From assembly GCA_964524195.1 (NCBI GenBank), contig CAZGCC010000002.1, forward strand, positions 1 to 48,069: a stretch of DNA of 48,069 nt, given 5' to 3'. The position numbers and the translations under genes were made by a program. The DNA is from an uncultured bacterium. Lineage in GTDB: Bacteria > Omnitrophota > Omnitrophia > Omnitrophales > Aquincolibacteriaceae. The notes under the pieces are model-generated. The model saw nothing but the letters and a program-made list of their open reading frames with translations, made no database searches and was not told the DNA's origin. Each line of letters begins with the position of its first letter. Within the stretch, counting starts at the first letter, position 1. Of the stretch, positions 1 to 48,069 are shown piece by piece.

Positions 1-543
1 TTCGCCGTTCACCAGATTAGTCACATAAATACGGCCCACGCCGACCGGCCCGAGAAGAACGACCATCGATTTTTGCCCATCGATGATGCCGGCCACATTC
101 GTACCGCGAAAACCGATCGAACCGGCCGGAAGATCGACCGACATGTTTTCCGGTTTCTTGTGTGCGACTTTTCCGGACACGACCCTGAAGATCCCCTTCA
201 TCATGCTGGCTTTCACTTTGCCGTCATCATTGCTCGGATCAAAAATAAACTCATCAACCGTGATGCCGCTTGCGGGACCGAGCGTAAAGACAGTCTGGTC
301 AAGAAGCAGGATCTGAAGCTGCCCGTCTGCGCCCGTTTCAACCTTATCTCCCATAAAAATTTTATCACCGCTTTTGATCTTGCGCGAAGTCTGGTCCGGA
401 GGGGTCGTGGCATTGACTTCGCCTTTCACCGCCGCAGCCACTCCCGCCTGCACAAGACCTTCAGCTTCAGCAAATGAAATTCCCGCCATACCTGTCGAAA
501 CTACACTGAGAACGATGGCGATCAACCAAACATTTTTTTTCAT
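1..543 (-). CDS. FecR-domain secreted protein, N-terminal part only (gene runs off the left edge); paralog of 580..1926
   Basis: My own minus-strand translation from the ATG at 543-541, with SD-like AAAGGTG upstream. It reads MKKNVWLIAIVLSVVSTGMAGISFAEAEG (signal peptide), then GDKIFMGDKVETGADGQLQILLLDQTVFTLGP...GSIGFRGT. This closely parallels the N-terminal half of the neighbouring 448-aa protein. It is absent from the ORF track because no stop lies inside the window. Confidence 0.75.
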   Translation of the reverse strand, partial: MKKNVWLIAIVLSVVSTGMAGISFAEAEGLVQAGVAAAVKGEVNATTPPDQTSRKIKSGDKIFMGDKVETGADGQLQILLLDQTVFTLGPASGITVDEFIFDPSNDDGKVKASMMKGIFRVVSGKVAHKKPENMSVDLPAGSIGFRGTNVAGIIDGQKSMVVLLGPVGVGRIYVTNLVNGE

Positions 544-579
544 AGAAGCACCTTTTTATTTTGTTTTCTTCTCACTAAA

Positions 580-1926
580 TCAAACTGATGGCGTCGCATC
601 CGCGGTAAGGGTTCCGTTTCCTGCGTTAGCGTAAGTTGTAGCATTGTCATTATAGACAACATTAATCGTACCGCTCTGCGCTACTTGCCCATTCACATTG
701 GATATGGTAATTTCAGCCTGGATATTCGAGTTGTTAGGATCATGGAGCCCACTAAAAACAAGAAGATCAGCCGCCGGGATTGAGTGCGTCACATCAGCTG
801 TGCCTGTATACGCAGGGTCAATATTGCCGTTAGTGGGTTGAGCAGTAGTGGTATCAATGATGATGCTTATATTCTCCAACTGCGCCGTCGCCAAATTAAG
901 GACCCACGATGCTGAGAAGCTTCCAACCACGGTATATTGGCTACCACTCATAAGCGTTTGATAGAAACTGCCAGATCCGGAATACGAATAACTCCCGGAA
1001 AGACCGGAGAGATCGGATACTCTCGTTGTCCCATTAGGATTTCCAAGACCGTTTTGATTCCGGGCGTCCTGGGCACCTATGACGCTTACATCATTTAAGC
1101 TGTCGCTGAAACTCTCAAGACCGCCTAAAAGCAGAGTATTTGCTCCAACGAGCGCATTGTTCTCACCCGACAGATCACCCATATTGGAGTCGCCGCCGAG
1201 ACCCGCACCACCGCCTTGATCGCCGCCGCCAAGACCTCCGGTCAAACCATTGATCTGGTCGTCCGAAAGCTGGAATGGGCCGGAAATTCCGCCGTCAGCG
1301 CCCACTTCCACGCCAAAACCCGAACGGTTCACTTCCTGCTGGCCGCCGCCCTCTCCGTCGATCGTAAAACTGCCGATCCTCGCACCTGAATCGTTGTTGT
1401 CCCCGGGCCCCAAAAGACCCACAAGCCCCTGGCCGCTCGGTTCCACGGAGCCACCGACGATCGTGCCGCGAAATCCGATGGTCGCTGTGGGAAGTTTCAC
1501 CTTCACGCTGTCCGGATTCTTGGCCGCGATCTTTCCGGACACATAACGGAAAACCCCTTTGGTGATACTGGCCTTGATCTCCCCCGCGCTTGTCTTCGGG
1601 TCATAAACGAATTTGTCAATAATGATCGAACTGTTCGGCCCGATCTTGAAAACCGTCTCATCCAGAAGAAGGATCTGGAGCTGGCCCTTTGCGTCGGTCG
1701 TGACTTCATCCCCCATAAAGATCACCTGCCCGCTCTGGGCAATGCGCCCGATCTGGCCCGGAGTTGTGAGTTCGACTTTGCCCTGCGCTGCCGCAACGAC
1801 TCCGATCCTCTCCAAAACCAGAGAAGCCGCCGGCATTGCGGGAATTGACAAAGGCATTTGAGCGATCACGGAAGGTACGGACAGGACAAGAAAAAACGCG
1901 GAAAGAGAAGCGACGATCTTTTTCAT
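580..1926 (-). CDS. Secreted FecR-domain protein with a Gly-rich linker and a Ser/Thr/Asn-rich C-terminal beta-rich domain
   Basis: Signal peptide MKKIVASLSAFFLVLSVPSVIAQ. FecR-like block GDEVTTDAKGQLQILLLDETVFKIGPNSSIIIDKFVYDP...IGFRGT. Poly-Gly stretch GGLGGGDQGGGAGLGG. The C-terminal alternating pattern SYSYSGSGSFY...GSFSASWVLNL suggests beta strands. Confidence 0.7.
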   Translation of the reverse strand: MKKIVASLSAFFLVLSVPSVIAQMPLSIPAMPAASLVLERIGVVAAAQGKVELTTPGQIGRIAQSGQVIFMGDEVTTDAKGQLQILLLDETVFKIGPNSSIIIDKFVYDPKTSAGEIKASITKGVFRYVSGKIAAKNPDSVKVKLPTATIGFRGTIVGGSVEPSGQGLVGLLGPGDNNDSGARIGSFTIDGEGGGQQEVNRSGFGVEVGADGGISGPFQLSDDQINGLTGGLGGGDQGGGAGLGGDSNMGDLSGENNALVGANTLLLGGLESFSDSLNDVSVIGAQDARNQNGLGNPNGTTRVSDLSGLSGSYSYSGSGSFYQTLMSGSQYTVVGSFSASWVLNLATAQLENISIIIDTTTAQPTNGNIDPAYTGTADVTHSIPAADLLVFSGLHDPNNSNIQAEITISNVNGQVAQSGTINVVYNDNATTYANAGNGTLTADATPSV

Positions 1927-1929
1927 AGG

Positions 1930-3360
1930 TTAGAACTCCAATCTCTTGGTCAACATCCCCTCAAGCTTGTTATTGGTGTAGCTGTAATTGGTGATATTGG
2001 ACAGGGCGCGATAAAACTCATAGGTGAAAGTAAAGGTGATGTCCTTGAGCGGCTTGGGAAGGATCTTTCCGATCAGAAGCGTTGTGAGCGGCGCTCCATA
2101 AGTAGCGCGATACCGCAGGGTCTGGTCATGACGGTTCATACCCGCGACAGAGATCTGCGGCCCTTCATAATTGTCAAAATTCACATTCAGGGTGTTGATC
2201 AAAAACTGGCTCTTGGGCAGGATCCAGGTGTGAGTGTTGTTCAAACTCAACCGGTCATACGCATCATACTTTTGCTTGGCATCCTTTTTGGTATATCCGA
2301 GAGCGCTGGTCCACTTCATGGTCGGGGTAATAACATAACTGGCCCCCCAGAAGTTGCTGAAGGCGGGCCCTTTGTTGCTGACCGCATCATTATTTTCCGA
2401 GATATTCATATAATCCTGCCGTTCGACCCGGAAATTGTAGAAAGCTTTGAGTTTCTTGGTCACTTCGCGCTCAAAAAGGAAATTTCCTCCTTGCGTCCTT
2501 AAAAAACTTTCGCTGGAAAGAAAGATGTTGCTCGCGACAAAGGAAGGTGTGAAGTTGAACCATTTGCTCTTATAGGTTCCCCCGATCTCGTACTGGAAGG
2601 AGCCCAGGTCGAGCGAATTCACATTGGTCTGCTCCTGCAGGAAATAGGTGAAGGACCCGAACACGGTATGCCCCGCCTGAAATCCGAGGTCATGGGTCAC
2701 ATCCAGGCTGGAAATATTGAGAAAATGTGTATCCGCGCGGCGATTGCTTGATCCGAGAAGGTCCTGGGCCTGATCGTTGACGAGCTGGAACTTGGAGGAA
2801 GGCGCGGCGTTGCGGTTCGTGTCATAGCCCCAGCCGTTGCTCTGACGCAGACTGAAATGCGTTCGCCGTTTTCTCCGTTTGATCTTCTTTTCGTAATCGC
2901 TGACCTGATCCCGGATCGCGGGAGGAAGCGTGACAGCCTTAAGCGCGTCCAATTCTTTCTGGGCTTCATTAAGGCTGTCCAAACGGTAGAGAACCACGGC
3001 ATAAAGAAGGCGCACATCCGCAAGATTCGGGTTGACCATCAGAACGCGCTCCAAAGTAGCAGAAGCGCTCAAAAGCTCTCCCCGGGCGATCTGTTCCTGC
3101 GCATAGCGGATATTAAGCGGAATATTGTCGGGATCTTTAAGAATATCCTCGTAGGTCACGCCTGTCCTGAGTTGATCCTCGGCGGCCTTTTCTTTGGATT
3201 TTTCTGCAACTCCAGCCGTTTGTTTTTGGCTCCAGGTTTCCCGGCGAAGTGTATCCGTCTCATTGGTGATATCTTCGGCCAAGCCGGCAGGAACGAGCGT
3301 TAAAAGAAAGGCGCTGCAAGTAAGGACAGATAAGACCTTCGTATAGCGGGAAATTCTCAT
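1930..3360 (-). CDS. Outer-membrane protein with an N-terminal TPR region and a C-terminal beta-barrel (Slam/DUF560-like)
   Basis: Signal peptide, then TPR-like helices (LERVLMVNPNLADVRLLYAVVLYRLDSLNEAQKELDAL). Next a barrel-type alternating sequence starting FSLRQSNGWGYDTNRNAAP and ending ...SNITNYSYTNNKLEGMLTKRLEF, with a terminal Phe typical of OMPs. The family assignment is from memory of the DUF560 architecture. Confidence 0.6.
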   Translation of the reverse strand: MRISRYTKVLSVLTCSAFLLTLVPAGLAEDITNETDTLRRETWSQKQTAGVAEKSKEKAAEDQLRTGVTYEDILKDPDNIPLNIRYAQEQIARGELLSASATLERVLMVNPNLADVRLLYAVVLYRLDSLNEAQKELDALKAVTLPPAIRDQVSDYEKKIKRRKRRTHFSLRQSNGWGYDTNRNAAPSSKFQLVNDQAQDLLGSSNRRADTHFLNISSLDVTHDLGFQAGHTVFGSFTYFLQEQTNVNSLDLGSFQYEIGGTYKSKWFNFTPSFVASNIFLSSESFLRTQGGNFLFEREVTKKLKAFYNFRVERQDYMNISENNDAVSNKGPAFSNFWGASYVITPTMKWTSALGYTKKDAKQKYDAYDRLSLNNTHTWILPKSQFLINTLNVNFDNYEGPQISVAGMNRHDQTLRYRATYGAPLTTLLIGKILPKPLKDITFTFTYEFYRALSNITNYSYTNNKLEGMLTKRLEF

Positions 3361-3551
3361 GAAACAACCAATCCCCTTTCTGGGCTACAAGCTAAAAAAT
3401 GGCGTGCTTTCTGACCTGGGAAAGCGGCTACAACTTGCGGCAGTCTACCCCTCCCTTTTGAAAAAAGCAAATTACAAATTTCTCAAGGCGGGAGGCGTAG
3501 GCGCATGGCGAGATCTCGCGTTTTTTTCACCGTACGCCGCACGCCGTACGC

Positions 3552-3557
3552 TATAAT
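3552..3557 (+). promoter_or_regulatory. Candidate -10 box TATAAT 6 nt upstream of the helicase ATG (leaderless transcript?)
   Basis: The sequence is gctTATAATgcgagcATG and there is no SD. A direct repeat CCGTACGC occurs at 3530-3537 and 3544-3551, immediately upstream. The -35 element is weak. Confidence 0.35.
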
Positions 3558-3563
3558 GCGAGC

Positions 3564-5510
3564 ATGTCATTCCAATTGGACCCGTTCCAGGTCAAAGCGA
3601 TCGAATGGATCGAAAAAGAGCATTCGCTCCTGATTTCCGCGCCCACCGGATCCGGTAAAACCCTGATCGCCGAAAAAGCGGTCGAAAAAGCCCTGTCCCG
3701 CGGCGAACAGGTCATTTATACCGCCCCAATCAAAGCCCTGAGTAATCAGAAATTCCGCGATTTCCAGATCCGGTTTGGCAAGGAATCGGTCGGCATCCTG
3801 ACCGGCGATGTTTCGATCAATGCCGGCGCGCCACTCCTCATCATGACCACCGAGATCTACCGTAATTCCCTTTTTGAGAACGAGGAACGGATCCGCAAGA
3901 TCGGTTGGGTCATTTTTGACGAAGTCCATTATCTGGACGATGTCGAACGCGGCACGGTCTGGGAGGAAGCCCTTCTTTTTACGCCGCCCGAGATTCGTAT
4001 CCTCGCGCTTTCCGCCACGATCCCGAATGTCCAGGAGCTGGCGGCCTGGATCCAGCAGATCCATGAGCGCCCCATCGCTGTGATCGAAGAAACACACCGC
4101 CCGGTCCCGCTCCATTTCCTGTTCCAATGCCAAGGGAAGATCCTGACCAATACGAAGTCGCTTCGCAAGGAAGGCTACCTTCAACGCGATAACTGGCAGC
4201 TTTCCATGCGGGAACGGCGCCGCGGGTTCCAGCCGCCAAGGGCGCGGCCCAACCGCCTCTTTGACCTGCTGAAACATCTCATCAATGAAGACCAGCTTCC
4301 GGCTCTTTATTTTGCCTTTGGCCGAAAACGCACGGCCACGCTCGCCTGGGAAGTCGCTCACTTTGACCTCTTGCGGGAAGCGGAGCGCCGCGAGGTCCGC
4401 AAGCTCTACGACGATCTTCTCACCCGTTATGATCTTGTGGGCGACAAAACCGCCGAAGAGATTCGGCCTCTTATTGAACAAGGGATCGCCTATCATCACG
4501 CGGGAATGCTTCCGACCCTCAAGGAGGTCATTGAACGGCTTTTCACGAGCAAACTCATCAAACTAATCTTCACGACCGAGACTTTCGCGCTCGGGATCAA
4601 CATGCCGGCCCGCACGGTGGTCTTCGATGAACTCGAAAAATTCTACGGCACGGGTTTCAAGACGCTCACGACGCGCGATTTTTTCCAGATGGCCGGTCGC
4701 GCGGGCCGCCGGGGCATGGATCCGGAAGGTTTTGTTTATTCCCGCATTCATCCAAGCGACATCAGCTTCCCGGAAGTGGAACGGGTGATCTATGGGCGAC
4801 CTGAGCCGGTACGGAGCCAGCTCAATACCGCGTACGCGACGCTCCTCAATCTCTACAAAACGCTGGGCCATAAACTTCTTGAGATCTATCCCCGATCTTT
4901 TCATTTTTTCCAGTCTTCGAAACGAAAACGCGACGAAGGGCTGGACCTCTTGAAGAATAAGCTCGCACTTTTGCAAGAGATGGGCTACATCACCGACGAC
5001 GGCCTCACCTTTAAAGGGGAATTCGCGGCTTCCGTGTTCGGGTATGAGCTGCTTCTCACGGAAATGTACACGGACGGCGCTCTCGAAAAACTGGACGAGG
5101 CAAAGCTGAATGTTTTTCTGGCCGGGCTGATCTTTGAACCGCGGAAAAATACCGAGCCGCCGCGTCTTGGAAAAGAACACGCCGAGTTACTTAAAATGAC
5201 CCAGCACTATCACCGGGGCATTTTCAAATGGGAATCCAATTTCCGCGTTACCCCCCACACGAAACCGCCTTATTTTCATCTCGCCCGCGCGATCGAAGCG
5301 TGGACTCAGGGCAAAGACTTCGAGAAGATTTGCGAATTGACCTCCGAGGATGAAGGAAGCCTGGTCCGTTATATCCGGATGGTGATCCAGCTTCTTCGCG
5401 AGATCGCGCATTCGCCTCACGCCTCCGAAACCCTCAAGGCCAAGGCGCACCGCGCGCGGGGAATGATCGACCGGGGCGTGGTAGACGCGGAGAGACAGCT
5501 GCGGGTCTAA
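3564..5510 (+). CDS. Ski2/HelY-like DEAD/DEAH-box (SF2) helicase with a DSHCT-like C-terminus
   Basis: Motif I APTGSGKT, motif II DEVHYL, motif III SAT, motif VI QMAGRAGRRG. The C-terminal ...SEDEGSLVRYIRMVIQLLREI resembles the DSHCT domain. Confidence 0.85.
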   Translation: MSFQLDPFQVKAIEWIEKEHSLLISAPTGSGKTLIAEKAVEKALSRGEQVIYTAPIKALSNQKFRDFQIRFGKESVGILTGDVSINAGAPLLIMTTEIYRNSLFENEERIRKIGWVIFDEVHYLDDVERGTVWEEALLFTPPEIRILALSATIPNVQELAAWIQQIHERPIAVIEETHRPVPLHFLFQCQGKILTNTKSLRKEGYLQRDNWQLSMRERRRGFQPPRARPNRLFDLLKHLINEDQLPALYFAFGRKRTATLAWEVAHFDLLREAERREVRKLYDDLLTRYDLVGDKTAEEIRPLIEQGIAYHHAGMLPTLKEVIERLFTSKLIKLIFTTETFALGINMPARTVVFDELEKFYGTGFKTLTTRDFFQMAGRAGRRGMDPEGFVYSRIHPSDISFPEVERVIYGRPEPVRSQLNTAYATLLNLYKTLGHKLLEIYPRSFHFFQSSKRKRDEGLDLLKNKLALLQEMGYITDDGLTFKGEFAASVFGYELLLTEMYTDGALEKLDEAKLNVFLAGLIFEPRKNTEPPRLGKEHAELLKMTQHYHRGIFKWESNFRVTPHTKPPYFHLARAIEAWTQGKDFEKICELTSEDEGSLVRYIRMVIQLLREIAHSPHASETLKAKAHRARGMIDRGVVDAERQLRV

Positions 5511-5515
5511 CTGTT

Positions 5516-8500
5516 TTACTCTTCTTCTCGCTCCTGCACTGAAAGCATCGGCCCCAGCTCCGGGTCAGCGCGATCCTCTTTTTTGATCTCCTCAAGAATG
5601 ACCGGTATCTTCCATTTCTCGATCCGGCAGACCGTGTCATAAGGACAGAACGATTCGCAACTTCGTGGCCGCGCCGGGATCTCGGCGCCGCGAATCTCCT
5701 TCATGAATTTGCGGACAAAAACGGCCGACCGGTCCAATGCTTTCTGAAAGAGGTCCCCCGGAACGCTGGAACGGGACGAGAATTCTTTTTCGAAAAGCTT
5801 CGCGAGCTCCTCACAATAAAAACCGCTTCGCTTGTGATCCCGGATCGAATAGATCGCGGCGCCCAAAGGGGCGAGACCTAAATGCTTCTGAGCGGCCAGA
5901 AGGTAAAGCGGCAGCTGCAGCGCGGTGCCAAGCTCCAGATCCGAAGATTTAAAGCTGTAAGAACGCTTGTAATCCATGACCACCGCGAATTTCTTGTCCG
6001 GGTTTGTGTCGATCCGGTCCACACGACCTCGTAATTTGATATTCTTTTTCCCGGCTTCGATCTCCAGAGGCGGCGCCTCCCCTTTCCCGGAACCCCCAAA
6101 TGAATACTCCACATGCTCCGGATGGAAAGAAGAACTCTCGAGCCGTTCCGTCTCATATTTCAGGAAATCCAGAAGCATCTCGAAAAGTTCACGGCGGTCC
6201 AAAGCTTCCTGATAGGCCTCCGACCATGTCATCGGATAAAGCTTGAGGCCTTCTTCCATTTCCCTTTCGATGAATTGTTCAAGCGTCTCTTTTGCGCCTT
6301 TGGGACGGCGAGGATCAAAATAATGCTGGAGAACGAAATGCAGGACATTCCCCTTTTGCATCGCGCTGAGATCCTGTCCCGCCTCTTTTAATTTGAGGAT
6401 CTTGTCGGCAAAATACCGGTAAGGACATTTGGCGTAGGTCTCAAGACGGGTAGGGCTTGTTTTTTCGATCTCGAAATACCCGTCCTTCCGGATCTTTTCA
6501 TCCGAGATACCCGCTTCCACGGTTCTTAGAGCGTTCAGGAATCTCTCCCGGCTCTCGGGATCGCCGGGAAGCTTCGAAAGGACTTCCTCCATAACCAAAT
6601 CCTGGTTTCCCGCGCTCCGCAAACCCGCCGCTATTGAAATTTCCAACTCCCGACGGGTGATCGCTTCCGCAGCTTCCGGAAAAGGCCTCGCAAGGTCCTG
6701 GTGTATTACAGAAATCTTTCCATTTTGGGACGAAGCATTGGGATCGTCTCCGAAAAGCCGTTTTACCTCATCAAGATAAAAGGACGGCAGCGATTCCTTG
6801 CCTTCAAAATCAAGATGCGGGCAGCTCAAGTAGAGCCGCTCCCTCGCGCGGGTCACGGCAAGATAAAAAAAGAACCGTTCGATATTTTGCCGCGGCAGCC
6901 GTTCCGCGAGCGGGTATTCCCGCTCCCCGTTCATCAGCCTCCGCTCCCAATCCGAAAGCAGCGGGTCCTCGCGGATCTGCATGGGAAAAACTTTTTCCAG
7001 AAGACCGGCCACGAACACGACCTTGTATTCTTTTTGCCGCGCGAGCGAAATGTCATAGACCTGCACCCGGTTCTTATCCCGCTCATGCAGTGAATAAACA
7101 TCCAGTTCGACGAGGCCGAGAAAATGATCGGCAAAACTTTCGAAGGACATCTCCTGGACCTGATGCTTCAGGGAATATCCCCGGATCTCCTCCAGAAGAG
7201 CTTCAAACCTTCTGACGCAAGCCGCGTCACGGCGGTTCAACGGTGTGTAATGATCGCTCACCTCCAGGATCGCGAATGAATCGTACACCGCCCGCTTGAA
7301 GATCCGGATATGTTCTTCCGCGGTCCGCGCAGCCCGGAACTTTCCATCAAGAGCCTCAAGCTCTTGCAACATTGCTTTTTTCTTCTTGTTGAACTCTTCC
7401 GGGTCCTTCGCGCTTCCCTTTTTCCAGTCCGCGAGCCAAGCTTCGCGACCCCCCGTCACGCCTTCCCTGAACGACCGTTGCTCCAGCTCCGCGACCCAGG
7501 CATCTTCCCTGGGATTGTCTTTTCCGAACAAGCGCACGAAACCGGACCTCAGGAACGCAAAGAGATCTTCCGGCTGCCAATCATTGCGGAAAATGGCAAG
7601 GAGCGAAGCGGTCGCGGCGATCCAGGGCGAGAACTTCAGGCGGTCGCGCTCATGCACTTCCACCGGGATCCCGTAGCGCGCAAAGACCGCGGTGATCACC
7701 GGCGCGTAGTGCCGGATCTGGCGGAACAGGACCGAGAAATCGCCATAGCGGTGATCCCCCGTCTTGTAAAGTTGATGGATCTGGCGCGCGATCAGCTCGA
7801 TCTCACCTTCCGTTCCGATCGCGTTAAGCAATGTGAGGCCCTGAGGAACACAGATTCCCTTAACGGTTTCCGCAAAAAGATTCTTTTGAAGAAAAAGAAG
7901 GGCCGGATTTTTAGTGCGAAAGGACTGCGTCTTCATGAGCTGCGCCTGAAACCCGAGCTTTTCAAGATCCTGCTGTGTACGGTTCACAGATTCGAAAACA
8001 TCTTCCTGTTGCTTACCCGTTTCTTTTATCAATGCAATCGTGATGTTGTCTGCGACCCCGGAAAACTCGCGAAGATACTCAAGCTGCAGATTTGAAAAAT
8101 CGAAAAAGCCGTCGATCCAAAGAGCCTGGAACCTGGAACCCGGAACGCCCGGCTTCTTTTTCCTTTCCCTGAAGAGACGCAGGGCATCCTGACTGTCACG
8201 AAGACCGCGCGCTTTCAACTGGGCCTCATATTGCCCGTAAAAATCCGCCAGCGCTTCATATTTGGCCCGGTAGACCGGCTCAAAACCTTTCAGTTCGTTC
8301 ATCCGTTCGCGGAAGATCTCTGGAGTGAGACACGCCTCTTTGAGCTCGATCACAAACTGCGCCATCAATCCGATAAAACCGGGCTGCTCGCGCACTCCCT
8401 CGAAATAATCCCATTTGTTTTCGCGCACCAGGTCCCGGACGATCATCATGCGGGTCAGACTGGAAGCGACGGGAATATCGGTGACACGAAAAAGATCCGC

Positions 8501-8722
8501 GGCAAGCCGGGAAAGCGTGGTGACTCGTTTGTGAAAAAATCCTTTGAGACCCCTTTGGATCAGAAGCGAGATCACCCGTTCGGTGTGTTCGGCAGAAGGA
8601 ACCACAAAAAAAAGATCTTCAGCGAGAGGGTCCGCAGCCTCCGAAAGAGCCCGGCTGAACGCGTCAAGAAGTTGGTGCGTCTTCCCGCAACCTGCCGGGC
8701 CGACAAGGAGAGTTTTACTCAT
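5516..8722 (-). CDS. addB: AddB/RexB-like helicase-nuclease subunit (N-terminal Walker A, C-terminal PD-(D/E)XK nuclease with Fe-S cysteines)
   Basis: MSKTLLVGPAGCGKTH Walker A motif. C-terminal CPYRYF...GRVDRID...DYK nuclease motifs. Cys cluster CESFCPYDTVC. The length of 1068 aa fits AddB. Confidence 0.75.
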   Translation of the reverse strand: MSKTLLVGPAGCGKTHQLLDAFSRALSEAADPLAEDLFFVVPSAEHTERVISLLIQRGLKGFFHKRVTTLSRLAADLFRVTDIPVASSLTRMMIVRDLVRENKWDYFEGVREQPGFIGLMAQFVIELKEACLTPEIFRERMNELKGFEPVYRAKYEALADFYGQYEAQLKARGLRDSQDALRLFRERKKKPGVPGSRFQALWIDGFFDFSNLQLEYLREFSGVADNITIALIKETGKQQEDVFESVNRTQQDLEKLGFQAQLMKTQSFRTKNPALLFLQKNLFAETVKGICVPQGLTLLNAIGTEGEIELIARQIHQLYKTGDHRYGDFSVLFRQIRHYAPVITAVFARYGIPVEVHERDRLKFSPWIAATASLLAIFRNDWQPEDLFAFLRSGFVRLFGKDNPREDAWVAELEQRSFREGVTGGREAWLADWKKGSAKDPEEFNKKKKAMLQELEALDGKFRAARTAEEHIRIFKRAVYDSFAILEVSDHYTPLNRRDAACVRRFEALLEEIRGYSLKHQVQEMSFESFADHFLGLVELDVYSLHERDKNRVQVYDISLARQKEYKVVFVAGLLEKVFPMQIREDPLLSDWERRLMNGEREYPLAERLPRQNIERFFFYLAVTRARERLYLSCPHLDFEGKESLPSFYLDEVKRLFGDDPNASSQNGKISVIHQDLARPFPEAAEAITRRELEISIAAGLRSAGNQDLVMEEVLSKLPGDPESRERFLNALRTVEAGISDEKIRKDGYFEIEKTSPTRLETYAKCPYRYFADKILKLKEAGQDLSAMQKGNVLHFVLQHYFDPRRPKGAKETLEQFIEREMEEGLKLYPMTWSEAYQEALDRRELFEMLLDFLKYETERLESSSFHPEHVEYSFGGSGKGEAPPLEIEAGKKNIKLRGRVDRIDTNPDKKFAVVMDYKRSYSFKSSDLELGTALQLPLYLLAAQKHLGLAPLGAAIYSIRDHKRSGFYCEELAKLFEKEFSSRSSVPGDLFQKALDRSAVFVRKFMKEIRGAEIPARPRSCESFCPYDTVCRIEKWKIPVILEEIKKEDRADPELGPMLSVQEREEE

Positions 8723-8767
8723 GCCCTGTTAACTCTGGAATTTTTTGATCGAGAATTGGGCCTATCT

Positions 8768-9523
8768 TCATTTGTCTCTCCCCGAAGCCTTCTTCAGATC
8801 TTCGATCAAATGCGGCTGCGCCTTTCCTCCTAACGACTCGACCTGATGGACATCAGCCCAGCTCCGGTCGAGCTCATTATTATCAAGATAGGCCGCGGCG
8901 CGGTTGTTGTAGGCCTCGACATAATGAGGATTATTCTCGATGGCTTTACTGTAATCCGAGATCGCTTGATCCAGATCCCTTTTCAGATAACAGGCAAGCC
9001 CGCGATCAAAATAGGCCCGGGCATAAGAGGGGTCGAGCTCCAGGGCTTTATCAAGATCGATCATCGCGTAATTCAAATTACCCTTGAAGGCATACGCGTT
9101 ACCGCGAGTATGATAGGCCTTCGCAAAGGAAGGATTGAAGCTCAGCGCTTGGGTGCAATCGCCAATGGCTTGATTGAAATCGCCTTTTTTATTGTAGGCA
9201 AGAGCGCGGTTATTGTAGGCCTCCGGATTCACGGGAAAGATCTCGATGGCTTTATCAAGATCGAGGATGGCTTTGTCCGCATCGCCGAGTTCCGCGTAAG
9301 CGCCGCCCCTGGCAAGATAAGCGCGGGCATTGCGGGGATCTTCCCGGAGAACTTTATCAAGTTCCTGAATGGCTTTGCCGTACTCCCCTTGCTCGGAATA
9401 CTTGATCCCCCTCTCCAGAATTTCTTCCGGGGAGTCACCGGCAAAACCTGGACTGGCAATTAAAACTGACAGGCCCAGGCAGAGAGCGCCGATCTTGAGT
9501 AAAATTTGCTCCTTCGGGCTCAT
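8768..9523 (-). CDS. Secreted TPR-repeat protein
   Basis: Signal peptide KIGALCLGLSVLIASPGFAG followed by about six 34-aa repeats (AYNNRALAY, AYHTRGNAY, AYFDRGLAC and others). Confidence 0.85.
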   Translation of the reverse strand: MSPKEQILLKIGALCLGLSVLIASPGFAGDSPEEILERGIKYSEQGEYGKAIQELDKVLREDPRNARAYLARGGAYAELGDADKAILDLDKAIEIFPVNPEAYNNRALAYNKKGDFNQAIGDCTQALSFNPSFAKAYHTRGNAYAFKGNLNYAMIDLDKALELDPSYARAYFDRGLACYLKRDLDQAISDYSKAIENNPHYVEAYNNRAAAYLDNNELDRSWADVHQVESLGGKAQPHLIEDLKKASGRDK

Positions 9524-9526
9524 GAG

Positions 9527-9928
9527 CTACTTCTGATAGACGGCAAAACTGTCCTGGTTCTCCCAAAGCGTGACTTTGGAGACCGGGAGTTTCATCCGGC
9601 GGGCTTCGAGGAAGATCTTCCGGGCGAGCATTTCGGCGGTCGGGTTCTCCCCCACAAGCACCACAGGCTCTCCTGCTTTTTTGAGGAGTTTCGCGAGGGG
9701 GTCTTTACTCCAGAGGATCATTTTGTGATCGAGGTTCTTGTCGATCCATTCGCCGATCGTCTTTTTGATATCAAAAAAATCAACGACCATCCCTTTGGAA
9801 TTGAGTTTCGGGGTGGACATCTCGATCTCAACGCGCGCGCTGTGGCCATGAAGGTGCGAACACCTATCGTGTCCCCCCAAGAGCCGGTGCCCGTAATTAA
9901 AATAGATCATTTTCGCGACTTTAAACAT
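9527..9928 (-). CDS. queD: 6-carboxytetrahydropterin synthase QueD (PTPS family). The ORF is open upstream to 10012, through the 68-nt hairpin repeat.
   Basis: MFKVAKMIYFNYGHRL...CSHLHGHSARVEIEM matches the QueD/PTPS signature. The MFKV start gives a canonical-length N-terminus. The alternative ATG at 10012 would add 28 aa encoded by the repeat. Confidence 0.8.
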   Translation of the reverse strand: MFKVAKMIYFNYGHRLLGGHDRCSHLHGHSARVEIEMSTPKLNSKGMVVDFFDIKKTIGEWIDKNLDHKMILWSKDPLAKLLKKAGEPVVLVGENPTAEMLARKIFLEARRMKLPVSKVTLWENQDSFAVYQK

Positions 9929-9995
9929 GCCCTGGCATCTCTTTTCTTTTGGCTGAAGGTTGCCAGGGCTAGTCCAATCGACTCTTTCATTTTTT
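9928..9995 (-). repeat. 68-nt hairpin repeat, copy B (stem GCCCTGGCA/TGCCAGGGC at 9929-9937 and 9961-9969)
   Basis: The minus-strand sequence AAAAAATGAAAGAGTCGATTGGACTAGCCCTGGCAACCTTCAGCCAAAAGAAAAGAGATGCCAGGGCA aligns without gaps to 24395..24462 at 57/68 identity. This includes a 24-nt identical run. Confidence 0.85.
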
Positions 9996-10189
9996 AATGA
10001 AAGATTGGGCATGTCCTGGATCCCTCAAAAATTCGGTGGCAGTAAAAACGCGGAGGCATTATCGCCGATTTCCAGATCTAAGTAAACCCCCGGTCCTCAA
10101 ACAATTGAAAGCCTTTCCCATCTCCTCCGCATCGTATAGAATGCTCCGTCTTTTGGCCTCAACGCTCTCATCCTTTGAAAGGAATTCTT

Positions 10190-10762
10190 ATGTCAGAAAT
10201 ATCCGCCAGTGAACTGGAAAAAAAACTTTATATCGAAGTGGACGGCCAGCCTTATTTCGTGCTGGATGTCAAATTCGCGGCGCCTACTGCACGCGGGGCT
10301 TCCACCATGGTCAAGGCCAGGGTCCGCAATCTCCTGAGTGGCGCGGTGCTGGACAAGACTTTCAAGACGAGCGAGAAATTCAAGGTCCCGGATGTGGAAA
10401 AAGTCCCGGCGGTCTTCCAGTACATCACCGGCTCGGAGTATCACTTCATGGATAATGTGGCTTATGAGGAGTTCGTGCTTACGGCGGAAAAACTCGGCGA
10501 GCAAAAACTCTATTTGAAGGAGAATCAGGAAATGATCGCCCTGAAGCTGAACGGAACCGTGGTCTCGCTGGAACTTCCCGTTTATGTCGAGCTCGCCATC
10601 ACCGAAACCGACCCCGTGGTCAAGGGGATCTCCGCCTCAGGCCGCTCGCTCAAGAAAGCCAAACTTGAAACGGGGCTGGAAGTCCAGGCGCCCCTTTACA
10701 CGGAGATCGGAACGGTCGTACGCGTGAACACCGAGACCGGAGAAGTTTCCGGCCGCGCTTAA
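10190..10762 (+). CDS. efpL: Elongation factor P-like protein (YeiP/EfpL type)
   Basis: The loop sequence FAAPTARGASTMVKARV matches E. coli YeiP SPTARGAATLYKMRF rather than the canonical EF-P KPGKG loop. SD AAAGGAA lies 6 nt upstream of the ATG at 10190. Confidence 0.75.
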   Translation: MSEISASELEKKLYIEVDGQPYFVLDVKFAAPTARGASTMVKARVRNLLSGAVLDKTFKTSEKFKVPDVEKVPAVFQYITGSEYHFMDNVAYEEFVLTAEKLGEQKLYLKENQEMIALKLNGTVVSLELPVYVELAITETDPVVKGISASGRSLKKAKLETGLEVQAPLYTEIGTVVRVNTETGEVSGRA

Positions 10763-10765
10763 AAA

Positions 10766-11062
10766 TCAGATCTCGACTCCGAACCCGGCGCCAACGGGCG
10801 CGTCATCCATCGGCATATTTTCAGGCGCTCTCTCGCCGGGCATATTATCCGAATCCCCTTCAAAAGCCGAAGGGTCCGATTCGCCCGCATCATCCTGCAT
10901 AAACACTTCTTCGAAGGGGCCCCGGAAACCCGCATCCGAAACGCGAGACCGTCCCTCTTCGCTGATAATGGAATCATCCCCTTCGGCATAAGCCGCCGGA
11001 GTCCCCGCGATCATCGAAAACCCAAGCGCCAACCCGATGCAAATTCCCGCAAAATTCCTCAT
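10766..11062 (-). CDS. Small secreted acidic protein, hypothetical
   Basis: Signal peptide MRNFAGICIGLALGFSMIAGTPAAYA, then a D/E-rich sequence. I recognise no family. Confidence 0.5.
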   Translation of the reverse strand: MRNFAGICIGLALGFSMIAGTPAAYAEGDDSIISEEGRSRVSDAGFRGPFEEVFMQDDAGESDPSAFEGDSDNMPGERAPENMPMDDAPVGAGFGVEI

Positions 11063-11076
11063 GGTTCTCTCCTTTT

Positions 11077-12270
11077 TTATTTTGTGATATCGATAAGCCG
11101 CTGAATGACTTCTTCGACGACGCGATTGGGCGTGGACGCCCCGGCCGTGATCCCGATCTTGAGCGCTCCTCCGGGAAGCCAGTCCGGAGTTTCAAGAATG
11201 TCCTGAGTTCCGGTCTTCTTGTGCCGGATCTTTTCACTCGAAACAAGCGAAGAAGCGTCTTCGACATGGAATGCGGGACAAAATTCCGAGGCGATCTCGG
11301 CCAGATGCCCCGTGTTGCTGGACCGGTAGCCACCGATCACAAGGATAAGGTCCATCTTCTTTTCGCCCAACTCCCGGATCGCATCCTGCCTGTCCTGCGT
11401 CGCCGAACAGATCGTATCAAAATGACGGAAACGGTCCGGAAGCTCTCCGGCTCCGTAGCGCCTTGCGAGCGCTTCGCGCAGCATATCCGAGATCTCGATC
11501 GATTCGCGGGAAAGCATGGTCGTCTGATTCGCAAAACCGATCTTCCCGAGGTCTTTCTCCGGATCCAGTCCCGCAGAGCATGCGTCTTTGAATTTCCCAA
11601 GGAATGTTCCACGGCTACCCCCTGGCGTTTCTTGCCAGGCCCCCGTGGGATCCCCTGCGATATATTGGCAGACCTCCTGAGCCTCTTTTTTATCCTTCAC
11701 CACGAGATATTTCGCCGCCCGCGAACAGGTCGCGCGGGTTTCTTCGTGGTCGTACTTGCCATGGATCACCGCGGTAAAACCATCCCGGCTGTAGGATTCC
11801 ACGCGGCGCCAAACGCTCATCACCGAACCACAAGTCGTATCCACGATCACGCAGCCTTTTTTCTGGAATTCCTTAAGCGCGCCCACCGGCACCCCGAAAG
11901 CCGGCATGATCACTACATCCTTTTCGGTGATCCCGGGACAAGATGTGTCGCTTGCGAGGATCTGGACCCCCATCCCCTGGAGTTCCGCGTTCACGCGCGG
12001 ATTATGGATGATCTCATTGGTCAGAAAAATGCGGCGGTCCGGGAACCGCGACCGGGTCTCGTAGGCGTATTGCACGGCGCGCTCCACACCGTAACAAAAG
12101 CCAAATTCCCGGGCGAGATGGATCTCAAGGCGGCCGGCTTTCATGAAAAATCCCGCGGCGCGGACTTGATCGATCAAGGGGCTGTGATAACTTTGATCGA
12201 GTTGGGATTGGACGATATTCTTGAGCCCGAAACTTGCGGGAGAACTCTTTCCGGGATCGGCCATGAGCAT
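11077..12270 (-). CDS. ispH: 4-hydroxy-3-methylbut-2-enyl diphosphate reductase IspH (long, cyanobacterial/plant-like form)
   Basis: Contains LAREFGFCYGVERAV and NEIIHNPRVN motifs. I trimmed the start to the ATG at 12270, 5 nt after the upstream stop. The longer ORF to 12510 overlaps the upstream gene. Confidence 0.85.
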   Translation of the reverse strand: MLMADPGKSSPASFGLKNIVQSQLDQSYHSPLIDQVRAAGFFMKAGRLEIHLAREFGFCYGVERAVQYAYETRSRFPDRRIFLTNEIIHNPRVNAELQGMGVQILASDTSCPGITEKDVVIMPAFGVPVGALKEFQKKGCVIVDTTCGSVMSVWRRVESYSRDGFTAVIHGKYDHEETRATCSRAAKYLVVKDKKEAQEVCQYIAGDPTGAWQETPGGSRGTFLGKFKDACSAGLDPEKDLGKIGFANQTTMLSRESIEISDMLREALARRYGAGELPDRFRHFDTICSATQDRQDAIRELGEKKMDLILVIGGYRSSNTGHLAEIASEFCPAFHVEDASSLVSSEKIRHKKTGTQDILETPDWLPGGALKIGITAGASTPNRVVEEVIQRLIDITK

Positions 12271-12275
12271 GTCTT

Positions 12276-13277
12276 TCAGGAGGAGGCGATCTTGCGGACT
12301 GTCACGCCGGCCTGCTCCAGCAGTTTGAGCGAAAGTTCCAGGAAGGGATAATTCCCCTGGTAAACGACTTCCGCGATCCCGGCGTTGATGATCATCTTGG
12401 TACACATAAGGCAGGGCGAAAAGGTCGTGTAAAGCGTCGAGCCTTTGACGCTCACGCCGTGATAGGCCGCCTGAACGATCGCGTTCTCTTCTCCGTGCGA
12501 GCAAAGGCATTCCCCGAGATCTTTGCCGGACGCGTCGACCGCGTTGCAGCGCGGACAGCCTCCTTCGTTACAATTTTTGATCCCGCGAGGCGTTCCGTTG
12601 TATCCAGTCGAAATGATACGCTTGTCTTTGACGATCACGGCCGCGATCCGCCGTTTCATGCAGTTGGAACGCATCGCCACGACCTTCGCGATATTCATAA
12701 AATATTCGTCCCAACCTGGGCGATAGGCTTTTTGCGCGAGATCGAGCATGATCTGCTTTACCTTCTCATGCATTTCTTTCAGGGGGCCGTTATTGTCGAT
12801 CTGAAGATCCGCCAAAGCGAGGGCCTGATCAAGCTGCTGGTCGGTCTTGTTCTCGCTTTTCGCTTCCTTGGCCTCAAGCGCCTGGAAATCTTCCCACACC
12901 CGGGGGTCGTTCTCGCGGCCGCGCTGCTTGAGCCTTTCAAAACGGAGCCGTTCGGGAGCATGAATGCGGACAAGCGTAAAATCATTGCGGCGGCGGAAGA
13001 CCTGGATCTCGGAGGGATGACGGATCGAATCGATCACATAATGCTTTTCGGGATCCAGCTTCGCGATGATCCGCTCGGCGAGACAGCCCGGACCTTCTTT
13101 TTCGCGAAGCTCATTCCCCAAGGCGACAAGCGCTCCGCGCGTCACTTCTTGACCGCGTCTTTTAGCTTCGTCCCGGAGCGCATCGGACAGCGAATAGTAA
13201 TGAAACCCGCGCTCCTTCAAAAAATGCGCCGCTTCTCCCTTGCCTGATCCATTTTTGCCCGTAAGACCAATGATCAT
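12276..13277 (-). CDS. Fusion of an N-terminal P-loop nucleotide kinase-like domain with a C-terminal dCMP deaminase (CDA fold)
   Basis: N-terminal MIIGLTGKNGSGKG P-loop. C-terminal CSHGEENAI...SPCLMCTKMIINAGI zinc-binding deaminase motifs. The start is taken at M19, just after the upstream stop. Confidence 0.75.
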   Translation of the reverse strand: MIIGLTGKNGSGKGEAAHFLKERGFHYYSLSDALRDEAKRRGQEVTRGALVALGNELREKEGPGCLAERIIAKLDPEKHYVIDSIRHPSEIQVFRRRNDFTLVRIHAPERLRFERLKQRGRENDPRVWEDFQALEAKEAKSENKTDQQLDQALALADLQIDNNGPLKEMHEKVKQIMLDLAQKAYRPGWDEYFMNIAKVVAMRSNCMKRRIAAVIVKDKRIISTGYNGTPRGIKNCNEGGCPRCNAVDASGKDLGECLCSHGEENAIVQAAYHGVSVKGSTLYTTFSPCLMCTKMIINAGIAEVVYQGNYPFLELSLKLLEQAGVTVRKIASS

Positions 13278-13287
13278 AAAATTCCTC

Positions 13288-13875
13288 TTAAGAGTGGATC
13301 CAAAAATCGGGTGAATAAAACCGCTGATCACCGGCGTGCCGTTCGATCAGGATGAGATGGCTGGCGTTCTTTCCGTCTTTGATCTCCGGCTTTGCGGCAA
13401 TTTCCCGAAGAATATCGCCGTGCTGCCCTGCGGGAGGCCTGATAAAACCTACGGCCTGTTTTTCGAGGCGGAAAACCGCTTCATCGATATCCTCAACGCG
13501 CACAGCCAAGGCATAAGGTTTTTTATCTCCAAAATGCGCGACCCAATCCAGGCCGGATTTTTCATGAGGATGTTCTACGAGGATCGCCGGAGCGCATCCC
13601 TTGCGCAGGACCTCCACGCCATGCCCCCGATGCTCAAGGATTTTGGCGGCATGATCTCTTTCGTAACCGAGCGCCAGGAATTCCTGCGTCCGCTCGGCAA
13701 GATGGACAGTGCGGAAAACAAGATGGTCAAGAACGGGGCGAATGCCAACCCCCACAAGCAAAAGGCCGCGCGTCACGACCCGGACGGCAGGATTCTCGGC
13801 AGCAAGTCCCTCAGCATACTCTTTCAAAACTTGCTCGATCATGGCGGCGTCTTTGCAGCCGGAAGCAGATGTCAT
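13288..13875 (-). CDS. Hypothetical protein, possibly VOC/glyoxalase-like or DUF1338-like
   Basis: A 195-aa ORF with SD AAAGGAA upstream. The DHLVFRT motif is reminiscent of DUF1338. The family assignment is weak. Confidence 0.4.
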   Translation of the reverse strand: MTSASGCKDAAMIEQVLKEYAEGLAAENPAVRVVTRGLLLVGVGIRPVLDHLVFRTVHLAERTQEFLALGYERDHAAKILEHRGHGVEVLRKGCAPAILVEHPHEKSGLDWVAHFGDKKPYALAVRVEDIDEAVFRLEKQAVGFIRPPAGQHGDILREIAAKPEIKDGKNASHLILIERHAGDQRFYSPDFWIHS

Positions 13876-13912
13876 CTTCGATTCCTTTGGGACGCGTTAT
13901 CTTCAAAGACAA

Positions 13913-13945
13913 GTTTGCCTACCCCGAGACTCGAGGTAGGCAAAC
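13913..13945 (-). terminator. Hairpin terminator downstream of the ferredoxin gene
   Basis: Perfect 11-bp stem GTTTGCCTACC/GGTAGGCAAAC with an 11-nt loop. On the minus strand it is followed by TTGTCTTT. Confidence 0.55.
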
Positions 13946-13981
13946 CGGAAAACTTCATCAGATATTATTCAGATCCAGCGC

Positions 13982-14293
13982 TTATTTGAGACTGTTCCCC
14001 GGTTTTTTGGGGGCTTCATCCTTCGCGCGGGGCGTTGCTTTGGGATTCGACCGGAACTGATCCACCAATTCCGCGTTGATCTTCGCGTAGACCGGATCCA
14101 TATCTTCGGATTCAACGATCGAACCCACCGGACATTCGGCCGCGCAAGCGCCGCAGGAAATGCAAAGCGCCGGATCGATCACCATAAAATCTTTCCCCTG
14201 ATAGGTCCCCGGGAAGATCGCCTCAACAGGACAAACGCTCGCGCAAAGCCCGTACCGTTCGCCGTGGCATTTTTCAGTAATGACATAAGCCAT
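13982..14293 (-). CDS. 2x[4Fe-4S] ferredoxin
   Basis: CASVCP and CISCGACAAECP cysteine motifs. Confidence 0.85.
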   Translation of the reverse strand: MAYVITEKCHGERYGLCASVCPVEAIFPGTYQGKDFMVIDPALCISCGACAAECPVGSIVESEDMDPVYAKINAELVDQFRSNPKATPRAKDEAPKKPGNSLK

Positions 14294-14368
14294 CTTTTAA
14301 TTCTCCTTAATAGGTGTTGGTTTTGAGAAGGCCGTATTTTAACCGCTGCCTCCCCCATCGTCAATGCT

Positions 14369-15232
14369 TCAAAAAGAGGGCTCTTTATTTTCACCGAGGG
14401 TCATCAGCCGTTCGATGCGTTTCTCGACCGGAGGATGGGTGTGGAAAAGAGAGGACCAACCCTTCCCGGAAAGCGGGTTCATGATAAAAAGATGCGCGGT
14501 CGCGGGATTGGCATCCCGCAGAGGAAACCTCTGGATTGTAATTTCGATCTTCTTAAGCGCGCTCGCCAGATAAAGCGGCTCCCCGCAAAACCCGGCTCCC
14601 TGCTTATCGGCTTTGTATTCGCGGGATCGCCAGATCGAAAGCTGGATCAATGCCGCCACAAAAGGCATGACGGCCGCGAAGAGAATCAGCGGTAGAGGAT
14701 TATCACGGTCCCGGTCATCCCGCTCCCCACCCCAGGAAAAAGACCAGCGGAACATCGAGGCGATCATGCTGAGCACTCCGGCTAGAGCCGCCACGATCGA
14801 GGAAATCAGAATATCGCGCTCCAGGATATGGGACAGCTCATGCCCGAATACTCCGGAAAGCTCTTCTTTATTGAGAAGCCCGACGATCCCGTGCGTCAAA
14901 GCGATCGCCGCATGTTGGGGGCCACGGCCTGTCGAAAAAGCGTTGGCCGAAGCCGATGGCAGCATATAAAGCCGCGGCGCGGGGATGCCTTCCTTCGTTG
15001 AAAGCCCTCGTATAATCTCGAAAACTTCAGGGGCCTCGCTTTCAGCCAACGGCTGTGCGTGGGTCATCGAAAGCACGATCCTGTCGCTGAACCAGAAGAG
15101 AAAGAAATTCATCACGCAGGAAAAAATAAAAGCGAACAAGATCCCCTTCTGTCCGCCAAGCACATGACCACAGAAGGCCGCCAAAATCGTCAGCGCCGTC
15201 ATCAACAATACCATCTTCAAAAGAGCTGCCAT
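14369..15232 (-). CDS. htpX: M48-family zinc metalloprotease HtpX
   Basis: HELSHI zinc motif, four TM segments, and a C-terminal THPPVEKRI motif. Confidence 0.85.
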   Translation of the reverse strand: MAALLKMVLLMTALTILAAFCGHVLGGQKGILFAFIFSCVMNFFLFWFSDRIVLSMTHAQPLAESEAPEVFEIIRGLSTKEGIPAPRLYMLPSASANAFSTGRGPQHAAIALTHGIVGLLNKEELSGVFGHELSHILERDILISSIVAALAGVLSMIASMFRWSFSWGGERDDRDRDNPLPLILFAAVMPFVAALIQLSIWRSREYKADKQGAGFCGEPLYLASALKKIEITIQRFPLRDANPATAHLFIMNPLSGKGWSSLFHTHPPVEKRIERLMTLGENKEPSF

Positions 15233-15247
15233 ACCGATTCGCTACCG

Positions 15248-15772
15248 CTAAGGATGAAACCCTATCGACCGCTTGGGTTTCTCTTCGATGGCAATGATCC
15301 GTTCAACAAAACCGAACAATGCGCGAATATCTTTTCCGTGCCTCTCGATATGCCGTTCCACCTTTTCCATGCGCAATGCCAGATCCTTATTTTCAAAGAG
15401 CACCTGCCGGATCCTGGAAAAAACTCTCATGATCGCAATGTTCACTTGAATGGCCTTGGTACTATTCAGAACACTTGAGAGCATCAAGATCCCATGCTCC
15501 GTAAATGCATACGGAAGGTATTTGCTGTATTTTCCACGCCCCGGACTGTCTAAGGTGCCAAATTGGCACCTTAGAGCCGCGACTTCTTTTTGGTTCAAGC
15601 GATACAAGAAATCCCCAGGGAATCTCTCAAGGTTGCGGTTGACCTGCCTTTTGAGATACTTCGTCTCTACCCCATACAAGGCCGCCAGATCGGCATCCAT
15701 CATGACCTTTTGGCCCCGCATGAGAAAGATGGATGAGGCTATCGGCGGGAGCGTCCGCATTGATTTACCCAT
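15248..15772 (-). CDS. ORF6N-domain DNA-binding protein
   Basis: IFLMRGQKVMMDADLAALYGVETKYLKRQVNRNLERFPGDFLY...LPYAFTEHGILMLSSVLNSTKAIQVNIAIMRVF is the ORF6N signature. The ATG at 15772 has SD AGAGGA and overlaps the upstream stop by 8 nt. Confidence 0.75.
   Translation of the reverse strand: MGKSMRTLPPIASSIFLMRGQKVMMDADLAALYGVETKYLKRQVNRNLERFPGDFLYRLNQKEVAALRCQFGTLDSPGRGKYSKYLPYAFTEHGILMLSSVLNSTKAIQVNIAIMRVFSRIRQVLFENKDLALRMEKVERHIERHGKDIRALFGFVERIIAIEEKPKRSIGFHP
15549..15575. repeat. 27-nt perfect palindrome inside the ORF6N CDS
   Basis: TCTAAGGTGCCAA-A-TTGGCACCTTAGA has 13-bp perfect arms and a 1-nt centre. Confidence 0.9.
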
Positions 15773-16850
15773 GAAATCCTCTAAGCATTTCTCTTGGGCG
15801 CTGCTGCAGGAACATTCTTTCCCGGGCCAATTCGTTCCGGAGCTCTTTTGCGGTGGGGAGATAAAGTTTATATTTTGACGCAAAAAGTTTTTTGCTGTTT
15901 TTCAGTATTGAATACCGAACCACCGTTTCGTCCTTTTCAGAACAAAGAATGATCCCGATCGTCGGGTTATCCTCCGGTTCCCGGAACCGGTCCTCATAAA
16001 GCCGGACATACATGTCCATTTGTCCGATGTCCTGGTGGGTGAGCTCTCCCACCTTCAGATCGACCAGGACAAAACATTTAAGCACATAATTGTAGAACAC
16101 CAGATCAATGAAGAAATCCTTTGTTTCCGTGGTCACCCGCTGCTGTCTGGCCACAAATGAAAAACCGCGCCCAAGTTCGAGGAGAAATCTCTGGATCTGC
16201 CCGATCAGAGCTTTTTCTACATCTTTCTCTAAAAGCTCCGTCCCGCCCCTCAGGCCCAGGAATTCCAGAACATACGGATCTTTTATAAGATCTTGAGGCT
16301 CGATATCCCGGTTGGAAACCTGCCTTTGAGACTTCTTCGCGAGCTTAACCCGGCTCTTGCTGGAAAGCAGCCGTTCGTAATAATGGCTATGAATCTGCCG
16401 CGCGAGAACACGAACGCTCCACTTTCCGGCTACGACTTCATTTCCGTAGAACCTCCGGGGCTTTTCGTCTTCAACGCGAATGAGTAACTTGTAATGCGAC
16501 CAGCTCAATTCGCTCCACAGTGTGGAGCGAATCTTGAAGAGCCCGTAAAATTGCCGCATATTCCGCAAACTTTGCTCCGAAAATCCTTCTCCAAAATCAC
16601 GGGTCAGACGATCGGAAAGGGATTTGAGCATATAAGCGCCGTAATCTGCGCGGCTCCGTCCTTTTTGTTCTTCTTCTGCGATCTCCCTGCCGATCGACCA
16701 ATACGCGAGAACCATCTCGGAGTTGACGGCCCAAACGGCTCTGGACCTCGCTGATGCAAGGATCTTCCGGATGCGACCATAAACTCCCGGACATGCGTTC
16801 GCACTTTTTCCCAAACTCGCTCGAAGCAACCCGTCATGATTTTTTTTCAT
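15765..16850 (-). CDS. YhcG-like PDDEXK nuclease (DUF1016 family)
   Basis: N-terminal WSIGREI...LRNMRQFY and C-terminal FFIDLVFYNYVLKCFVLVDLKVGELTHQDIGQMDMYV (D...D/ExK core) are typical of DUF1016. The start is taken at MKKNHDG (16850). Confidence 0.75.
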   Translation of the reverse strand: MKKNHDGLLRASLGKSANACPGVYGRIRKILASARSRAVWAVNSEMVLAYWSIGREIAEEEQKGRSRADYGAYMLKSLSDRLTRDFGEGFSEQSLRNMRQFYGLFKIRSTLWSELSWSHYKLLIRVEDEKPRRFYGNEVVAGKWSVRVLARQIHSHYYERLLSSKSRVKLAKKSQRQVSNRDIEPQDLIKDPYVLEFLGLRGGTELLEKDVEKALIGQIQRFLLELGRGFSFVARQQRVTTETKDFFIDLVFYNYVLKCFVLVDLKVGELTHQDIGQMDMYVRLYEDRFREPEDNPTIGIILCSEKDETVVRYSILKNSKKLFASKYKLYLPTAKELRNELARERMFLQQRPREMLRGFHG

Positions 16851-16929
16851 GAAAGAAGGATAACACGATATTTGCTTAATAGCAATATTATATTGCTTAT
16901 TAATCATTGATAGAAACAAGCGTATCTAA

Positions 16930-17159
16930 CCGCTGAAGCATGGCATTGAAGCTTATCGCAAGACCATCAAAATCAGTCGCACTATCGCGGATCTAGCGGG
17001 CTGCGAACAAATCCAGTCGGAACATATCGCGGTCCCAATACCTATCAATTTCAACTTGTTGAAATTGGGGCCGTCCAAGTCCCCCTTAATGAAAAGAAAT
17101 TAAAGACTTGGGCGGAGGCGATTCAGTATCGGAGTTTGGACCGTCAATGGTGGAGTTGA
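16930..17159 (+). pseudogene. Remnant of the ComM/YifB (Mg-chelatase-like) C-terminus, interrupted by R1
   Basis: PLKHGIEAYRKTIKISRTIADLAGCEQIQSEHIA, then an 83-nt insert, then EAIQYRSLDRQWWS*. It is preceded by an in-frame TAA and has no N-terminal ATPase part. Confidence 0.7.
17032..17114 (+). repeat. Two-hairpin element R1 (83 nt)
   Basis: GTCCCAATACCTATCAATTTCAACTTGTTGAAATTGGGGCCGTCCAAGTCCCCCTTAATGAAAAGAAATTAAAGACTTGGGCG. Stems are CAATTTCAAC/GTTGAAATTG and CCAAGTC/GACTTGG. Confidence 0.85.
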
Positions 17160-17166
17160 GGTGGCT

Positions 17167-17634
17167 TTATTTGAACTGTTCTTTGACTTTGGCTCGGGTG
17201 AGATAATATGTACTCGCAAATAAAAAAATTAACGCTGCCACCAACGATCCAACGGCTGCCATTTTGTAAGCTTGAGAAATAGGTAACATGAAAACATAAA
17301 CAATCCCTATCAAAAAGATGACGAAAAATATCTTATTGAATATTAGGGTTTGCAATCTTGCTTTGTTTGACAGTTTGAATAATCCTACTGAAATCGCAAT
17401 CATCAGATATAGCGGTATTGCCGGAAAAGCAATGTTAATTAAAACCAACGGAAGAAGAGATGCGGGATTTCCATATTCACTATGCACTTGATTTTGAAAT
17501 AACGCCTGAAAAAATCCAGCTAATATCAATAAAATTGGCAGCAAAAAGGGAATGCCACAGCACAAGTATAAAACAGCAAACGCTGTCACGCCCTTGGTCC
17601 TTTTCATTTCCACAAACCCCTCCTCCGCTTTCAC
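17167..17634 (-). CDS. Small polytopic membrane protein (about 4 TM), hypothetical cassette gene
   Basis: Hydrophobic segments throughout. The C-terminus ...RAKVKEQFK is shared with an internal site of the 18538..19311 protein. The coding region is AT rich. Confidence 0.6.
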   Translation of the reverse strand: MKAEEGFVEMKRTKGVTAFAVLYLCCGIPFLLPILLILAGFFQALFQNQVHSEYGNPASLLPLVLINIAFPAIPLYLMIAISVGLFKLSNKARLQTLIFNKIFFVIFLIGIVYVFMLPISQAYKMAAVGSLVAALIFLFASTYYLTRAKVKEQFK

Positions 17635-17784
17635 ATCTATTGCCGTGTTATGACAATCCCGGTAGCGTCTTCATTATCGACTCAAATCGACTCCGCTAAA
17701 GGGCGGCCAGCTCTTCCCAGCGGATCATCACGATCGGAACAAACTCGGGATATTCATGGGCTATATAAAGCAAATCCTTGTTCG

Positions 17785-17868
17785 GTCCCAACACCAATCA
17801 ATCGAAACACAGTTGAGATTGGGGCTGCCCTTGTCACCATTAACTAAAAAAAATTAAAGACAAGGACG
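17785..17868 (+). repeat. Two-hairpin element R2 (84 nt)
   Basis: GTCCCAACACCAATCAATCGAAACACAGTTGAGATTGGGGCTGCCCTTGTCACCATTAACTAAAAAAAATTAAAGACAAGGACG. Stems are CAATC..AAC/GTT..GATTG and CCTTGTC/GACAAGG. Confidence 0.8.
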
Positions 17869-17869
17869 G

Positions 17870-18067
17870 ATTCTTAAGATCGCCCGAACGATCTCGGACC
17901 TTGCCGGCTGCGAGCAGATCCAGTCCGAACATATTGCGGTCCCAATACTTATCAATTTCAGCTTCACTGAAATTGGGGCTGCCCTCGTCACCACTAGTGA
18001 AACGAAATTAAAGACGAGGGCGAAGGCGATTCAGTATTGGAGTCTGGATAGGCAGCGTCGGGGATAG
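17870..18067 (+). pseudogene. Second remnant of the ComM/YifB C-terminus, interrupted by R3
   Basis: ILKIARTISDLAGCEQIQSEHIA, then an 84-nt in-frame insert, then KAIQYWSLDRQRRG*. It starts directly after R2. Confidence 0.7.
17939..18022 (+). repeat. Two-hairpin element R3 (84 nt, stop-free in the ComM frame)
   Basis: GTCCCAATACTTATCAATTTCAGCTTCACTGAAATTGGGGCTGCCCTCGTCACCACTAGTGAAACGAAATTAAAGACGAGGGCG. Stems are CAATTTCAG/CTGAAATTG and GCCCTCGTC/GACGAGGGC. Confidence 0.85.
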
Positions 18068-18147
18068 AATAATGGCTCTAAACACAGGGACGGTTCTCAA
18101 TAACCCGTGCGGTAGCAATCAATTAAAGAAGTTTCGGCCCTGGGGTT

Positions 18148-18501
18148 TTATGATTTATCCTTTTTTTGCCGAGGCAGTTCCCCTTTAAAGTTAATTCCAC
18201 AATGAAAACAGGTATCTCGGAAAAAAACCAATCCTCCTAGCCGCCAGCGAAAAGGATAAAAATACTCGGAACAGTGTGGGCACTCCACAAAGCAAGGCGC
18301 CCATGCCGCTATTATTAGCAAAAGACACAGTAGAAAAGAACCAGCGGTTAGCTTTAACTGAAAAAAGCTACCTCCTATTACTATAATTGAGAGAATCGCA
18401 GCCCCACAGATGAGCGGGACAAACCGCAACCACGATAACCGTTTAAGCGCTTTCAAGACATCAGGACTGTGTGTTTTTATCGGTTCTGTATTCATCCCCA
18501 C
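18148..18501 (-). CDS. Small membrane protein with a C-terminal CxxC...CxxC zinc-ribbon-like motif, hypothetical
   Basis: Two TM segments, then ECPHCSEYF...DTCFHCGINF. Confidence 0.55.
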   Translation of the reverse strand: MGMNTEPIKTHSPDVLKALKRLSWLRFVPLICGAAILSIIVIGGSFFQLKLTAGSFLLCLLLIIAAWAPCFVECPHCSEYFYPFRWRLGGLVFFRDTCFHCGINFKGELPRQKKDKS

Positions 18502-18537
18502 AACCCCCTTTTCTTTTTTCTGGTTTCCTTCTGCGGT

Positions 18538-19311
18538 TTAAGAAATTAAACCTTTTTTTTCCAATCTTTTAGTATAAACACAAACAGCCAACAGCATCCC
18601 CCATGAGATCAACATGCCAATAGGCCTTCCGATTGTCGTGCCTGCGCCAAAAGTTTGGAATGAACCTTTGCCAACAATGTTCCATAAAACTGTCCATGTC
18701 CCCACAACGAGGCTGGCCATAAAAAAATAATATGCCCGTTTGCGAAGATAAAAAAACAATACAGCGCCTATCAAAGCGGTTAGCCAGCTAATGGTCGACA
18801 AGCTCCAATCTGTAAATGTCAAACTCTCAAAGAATGCTTTTTGTACCGGTGGAAGCGGAATCTCGCCTAAAAAGGCCAGCTGGAAAAAAGTCAACGAAGA
18901 AATGGCTGAAAAAAAATAGTATATCGAAATAATCCAAACCCATCCCGGGCGTCTTGTGTTTTCTGCGCCCTTGTTTCTTTTGAACTGTTCTTTAACTTTG
19001 GAGTTATTGAAATAGAACATGACGAAAATAAATCCTGCGATTAAAGGCAACTCTGCCAATAAAGCGTTATGACGCATCAATGCTTTTATGAATATAAAAT
19101 TCAGGAGTAACATGCCCGAGATCGAAACAAAAGCTAAAGTCCTGGCCCACTCTTTAAGAAACAATAGACCGACCCCAGAAATGAGCAACAACGCATACAA
19201 CGCGATCCTGTACCATCTATGAATAATCAAGGCTTCGGGGGCAAGAAACAAAACGCTTAATAAAATAAAGATGCCGCCAAGAACTCTTATCACCATTGCA
19301 TGTTTGTTCAT
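18538..19311 (-). CDS. Polytopic membrane protein that looks like two fused cassette modules, hypothetical
   Basis: Start taken at MNKHAMV (ATG 19311, G-rich SD upstream). The first module ends at NSKVKEQFK, homologous to the C-terminus of the 155-aa protein. A second 4-TM module follows. Confidence 0.55.
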   Translation of the reverse strand: MNKHAMVIRVLGGIFILLSVLFLAPEALIIHRWYRIALYALLLISGVGLLFLKEWARTLAFVSISGMLLLNFIFIKALMRHNALLAELPLIAGFIFVMFYFNNSKVKEQFKRNKGAENTRRPGWVWIISIYYFFSAISSLTFFQLAFLGEIPLPPVQKAFFESLTFTDWSLSTISWLTALIGAVLFFYLRKRAYYFFMASLVVGTWTVLWNIVGKGSFQTFGAGTTIGRPIGMLISWGMLLAVCVYTKRLEKKGLIS

Positions 19312-19453
19312 TTTTATACCCCCCTGCTCGTCACATTCCCTAATTACCCCATCCCCATGTCTTCCGCTTTGGAAAACCGCCTCGGATTTCAACAGCCCTC
19401 TTTCGCAGCATTTTTTAGCTGCTTCCTCTGGTTTCCCATTCCTCAAAACAAAC

Positions 19454-20020
19454 TCAAGAGACCTTGTAAACCTCATCGCCTTTCACAACCCTTTGCCTGG
19501 CATTCTCATCAATGATGCCGGAAGCAGAGAATTTTTGATAAATCTTCTCGACCTTGACCGTGGCAATATCTTCACCGCCTCGAACAACTTTGAGCCTGTC
19601 CCCGACCTGAACTCCATCCTGAAGCCCAGCATTAACCACCAAGAAATTAAATTCACGGTCTACACTTACCACTTTGTAAGCCAAGGCGCTCATCGCCCCC
19701 GAACCTGATAAATTCTCTTCCTGCAAAGAAGTCTGGACCGCTTTTGTGATGGAGTGCTGAGCATTCAATCGATAGCCTATCCATCCCACGGCCAGTGAAA
19801 GAACCAAAACCACAAGAACTCGCCGCCAACCAGGCTTACCATTCCCCGGCTTATTCTTTATCTCATGAGTGGGTGAAAAAATTGCGCGGGTTGGCTGAGA
19901 AACAGGATCCTCGCTTTTCTCTCTTGTTTCAGGATCATGGCTGACTACAAATTCTCCGCAGAATCGACACTTAACAGCTTCTTCCTGGATCTCTTCCGCG
20001 CAAAAAGGACATTTCTTCAT
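19454..20020 (-). CDS. Zinc-ribbon / single-TM protein with a C-terminal beta-rich domain, hypothetical
   Basis: MKKCPFCAEEIQEEAVKCRFCGE zinc ribbon. TM segment WRRVLVVLVLSLAVGWIGY. The C-terminal domain has the GDRLKVVRGG...VKGDEVYKV pattern. Confidence 0.6.
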   Translation of the reverse strand: MKKCPFCAEEIQEEAVKCRFCGEFVVSHDPETREKSEDPVSQPTRAIFSPTHEIKNKPGNGKPGWRRVLVVLVLSLAVGWIGYRLNAQHSITKAVQTSLQEENLSGSGAMSALAYKVVSVDREFNFLVVNAGLQDGVQVGDRLKVVRGGEDIATVKVEKIYQKFSASGIIDENARQRVVKGDEVYKVS

Positions 20021-20102
20021 TCTCGCACCCCCTTCCCGTTCATTTGACCTTATTTCCCGAATTCACAAATAACTCCTGGCGCCTCGCATCCGAGAGTGCC
20101 CC

Positions 20103-20720
20103 TCAAAATTTGATCCCCAGCTTGTGGAGATCTTTGATGAGCCGTTCGCGGGTCTTGAAGCGGATGGCATGCATGCCGGCTTTGCGGGCGCCGGTGATAA
20201 ATTTTTTCATATCGTCGATAAAGACGGTTTCTTCGGGCCGAAGACCGATCTTCTTCAAAACACGGCGGTAGATCCTGAGGTCTGGCTTGCGCGCCCCCAC
20301 TTCGTGGGACGGGAACCGTTTTTTGAAATGACGCAAAATCCCGAAATGCTTTTTGATATAGGAAAAATGAAGGTCGTTGGTGTTCGAAATAAGATAGAGA
20401 GGATAACGCTTCTTGATCCGTTTGAGGAGTCGATCCATTCCGGGATTCTCCCAAAAGATATCATTCCAGTAATGCTTGAAGGTCTCATAGGGGATGGGGT
20501 TTTTGAAAACACTGGAAGCCGCCCGGTAAAATTCCAGAGTGGAGATCTCGCCGCGGGTATAGGCCTGTTCGAATCTGGAAAGAAAGAAATGCGCCCAGAT
20601 CCGTATTTGGGAGATCCCGCCGGCTTCGGAGAAACGGCGCGCGGCGCGCTTGACATCATAATTGATAAGCACATTGCCGAGATCGAAGATGACGGCTTTG
20701 ATATCATGGATTTTTTTCAT
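20103..20720 (-). CDS. HAD-superfamily hydrolase (subfamily IA)
   Basis: The N-terminal VIFDLGNVL motif I and the downstream SNT and DD motifs are typical of HAD phosphatases. Confidence 0.75.
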   Translation of the reverse strand: MKKIHDIKAVIFDLGNVLINYDVKRAARRFSEAGGISQIRIWAHFFLSRFEQAYTRGEISTLEFYRAASSVFKNPIPYETFKHYWNDIFWENPGMDRLLKRIKKRYPLYLISNTNDLHFSYIKKHFGILRHFKKRFPSHEVGARKPDLRIYRRVLKKIGLRPEETVFIDDMKKFITGARKAGMHAIRFKTRERLIKDLHKLGIKF

Positions 20721-20750
20721 AAGACGAGCATTCTAGCACATCCAAAATTC

Positions 20751-21899
20751 TCATCCAACCCACTTGCAAAACTGGCTCGTGATGAGCCCCAAGTAGGTCC
20801 CCATCACATTCCCCAGAACCCCCAAAAGCAGGCCCACCGGCGCAAGCGCGGGTTCGTAGGCTGTTGCAACGATCGGCGCCGAGGCCGGGCCGCCGATATT
20901 CGCCTGGCTCGCGGTCGCGACAAGGCAAAGCGGAATGCGAGCCATGCGGGACACCGTCAGAAGAAAAACTGCGTGGATAAGCACTAACGCGAATCCCGCG
21001 ACGATCAGGATTGGCGCGGACAAGATCCCTGAAAGACTCGCGCGCGCGCCGATCGAGGTTAATACCAGAAAAAGGAAAAGATATCCCATTCTCGATGCCC
21101 CATGACCCGCAAGCTTTCTGAGAGCCGTGAAGGAAAGGAGCAAGCCCAGCACGGAGGCAAAAATGATCGTCCAAACGAATGATCCCCCTCCGGCGAAGTC
21201 TGCCAACCGGTTCGAGATCCAGGCGCCGCCGAACCCTACGGCAAAAATGAGCGGGAGATACTGAAAGCTGAATTTCCGGGGATCCTCGCCGGCCCCGGGG
21301 GTCTGCCGGACCAGATCTTCGATGACACGAAGATCGGAATGATTCCACTTGTCATAAGTTTTCTGAAAACCCTCCAGAAGGATCAAAAAACCCATCCAGG
21401 AATAAGCCACAACGGTATCCACCACGATCATGGGGAAAAAGACCGCATCCGGCGTATGGATCGCTTCCTTGACCGCGACCATATTGGCACTCCCCCCGAT
21501 CCAGGAAGCTGAAAGCGCGCCGAATCCCGACCATGCATCCGCAGAAAGCCACGGTTTAAAGAGAATCACAACAAGCGGCGCGCCAACCATGATCCCCGCC
21601 GTTCCGGCGAACATGATGAGAAGCGCGGGCCTGCCCAGCTTGAGGATCGCTTTGATATCGGTCGTGATCAAAAGCAGGATCAGTCCCGCGGGAAGGACCG
21701 AAGTAGTGATCTTCGAATAGACCGCAGCCTGCTGAGGGATGATCCCGAGCCCGGAAACGGCCATGGGGATAAAATAGATCCAGAAAAGCGGCGGCGGGAA
21801 CTTAAAAAAAATCCGGGTTTTGGAATTTTCAGAAAAGAAAACGATCCCCGCAACGATAAGGGTTAGAACACACAAAATACCGACAGGATGCTGGATCAT
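20751..21899 (-). CDS. Polytopic membrane protein (DUF819-like putative transporter)
   Basis: A 382-aa protein with about 10 or more TM segments. It overlaps the upstream dipeptide epimerase gene by 4 nt. The DUF819 assignment is from memory of that family and its association with epimerases. Confidence 0.5.
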   Translation of the reverse strand: MIQHPVGILCVLTLIVAGIVFFSENSKTRIFFKFPPPLFWIYFIPMAVSGLGIIPQQAAVYSKITTSVLPAGLILLLITTDIKAILKLGRPALLIMFAGTAGIMVGAPLVVILFKPWLSADAWSGFGALSASWIGGSANMVAVKEAIHTPDAVFFPMIVVDTVVAYSWMGFLILLEGFQKTYDKWNHSDLRVIEDLVRQTPGAGEDPRKFSFQYLPLIFAVGFGGAWISNRLADFAGGGSFVWTIIFASVLGLLLSFTALRKLAGHGASRMGYLFLFLVLTSIGARASLSGILSAPILIVAGFALVLIHAVFLLTVSRMARIPLCLVATASQANIGGPASAPIVATAYEPALAPVGLLLGVLGNVMGTYLGLITSQFCKWVG

Positions 21900-23005
21900 A
21901 CCTTCCTTTCTAAAAAAAGGTGACAGTCACTTTTTTGGGGTACGATACCGATCCCCGCCTTAACTCCTCGAAGATCATAAATACCGGATCGCGTCACGAA
22001 GTTGCCGCGCGTTATGTTCGCTGCCATAAAAAAAGGCGCGTCCAGATCGATAAAATCAAACCCTCCGAGCCCCGCAGCGAGATGCGCGGCCGCTGTCACG
22101 GCCAAAGGAGTTTCTATCATCGTCCCGATCATCAGCCGGATCCTGTTCCGCTTCGCAAGACAAGCGATCTCATAGGCCTCAAGAACGCCGGTCTTCATGA
22201 ATTTGATATTGATCGCGCCAGCCGCTTTGGCCTTGATGAGCCGTTTGGCGTCCTGAAGCGATGAAACGCTTTCATCCGCGCAAACAAGCACCTTGCTTTC
22301 GCGCGTCACTTTCGCAAGCCCTTCCCAATCCTCCTTCGGCACCGGCTGTTCGATGAGCGCGGGGCGGATATTAAGCCGGGTCAGCTCCTTCAGGAATTTG
22401 AGCGTCTGAACGGCCGTGAATCCCTGATTGGCATCCAGAAAAAGAGGACGACTCTTCGCGATCTTCGAGATCGCGACAACTCTTTGAAGATCCAGACCGA
22501 AATCCCGTCCGATCTTCACTTTAAAAGACCGGATCCCGCGCTTCAAGATATCCCGCGCCGCCAGTTCCGCGGCGGCGACGGCTCCTAGCACCACGGTCAT
22601 ATCGCTTTGAAGTTTCCGGGGACGGACGCCGAAAGCCCGCCAAAGCGGCATCTTTTTTTGCCGCGTCAAGGCATCGAGAAGCGCCATCTCCACCGCCGCG
22701 AGCGCGCACCGGTTCCTCGGGCATTGATCTTTAAAATGTTCCGCGAGCGCCGGAAATTCCGAGAAACTTCGCCCCACGACCTGGCGAGCCGCCTCTTTCA
22801 GATTTTTAAGCGTTTCCTCAAGGGTCTCTCCTGTGATGTGCGTTGCGATCGCGGCTTCTCCGAACCCGCAGATCCCGTTTGAAAGAGTCACAGAGAACAG
22901 GACATTCTCGAGAAGGTCATGTTGGCCTTTGGCTGTGCTGAAAGGAACCCGCAGCTTCGCGTGCCAGATCTTCGCCTCTGCTTTTTGAATGATCACGGAT
23001 CTCAA
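21896..23005 (-). CDS. Enolase-superfamily dipeptide epimerase (L-Ala-D/L-Glu epimerase-like)
   Basis: Catalytic pattern FKVKIG, LDANQG, IEQPV, CADES and INIKFMKTG, as in the muconate lactonizing enzyme subgroup. Confidence 0.75.
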   Translation of the reverse strand: MRSVIIQKAEAKIWHAKLRVPFSTAKGQHDLLENVLFSVTLSNGICGFGEAAIATHITGETLEETLKNLKEAARQVVGRSFSEFPALAEHFKDQCPRNRCALAAVEMALLDALTRQKKMPLWRAFGVRPRKLQSDMTVVLGAVAAAELAARDILKRGIRSFKVKIGRDFGLDLQRVVAISKIAKSRPLFLDANQGFTAVQTLKFLKELTRLNIRPALIEQPVPKEDWEGLAKVTRESKVLVCADESVSSLQDAKRLIKAKAAGAINIKFMKTGVLEAYEIACLAKRNRIRLMIGTMIETPLAVTAAAHLAAGLGGFDFIDLDAPFFMAANITRGNFVTRSGIYDLRGVKAGIGIVPQKSDCHLFLERKV

Positions 23006-23095
23006 GGTCTTTCCTCAGGGGGTTTTAACTAGTCTTCGTTTTTTCTTCGGGTTATACTACCGCAAATCTAACTCCAATTCGACAGGAAGAACAGG

Positions 23096-23869
23096 ATGAG
23101 CGCGATCTCTTTAAAATCCATCAAAGTTCAGCTCAATCTATTCCTGGCCGCCTTTGCGGTCTTCCTTTACCTGAAAGACCCCCGTCCTGATTTTTTTTCC
23201 TGGATTATCTGGACTGTCCTTTTTTCGACATTGTTCGAGGGATCGATCCGTTTTTTCGAGACCAAGAAATTCCAGATCACCGCGAGCGCCCTGACCTCCG
23301 GCCTGATCCTCGGATTGGTCCTTTCCCCGGGATCTTCCTGGTGGCTGTTCCCGGCCGCAGCCGGGCTCACGATAGGGCTTAAATATGCGCTGCGATCCCA
23401 TGGCAAGAATCTGATGAACCCCGCCGCCCTCGGGATCTTCCTGACGACGCTGTTCCTTAAGGGATACACGGCATGGCAAGGAGCTTATGCCTGGTACATT
23501 CTCATCCCCGCCGGTCTTTATATTGTTTTCAAGATCCGAAAAATGGAGATCATCCTCGGATATTTCGCCGTGTCATTGCTCCTTTTTATCCCCCAGGCTC
23601 TCGCACAGGGCACTTCGCTCCTGAATGTCCCCGGCTATTTTAATTATTTCTTCATCTTTATCATGTTGATCGAACCCAAGACCACCCCTGCCGCAAAGAT
23701 CCCCAAGATCGTGTTCGGGGCGGGCGTCGCACTTCTGGTTTTTGGGCTGACCGAATGGGGCTTCAGGTATGAGCCTGAGCTCTTTGCCCTGCTGGTTCTT
23801 AACGCTTCGGTTCCCCTTCTCAACAAAATCCCGAATTTCAAATTCTCCAACCCGGAAAAAATCGCTTGA
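23096..23869 (+). CDS. Polytopic membrane protein, hypothetical (weak RnfD/NqrB-like motif)
   Basis: About 8 TM segments. The motif LMNPAALGIFL resembles the NQR2/RnfD family, but the protein is much shorter. Confidence 0.4.
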   Translation: MSAISLKSIKVQLNLFLAAFAVFLYLKDPRPDFFSWIIWTVLFSTLFEGSIRFFETKKFQITASALTSGLILGLVLSPGSSWWLFPAAAGLTIGLKYALRSHGKNLMNPAALGIFLTTLFLKGYTAWQGAYAWYILIPAGLYIVFKIRKMEIILGYFAVSLLLFIPQALAQGTSLLNVPGYFNYFFIFIMLIEPKTTPAAKIPKIVFGAGVALLVFGLTEWGFRYEPELFALLVLNASVPLLNKIPNFKFSNPEKIA

Positions 23870-24009
23870 AAGGAACTTGCTTCGTTAGAGATTGCCAGAT
23901 ACAGTTTTTTTGATTATGTTATCTCGAACGGACAAAGTTGAATTTTAAAAAATCGCCACAAACTCACGAAAGCGTCAAAAGGTGCTTTCTATCTCTAACG
24001 GGGTAACCC

Positions 24010-24351
24010 ATGAAAAAAATGATCCTGATCCTCTGCGGCCTTTTGATTGCAAACGCTACCGCCTTCGCGCACCCACCCTCCGATATCAAGATCCAGTTCG
24101 ATGAAAAAACAAAGACCCTGACCGCGATCATCACGCATCGCGTCAGCAATCCCGGGACCCATTACATTAATAAAATCGACATTGGATTGAACGGAAAAGA
24201 GATCAAAATGTTGCCTCTCAAGCAACAAGAGAATAGCGTTGCCCAAACTATGCAGATCGAGATCCCCGAAGCGAAAAAGGGCGACACCTTGAGCGTCGAA
24301 GGTTATTGCAATTTGAGCGGAAAACTGGAAAAAGAGATCAGAGTCGGTTAG
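24010..24351 (+). CDS. Small secreted protein, hypothetical
   Basis: Signal peptide MKKMILILCGLLIANATAFA. The mature part has HPP...H...HYI histidines (a possible metal site). I assign no family. Confidence 0.55.
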   Translation: MKKMILILCGLLIANATAFAHPPSDIKIQFDEKTKTLTAIITHRVSNPGTHYINKIDIGLNGKEIKMLPLKQQENSVAQTMQIEIPEAKKGDTLSVEGYCNLSGKLEKEIRVG

Positions 24352-24353
24352 CC

Positions 24354-25631
24354 ATGAAGATATCCCCTTTAAAAGGCAAACCCAATTCTCCATCAAAAAA
24401 TTTAAAGGTTAATTGGACTAGCCCTGGCAACCTTCTACTAGAAGAAAATAGATGCCAGGGCAAGGCAGTCATCGGGCAGTCGGGCGGATGTACGGCGGTC
24501 ATTAACCAAAGCCTTGCGGGAGCGGTGGCCGCAGCCCGCGCCTCAAAGCAGATCACCGGGATCCTTGGCGCCCGGCATGGCATCGAAGGCATTCTGAGCG
24601 GTTCTTTTGTAAATCTATCAAAAAAGCCCGCGAAACTCATCCGCGCGATCGCAAACTCTCCCTCCGCGGCGCTCGGTTCTTCGCGCTACAAACTCAAGCC
24701 TGGAGACGGCCCCAAAGTTATCGCGAGTTTGAAAAAAAATTCGGTCCGTTTCGTATTCCTGATCGGCGGGAATGACACCGCGAACACAAGCCTTCAGATC
24801 GCGAAAGCCGCAAAGGAAGCGGATTATGAACTTCGCGTCATTCATATCCCCAAAACGATCGATAACGATCTCATGGAAACCGACCACTGCCCCGGCTATG
24901 GCTCTGTCGCGCGATTTGCAGCTGTCACCACACAGGAAGCCGCACTCGATACAAAGTCCATGAAACGAGTGGATCCGGTAAAGATCATCGAGCTCATGGG
25001 AAGAAATTCTGGCTGGATCGTCGCCGCTTCGGCACTTCTTAAAAAAGGTCCTCAAGACGCACCGCACATTCTCCTCATCCCGGAAGTCCCGTTTGATGAG
25101 ACCGCTTTCGTAAAAAAAGCCGAGTCCGTTCTGCGAGAGACGGGCTACTGCATTATCGTGATCTCGGAAACGATCCGCGATCATGGAGGGAACCGCATCG
25201 GCCGCAAGACCGAAGGCGTGACGGCGGATCCCTTTGGACACAACTATGTGGAGGGCACCGCCGCCCGGCTTGCCGCGATCCTTGAAAAAAATCTTGGAGT
25301 CCGCGCCCGTTTCGACAAGCCCGGCACGATCCAACGCATGTCGATGCCTTATATCTCAACCACCGATCAAAAAGAAGCCTATCAGGCAGGCGTTCACGCG
25401 GTGAAATGGGCCCTTCAGGGAATGACCAAGATCATGGTGGGATTTAAAAGAAAGCCGGGGAAAAAATACACGATCGACTATCAGCCTGTGCCGCTTGAGA
25501 GGATCCCGAACAACGAACGCTATCTGCCTGCGGAATTTTTTGACAGGAAAAAAGGAATGATCACACCGGCTTTCGTGAAATACGCCTTACCGCTCCTCGG
25601 GAAAAGCTTGCCGCTTTTTTCTTCGCTTTAA
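24354..25631 (+). CDS. 6-phosphofructokinase family enzyme (probably PPi-dependent type), with a 36-aa N-terminal extension encoded by the hairpin repeat
   Basis: GQSGGCTAVINQSL, LIGGNDTANT, PKTIDNDL and ELMGRNSGW motifs. There is no in-frame ATG/GTG/TTG between 24354 and the conserved GQSGG block, so the start at 24354 is inferred. Confidence 0.75.
   Translation: MKISPLKGKPNSPSKNLKVNWTSPGNLLLEENRCQGKAVIGQSGGCTAVINQSLAGAVAAARASKQITGILGARHGIEGILSGSFVNLSKKPAKLIRAIANSPSAALGSSRYKLKPGDGPKVIASLKKNSVRFVFLIGGNDTANTSLQIAKAAKEADYELRVIHIPKTIDNDLMETDHCPGYGSVARFAAVTTQEAALDTKSMKRVDPVKIIELMGRNSGWIVAASALLKKGPQDAPHILLIPEVPFDETAFVKKAESVLRETGYCIIVISETIRDHGGNRIGRKTEGVTADPFGHNYVEGTAARLAAILEKNLGVRARFDKPGTIQRMSMPYISTTDQKEAYQAGVHAVKWALQGMTKIMVGFKRKPGKKYTIDYQPVPLERIPNNERYLPAEFFDRKKGMITPAFVKYALPLLGKSLPLFSSL
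24395..24462 (+). repeat. 68-nt hairpin repeat, copy A (stem GCCCTGGCA/TGCCAGGGC at 24421-24429 and 24453-24461)
   Basis: AAAAAATTTAAAGGTTAATTGGACTAGCCCTGGCAACCTTCTACTAGAAGAAAATAGATGCCAGGGCA is 57/68 identical to the minus-strand copy at 9928..9995. Confidence 0.85.
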
Positions 25632-25641
25632 AAATAATTTT

Positions 25642-26562
25642 TTATTCGGCGCCGCTCGACTGCCTGGATTCACGGAGAAAACCGATATTGGTCTTCCACC
25701 CGGGAATGGGCTTGCACCAAAGCTCGAGAAATACTTTTTTCCCGAGGAATCTTTCAATATCGAGGCGCGCGGCAGTCCCGATCTGTTTGATCTTTTCGCC
25801 ACCCTTGCCGATCACGATCGCTTTTTGGGAGTCCCGTTCGACCACGATCGTGGCATGGATCCGGGTGATCTTGGGCTCCTCTTTGAATTCGTCGATGCGC
25901 ACCGCCCCGTCATACGGAAGCTCTTCCCCCAGAAAATGATAGAGTTTTTCACGGATCATTTCCTGCACATGAAAGCGGACATTTTGATCTGAGAGTTGAT
26001 CCTCGGGATAAATGAATTCCCCTTCAGGAAGGTATGCGAGCGTCTGCTGGACCAGGGTCTTGAGATTCTCTCCGGTCTTGGCGCTGATGGGGATGAATTC
26101 TTTGAAATTAAAAACCTTTTGATAGGCATCGAGAGCCACCAGAAGATCATCTTTGGGAAAATGGTCGATCTGATTCACCAAAAGAAAGACCGGGAGGGAA
26201 ACATCCTTCATCCATTTCAGGATCGATCGTTCCGGCTCACCCAAGGATTTCGGGTAAACCATCCAGTAAAGAAGATCCGCATTTGAAAGCGACTCATGGA
26301 CATCGCGGACCATCCCTTCGCCTAAAGCGTCTTTCGGTTGATGGACCCCGGGAGTGTCCAGAAACACGATCTGCCCCCGGTAAGGGCTTTGAAACACGCT
26401 GCCATCCGGAACAGTCAGTATCCCGCGAACAACATCACGCGTAGTTTGAGGCTTCGCCGAGGTGCCGGCTAATTTTTCACCTACCAGATAATTCAGGAGC
26501 GTGGATTTTCCGACATTCGGCCTTCCGATGATCGCAACGCGGCCAACTTTTGTTTCAGACAT
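25642..26562 (-). CDS. era: GTPase Era
   Basis: GRPNVGKSTLLN G1 motif, DTPG, NQID, and a C-terminal KH domain (VVERDSQKAIVIGKGGEKIKQIG). The start at MSETKV has SD GGGGAGA. Confidence 0.9.
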   Translation of the reverse strand: MSETKVGRVAIIGRPNVGKSTLLNYLVGEKLAGTSAKPQTTRDVVRGILTVPDGSVFQSPYRGQIVFLDTPGVHQPKDALGEGMVRDVHESLSNADLLYWMVYPKSLGEPERSILKWMKDVSLPVFLLVNQIDHFPKDDLLVALDAYQKVFNFKEFIPISAKTGENLKTLVQQTLAYLPEGEFIYPEDQLSDQNVRFHVQEMIREKLYHFLGEELPYDGAVRIDEFKEEPKITRIHATIVVERDSQKAIVIGKGGEKIKQIGTAARLDIERFLGKKVFLELWCKPIPGWKTNIGFLRESRQSSGAE

Positions 26563-27772
26563 TTTCATTCTCCCCATTAACATCATTATCCGTTCCGTCT
26601 TTGGCCCCAAAAGGATCCGTCAGGACAGAACCGATCTTGCCCAACCCCGTGAATAACTGGCTCGGCGTGTCCGTCGCAAGCTTCACGGTCCCCTTGATCC
26701 CGGCCTTGGTTTTATTGACAAGACTTTTTTGGAACGCTTTGGTGAATGCGCTCAAGATCCTGAACTTGGGATCGTCAATATCCCCATCGACCCGGATATC
26801 CAGCGCCAGGGTCTTTTGATCTTCCAGGAGAAGCCGGATCGCGCCGAACGGATACTTGAAAAGTTTCTGGGCCGCTGTCGGGGCGGCAAGTTTGATAGCC
26901 TTGAGCGTCAGAAGATGCTCCGACCTCAGATCACCCTCGATACACAAAAGATGCGACTTGAGGTCATAGGTCCCGCCCTGCACTTCTCCGAGGATCCCCG
27001 AAAGCAGGAAGGCATATTCCTCCGCCGAACCGTTCGAGATCAGGACATTGACATCGAAATTATCGCCATCCGCGAACTGGCATTTTCCTTCGCCCTGGAA
27101 AAGGGCCGGCGGATTGGCCCCGAAAGTCCCTTCGAGCTTGATGTATTCGGTAAAGGTCGGGCTGACATAATCGGAAAGAAAATCGAAGCCGGTCCAGTAT
27201 CCTTTCAAATGCTGGAAGATCCACCGTTGTTCTTCGGGCTCGCGGCGGTCATCAAAAATAAGCGTCCCGTTGTCCAATTCCAAGCGGTCGATCCGCACCC
27301 GCCAGGAATCCTCTCCGATATTGTCCGGATGCGGCATGGCACGCGGTGGAAGCGGAGGACCGTCTTCATCCAGCCCCATATTGTGATACCAATGCCAGAC
27401 ATTGGTCCGCGATCCCTGAGGGGTCATATAACTTTCGATCGCAAAGATCACTTCCTTGAAATGAGCTTTGCGGATCCGGATGAATTTATTCTTGAGCACC
27501 CGGAGGTCCAGCTCACAAACAATGTCCCTGCAGGTGAAGTGGTCCCGCCGTCTGAACCCCGAGGGATTTAAGATCACGAGCTCTTTAACGCTCACACGAC
27601 CCAAGAACGGAGAAACACGCATGCCGCTGATATGGACTGGCATATCAAAAACCCGAGTCATGATTTTTTCAAGATAAGGCTCCGCCGCCATGCCAAGCAG
27701 CCGGTCGTGCACCAGGCCCAACGCTGCAAGCACGATCATAACCCACAGAAAAAAACGGATCAATTTTTTCAT
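26555..27772 (-). CDS. Membrane-anchored AsmA/DUF748-like protein, hypothetical
   Basis: An N-terminal TM anchor followed by a long beta-rich periplasmic region. It overlaps both flanking genes. Confidence 0.4.
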   Translation of the reverse strand: MKKLIRFFLWVMIVLAALGLVHDRLLGMAAEPYLEKIMTRVFDMPVHISGMRVSPFLGRVSVKELVILNPSGFRRRDHFTCRDIVCELDLRVLKNKFIRIRKAHFKEVIFAIESYMTPQGSRTNVWHWYHNMGLDEDGPPLPPRAMPHPDNIGEDSWRVRIDRLELDNGTLIFDDRREPEEQRWIFQHLKGYWTGFDFLSDYVSPTFTEYIKLEGTFGANPPALFQGEGKCQFADGDNFDVNVLISNGSAEEYAFLLSGILGEVQGGTYDLKSHLLCIEGDLRSEHLLTLKAIKLAAPTAAQKLFKYPFGAIRLLLEDQKTLALDIRVDGDIDDPKFRILSAFTKAFQKSLVNKTKAGIKGTVKLATDTPSQLFTGLGKIGSVLTDPFGAKDGTDNDVNGENENV

Positions 27773-28785
27773 CGAGGATTCAACCCTTTTTGAAATATCT
27801 CTTCGTTAGCATAAAGGCTTTCCCATCGGCTGACGGTTTCCCGGTCGAGGGAGGGCTTCAAAGAAGCCGCCACATTTTCAAGCACTTGGGCTTTCGTTTT
27901 CGCGCCGGGGATCACCGTAGAGACCGCCTCAAACGCGAGTATAAATTCTAACGCCGCTTGAGACAATGAGGAAGTCTCGCCGCCCAGTTCCTTCTGGATT
28001 CGCTGGATCTTTTGCCAGTCCGCTTCCCGTTTTTCACGAACCCATCTCCGGCGATGATCATCCTTGGGGAATTCATGTTCCGGACCGTACTTCCCCGACA
28101 AAAGACCCGAAGCCAGCGGCTCCCGGGCTACGATCCCGACACCCTTCTCCAGAGCTTCCGGAAAAACCTTCTTCGCCATCCGCTGATCCAGAAGGTTGAA
28201 GATGACCTGGAGCGATTCGACGCGAGAGTCTTCTAACGCCGTAAGCGCTTCCGCTTCCGTATGAACCGAGATCCCGATACAACGGATCTTTCCTTCCTTT
28301 TTAAGTTTCTCCAGAACCCCCACGATCTCTTTTTCACGGATCAGCTCCAAAGGAGGGTTGTGAAGCTGGTAAAGATCGATCGCTTCCACCCCGAGACGGC
28401 GAAGGCTCTGTTCGCAAGCGAACCGGATATAGGCGGGATCAAAATTCTTTTTGTGACCCGTGTGATTCAGATGGGAGGAACATCCTTTTTGGGAGGAAGC
28501 GGGCTTTGCATTCGCGGGATAGAAGTCCCATCCAGCTTTTGTGGCAACGATTTTTTTATCGCGCGGCTTGCTCTTTAAAAACTTTCCGATCAAAACCTCA
28601 CTATGCCCTTCCCCGTAGATATCTGCCGTATCAAAAAAATTCACCCCCGAATCCCAGGCCGTTTCTAAAGCTTCCAGGGAATCTTCATCCCGGACCTTGC
28701 CGTAGCTCCCGCCGCCGATCGCCCAGCAGCCAAAACCGATCTCGGAAATTCCCAAACCCGTTCTTCCAAGAAGGCGCTCTTTCAT
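27769..28785 (-). CDS. Aldo/keto reductase
   Basis: GFGCWAIGG, FFDTADIYG and LYQLHNP motifs. Confidence 0.85.
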   Translation of the reverse strand: MKERLLGRTGLGISEIGFGCWAIGGGSYGKVRDEDSLEALETAWDSGVNFFDTADIYGEGHSEVLIGKFLKSKPRDKKIVATKAGWDFYPANAKPASSQKGCSSHLNHTGHKKNFDPAYIRFACEQSLRRLGVEAIDLYQLHNPPLELIREKEIVGVLEKLKKEGKIRCIGISVHTEAEALTALEDSRVESLQVIFNLLDQRMAKKVFPEALEKGVGIVAREPLASGLLSGKYGPEHEFPKDDHRRRWVREKREADWQKIQRIQKELGGETSSLSQAALEFILAFEAVSTVIPGAKTKAQVLENVAASLKPSLDRETVSRWESLYANEEIFQKGLNPR

Positions 28786-28845
28786 AGACGGGAGGAAGCC
28801 CTGAGAACCGGCTGTTTAAAAAAGGAGAGAGAGACGATAGGATTT

Positions 28846-29175
28846 TTATTTCGGGAAAAGTTCGTCAATGGCCTTCTGGATCTTGTCTTGGGACTGAAAG
28901 CCGACCATTTGTTTCGCCACTTCGCCCTTATTGAAAAAAATGACCGTGGGGATGCCCTGAATACCGTATTTCTGGGGCGTATCCGGGTTTTCATCTACAT
29001 TCATTTTTCCGACCACAAGGCGGCCGGTGTTGGCCGCGGCGATCTTTTCGATCACAGGACCGAGCATCCGGCAGGGACCGCACCACTCGGCCCAAAAATC
29101 GACCAAGGTGGGCTGTTGGGACTGGAGCACTTCGGATTGGAAATTTGCATCGGTCAGGACCTTTTCTTTGCTCAT
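28846..29175 (-). CDS. trxA: Thioredoxin
   Basis: WAEWCGPCR active site; 109 aa. Confidence 0.95.
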   Translation of the reverse strand: MSKEKVLTDANFQSEVLQSQQPTLVDFWAEWCGPCRMLGPVIEKIAAANTGRLVVGKMNVDENPDTPQKYGIQGIPTVIFFNKGEVAKQMVGFQSQDKIQKAIDELFPK

Positions 29176-29229
29176 GGAATGGCTCCTCTAGGTGGAAAAT
29201 AATGACGAAATTGAACTCAACGGAGCTGT

Positions 29230-29258
29230 ACTATACACCCAACAGGAAACTCTGTCCA
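29230..29258 (-). promoter_or_regulatory. Candidate sigma70 promoter of trxA
   Basis: The minus strand reads TGGACA-17 nt-TATAGT, about 55 nt upstream of the trxA ATG. Confidence 0.4.
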
Positions 29259-29286
29259 CACAGCCCGAAAGCACCCCTTGAAAGGA

Positions 29287-31077
29287 TCACTCTTCCTTGC
29301 GGGAAGAATCTTTGCCCTCTTCGTTTTCCACGCAAGTCCGGTTCCTTCCCCCCGTCTTCGCGCGATAGAGCGCTTCATCCGCCCGGTGCACCATAAGATC
29401 CGGGACCGTTTCGCCGGGATGCAGCGTCGCGGCGCCCGCGCTGATCGTTAGAGGGATCTTGACGCCTTCATACTCGACCACTTCTTCTTCGATCGCCTTG
29501 CGGATCCTCTCGGCATAATTAAAGGCAGCCTCGACCAGGGTGCGCTGTTTCAACATGACCATGAACTCTTCCCCGCCGTAACGACCTACCACATTTTTTT
29601 CTGTTTTTTCGCCCTCATCCCTGGACGCTTTTTGCATAACCTGCGCCACGCGCCTGAGCGCCACATCGCCCGCCATGTGCCCATACCGGTCGTTAATGTT
29701 CTTGAAATGATCCAAATCGAAAATAAGCAGCGAAAGCGGCGCTCCTGTTCTGCCGGCCTCCAGAGCGGCCTGGTTGAGAAGAGTACGGAAATGACGGATC
29801 ACATAGAGTCCGGTAAGACCATCCCGTGTCGCCAAATTAAAGAGCCGTTCTTGTTCCTTTTTCCCGATCGTGAGCGAAAACACCGCGGTGAAGACAAAGA
29901 GCGAGAAGATCAAAAGAAGCGGGTTCATGACATAGACCCAAACCCCTAATTTCAAAAAGATCCCGTAAGCCGCCGCGACCCATGCCAATCCCATGACCAA
30001 TCCGACAATAAAAGAAAGCGTTCCTCTGGAGAAAAAGAAAAAGAGCGAGCCCAAAAGTCCGAGCAGCGCCAGCACAAACAGGTTCCAGCTTTTTGGAGCC
30101 GGGCGAATGTATTGACCGGTCAAAATCCCGTTCATGATATTGGTCTGGACCCCGACCGCCGGATAGGCCTCTTCCATCGGATTCGCCTTGATATCCGTCA
30201 AGCCCATGGCCGTAAGACCGATCACACAGATCTTTCCCTGGATCTTGTCCGGCGTGATGAGCGGCGTCCGCCCCTCCCGGATATCAGCAAAACTTTTTAT
30301 CAGGTCCCGGAACGAATAGTGCTGAAAAGAATCCTTCCATTTCCCCACCCAGTTGATGAAGATCCTTCCCTGGGAATCCGTGGGGATTTCAAGCTTCCCC
30401 TTGGATAAAGGTTTGCCAAGATAGTCAAACGCGACTTTAGCGCCAAGATAGGCAAAAGATTCGCCGCCATATTCGGCCACGGGAACCACACGCCGGATCG
30501 TTCCATCGCGATCCGGGGAAATATTGATATGGCCTATTCCCTTCGCGGACTTTTCCAATTCGGGCATGGAATGAACCCAGGACTGTCCTCCTTTTCCTGT
30601 CGATTCAAGCATGACTGGCATGTAAACATTCCCTGCTCCCCGGATCGCTTGAGCGAAAGACTCATCGTCAAAAGTGGTGCTGGGTTCGCTGAAGATGGCA
30701 TCAAAAACGATCGCCTTGGCGCCCCATTCTTTGAGGATATGCACCATCGCCGCGTGATTATGCCGCGGCCACGGCCACCGGCCAAACGCCTGAAGACTGT
30801 CCTCCGCCATATCGATATGCACGATCGCCGGATGCATCGCAATGGGAGGCCTTTGACGGAAAAAAAAGTCGACAAAAACATTCTCAAAGCGTTCCATAAG
30901 CGGGGTAGCCATCATCAACATAAAAAATACGATGATCAGAAGACAGCAGCCGAAGTGGATCAGATGCAACCGGAAGGTTGTGATGAAATAAAAGGAAAGT
31001 TCGCGCTGCTTGCGCCTGAAATAGCTTTCAGGCGCTTGAATAAGCCCGGCTGGAGGATTTTTTAGCGTTGGGACCAT
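29287..31077 (-). CDS. CHASE2 sensor domain / diguanylate cyclase (GGDEF)
   Basis: N-terminal TM, a periplasmic CHASE2-like region and three more TM segments. C-terminal GGDEF domain with RYGGEEF and a DRYGH motif. Confidence 0.8.
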   Translation of the reverse strand: MVPTLKNPPAGLIQAPESYFRRKQRELSFYFITTFRLHLIHFGCCLLIIVFFMLMMATPLMERFENVFVDFFFRQRPPIAMHPAIVHIDMAEDSLQAFGRWPWPRHNHAAMVHILKEWGAKAIVFDAIFSEPSTTFDDESFAQAIRGAGNVYMPVMLESTGKGGQSWVHSMPELEKSAKGIGHINISPDRDGTIRRVVPVAEYGGESFAYLGAKVAFDYLGKPLSKGKLEIPTDSQGRIFINWVGKWKDSFQHYSFRDLIKSFADIREGRTPLITPDKIQGKICVIGLTAMGLTDIKANPMEEAYPAVGVQTNIMNGILTGQYIRPAPKSWNLFVLALLGLLGSLFFFFSRGTLSFIVGLVMGLAWVAAAYGIFLKLGVWVYVMNPLLLIFSLFVFTAVFSLTIGKKEQERLFNLATRDGLTGLYVIRHFRTLLNQAALEAGRTGAPLSLLIFDLDHFKNINDRYGHMAGDVALRRVAQVMQKASRDEGEKTEKNVVGRYGGEEFMVMLKQRTLVEAAFNYAERIRKAIEEEVVEYEGVKIPLTISAGAATLHPGETVPDLMVHRADEALYRAKTGGRNRTCVENEEGKDSSRKEE

Positions 31078-31139
31078 AAGTCGTTTACCGGATACTTCCT
31101 GTTCTGGGTTGCTTCCCTTGGAATTTGGAACTCACAACG

Positions 31140-31820
31140 CTAAACTCTAAACTTATTCCCTTTTCGCCGCAAGCCCTGTTTTCCAGCCGAGGGGCAAAGC
31201 GTTTGGATCTCGCAATGCACGCAGTCGGGCCGGCGAGCCACGCAGCGCACGCGGCCGTGATGAATCACAAGGTGCGAGAAAAGCGTCCAGTCTTGCCGGG
31301 GCACCAATTCCTGAAGATCGAATTCGATCCTTACAGGATCCGCATGCTGTGTCAAACCCAGCAAGCGATTAAGACGGATCATATGCGTATCGATCGAGAG
31401 TCCGGGGACCCCGAAAGCGTTCCCCAAGATCACATTGGCCGTCTTTCGCCCCACCCCGGGAATCGTTACAAGATCCTCCATCCTCGGAGGTACTTTTCCT
31501 CCAAATCTTTCAAGCACCGTTTTTGCAGCGCCCATAATATTCCGGGTTTTATTCCTGTAAAAACCAGTGCTATGGATCGCCCGCTCAACCTCCCGGGGAT
31601 CCGCGGATGCGAACGCTTCCGGGCCCGGGTATTTTTTAAAGAGAGCCGGCGTCACTTGGTTCACCAGCCTGTCGGTGCACTGGGCCGAAAGGACTGTCGC
31701 GACCAAAAGCTCCCAGGGCGTTGAAAAGTGAATGGCACACTGGATATCCGGATAGATCTTATTGAGACGCCGGAGAACGGCGCGGGCGCGCTTCTTGAGC
31801 GCTGCTGTTTTCTTATTCAT
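31140..31820 (-). CDS. nth: Endonuclease III
   Basis: HhH-GPD motif LVTIPGVGRKTANVIL, catalytic SIDTH, and Fe-S cluster CVARRPDCVHCEIQTLC. Confidence 0.9.
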   Translation of the reverse strand: MNKKTAALKKRARAVLRRLNKIYPDIQCAIHFSTPWELLVATVLSAQCTDRLVNQVTPALFKKYPGPEAFASADPREVERAIHSTGFYRNKTRNIMGAAKTVLERFGGKVPPRMEDLVTIPGVGRKTANVILGNAFGVPGLSIDTHMIRLNRLLGLTQHADPVRIEFDLQELVPRQDWTLFSHLVIHHGRVRCVARRPDCVHCEIQTLCPSAGKQGLRRKGNKFRV

Positions 31821-32056
31821 GTTTTATTATAACAGTTTCCCCGAGAACATTGTAAGGCCCGCCTGTTTTCGATATACTCCCCGTGACCCTATTTTTTATG
31901 ATGGCCGATGAAGATTGCCGCGCCAGATAAGCTCATCTTAAAACCTGAAGTCGTGAGAGCAGAGACTTGAAACTCAAAATCCAACATAACAAGACATGGT
32001 TCCGATTTTTTTTTTGAAGTCTGTGGTCCCATGCCCCGGGTCTCTGGCCTGACACG

Positions 32057-32953
32057 ATGAAAAGATCCAGGCTCTATCTCTCCGGAATCCGCCTCATGTC
32101 CCTGAGCGCCGTCGCCTTCTCGCTTATGGCGCTTTGCGTCAAATTCGTCACCGAGACCCTCCCCCCGTTTGAAATAGTTTTCTTCCGGAGTTTTTTTGGA
32201 ATGCTTCTGGTCCTTCCTTTGATGCGGCGCAAAAAGACTTCCCTTTGGGGCCATGAACGGCTGAAACTCACTCTCCGCGGCGTCAGCGGCTGTCTGGCGC
32301 TGCTTCTTCATTTCTACACGATCTCAAAACTTGAACTCGGGATGGCCGTGATGCTCAACTATACCGCGCCGATCTTCGCGGTGATCTTTGCGGTCTTTTT
32401 CCTCAAGGAAAAGCCGGGCCTTCCTGTCTGGGGATTGATCTTTCTATCCTTCGCGGGGGTCGTCCTTCTCAACGCGAACACGAGTATGACCTGGCGGCCT
32501 GAAGTGTGGCTTGCCCTTCTCTCTTCGGTTTTTGCGGCGATCGCCTATGTATCGATCCGCACGATCAAGCACCGCGAATCGCCTCTTACGGTGATCTTCT
32601 ACTTCACGATGATCTCGACCGTGGGTTCTCTTTTCTTTTTGCATGGCTGGAAATGGCCCCACTTGGGCGAATGGCTGCTAGTCGCGGGGGTGGTGATCTT
32701 TTCGTTCTACGGACAGCTCTGGATGACCACTTCGCTGAGACGCGCCCCATCCTATCTCGTCACTCCATTCCAGTATTTACACCCGGTGCTTTCATTTATT
32801 TATGGATGGCTGCTCTGGGGAAATCCGGTCACGGGAACGGTCGCGGCAGGGATCTTCCTGATCGTCGGAAGCGGCTCCGGGATCTCCTTTTTGAGTACCC
32901 GGGTCAAACCTGAGAAAAAACTCCCCACGCTTCCCAGCGAAACTTCTCTCTGA
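32057..32953 (+). CDS. EamA/DMT-family transporter
   Basis: Ten TM segments in two EamA-like halves; 298 aa. Confidence 0.75.
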   Translation: MKRSRLYLSGIRLMSLSAVAFSLMALCVKFVTETLPPFEIVFFRSFFGMLLVLPLMRRKKTSLWGHERLKLTLRGVSGCLALLLHFYTISKLELGMAVMLNYTAPIFAVIFAVFFLKEKPGLPVWGLIFLSFAGVVLLNANTSMTWRPEVWLALLSSVFAAIAYVSIRTIKHRESPLTVIFYFTMISTVGSLFFLHGWKWPHLGEWLLVAGVVIFSFYGQLWMTTSLRRAPSYLVTPFQYLHPVLSFIYGWLLWGNPVTGTVAAGIFLIVGSGSGISFLSTRVKPEKKLPTLPSETSL

Positions 32954-32965
32954 GGCTAAAGACAC

Positions 32966-32995
32966 AAGGGGCCTCTCCTTTCAGAGAGGCCCCTT
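32966..32995. terminator. Bidirectional hairpin between convergent genes
   Basis: Perfect 12-bp stem AAGGGGCCTCTC/GAGAGGCCCCTT with a 6-nt loop. Confidence 0.6.
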
Positions 32996-33005
32996 GAAAA
33001 ATACT

Positions 33006-33815
33006 TTATACTGTCTTTGCGTCCTTGTCCGTAACCTTGAACGCAAAAAACATATATCCCAGGTTGATCAATAATCCCGCCCAGAGAGGCAGCACACGCG
33101 CAGCGGTCATCAAAAGGACCCAAGTCGGGACAAAAGCCGCTGAAGCGCCAAAACATGCCAGGTTAAAAATAGCGCCGTACCGAAGCTTGTTCTGGCGGAG
33201 CAAATTGAACAAAAGACCCGCAAGCGAGTAAAAAAGATTTGTGATCAGAAGGAACATGAACAAGATGGGCAACAACAAAAAGGGCACCACAAAGGCCATC
33301 GAATTCTTGATATTCTGAAAGAGCTTCTTCGCAACGCCTCCATCAATGCGGACCCTCGGCGGAAGCTGCTGCTTCGAGCGCATCCCGGCCGCTGTAATAT
33401 CCCGTTCTTCGATCTGCCCGGGCGCCCGTTTCAAAAAAACTTTCTGCGCCGTTACGAGAAGATAGGTATTATCCATATCGTCCGGCATTACCGTCGTTTT
33501 GGTCATATCAAAAACAGCGATCGTTCCGAGCTGAGGATGCGTCAGTTTTGCGGTAGTTTGACCGTTCTCAAGACTTAGGCCCGCGGGGGTCCAGATCATC
33601 ACAGGCATATTGTTTTGCGTCCAATCCGCAAACGCATTGACCTGAGGCATGGCCTTGAAGGAAATCACTATCATGATCAGCACGACCGAAAGCGCGGCGA
33701 CATAAAGCGAGTAGAGGACACCCCGGCCGGCGGAACTCTGGGTGGCATCGCGATAAACGCGCGGGCTAAAGAGCACGGTGACAGGCGCGGTAAGAAATGC
33801 GAGTGTTTTATTCAT
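33006..33815 (-). CDS. DUF1189-like membrane protein
   Basis: The N-terminal FSPRVYRD...GVLYSLYVAAL pattern and multiple TM segments fit DUF1189. It overlaps greA by 8 nt. Confidence 0.5.
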   Translation of the reverse strand: MNKTLAFLTAPVTVLFSPRVYRDATQSSAGRGVLYSLYVAALSVVLIMIVISFKAMPQVNAFADWTQNNMPVMIWTPAGLSLENGQTTAKLTHPQLGTIAVFDMTKTTVMPDDMDNTYLLVTAQKVFLKRAPGQIEERDITAAGMRSKQQLPPRVRIDGGVAKKLFQNIKNSMAFVVPFLLLPILFMFLLITNLFYSLAGLLFNLLRQNKLRYGAIFNLACFGASAAFVPTWVLLMTAARVLPLWAGLLINLGYMFFAFKVTDKDAKTV

Positions 33816-34284
33816 AAAGGATCTCCATGATTTTGAGTTTGATCTTCCCTGCCGGAACTTGAATGACGGTTTCTTCGTTTAAAGCTTTCCCCAGAATGCC
33901 GCGACCGATCGGTGAGGTCACCGAGATCTTCCCTTCGTCAAAATTCGCCTCATCCTGAGACACGAGCGTGTAATCAAAAATATCTCCGCTATCGAGATTT
34001 TTCACTTTAACCTTGGCGCTCAGATAGGCCTTATCCTGGGCAATATCACCTTTGGTGAGAATTTGAGCGTTCGAAAGCCGGGCCTCCAATTGACCGATCC
34101 GGATCTCCAGCTGATGTTTGGTCTCCTTGGCGGTTTCCCAGTCAGCATTCTCGCTGAGGTCGCCGTGCGCCCGGGCCTTTTCAAGCTGGTCGGCCACTTC
34201 CCGGCGCTTCTTCGTCTTGAGGAAATTAAGCTCCTCGTAAAGTTTGTCGTAACCTTGCTGGGTTAAAATAACTTTTCCGTTCAT
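33808..34284 (-). CDS. greA: Transcription elongation factor GreA
   Basis: LTQQGYDKLYEELNFLK...GDLSENADWETAKE coiled-coil motif plus a C-terminal FKBP-like domain. Confidence 0.9.
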   Translation of the reverse strand: MNGKVILTQQGYDKLYEELNFLKTKKRREVADQLEKARAHGDLSENADWETAKETKHQLEIRIGQLEARLSNAQILTKGDIAQDKAYLSAKVKVKNLDSGDIFDYTLVSQDEANFDEGKISVTSPIGRGILGKALNEETVIQVPAGKIKLKIMEILYE

Positions 34285-35405
34285 TGTAATGAGACCCCCT
34301 GAATTTCATGAAATTGATAAGAACTGTCCACGCGGCAAGGCTCGTATCCCGCGTCCTTGATGCATCGGACAAGGTCGTCAGAACTTAACCCCTCCGGAGC
34401 CCGGCTTCCCGCTTCATGCATGACTTTTTCGTAAAGGTTCGTTCCGCCTGCGTCATCAATGCCAAATGAGAGAGCGGCCTGGACAAATTTCAGACCCGTT
34501 GCGGCTCCGTGAACCTTGATATGAGGGATATTATCCAGAAGAAGACGGGAAATGGAAAGAACTTTAAGGCCCAGGTATCCCGTCGTTTCCCCTGATCCGC
34601 TTTCGGTTCCCGCACCCAAAGTCGACTTCGGGAGTCGACCCGGGTTCCGGAACGGGAGAGGAACGAACGCCAGGAACCCTTTTGTTTCATCCTGAAGCTC
34701 CCGCAACTTCAAAAGGTGCGCGACACGATGTTCCGGGGTTTCAAAATGCCCATAAAGCATGGTCGCGTTGGTTTTGAGACCTGCTCCGTGCGCGGTCCGG
34801 TGGATCTGAATCCACTCCTCACCGGATATTTTTTGAGGACAAATTTTATTCCGGATCGAAGGTTCAAAGATCTCGGCCCCTCCGCCCGGCATTCCATTCA
34901 ACCCGGCCTCCTTGAGTTGACGCAATACCTCAGCCCATGAACGGCCTGCCTTTTTTGCGAGGTCATCAATCTCCGTGGCGCTGAAAGCCTTGATAAAAAG
35001 TTTCGGCCCAAGAGCCCGGATCCGCCGGATCATTTCAAGATAGTGATCAAAGCCGAGGGCCGGATTATGCCCCCCCACGATATGAACTTCATTGATCTGA
35101 AAACGGTCCAGCGCTTCGCGGATCTTTTTTTCGATCTCCTCATGCGTCATCGCATAGGCGTCCGGAGCTGAAGCATCCCTGAAAAAAGAGCAAAAAGCGC
35201 AACGGGTTGAACAAATATTGGTAGGATTGAGATGAAGGTTGACCGCGTAAAACGCGCGACGGCCATGCAGCTTTTCGCGGACTTGCTGCGCCATCTTACC
35301 GATCGCAAGGATATCCGTGCTTTTAAAAAGCTCCAGCCCGTCTTCCCCCGAGAACCGCTGACCCGCTTTTAGTTTGAGTTGAATATTTTGAAGAGGATCG
35401 GTCAT
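34281..35405 (-). CDS. Radical SAM enzyme of the futalosine menaquinone pathway (MqnE/MqnC family)
   Basis: NPTNICSTRCAFCSF radical SAM cluster motif with CofH/MqnE-like overall layout. I cannot separate MqnE from MqnC by eye. Confidence 0.65.
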   Translation of the reverse strand: MTDPLQNIQLKLKAGQRFSGEDGLELFKSTDILAIGKMAQQVREKLHGRRAFYAVNLHLNPTNICSTRCAFCSFFRDASAPDAYAMTHEEIEKKIREALDRFQINEVHIVGGHNPALGFDHYLEMIRRIRALGPKLFIKAFSATEIDDLAKKAGRSWAEVLRQLKEAGLNGMPGGGAEIFEPSIRNKICPQKISGEEWIQIHRTAHGAGLKTNATMLYGHFETPEHRVAHLLKLRELQDETKGFLAFVPLPFRNPGRLPKSTLGAGTESGSGETTGYLGLKVLSISRLLLDNIPHIKVHGAATGLKFVQAALSFGIDDAGGTNLYEKVMHEAGSRAPEGLSSDDLVRCIKDAGYEPCRVDSSYQFHEIQGVSLQ

Positions 35406-35414
35406 CAGAAAATC

Positions 35415-36488
35415 TTATTGAAGCGAGACGCGCTTTTCGATCTCTTTAAAAAGCTCGTCCACAAGGTGGGCCTCATCGACCACGCGTTCCTGCTTGCCAG
35501 CCACATAGATCATGCCCTTCTTCTGACCGCCGGTGATCGCAAAATCCGCCCCTTGCGCTTCTCCGGGTCCGTTCACCGCACATCCCATGACCGCAATCGT
35601 GAGAGGCCCTTTGAGTTTCATAGCGCGGGATTCAACTTCTTGAGCCAGCTTGGCAGTGTCGATCTCGGTACGGCCGCAGGTCGGGCACGAGATCACGCGC
35701 ACACCCTGCCGGAGGTCCAAAGATTCGAGGATCATCTTGGCGACTTTCACTTCCTCGACTGGATCCGCCGTGAGCGACACGCGGATCGTATCTCCGATTC
35801 CCTCCTGAAGCAGTGTCCCGACCCCGATCGCGTTATAAACACTGCCACGGATGAGCGTCCCCGCCTCGGTCACACCCAGATGAAGCGGGTAATCGAACTT
35901 TTGACTCGCCAAGCGGTATGCTTCGATCATGGTCGGCACATCGGTCGCCTTAAGCGAGATCACCGTATCATGAAAATCAAGTTCCTCCAGGATCGCTACA
36001 TGCCGCCGGGCGCTTTCGACCAAGGCTTCCGGAGTGGGCCCGTATTTTTCCATCAGATCCTTTTCAAGAGACCCGGAATTAACCCCGATCCGGATTGGAA
36101 TGTGGTACCGTTTGGCTTTTTCCACGACTTCCGCCACACGGGCCTTGTCCCCGATATTCCCGGGGTTCAAACGCAATTTATCCACACCTTCGTCGATCGC
36201 CATCAAGGCAAACCGGTAATTGAAATGAATATCCGCCACAAGCGGGATCTTGATCCTGGATCTGATCTTCCCGAGCGCTTTGACATCTTCCTCACCGGGG
36301 CATGCCACGCGAACGATCTCGCAACCAGACTCCACCAAGCGGTCGATCTGTTCGAGCGTGGCCGGGACATTCCGCGTCGGGACTTTGGTCATGGATTGGA
36401 TGCGGATCGGTTGGCCTGCCCCAAGAACGAGGGCTCCGACCTTAACAGCTCTTGTTTTTTTTCTCGGGATCGAACTGTTTTTTTTCAT
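35415..36488 (-). CDS. ispG: 4-hydroxy-3-methylbut-2-en-1-yl diphosphate synthase IspG
   Basis: [16 protein letters not shown] and SCPTCGR motifs. The start ATG at 36488 overlaps the thiC stop (ATGA). Confidence 0.9.
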
Positions 36489-37846
36489 TTTTGTTTTAAG
36501 GCCTTTTTTTTCTTTCCAAACTCGGTCAAACATTGCGAGAGGTTCATGGCGCAAAATCCTTCTCCGCACATGGAGCAGTATTCCCCGCGGCGGGACTCCC
36601 CTTCCGGCAAACCCTCGTCATGCATTTTTTTCGCGTTTTCCGGGTCCAGACACAGAGCGTATTGTTTTTCCCAGTCGAAATCAAACCGGGCTTTCGCGAG
36701 AGCATCATCCCGTTCACGGGCCCCCGGCCGGTGCCGCGCGACATCCGCCGCATGGGCCGCGATCTTGTAAGCGATCACACCCTGTTTCACATCCTCCAGA
36801 TTCGGCAGCCGCAAATGTTCGCACGGGGTCACATAGCAGAGCATGGCCGCGCCCGCCTGGGCCGCGATCGCCGCTCCAATGGCGGAAGTAATGTGATCAT
36901 AACCCGGCGCGATATCGGTCACAAGCGGTCCCAACACATAAAAAGGAGCCCCGTGACAGACCTTGATCTGCCGTTCGATATTCATAGGGATCTGGTCCAT
37001 CGGCACATGTCCCGGACCTTCCACCATCACCTGAACATCCTGCTCCCAGGCCCGCAAGGTCAATGCCCCAAGGGCATCGAGCTCTGCGAACTGCGCGGCG
37101 TCACTTGCGTCCGCAAGGCACCCCGGCCGCATCCCGTCCCCAAGACTGATCGTAACATCGTATTTTTTGCAGATCTCGAGTAACCTTTCATATTCCGTAT
37201 AAAGAAAATTCTGTTTTTGATGGAATTGGCACCATCGGGCGAGGATCGCGCCGCCGCGGCTTACGACGCCCGTCACACGGCCCTCGATAAGAGGCAGATG
37301 TTCCAGCAGCACTCCCGCGTGGATCGTCATAAAATCCACGCCCTGCCTGGCTTGATGTTCGATCACTTCGAACATGATCTCGGGCGTCAAAGCCTCCGGC
37401 TTCCCGTGCACCCGCTCCAGCGCTTCATAGATCGGAACAGTCCCTACCGGCACACTGGTCGCGCGGATGATCGCTTCGCGCGTCGTGTCCAGATCTTTGC
37501 CGGTCGAAAGATCCATTACCGTATCCGCTCCGAACTTCACGGCAAGCTTTACCTTCTCCACTTCGGCTTCAATGTCCGAACCTAACGCGGAATTCCCAAG
37601 ATTGGCGTTGATCTTGCACCGGACGCCGATCCCGATCCCGATCGGCCTCAGGTTGGGATGATGCGTGTTGGCGCAGATCACAAGACGTCCGGCCGCGACT
37701 TCGTCCCGGATGAATTCCGGCACAAGCCGTTCCTGGACCGCGACGAAATTCATTTCCTCCGTCACGATCCCCCGGCGGGCATAATGCATCTGCGAACGGT
37801 TGGCGTCGCTTTTTCTTTTTTCTATCCAACTGTCTCTGAATGCCAT
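36485..37846 (-). CDS. thiC: Phosphomethylpyrimidine synthase ThiC
   Basis: [32 protein letters not shown] and C-terminal [11 protein letters not shown] motifs. Confidence 0.95.
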
Positions 37847-37876
37847 TGGTTCCTTTCAAAATAATTTAAATCGTAA

Positions 37877-37915
37877 GTAGTAGGCAGTAACTACATACCA
37901 CATACTAGCTACTAC
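37877..37915 (-). terminator. Hairpin in the 78-nt spacer between the ahbAB-like gene and thiC
   Basis: The 7-bp stem GTAGTAG/CTACTAC encloses 25 nt. On the minus strand it is followed by TTACGATTTAAATTATTTT. It could act as a terminator or attenuator. Confidence 0.35.
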
Positions 37916-37924
37916 ATGCTTTTT

Positions 37925-38959
37925 TTACTGAAATGCCGTCTCGACGGCTTGACGGTTCTCCTGCCACCACGCATCCAGTCCCTTGGGGAAATACCGCATG
38001 CGTTCCTTCTTGAATTCCCGGACCGTCACCAGTTCCTGATGCGGCCATTTCCCGAACCAGTCCTGCATGCGCCTTATCGCAAGCTCAAGCTCAGAAGCGC
38101 TTCCGTCCCGGACCATCGAATAAAGTGAAAAAGGGAGCTCCGGGAATGCTTCCCGTTGATCCGCATAGATAACTTCGTCGAGTTCCGGGATCTCCGGCGC
38201 GATCCTCTCGATCTTTTCTCCCGGGATCTGCCAAACCACCATCGCGTTGGACAACGGCTCAATGGAAGCAGCCTTTGAAGAACTCCCGATTCGTTTGAGA
38301 CATTTCTTTTCAACAAGGGCTTTCATCAGGTCCAGAGTCTGGATCTCCGTGAGCCCGAGATCTCTGGCGATCCTGCGGAACGGTTCATCCGTGAGCGGGA
38401 ACGGCTCCTGCAACTGACGGATCACCTGGATCTCCTCAGCTGTCAGATCTATAGATCTTTTTTGAGAGAGGCTTTCGAAAAACTCCGGAATCCCCGGGGA
38501 TATCTCCGGAGCAATAACTCCCAAAAGGCTGGTCCCTTTCAAGATCCTGCGGACAGGTAAAAAAAGAGCTTGTTCGGCTCCTGAAATTTTTTCCATGCAC
38601 CGGATGTGAAGCTCCAGGTCCTGCTCCTGGGGCAACGCGACAAAAAACCAGACATTGAACGAATGCCTGCGCTCACAACTGTAGAGCACTCCCGGATGCC
38701 GGCCAAGGATCTCCGCTCCGGACTCCAACCTCGCGGATGAAAAACGCATGGCCCCCCATGCGCTCTGATAATGGAAGGCCTTGGGATCAAGGATCGCCTG
38801 GATCCCGCCAAAATTTCCTTCCCTTTTAAGCCGTTGGATGCGGACCAGCAACTCCGCGCCATCCATGCCGGTTTTTGAAGCCCAAGCCTCGAAAGGCCGG
38901 GGCGTCAACGGAAGTCCGCTTTGGAGACAGGTTAACAGAAGACGGTCTTTTTCATCCAT
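37925..38959 (-). CDS. Fused AhbA/AhbB (NirD/L-like) siroheme decarboxylase, two Lrp/AsnC-like halves
   Basis: Two repeats of an HTH plus effector-domain unit: DRLLLTCLQSGLPLTPRPF... and IQVIRQLQEPFPLTDEPFRRIA... This is typical of NirDL/AhbAB. Confidence 0.7.
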   Translation of the reverse strand: MDEKDRLLLTCLQSGLPLTPRPFEAWASKTGMDGAELLVRIQRLKREGNFGGIQAILDPKAFHYQSAWGAMRFSSARLESGAEILGRHPGVLYSCERRHSFNVWFFVALPQEQDLELHIRCMEKISGAEQALFLPVRRILKGTSLLGVIAPEISPGIPEFFESLSQKRSIDLTAEEIQVIRQLQEPFPLTDEPFRRIARDLGLTEIQTLDLMKALVEKKCLKRIGSSSKAASIEPLSNAMVVWQIPGEKIERIAPEIPELDEVIYADQREAFPELPFSLYSMVRDGSASELELAIRRMQDWFGKWPHQELVTVREFKKERMRYFPKGLDAWWQENRQAVETAFQ

Positions 38960-39130
38960 AAGAGTTATTTAAAGGACCTCCGGAAGGCTAGTGATCAACA
39001 CTTGAAGGCATAATAGCGGAGGGGCTTTGATTTGTCCATAAAGGCAGCGCGAAGTAGTGGGCGCATAATCAACGCAACTACTCATTTCATATTTTTACCA
39101 GGAACTACGGTCTATGGATCAGGCGCGATA

Positions 39131-39490
39131 TCATTTCAGGTTCATGCGGATCTTCTCAAGAAGCTCATCGATCTCGAAGGGTTTCTTGAGATTTCCCGCA
39201 ACACCACCCAGTTCCGTGACGCGCAAAGGCATCTTGTCATTCACGCTCGCGATCAGGACCGGGATATGCCGCCACTTTTCCTTTTCGCGCAACCGCACAT
39301 AAAATTCTTCTCCGTCCATGACCGGCATGATCAAGTCCAGGATGATGAGATCGGGGGTTTCTTTTTCAAGGATCGCGAGCCCTTCTTTTCCGTTGCAAGC
39401 GCTCAGGACCCGGTGAGACTCGCCCTGAAGATAAAGGGCGTAGATATCCTGAAAATCGCTGTCATCCTCCACGATCAATATTTTTGCCAT
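39131..39490 (-). CDS. Single-domain response regulator (CheY-like receiver)
   Basis: ILIVEDD...DLIILDLIMPVMDG...K receiver motifs. Confidence 0.9.
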   Translation of the reverse strand: MAKILIVEDDSDFQDIYALYLQGESHRVLSACNGKEGLAILEKETPDLIILDLIMPVMDGEEFYVRLREKEKWRHIPVLIASVNDKMPLRVTELGGVAGNLKKPFEIDELLEKIRMNLK

Positions 39491-39498
39491 AATACCCC

Positions 39499-41346
39499 CT
39501 AGTTCTTCGATCCGACAATCTGATGGGTTGGAAAAATAACTTTAAAGACACTGCCCTTTCCGGGACCGTCGCTTTCAGCCCAGATCTCTCCTTCGTGAAG
39601 CGCCACGATCTCCTTGGTGATCGTCAAGCCCACCCCGATACCGATCGTTGAAGGGGTCTTCTGAAAGAACGCGTCAAAGATCTTCTCCCGATGTTCTTCC
39701 TCGATCCCGATCCCTGTGTCGGCCACCTCCGCGCAAATTTCATTTCCCTTGGACGAAGACAAGATCGTGATCGCGCCGTCCGGCGTGAATTTCGCCGCAT
39801 TCGTGATGAGATTGACGAATACCCGGTAAAGCATGTCCGGATCTCCGGACATCTTGAGCGGCCCCATGCAAAGCCGGGTTTCAAGCTTCAGATGATGCTG
39901 CTCCACCAGCGGCCGCATATCCGAAACCACGAGCTTCAGAACTTCGTTCAGATCGATCTCCTGTTTGCGGATATCCGACATCCCGGATTCGATCCTGGAA
40001 AGATCCATGATGCTTGAGATGGTCCGCATCAGACGGTCCGCGTTCTCTCGAAGCATCTGAATGACCGGGATAAATCTCCCTTTCTCGGGATCGTTCGCGA
40101 TCTGCCGTTCAAACCACTGGATCGTCATAATGAATTTGGCGGTCGGGGTCTTAAGCTCATGCGCGACATCGCGAGTGAGCGTTTCTTTCATCATTTCGAC
40201 ACGCCTAAGGTCCGTCACATCGCGCATGACTCCCTGGATCAAACGGAGATCCCCCTCATAATCCACCACGGGCGTTAGATTGGTCTGATAATAGATCTCT
40301 CCGTGGTGAAGCCGGTGCCGTTGCTGGGTGTTCAAGTGCTCTACGGGCTTTTTAGTCCGCACGATCGTTTCCAGAGCGTCCTGGAATTTCTGAGCCTCTC
40401 CGGGCGCGTGCATCGACAAAAAGAGAGGAAGCCCTTCGGCGAGGATCTCTTCGCGCGTGTACCCTGAAAAGCCGCGATTGAGCAACATCAGCTCGCCATC
40501 CGGCGTGATCGAAAAAATAATATCGCTGACATTGTTAACGATCGTACGGTATTTTTCCTCGGACTCCTCAAGAGCTTGCGTGCGCGCCCTCAAATGATCA
40601 AAGCTTTGCACCAGACGGCTGACGACTTTATTGAAAGCCTCTCCGACCTCCTGGATCTCGTCGCGAGAATGGATGTTGGCGCGCGCTTCAAGATCCCCGG
40701 CGAGAATGTTGCGGGCCGTTCGCTGGAGCGCGGTCAACGGTCTTATTACCCACCAGGTGATCCCCGCGATCACCAGCGTTACAACGCACACCAAAAGAAG
40801 CGCCACAAACGATTTTTCGATAAAAATCTTACGGAGTTCCTGCTCAAACTGGATTTTGGAAAAAATAATGATGAGCCGCCCCAGGGATTCGTCTCCGGAT
40901 TGAATGGGCGCCATCGCCGCGTAAGTATTGGAGTCGATCTTCTTGACCCCAAAAAAATCCTGTTGATAAAAAAGCGCGGGATAGTTGCCGCTTCCGGGCC
41001 GGCTACTAAGGGTCTCTTTTCCCTCCGCATTTTCAACGCGAACCTCATCAACATCCGTTTGTTCGGCGAAAAGACGGACATAGGCCTGAAGGGCTCTCTG
41101 ATCATCGGCCACAAGCGGGATCTTCAGGGTTTCGGAACAAATCTCGAGGATGGTTTGAAATCTCGCCTCCCGGTATTTGATGGCCATATCCCGGAAAACA
41201 TTAAAGGTCGTTAGAAGAACGAAAAAAACGATCCCGAGCACCAGCACCAGCACCGGCAGTGCCAGCTTGTAGCGAATGGGAAGCCGCCAGGAATGTCTTG
41301 AAGACGAACCTTCGGCGCGTTGGGACCTTTTAGTCTCTTTTATCAT
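39499..41346 (-). CDS. Sensor histidine kinase (TM-HAMP-PAS-HisKA-HATPase)
   Basis: H-box VAHELKTPT, N/G boxes NLITNAAKF and DTGIGI, a HAMP-like segment after the second TM, and a PAS-like segment. Confidence 0.9.
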   Translation of the reverse strand: MIKETKRSQRAEGSSSRHSWRLPIRYKLALPVLVLVLGIVFFVLLTTFNVFRDMAIKYREARFQTILEICSETLKIPLVADDQRALQAYVRLFAEQTDVDEVRVENAEGKETLSSRPGSGNYPALFYQQDFFGVKKIDSNTYAAMAPIQSGDESLGRLIIIFSKIQFEQELRKIFIEKSFVALLLVCVVTLVIAGITWWVIRPLTALQRTARNILAGDLEARANIHSRDEIQEVGEAFNKVVSRLVQSFDHLRARTQALEESEEKYRTIVNNVSDIIFSITPDGELMLLNRGFSGYTREEILAEGLPLFLSMHAPGEAQKFQDALETIVRTKKPVEHLNTQQRHRLHHGEIYYQTNLTPVVDYEGDLRLIQGVMRDVTDLRRVEMMKETLTRDVAHELKTPTAKFIMTIQWFERQIANDPEKGRFIPVIQMLRENADRLMRTISSIMDLSRIESGMSDIRKQEIDLNEVLKLVVSDMRPLVEQHHLKLETRLCMGPLKMSGDPDMLYRVFVNLITNAAKFTPDGAITILSSSKGNEICAEVADTGIGIEEEHREKIFDAFFQKTPSTIGIGVGLTITKEIVALHEGEIWAESDGPGKGSVFKVIFPTHQIVGSKN

Positions 41347-41428
41347 TTTGATCTTGGACCGCTTTTCCGTAAAAATTTTAAAAGCCAGAAAATCCTTTTA
41401 AATATCCTCGTGCGCGAGACACTCCCCA

Positions 41429-41851
41429 TTATCGGCAGATTTCTCCGGTCTTGAAATACTCCTCCCAATTTAAAACAAGATCCTCCAGCACTTCCAGGTC
41501 CCCGGGAAGAAACACCGGCACCCGGAGCTCTTCTTTGGAAACCCATCTGAAATCTTTACAGTCGATCGGACGGGGATCCCCACTGATCCAGCGGCAAAAA
41601 AAGAAAGAAAGCGTGATCCCGCGGTCCGTGGTCCCATGATCCTTTTTACAAAGCAACCGCTCCGGCGCTATCCGGATCCCGAGTTCTTCCAAGGCTTCCC
41701 GCTCAAGACAGGCTTCGATCGTTTCGTGGGGCTCTCGCTTTCCGCCCGGAAATTCCCAATAACCCCCGAAGCTGTCCTCAAGATGCCGCTGAGCGATCAA
41801 AAGCTTCCCCTGCTTATGGATGATCGCACATCCGACTTCTATCCTTTCCAT
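41429..41851 (-). CDS. NUDIX hydrolase (MutT-like)
   Basis: Nudix box GGKREPHETIEACLEREALEELGI. Confidence 0.85.
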   Translation of the reverse strand: MERIEVGCAIIHKQGKLLIAQRHLEDSFGGYWEFPGGKREPHETIEACLEREALEELGIRIAPERLLCKKDHGTTDRGITLSFFFCRWISGDPRPIDCKDFRWVSKEELRVPVFLPGDLEVLEDLVLNWEEYFKTGEICR

Positions 41852-42003
41852 AAAGATCCTTCCGGGTCAAAGCCTGGCCGTGAGCCGAGCATCTAAAATA
41901 CCGGCGTTATTGTACCCAACAGCCTCTCTTGATGGAATCTTTTTATCCTCGCAAGAACCCCGAGGGGCCTATTCCGCAACTCCATCGTAACCCCTTCTCT
42001 CGA

Positions 42004-42031
42004 TTGACTTTGAAACCTTTGTCCATATAAT
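42004..42031 (+). promoter_or_regulatory. Near-consensus sigma70 promoter of the nuo operon
   Basis: TTGACT (42004-42009), a 16-nt spacer, then TATAAT (42026-42031). The nuoA ATG is at 42040 and there is no SD in between. Confidence 0.55.
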
Positions 42032-42039
42032 AACCGCCT

Positions 42040-42411
42040 ATGCCCAGCACCTCCTACTTCTACCAATACCTGTTCGTGGGTCTTTTTGTAGTTTTTGCGA
42101 CCATTTTCGCCTTGATCCCTCTGGTTTTGGCATGGTTCTTAGCGCCTAAAAAACCCTTCCCGGACAAACAAGCCGCCTACGAATGCGGCCTTGCCTCCCA
42201 GGGCGACCCCTGGATGCAATACCATGTTCAGTACTATCTGTACGCCCTGATCTTCGTCATTTTCGATATCGAAACGATCTTTATCTACCCCTGGGCTGTG
42301 GCCTTCAAAAAATTGGGGCTTTTCGCCTTCGTGGAAATGGCGATCTTCATCGCGATCCTCGCCTTTGGCCTCATTTACGCCTGGAAAAAGAAAATGCTCG
42401 AATGGGACTGA
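42040..42411 (+). CDS. nuoA: NADH-quinone oxidoreductase subunit A
   Basis: A 3-TM protein with YECG and FDIE motifs. Confidence 0.9.
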   Translation: MPSTSYFYQYLFVGLFVVFATIFALIPLVLAWFLAPKKPFPDKQAAYECGLASQGDPWMQYHVQYYLYALIFVIFDIETIFIYPWAVAFKKLGLFAFVEMAIFIAILAFGLIYAWKKKMLEWD

Positions 42412-42446
42412 GCCTTTCCCGTCCGGACGAACCCTGAAAGAATTTT

Positions 42447-43178
42447 ATGGCATTCACAAAAAATAAAACTGAGATCGACGCCCCGCTTCGCGCGGAACTC
42501 GCCCAAAAAGGCGTGGTCTGGACGACGCTGGACTTCCTCTACAACTGGGGCCGGCGCTCCTCGATCTGGCCCATGCAATTCGGCCTTGCCTGTTGCGCTT
42601 TTGAAATGATCGCCGCGGCCTGCGCCCGCTATGATATCGCTCGATTCGGAGCCGAGCTTTTTCGCGCCTCGCCCCGGCAGGCGGACCTTATGATCGTTTC
42701 CGGGACCGTGACCAAAAAAATGGCGCCGCAGGTCGTTCGTCTTTACAATCAAATGCCCGAACCGAAATATGTGCTCACAATGGGCGCCTGCGCGATCTCG
42801 GGAGGCCCTTTTGCGGACGGCTACAATGTCCTTCGCGGGATCGACCGTTATATCCCGGTCGATGTGCATCTTCCCGGGTGTCCCCCGAGGCCCGAGGCCC
42901 TGCTTCACGGGCTGATGGAACTTCAAAAAAAGATCGCCTCGCAGGAGATCCAAAAAGCCCCTTGGTATCAAAAAGGCCTGAAGCGGGAGTTCCCGATCCC
43001 CGAATTCGGCCCCAGCGGCCTTATCCCGAAATTCAATCCCGAAGTTTGGCGACCCTCCAAGGAAGATCCGCGGCGGGAACATTACGGCCAAACGATCCTA
43101 GTCGGGAAAAAATTGAAAGCTCCGGATCTTGAGCTCGTGGCAACTTCCAAACCCGCGGCGCCTGGAGCGGCCGTTTGA
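42447..43178 (+). CDS. nuoB: NADH-quinone oxidoreductase subunit B (with a C-terminal extension of about 70 aa)
   Basis: [24 protein letters not shown] and GCPPRPE motifs. Confidence 0.9.
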
Positions 43179-43179
43179 T

Positions 43180-43767
43180 ATGCCCTTCTCTATCGAAGAA
43201 GTTAAAAAAGAACTCGAAGCAAGACTGCCGGATGTCAAACTCCGGACGGTCAGAGATTCCCTTTTGATCGAGAACCCGGAAGATCTTCCCCGGGTCGCCT
43301 TATTCTTGAAAGAGAATCCTTTATTCCTCCTGGATTATCTGTCGTCGGTCACGGGCGCGGATTATCTGGACTATCTTGAATCGGTCTATCATTTCTATTC
43401 TATGGCTAAAAAGCACGGCCCCTTCGTGCTTCGCGTGCGGGTTCCAAAGCAAAGCGCAAAGATCCCTTCGCTTGTGCCGGTCTATCAGAGCGCGGAGCTC
43501 CAGGAACGGGAAGCCTACGATACTTTCGGGATCTTTTATGAAGGGCACCCCGATCTGCGGCGGCTCTTTATGTGGGAAGGCTTTGAGGGCCACCCCCTTC
43601 GCAAGGATTATGAGCAGGAAGATTCTGAAACGCTCGAAACCGCGGACATTGCCTGGCTTGAAGCCCGGGGAGTCCTTGTGCCGGATGAAATGAAACAGAA
43701 AGCCCAGGAACTTAAAGACTCCGGAAAACGAGCGGTAGCGCAAAAACCCGCAAAACCCAGGAACTAA
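43180..43767 (+). CDS. nuoC: NADH-quinone oxidoreductase subunit C
   Basis: ERE.YD.FGI and [22 protein letters not shown] motifs. The start is 2 nt after the nuoB stop. Confidence 0.85.
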
Positions 43768-43775
43768 AGCAGGTC

Positions 43776-44930
43776 ATGCTTATCAAAGAAAATTTTAATT
43801 TTAAAAATGCCGGTACGGCCGAAACGCTCGAGATCAATTTCGGGCCTCAGCATCCCTCGACCCACGGCGTTTTCCGCATGGCCATCCAGCTGGACGGCGA
43901 AAAGATCCGGGGGCTGAAACCCGTTTTCGGCTACCTCCACCGCAATCACGAGCAGATCGCCGAGAATCTTCCCTATGCGGCCATCATGCCGTATACGGAC
44001 CGATTGGATTATGTGAACGCGCTGGCGAACAATTTCGGTTATGCGCTCGCCGTCGAAAAGCTTGCGGGGCTTGAAGTCCCCGAGCGCGCGGAATATGTCC
44101 GGGTCATCATGGCGGAACTCGCGCGCATCGTGAACCACATTGCCGTGATCGGTTTTATGCTAAACGACCTCGGCGCTTTTTTCACGCCTCTTCTTTACGC
44201 CTTCCGCGAACGGGAAAGGATCCTTGATCTTTTTGAGGAGATCACCGGTTCGCGCTTGATGTGCAATTATTTCCGCTTGGGCGGCGTGAAACGCGACCTC
44301 ACAGAAGCCCATCTCGCCGCGATTCGCGCGATCGTCACGAAATTCCCGGCATTCCTGGAAGAATTCGAGAGACTGCTCACCAAGAACGAGATCCTCTGCA
44401 TGCGCTGCCAGAATATCGGGATCCTGCCAGCGGCCAGAGCCATGAACGCCGGCATCACGGGCCCCGTGCTCCGCGCCTCCGGCGTCAATTACGACATCCG
44501 CAAAGTGGATCATTACAGCATCTACGATCGCTTTGATTTCAAGATCCCGCTCGGCCAAAAAGGCGATGTGTATGACCGTTATTTCGTCCGCATTCTCGAG
44601 ATCCGCGAAAGCCTGAAGATCCTGGGTCAGGCCCTGGCCGGGATCCCGCAGGGAGAGATCATGAACAAGAAAGCTCTTCCTTTCCTTAAGATGCCGCGGA
44701 ACTTCAAGCCTCCGGTGGGCGAAGCCTATGGCAGGATCGAATCTCCCAAGGGCGAATTAGGGTATTATCTGGTCAGCGACGGGACCCCGCAGCCCTGGCG
44801 TTATCATGTCCGCGCGCCTTCGCTCATCAACCTGACCTTGCTGGAGGAAATGTGCCTCGGTCAAAAGATCGCCGACGCCATCATCATCCTGGGGAGCATC
44901 GATATCGTGCTCGGGGAGACGGACCGATGA
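43776..44930 (+). CDS. nuoD: NADH-quinone oxidoreductase subunit D
   Basis: [21 protein letters not shown] and the C-terminal [12 protein letters not shown]. Confidence 0.9.
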
Positions 44931-45487
44931 CCTTCGGCATGGGCGTTCTCAAGGGCATGATCGTCACGCTCAAGAATTTTGTGACTTCCTACTTCCGCAG
45001 CCGTGATGAGGGGGGGATCTTCACGGTCCAATATCCTGAGGAACGCGAAAAAGAGATCGAGAATTTCAGGAACTTCCCTTTCCTGGTTTATGACGGAACT
45101 CCCGAAAAGATCCGCTGCGTGGCCTGCGGGATCTGCGAACGGGAATGCCCGACCAAATGCATTCATATTGAAATGGCCACGGATGCCGCTGGAAAACCGG
45201 CGCGAAAGCCCGCCATCTTCGACATCGATTACAGTCTTTGCATGAACTGCGGGATCTGCGAAGAAGTCTGCCCTTTTGATTCGATCTTTATGGACCATGA
45301 CTTTGAAGTAACAACTTGGGACTCCCGGACAGGGCTGGTCCATTCCAAGGAAATGATCTCAAAGCCGAACGAATATTTTCGGAGAACCCGCCCGGCGCTT
45401 GCCTCCGCGATCGATCAAAAACGGAAAGCGGCCGAAGAAAAGAAAAAAGCGGCGGCTCAACCCGCCGCGCCGCAAGGGCCCCAATGA
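44927..45487 (+). CDS. nuoI: NADH-quinone oxidoreductase subunit I (2x[4Fe-4S])
   Basis: [12 protein letters not shown] and [12 protein letters not shown] motifs. It has an ATGA overlap with nuoD. Confidence 0.85.
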
Positions 45488-46656
45488 TCCGGAGCATTGA
45501 ATTTTATATTGATATGATCTTCGTGACGGCCAAGGCCTGGATCCTTAGCCTTTTGGGTTATTTTTTGCCGGGTTGGATGATCGTCCTGGCCTCGATCGTG
45601 ATCAGTAGCGTCGTGATCCTGATTCTTGGCCCGGTGATCATGATGTACCTGACTTTACTTGAAAGAAAACTGATCGGCCGGATCCAGAACCGCTACGGCC
45701 CGAACCGGGTCGGGAAATGGGGCCTTCTTCAGCCCATCGCCGATGGGATCAAGATGTTCACGAAAGAAGATATTGTTCCCGCCGGGGCGGATAAGGTCGT
45801 GCATCTCCTGGCGCCAATCGTGATCGTGGTCCCCGCGCTCATGGTCTTTTTGGTGGTCCCGTTCGGCGAACGGATGACCGCCGTGAACCTGAATATCGGT
45901 CTTCTTTTTTTTATCGCTGTTTCTTCGGTCACCATTCTCCCCATTTTCATGGGAAGCTGGGCCTCGCATAATAAGTATTCCCTTCTCGGCGGCATGCGCA
46001 CGGCGGCGCAATTGATCTCCTATGAGATCCCGATGACGCTGGCGGTGATCCCGGCCATCATGATGAGCCAGAGCCTTTCGACCAACACGATCGTTCTGGC
46101 GCAAACAGGCGATTTCGACCTCCATTGGTTCATCTTCACTCCTTGGGGGATCGTAGGGTTTATCATTTTCTTCCTTTGCGCAACGGCGGAATGCAACCGC
46201 CCGCCCTTTGATCTTCCGGAAGCGGAATCCGAGCTCGTTGCCGGTTTCCACACCGAATATAGCGGCATGAAATTCGCTCTTTTTTATATGGCGGAGTACA
46301 TGAACGCATTCACGCTTTGCGGCATTGCGGTCACTCTCTATCTCGGCGGCTGGCAAGGCCCGTTCCTGCCGTCCTGGCTCTGGTTCTTTGGAAAAACCTT
46401 CGTTCTCATCTGTGTCATGATCTGGTTCCGCGGCACTTTCCCCCGCTTCCGCGTGGATCATTTGATGGGCTTTGCGTGGAAATTCCTGTTACCGCTCGCG
46501 CTGATCAATATTCTTTTGACCGCCCTTTGGCAATTCACCTCGAACCTTGCCGCATGGTTCTGGTCGCTGGTGATCCTGGCGGGTTCGTTCTGGAGCCTGG
46601 TCAAGTTGAACCGCGCTTTTGTTCCTGAAAAACGCTCTTATCCATTGGAAAGCTGA
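45484..46656 (+). CDS. nuoH: NADH-quinone oxidoreductase subunit H
   Basis: ERKLIGRIQNRYGPNRVG and EAESELVAGFHTEYSG motifs. It has an ATGA overlap with nuoI. Confidence 0.9.
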   Translation: MIRSIEFYIDMIFVTAKAWILSLLGYFLPGWMIVLASIVISSVVILILGPVIMMYLTLLERKLIGRIQNRYGPNRVGKWGLLQPIADGIKMFTKEDIVPAGADKVVHLLAPIVIVVPALMVFLVVPFGERMTAVNLNIGLLFFIAVSSVTILPIFMGSWASHNKYSLLGGMRTAAQLISYEIPMTLAVIPAIMMSQSLSTNTIVLAQTGDFDLHWFIFTPWGIVGFIIFFLCATAECNRPPFDLPEAESELVAGFHTEYSGMKFALFYMAEYMNAFTLCGIAVTLYLGGWQGPFLPSWLWFFGKTFVLICVMIWFRGTFPRFRVDHLMGFAWKFLLPLALINILLTALWQFTSNLAAWFWSLVILAGSFWSLVKLNRAFVPEKRSYPLES

Positions 46657-46659
46657 CCC

Positions 46660-47181
46660 ATGCCGATCCTTGAACTTGCCGTAAAATTCGGAACTTATGC
46701 CGTGATGGGCGGGATCCTGATCTTTGCCCTGGGGGTCGTGACCCTCCGGAACCTTTTCCATTGCGCGCTTTGCCTTGCAGCCACGATGATCGGTATCGCG
46801 GCCGTTTATGTCGTCCTTCAGGCGGAATTCCTCGCCGCGGTCCAGATCCTGCTTTATGTGGGGGCCGTTGTGACGCTTGTGATCTTTGCGATCATGTTAA
46901 CCGAGCACCTCGGCGGAAAATCCGTTCGCCAAACCAATTCGCAAAGTCCTGTGGCGATCGCAGGCCTTTTAGGTTTTGTGGTCTTGATCGGCGTCTTGCT
47001 TGTCAAAACGCCTTGGCCCGTGACCCCAACGGCGCTAGGCGCAAAAGCGTCGGTCATGAGCCTCGGAGAAGCCTTGATGGGCCAGTATGTTTTCCCCTTC
47101 GAAGTGATCTCGATCGTCCTCATTGCCGCGCTGGTCGGGACCTTGGTCATCGCGCGAAAAGATACGGCGGAGAGATCATGA
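46660..47181 (+). CDS. nuoJ: NADH-quinone oxidoreductase subunit J
   Basis: A 5-TM protein with [21 protein letters not shown], typical of NuoJ. Confidence 0.85.
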
Positions 47182-47492
47182 TCGTTCTGCCCTTATCCCA
47201 TATCCTGATCTTCTCACTACTCCTTTTTGTGATCGGTCTTTATGGCGCACTGGTGCGGCGCAACATTATCGGCATCTTGATCTCGATCGAGCTGATGCTG
47301 AATGCTGCCAATATCAATTTGATCGCTTTTTCGAAATATACTTCCCTTTCTCCGGAAACAGGACAGATATTCGCGCTCTTTGTAATCGCGCTTGCCGCGA
47401 CCGCCGCGGCGGTGGGCCTTGCGATCGTCCTGGCCCTCTACCGTATCCGGAAAACCATTTATTCCGACGAGGTTCATTTACTGAAATGGTAA
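47178..47492 (+). CDS. nuoK: NADH-quinone oxidoreductase subunit K
   Basis: [20 protein letters not shown] motif. It has an ATGA overlap with nuoJ. Confidence 0.9.
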
Positions 47493-47546
47493 CTTCTAAA
47501 AATAAGTTCGAATTTGAAATTTCAAATTTAGACTTTGGGTGCGCCC

Positions 47547-48069
47547 ATGGCTGATCAGCTCCTTTGGGTACCCCTGCTTCCATTTCTGGCGTTCGTGGTC
47601 AATATCCTGGCCGGACGGTGGATCAAGACCCGCGCGGCGTGGCTTTCTATTATGACAAGCATCGCGGCTTCGGCGATCGCGCTTCCCTTGTGCTGGGCGG
47701 TTTTCCGGGGCGGGCATTTCGCCCATCAAGGCACCTGGCTCATGCTCGGCGCGGTACCGCTCAAGTTCGGCTACCTGATGGACCCTCTCTCCGCGACACT
47801 CCTCTTCATGGTCACGATCGTCGGCACTCTGATCCAGATCTATGCGGCCGGCTATATGTGGGGTGATCCGCGTTACAGCCGTTTCTTCGCCTTCGTCTCG
47901 CTTTTCATGTCCGCGATGCTCACGCTCGTCATTTCCGATAATTACCTTCTCTTTTTCATGTCTTGGGAGATCATGGGGCTTTGTTCTTACCTTCTGATCG
48001 GGTTCTATTTCGAGAAACCTTCCGCCGCGAACGCTTCCCTGAAAGCGTTCCTGACAACCCGGATCGGGG
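47547..48069 (+). CDS. nuoL: NADH-quinone oxidoreductase subunit L, N-terminal part (runs off the right edge)
   Basis: My own translation reads MADQLLWVPLLPFLAFVVNILAGR...SWEIMGLCSYLLIGFYFEKPSAANASLKAFLTTRIG, the NuoL/antiporter-like signature. Confidence 0.85.
   Translation, partial: MADQLLWVPLLPFLAFVVNILAGRWIKTRAAWLSIMTSIAASAIALPLCWAVFRGGHFAHQGTWLMLGAVPLKFGYLMDPLSATLLFMVTIVGTLIQIYAAGYMWGDPRYSRFFAFVSLFMSAMLTLVISDNYLLFFMSWEIMGLCSYLLIGFYFEKPSAANASLKAFLTTRIG

Follow-up and report, generated by a model that had tools for sequence, protein, structure and literature searches.

Three short repeats in a 48,069-nt stretch of DNA (referred to here as the window, i.e. the whole of the sequence analysed) are very probably inserted copies of a non-autonomous mobile palindromic DNA element, which belongs to a large family analogous to MITEs and to the palindromic elements of Rickettsia (RPEs). 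The family is previously undescribed, while the kind of element is known; in the literature, nothing relevant was found on a repeat or MITE in Omnitrophota. The likeness to RPEs had already been proposed in an earlier note on the window, and it is supported by the dispersed copies, the covarying stems, the ComM proteins that lack the insert and the copies lying in frame inside genes.

Three copies of the element in the window

The copies, designated R1, R2 and R3, lie where the earlier note had placed them on the + strand, with lengths of 83, 84 and 84 nt (Table 1); they are the only three in the window and all are found inside 1 kb. The combined motif ATTGGGGC..AATTAAAGAC occurs three times in the window, as compared with 0.00 occurrences expected. 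R1 is composed of a hairpin-1 module of 41 nt and a hairpin-2 module of 42 nt, both modules of R2 being 42 nt long, and the base missing from R1 is located in the hairpin-1 loop. Every copy stands between two trinucleotides, CGG on the left and CGG or, in the case of R3, CGA on the right, the latter being CGG with one change. Since the same trinucleotide stands at both ends, the ends of the element are uncertain by 3 nt, and each copy can also be written as the core with its 3′ trinucleotide.

Two hairpins are predicted in each of the three copies, as had been claimed, with folding z-scores on the + strand of -3.9 for R1, -2.5 for R2 and -5.0 for R3. The GTCC (and GGGC) that had been regarded as unpaired instead pair as the foot of hairpin 1, and the block AAATTAAAGAC, presented as shared by the copies, is conserved within this subfamily only, its counterpart across the family being a variable A-rich loop. 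Read in the ComM frame, R3 is free of stops, a TAA interrupts R2 and R1 lacks 1 nt, exactly as described beforehand. A search of the window for tRNA and tmRNA genes found none.

Table 1. Copies of the element and their landing sites in the window.
Feature	Position	Strand	Remarks
comM 3′-end remnant A, upstream of R1 (..EAYRKTIKISRTIADLAGCEQIQSEHIA)	16935..17032	+	Sequence reading; includes the left CGG 17030-17032
R1	17032-17114 (83 nt); core with 3′ CGG 17033..17115	+	Covariance-model hit 101.7 bits; repeat CGG 17030-17032 / CGG 17113-17115
comM remnant A, downstream of R1 (EAIQYRSLDRQWWS, stop)	17116..17159	+	
Conserved non-comM sequence (..AGCAAATCCTTGTTCGG)	17745..17785	+	Last three bases are the left CGG of R2; colinearity with L123 and L019
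R2	17785-17868 (84 nt); core with 3′ CGG 17786..17869	+	Covariance-model hit 95.2 bits; repeat CGG 17783-17785 / CGG 17867-17869
comM remnant B, between R2 and R3 (ILKIARTISDLAGCEQIQSEHIA)	17870..17939	+	Includes the left CGG of R3
R3	17939-18022 (84 nt); core with 3′ CGA 17940..18023	+	Covariance-model hit 106 bits; repeat CGG 17937-17939 / CGA 18021-18023
comM remnant B, downstream of R3 ((K)AIQYWSLDRQRRG, stop)	18024..18067	+	
Empty target site tgCGCGGAAG	19993..20002	-	CGG 19998-19996; filled in frame in the L081 homologue

Size and anatomy of the family

A covariance-model search returned 135 hits across 100 sources. The check for further copies proposed together with the original reading yielded at least 120 metagenomic contigs, in which the element stands in unrelated contexts, as well as two Omnitrophota MAGs (CAIJHQ01 and JBAZER01), the sole hits with a taxonomic label, in which each copy is intergenic. 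For each hit a neighbourhood of at most about 14 kb was considered, and the genes adjoining the copies (148 neighbouring ORFs scanned with Pfam) are ordinary housekeeping genes without a common function. Hairpin 1 had 0 hits among viral contigs. When the 28-aa peptide of frame 1 was doubled to attain the length required and used in a profile search, the matches comprised only 6 short ORFs and none of the host proteins, the index being ill-suited to so short a segment. A test for replication-strand bias was negative overall, the local GC skew being positive at 25 copies and negative at 33.

The element is built of two hairpin modules of 42 nt each. In the first (H1) the foot is GTCC/GGGC, the bulge CAAYACNNAT is conserved and the upper stem varies, and in the second (H2), with the foot (G/A)TCC/GGA(C/T), the stem varies and the loop is rich in A; the modules were also seen in the order H1-H1-H2 and in tandem arrays. 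The claim that the stems covary was upheld in large alignments. In the alignment of 135 copies fitted to the covariance model, pairing is observed in 92.6% of the cells, as compared with 24-51% when the partners are slid, 21 of the 23 pairs are altered on both sides in a compensatory manner, and none of 500 shuffles reached the observed values. An independent alignment of 34 copies (MAFFT/RNAalifold) gave the same two hairpins, with compensatory changes in 13 of 22 pairs. In 64 of 91 non-redundant copies the two trinucleotides that flank the element agree fully, and family-wide they conform to YNG, those of the window copies being CGG, and the 81-nt core together with the repeated trinucleotide makes a net addition of 84 nt, i.e. 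28 codons.

Copies inside genes

Among the 100 canonical copies, 23 lie inside ORFs of the same strand, a figure that rests on simple ORF calls and not on curated annotation. The insert is exactly 84 nt (28 aa) in 21 of these 23, and all three sense frames are used. The conserved host genes include those for malic enzyme, UvrA, Fe-ADH, a histidine kinase and radical-SAM proteins, and one copy resides in an ORF of 4105 aa. Insertions into genes are often tolerated, since the length of the unit is divisible by three and at least one of its sense frames is generally open. In malic enzyme and UvrA the insert is surplus relative to solved structures; chain 1gq2 is contiguous from 276 to 279, where the query has about 30 extra residues. 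The Pfam domains of host proteins are split or stretched by the insert, and deletion of the element rescues only 8 ORFs, which are short and doubtful. From the preserved reading frames we infer that the in-gene copies are retained as translated extra segments of 28 aa. Since one antisense frame is hydrophilic as well, peptide hydrophobicity cannot fully account for the sense-strand bias of the copies within genes. The natural pairs of filled and empty genes provide a means to study how proteins tolerate 28-aa insertions, and they also bear on the spread of hairpin repeats without a visible transposase and on whether the matching trinucleotide is a sign that the element directs its choice of target. 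Inserts of this kind can also lead to errors in gene calling, in the annotation of domains and in the comparison of MAGs.

Remnants of comM as landing sites

Both R1 and R3 are located between ..SEHIA and (E/K)AIQY(R/W)SLDRQ, so that two comM remnants (A and B) are split at the same codon junction, as the earlier note had reported. The part of remnant A upstream of R1 matches the C-termini of the ComM proteins P0004-P0006, which carry the domain PF13335 (Mg_chelatase_C). Of the 21 codons upstream of the element, read directly from the sequence, 10 differ synonymously and 2 non-synonymously between the two remnants, in agreement with the view that they differ mostly silently. R1 and R3 share 81% identity within the element and 78% and 71% in their flanks, the identity between copies being typically 75-87%; judging from these values, the two copies may derive either from one ancestral insertion or from two.

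The conserved non-comM sequence that ends at R2 precedes the comM remnant in several contigs, and the junction is also present in the proteins P0002 and P0003. R2 is not located at a rearrangement junction, and the idea that the copies sit at such junctions is not supported by the related contig L123, with which the window is colinear once R2 and R3 are taken out. In the window the element landed in two duplicates of the comM 3′ end, both pseudogenic, and immediately upstream of one of the two. In L123 an intact comM is followed by 3.7 kb of unrelated genes, after which the comM 3′ end occurs a second time. DNA insertions at the comM 3′ end left the comM remnants as scars, comM itself being a bystander and not a specific target, and the odd-looking locus of the window is explained by ordinary insertions of the element into these scars. 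The arrangement in L123, with a duplicated and diverged comM 3′ end flanking inserted DNA, resembles that of genomic islands at the comM 3′ end; however, an integrase is absent from both the L123 insert and the window, and the window lacks an intact comM. No comM, integrase or transposase domain was detected in 30 ORFs of the window (the 20 largest and 10 around the copies of the element), which agrees with what had been stated before.

Filled and empty sites

In L123 both window sites are empty: the R2 site is spanned by 41 nt of perfect identity, and the homologous site is empty for R1 and R3 alike. Since L123 holds these sites empty, R1, R2 and R3 are all clean insertions. The R2 site is filled in L019. 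The comM-remnant sites and the upstream site are fully empty in L123/L124 and in the proteins P0002-P0006, and the comparison with ComM homologues that had been suggested gave intact or uninterrupted ComM C-termini without the 28-aa segment. The window itself contains an empty target site, which covers codons 7-10 of a zinc-ribbon ORF (19454-20020); the corresponding gene in L081 has the element exactly there. Moreover, copies were found nested inside hairpin 1 of another copy in at least three different composite sequences. The filled and empty sites, together with the nested copies, demonstrate that the element is mobile. At orthologous sites the copies often exceed their coding flanks in conservation, which could reflect a host function or gene conversion and not pure selfishness.

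Alternative explanations

The covariation could also result from RNA function if the element were a structured RNA, i.e. a small RNA gene or a cis-regulatory pair of hairpins. The compensatory variation is strong in both stems, the orientation of the intergenic copies is biased with respect to the neighbouring genes (22 versus 8), and the conservation of copies at orthologous sites is sometimes higher than that of their flanks. A structured RNA is nevertheless very unlikely, given that Rfam 15 contains no relevant match at the gathering or even at a permissive threshold, that copies occupy coding sequences in each of the three frames, lie in either orientation with respect to their neighbours and are nested in one another, that sites otherwise identical differ in the presence of the element, and that the neighbouring genes have no function in common.

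Translational bypass has a precedent in gene 60 of phage T4, and the removal of the insert from expression, either by such a bypass or as a tiny intron between matching codons, had been raised as an alternative. The GCG codons noticed at both junctions of R1 and R3 are indeed present, originating from the repeated trinucleotide, and a hairpin directly follows the upstream junction; the byp elements of Magnusiomyces mitochondria are likewise mobile palindromes inside genes (PMC6649704). Removal from expression is yet highly improbable for the element described here: 21 of the 23 copies inside genes have 84 nt and no stop, which would be needless if they were skipped, the split genes are not restored by deleting the copies that are not open, and the match of the junction codons is not general, the codon that precedes the element and the element's final codon being e.g. 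CCG/GCG in L025 and GCG/CCG in L043. For R1-R3 the question of expression is moot, because these copies sit in pseudogene fragments. Hardly any credence can be given to the other proposed alternative, according to which the element is the recombination site (att, or an integron-like attC) of comM 3′-end islands and the DNA between the copies represents cassettes. The three copies do cluster in or beside duplicates of the comM 3′ end, with spacings of 754 and 154 nt that recall small cassettes, and in L125 the element joins a comM remnant to a tRNA gene. Excision of a cassette would, however, leave one copy behind, whereas the sites in L123/L124 and P0002-P0006 are wholly empty; furthermore, most members of the family stand in genic and intergenic contexts unrelated to comM, neither the scanned ORFs of the window nor the 3.7-kb insert of L123 contains an integrase, and the boundaries of the element lack a core of the GTTRRRY type.

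Comparison with known elements

According to the summaries in PMC10969869 and PMC6649704, the RPEs (RPE-1 to RPE-10; Ogata et al. 2000, 2002) are about 100-150 bp long and are found in obligate intracellular Rickettsia hosts. The mobile palindromic element of the window shares with them the properties of a short, hairpin-forming, multi-copy selfish repeat without a gene of its own, and a mobilising enzyme is not known for either. Both occur intergenically as well as in frame in unrelated conserved genes, to which they add a peptide while keeping the reading frame. The element differs in its length of 84 nt, its hosts, which are probably environmental bacteria of the Omnitrophota type (the labelled ones being Omnitrophota MAGs), its two equal 42-nt modules, its clear 3-nt flanking repeat and its use of all three sense frames. 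Because of the 84 nt and the Omnitrophota-labelled hosts, it is considered an analogue and not a member of the RPEs, a separation made on these features, and a relationship in sequence is not to be expected. In-frame ‘coding palindromes’ have so far been regarded as all but peculiar to Rickettsia, and a 2024 review says of a similar process in other prokaryotes only that it ‘is conceivable’ (PMC10969869). The present family would be the second large example, coming from an uncultivated and environmentally widespread lineage.

The bacterial MITEs and modular repeats, such as Correia/NEMIS, ERIC, BOX and RUP (reviewed in PMC10969869), are like the element small, dispersed and non-autonomous, have flanking repeats and occasional in-frame intragenic copies, and may be modular (cf. 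boxA-boxB-boxC of BOX); the element, too, is multi-copy, codes for no transposase and is present or absent at homologous sites. Classical MITEs, in contrast, possess terminal inverted repeats matching a known IS and form one long end-to-end hairpin, whereas the element has two local hairpins with free stem sequence and a terminal symmetry of only ~6 nt, and no cognate IS was found in the scanned ORFs of the window or the 148 ORFs adjoining copies. With REP/REPIN-RAYT and IS200/IS605-derived elements it has in common the local hairpins, the conservation of structure over stem sequence and the short conserved foot, and with the palindrome-associated elements derived from IS200/IS605 also the hairpins at both ends and the lack of long terminal inverted repeats. 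REPs are, however, extragenic by definition, unlike the 23 in-gene copies counted above, and IS200/IS605 elements use a fixed tetra- or pentanucleotide target without a repeat, whereas the target of the element is a subfamily-dependent trinucleotide that is repeated at the 3′ end. The short flank is related to internal sequence beside the hairpin foot, which recalls the guide/cleavage-site pairing reportedly described for IS200/IS605 by Barabas and co-workers in 2008.

Proposed mechanism of movement

As Pfam scans detected no transposase or recombinase in the window ORFs examined or in the 148 ORFs adjoining copies, the mechanism has to be inferred. Clustering of 816 ORFs from the loci in search of a partner transposase, combined with Pfam scans, gave only housekeeping families, and no Y1/RAYT gene was seen in the sampled loci (about 14 kb or less per hit). 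The element probably lands at a YNG trinucleotide, which then stands on both sides of the 81-nt core, and its copies would depend for their movement on an enzyme acting in trans from a gene located elsewhere. This enzyme would recognise the conserved foot and bulge of H1 and the shape of the hairpins, not the sequence of the stems, and the target at which it joins the element would be a trinucleotide that matches the one at the element's own end. By analogy with IS200/IS605 or REP-RAYT, a single-strand, hairpin-recognising transposase of the HUH/Y1 type is tentatively favoured as the engine, its chance being rated at somewhat over one third.

The same mobile element may well be driven by another engine, a possibility that falls a little short of an even chance, namely a DDE transposase that duplicates 3 bp with a preference for YNG, or a serine or tyrosine recombinase acting through a circular, core-matched copy. 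The 3-nt direct repeat around the 81-nt core would suit such enzymes, as would the short terminal inverted symmetry (~6 nt, CNGTCC...GGACNG), and where tandem units meet, the sequence GGAC-N-GTCC forms a palindrome such as a dimeric recombinase binds. The flanking trinucleotide covaries with internal stem bases (CCG with CGG, CCA with TGG and CAA with TAG) and is therefore possibly a matched core and not a duplication; plain duplication leaves this tie unexplained, while core matching accounts for the agreement of flank and element end within subfamilies. On the other hand, the stem of hairpin 2 varies freely in sequence with its pairing kept, which suggests that shape rather than sequence is recognised, and the gene for a DDE transposase or recombinase was not seen among the 148 ORFs near copies.

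A further reading, which is rather unlikely, regards the modules as self-targeting hairpin cassettes of 42 nt, in which an internal C-N-R triplet by the foot would set the target in a subfamily-specific manner, through guide or core matching, and the modules would be exchanged or homogenised between copies, hairpin 1 being found swapped at orthologous sites and copies being better conserved than the surrounding coding DNA. If true, this would mean that a structure-recognised mobile element, with a transposase of a class yet unfound, routinely remodels conserved proteins in a free-living phylum.

Element copies in the window

The region reads as the earlier note had described it. The three plus-strand copies were recovered by repeat finding and alignment, the motif ATTGGGGC..AATTAAAGAC occurring three times in the window as against 0.00 occurrences expected from shuffles, and neither profile (nhmmer) nor covariance-model searches returned a fourth copy in the 48 kb. 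Each copy folds into the two adjacent hairpins proposed for it, with fold z-scores (+ strand) of -3.9 for R1, -2.5 for R2 and -5.0 for R3. Translation confirmed that R1 and R3 are placed between ..SEHIA and (E/K)AIQY(R/W)SLDRQ in two remnants of the ComM C-terminus and that, in the ComM frame, R3 is open, R2 contains a TAA and R1 is short by one base. As had also been stated, no intact comM, integrase or transposase was seen in Pfam scans of 30 window ORFs (the 20 largest and 10 around the copies).

Coordinates of the element copies and of associated features in the window
Feature	Position (nt)	Strand	Remark
R1	17032-17114	+	repeat finding and alignment
R2	17785-17868	+	repeat finding and alignment
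R3	17939-18022	+	repeat finding and alignment
Empty site in zinc-ribbon ORF 19454-20020	19993-20002	-	filled in homologous gene of contig L081
ORF6N gene	15248-15883	-	in low-GC stretch
YhcG/DUF1016 PDDEXK nuclease gene	15765-16919	-	in low-GC stretch

Filled and empty sites

The copies are insertions of a mobile element. A protein search with remnant B, the comM 3'-end piece found between R2 and R3 and past R3, returned ComM C-termini with ..SEHIAEAIQYRSLDRQ uninterrupted, contiguous across the R1/R3 junction and without the 28-aa segment. Two protein fragments, P0002 and P0003, have the same non-ComM/ComM junction as that upstream of R2, yet lack R2. The DNA evidence for empty sites comes from L123, the contig encoding P0003: its 'AGCAAATCCTTGTTCGGATTCTTAAGATCGCCCGAACGATC' represents the empty R2 site, 41 nt being identical to the window minus R2, its 'CACATCGCGGAAGCC' is the R1/R3 site, also empty, and the window minus R2 and R3 aligns colinearly with it. 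On a further contig, L019, the R2 site is occupied by a copy of a different hairpin-1 subfamily. The zinc-ribbon ORF of the window (MKKCPFCAEEIQ..) reads TGC GCG GAA GAG without interruption, and in the L081 homologue an 84-nt element stands in frame between GCG and GAA. At least three different composite sequences contain elements nested in hairpin 1 of others, the position being the same each time.

Hairpin structure and modules

The hairpins are under selection. In an alignment of 135 copies, 92.6% of cells are in standard pairs, compared with 24-51% when the partners are slid by 1-3 columns, both sides have changed in 21 of 23 pairs, and none of 500 shuffles reached the observed pairing values. 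Because this alignment was fitted to the covariance model, the test was repeated with MAFFT and RNAalifold on 34 diverse copies, giving the identical two hairpins with compensatory pairs at 13 of 22; the compensatory stem changes first read from three copies are therefore upheld in larger alignments. The foot of hairpin 1 (GTCC/GGGC) is invariant, its 10-nt bulge (CAAYACNNAT) is conserved and its upper stem switches by subfamily, e.g. TTCAAC/GTTGAA, CGAAGC/GCNGAG or CACAGC/GCTGTG; in hairpin 2 the foot is (G/A)TCC/GGA(C/T), the stem co-varies freely and the loop is rich in A. The modules are codon-sized: measured between junction trinucleotides in 100 canonical copies, a length of 42 nt was found for 96 hairpin-1 modules and 60 hairpin-2 modules, and one of 84 nt for 58 full units. 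Variants with a doubled hairpin-1 module were seen, as were tandem arrays and longer arrays of several modules.

At three loci, L046 (639-771), L001 (3209-3225, -) and L100 (~1480-1506), a full element is immediately preceded by the 3' half of a hairpin-2 module, 26 nt of this half in L046 being identical to the end of that locus's own element; these pieces look like 5'-truncated tandem units. At orthologous insertion sites (L025/L077 and R2/L019) the hairpin-1 upper stems are of different subfamilies and hairpin 2 is nearly unchanged (for L025/L077, 73% identity in hairpin 1 vs 93% in hairpin 2), and orthologous copies in L091/L103 and L043/L095 have diverged less than the coding sequence beside them, which suggests module exchange or gene conversion. 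A variant hairpin 2 in L006 (1220-1309, -) holds AAGGAG and ATG, which seem to provide the ribosome-binding site and start codon of a downstream ORF; in L001 2 nt separate the end of the element from the glmU ATG, and AAGGA is found 4 nt upstream of this ATG. At 18145-18189 (-) of the window, Rfam gave a weak SAM-II riboswitch match below threshold (20.3 bits, the gathering score being 44; E = 0.62), which is most likely due to chance.

Family size and hosts

The element forms a large family of scattered copies and is not a feature of comM. Among species-representative genomes a three-block DNA pattern gave two matches, both intergenic and both in Candidatus Omnitrophota MAGs, one immediately 5' of glmU and the other between a cold-shock gene and rsmE; these two labelled MAGs form the whole basis for naming Omnitrophota as host. 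The hairpin-1 pattern matched at least 120 metagenomic contigs and no viral contigs, and among the matches listed the flanks were unrelated across 130. A covariance-model scan of the kind proposed in the earlier note, with five copies as input, found further copies, 135 full-length matches in 100 sources. The 148 ORFs adjoining copies are ordinary housekeeping genes according to Pfam scans, which showed no recurrent mobility gene beside the copies. No published description was found in the searchable literature, the coverage of which is incomplete; the copies make up a new family within a kind of element already known.

In-frame copies in genes

According to simple ORF calls made for this analysis, 23 of the 100 canonical copies reside inside same-strand ORFs, 21 of them exactly 84 nt long and the 23 using all three sense frames (9, 11 and 3), and 6 copies inside opposite-strand ORFs, which are 143-290 codons long and some possibly spurious. 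The in-gene hosts are real conserved proteins, and the genes tolerate the insert: a malic enzyme, an Fe-alcohol dehydrogenase and a ThiH-like radical-SAM protein have Pfam domains that it interrupts or lengthens, and further hosts are UvrA, a histidine kinase, an RnfC-like protein, a hydrogenase-4-type membrane subunit and a 4105-codon ORF. Relative to solved structures, the malic enzyme has ~30 extra residues where the 1gq2 chain is continuous from 276 to 279, and the insert in UvrA is likewise extra to 3ux8. In-frame residence within genes is described for Rickettsia palindromic elements (PMC10969869; PMC6649704), and the in-frame copies in conserved genes behave in the same manner, which supports the likeness to these elements originally proposed. 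Splicing or bypass of the insert, offered as an alternative, is not supported: deletion of copies that are not read through rescued only eight ORFs, all short and doubtful, and there is therefore no stock of split genes awaiting such processing. In-gene copies are in sense orientation and intergenic copies mostly antisense to their neighbours, a difference only partially explained by stop-codon avoidance and hydrophobicity; relative to GC skew, the copies taken together showed no preferred orientation.

Flanking trinucleotide and proposed mode of movement

In all filled/empty pairs, one CGG of the empty site is present on both sides of an 81-nt core in the filled one. Family-wide, the trinucleotide 5' of TCCC is YNG, and in 64 of 91 non-redundant copies it matches the last three bases of the element (CGG 28, TAG 14, CTG 7, CAG 6, TGG 5, CCG 4); past it, the flanks have no consensus except a weak AAG on the right. 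The trinucleotide is tied to the internal triplet between the hairpins (CGG-CCG, TGG-CCA, CCG-CGG, TAG-CAA), which is not expected from random target duplication, and the target therefore appears to be matched to the element's own end. Recognition by an HUH/Y1-type enzyme is favoured, since the stems vary freely with pairing kept and the hairpins are local, not end-to-end. Such an enzyme would recognise folded single strands, as in the IS200/IS605 and REP-RAYT systems, and the internal triplet beside the hairpin-2 foot would help to specify cleavage and the target trinucleotide. The copies may instead be moved by a DDE transposase that duplicates 3 bp, or by a recombinase dependent on a matching 3-nt core. 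No mobilising enzyme was found among the 30 window ORFs and the 148 ORFs adjoining copies.

History of the comM locus

Two comM 3' ends and no intact comM are present in the window. Of the 21 codons 5' of the element, as read from the sequence, 10 differ synonymously and 2 non-synonymously between the remnants, which must thus have evolved apart as coding sequence, in line with the protein-level selection claimed for them, and this fits an origin from once-functional ends. In L123 (663-6180) an intact comM (505 aa) is followed by 3.7 kb with three unrelated genes (one for an esterase, two unknowns, none for an integrase) and then by a second, diverged comM 3' end, a layout characteristic of DNA that has entered at the 3' end of comM and brought a replacement end along. 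The sole identical stretch common to these two ends is 11 nt long (ATCGCCCGAAC) and lies near the left edge of the duplication. The remnants in the window are scars and are probably carried as part of the low-GC stretch at ~15200-20050 (GC 0.44-0.46 vs 0.51-0.56 elsewhere in the window), which is itself probably acquired DNA. This stretch also contains three ORFs without a Pfam match, two of them membrane-protein-like by eye. An ORF6N gene follows a comM remnant in L123 and L124 too, and in L103 one adjoins a DUF1016_N-containing host protein.

The copies had further been placed at rearrangement junctions; given the colinearity with L123, no such event is needed in the window. In L125 (122-400) an element with two hairpin-1 modules and one hairpin-2 module joins a comM remnant directly to what looks by eye like the 3' end of a tRNA gene on the other strand, at the place where EAIQY is expected. 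Recombination between element copies possibly produced this junction, so that rearrangement at copies can occur elsewhere.

Outside the element locus, the LytB/IspH ORF at 11077-12510 (-) encodes 477 aa, in which a 130-aa N-terminal extension precedes a 267-position Pfam match spanning 343 residues, and it overlaps by 235 nt the next ORF (12276-13331, -), which encodes a deaminase with an AAA domain; either insertions or a wrongly assigned start codon may lie behind this length and overlap.
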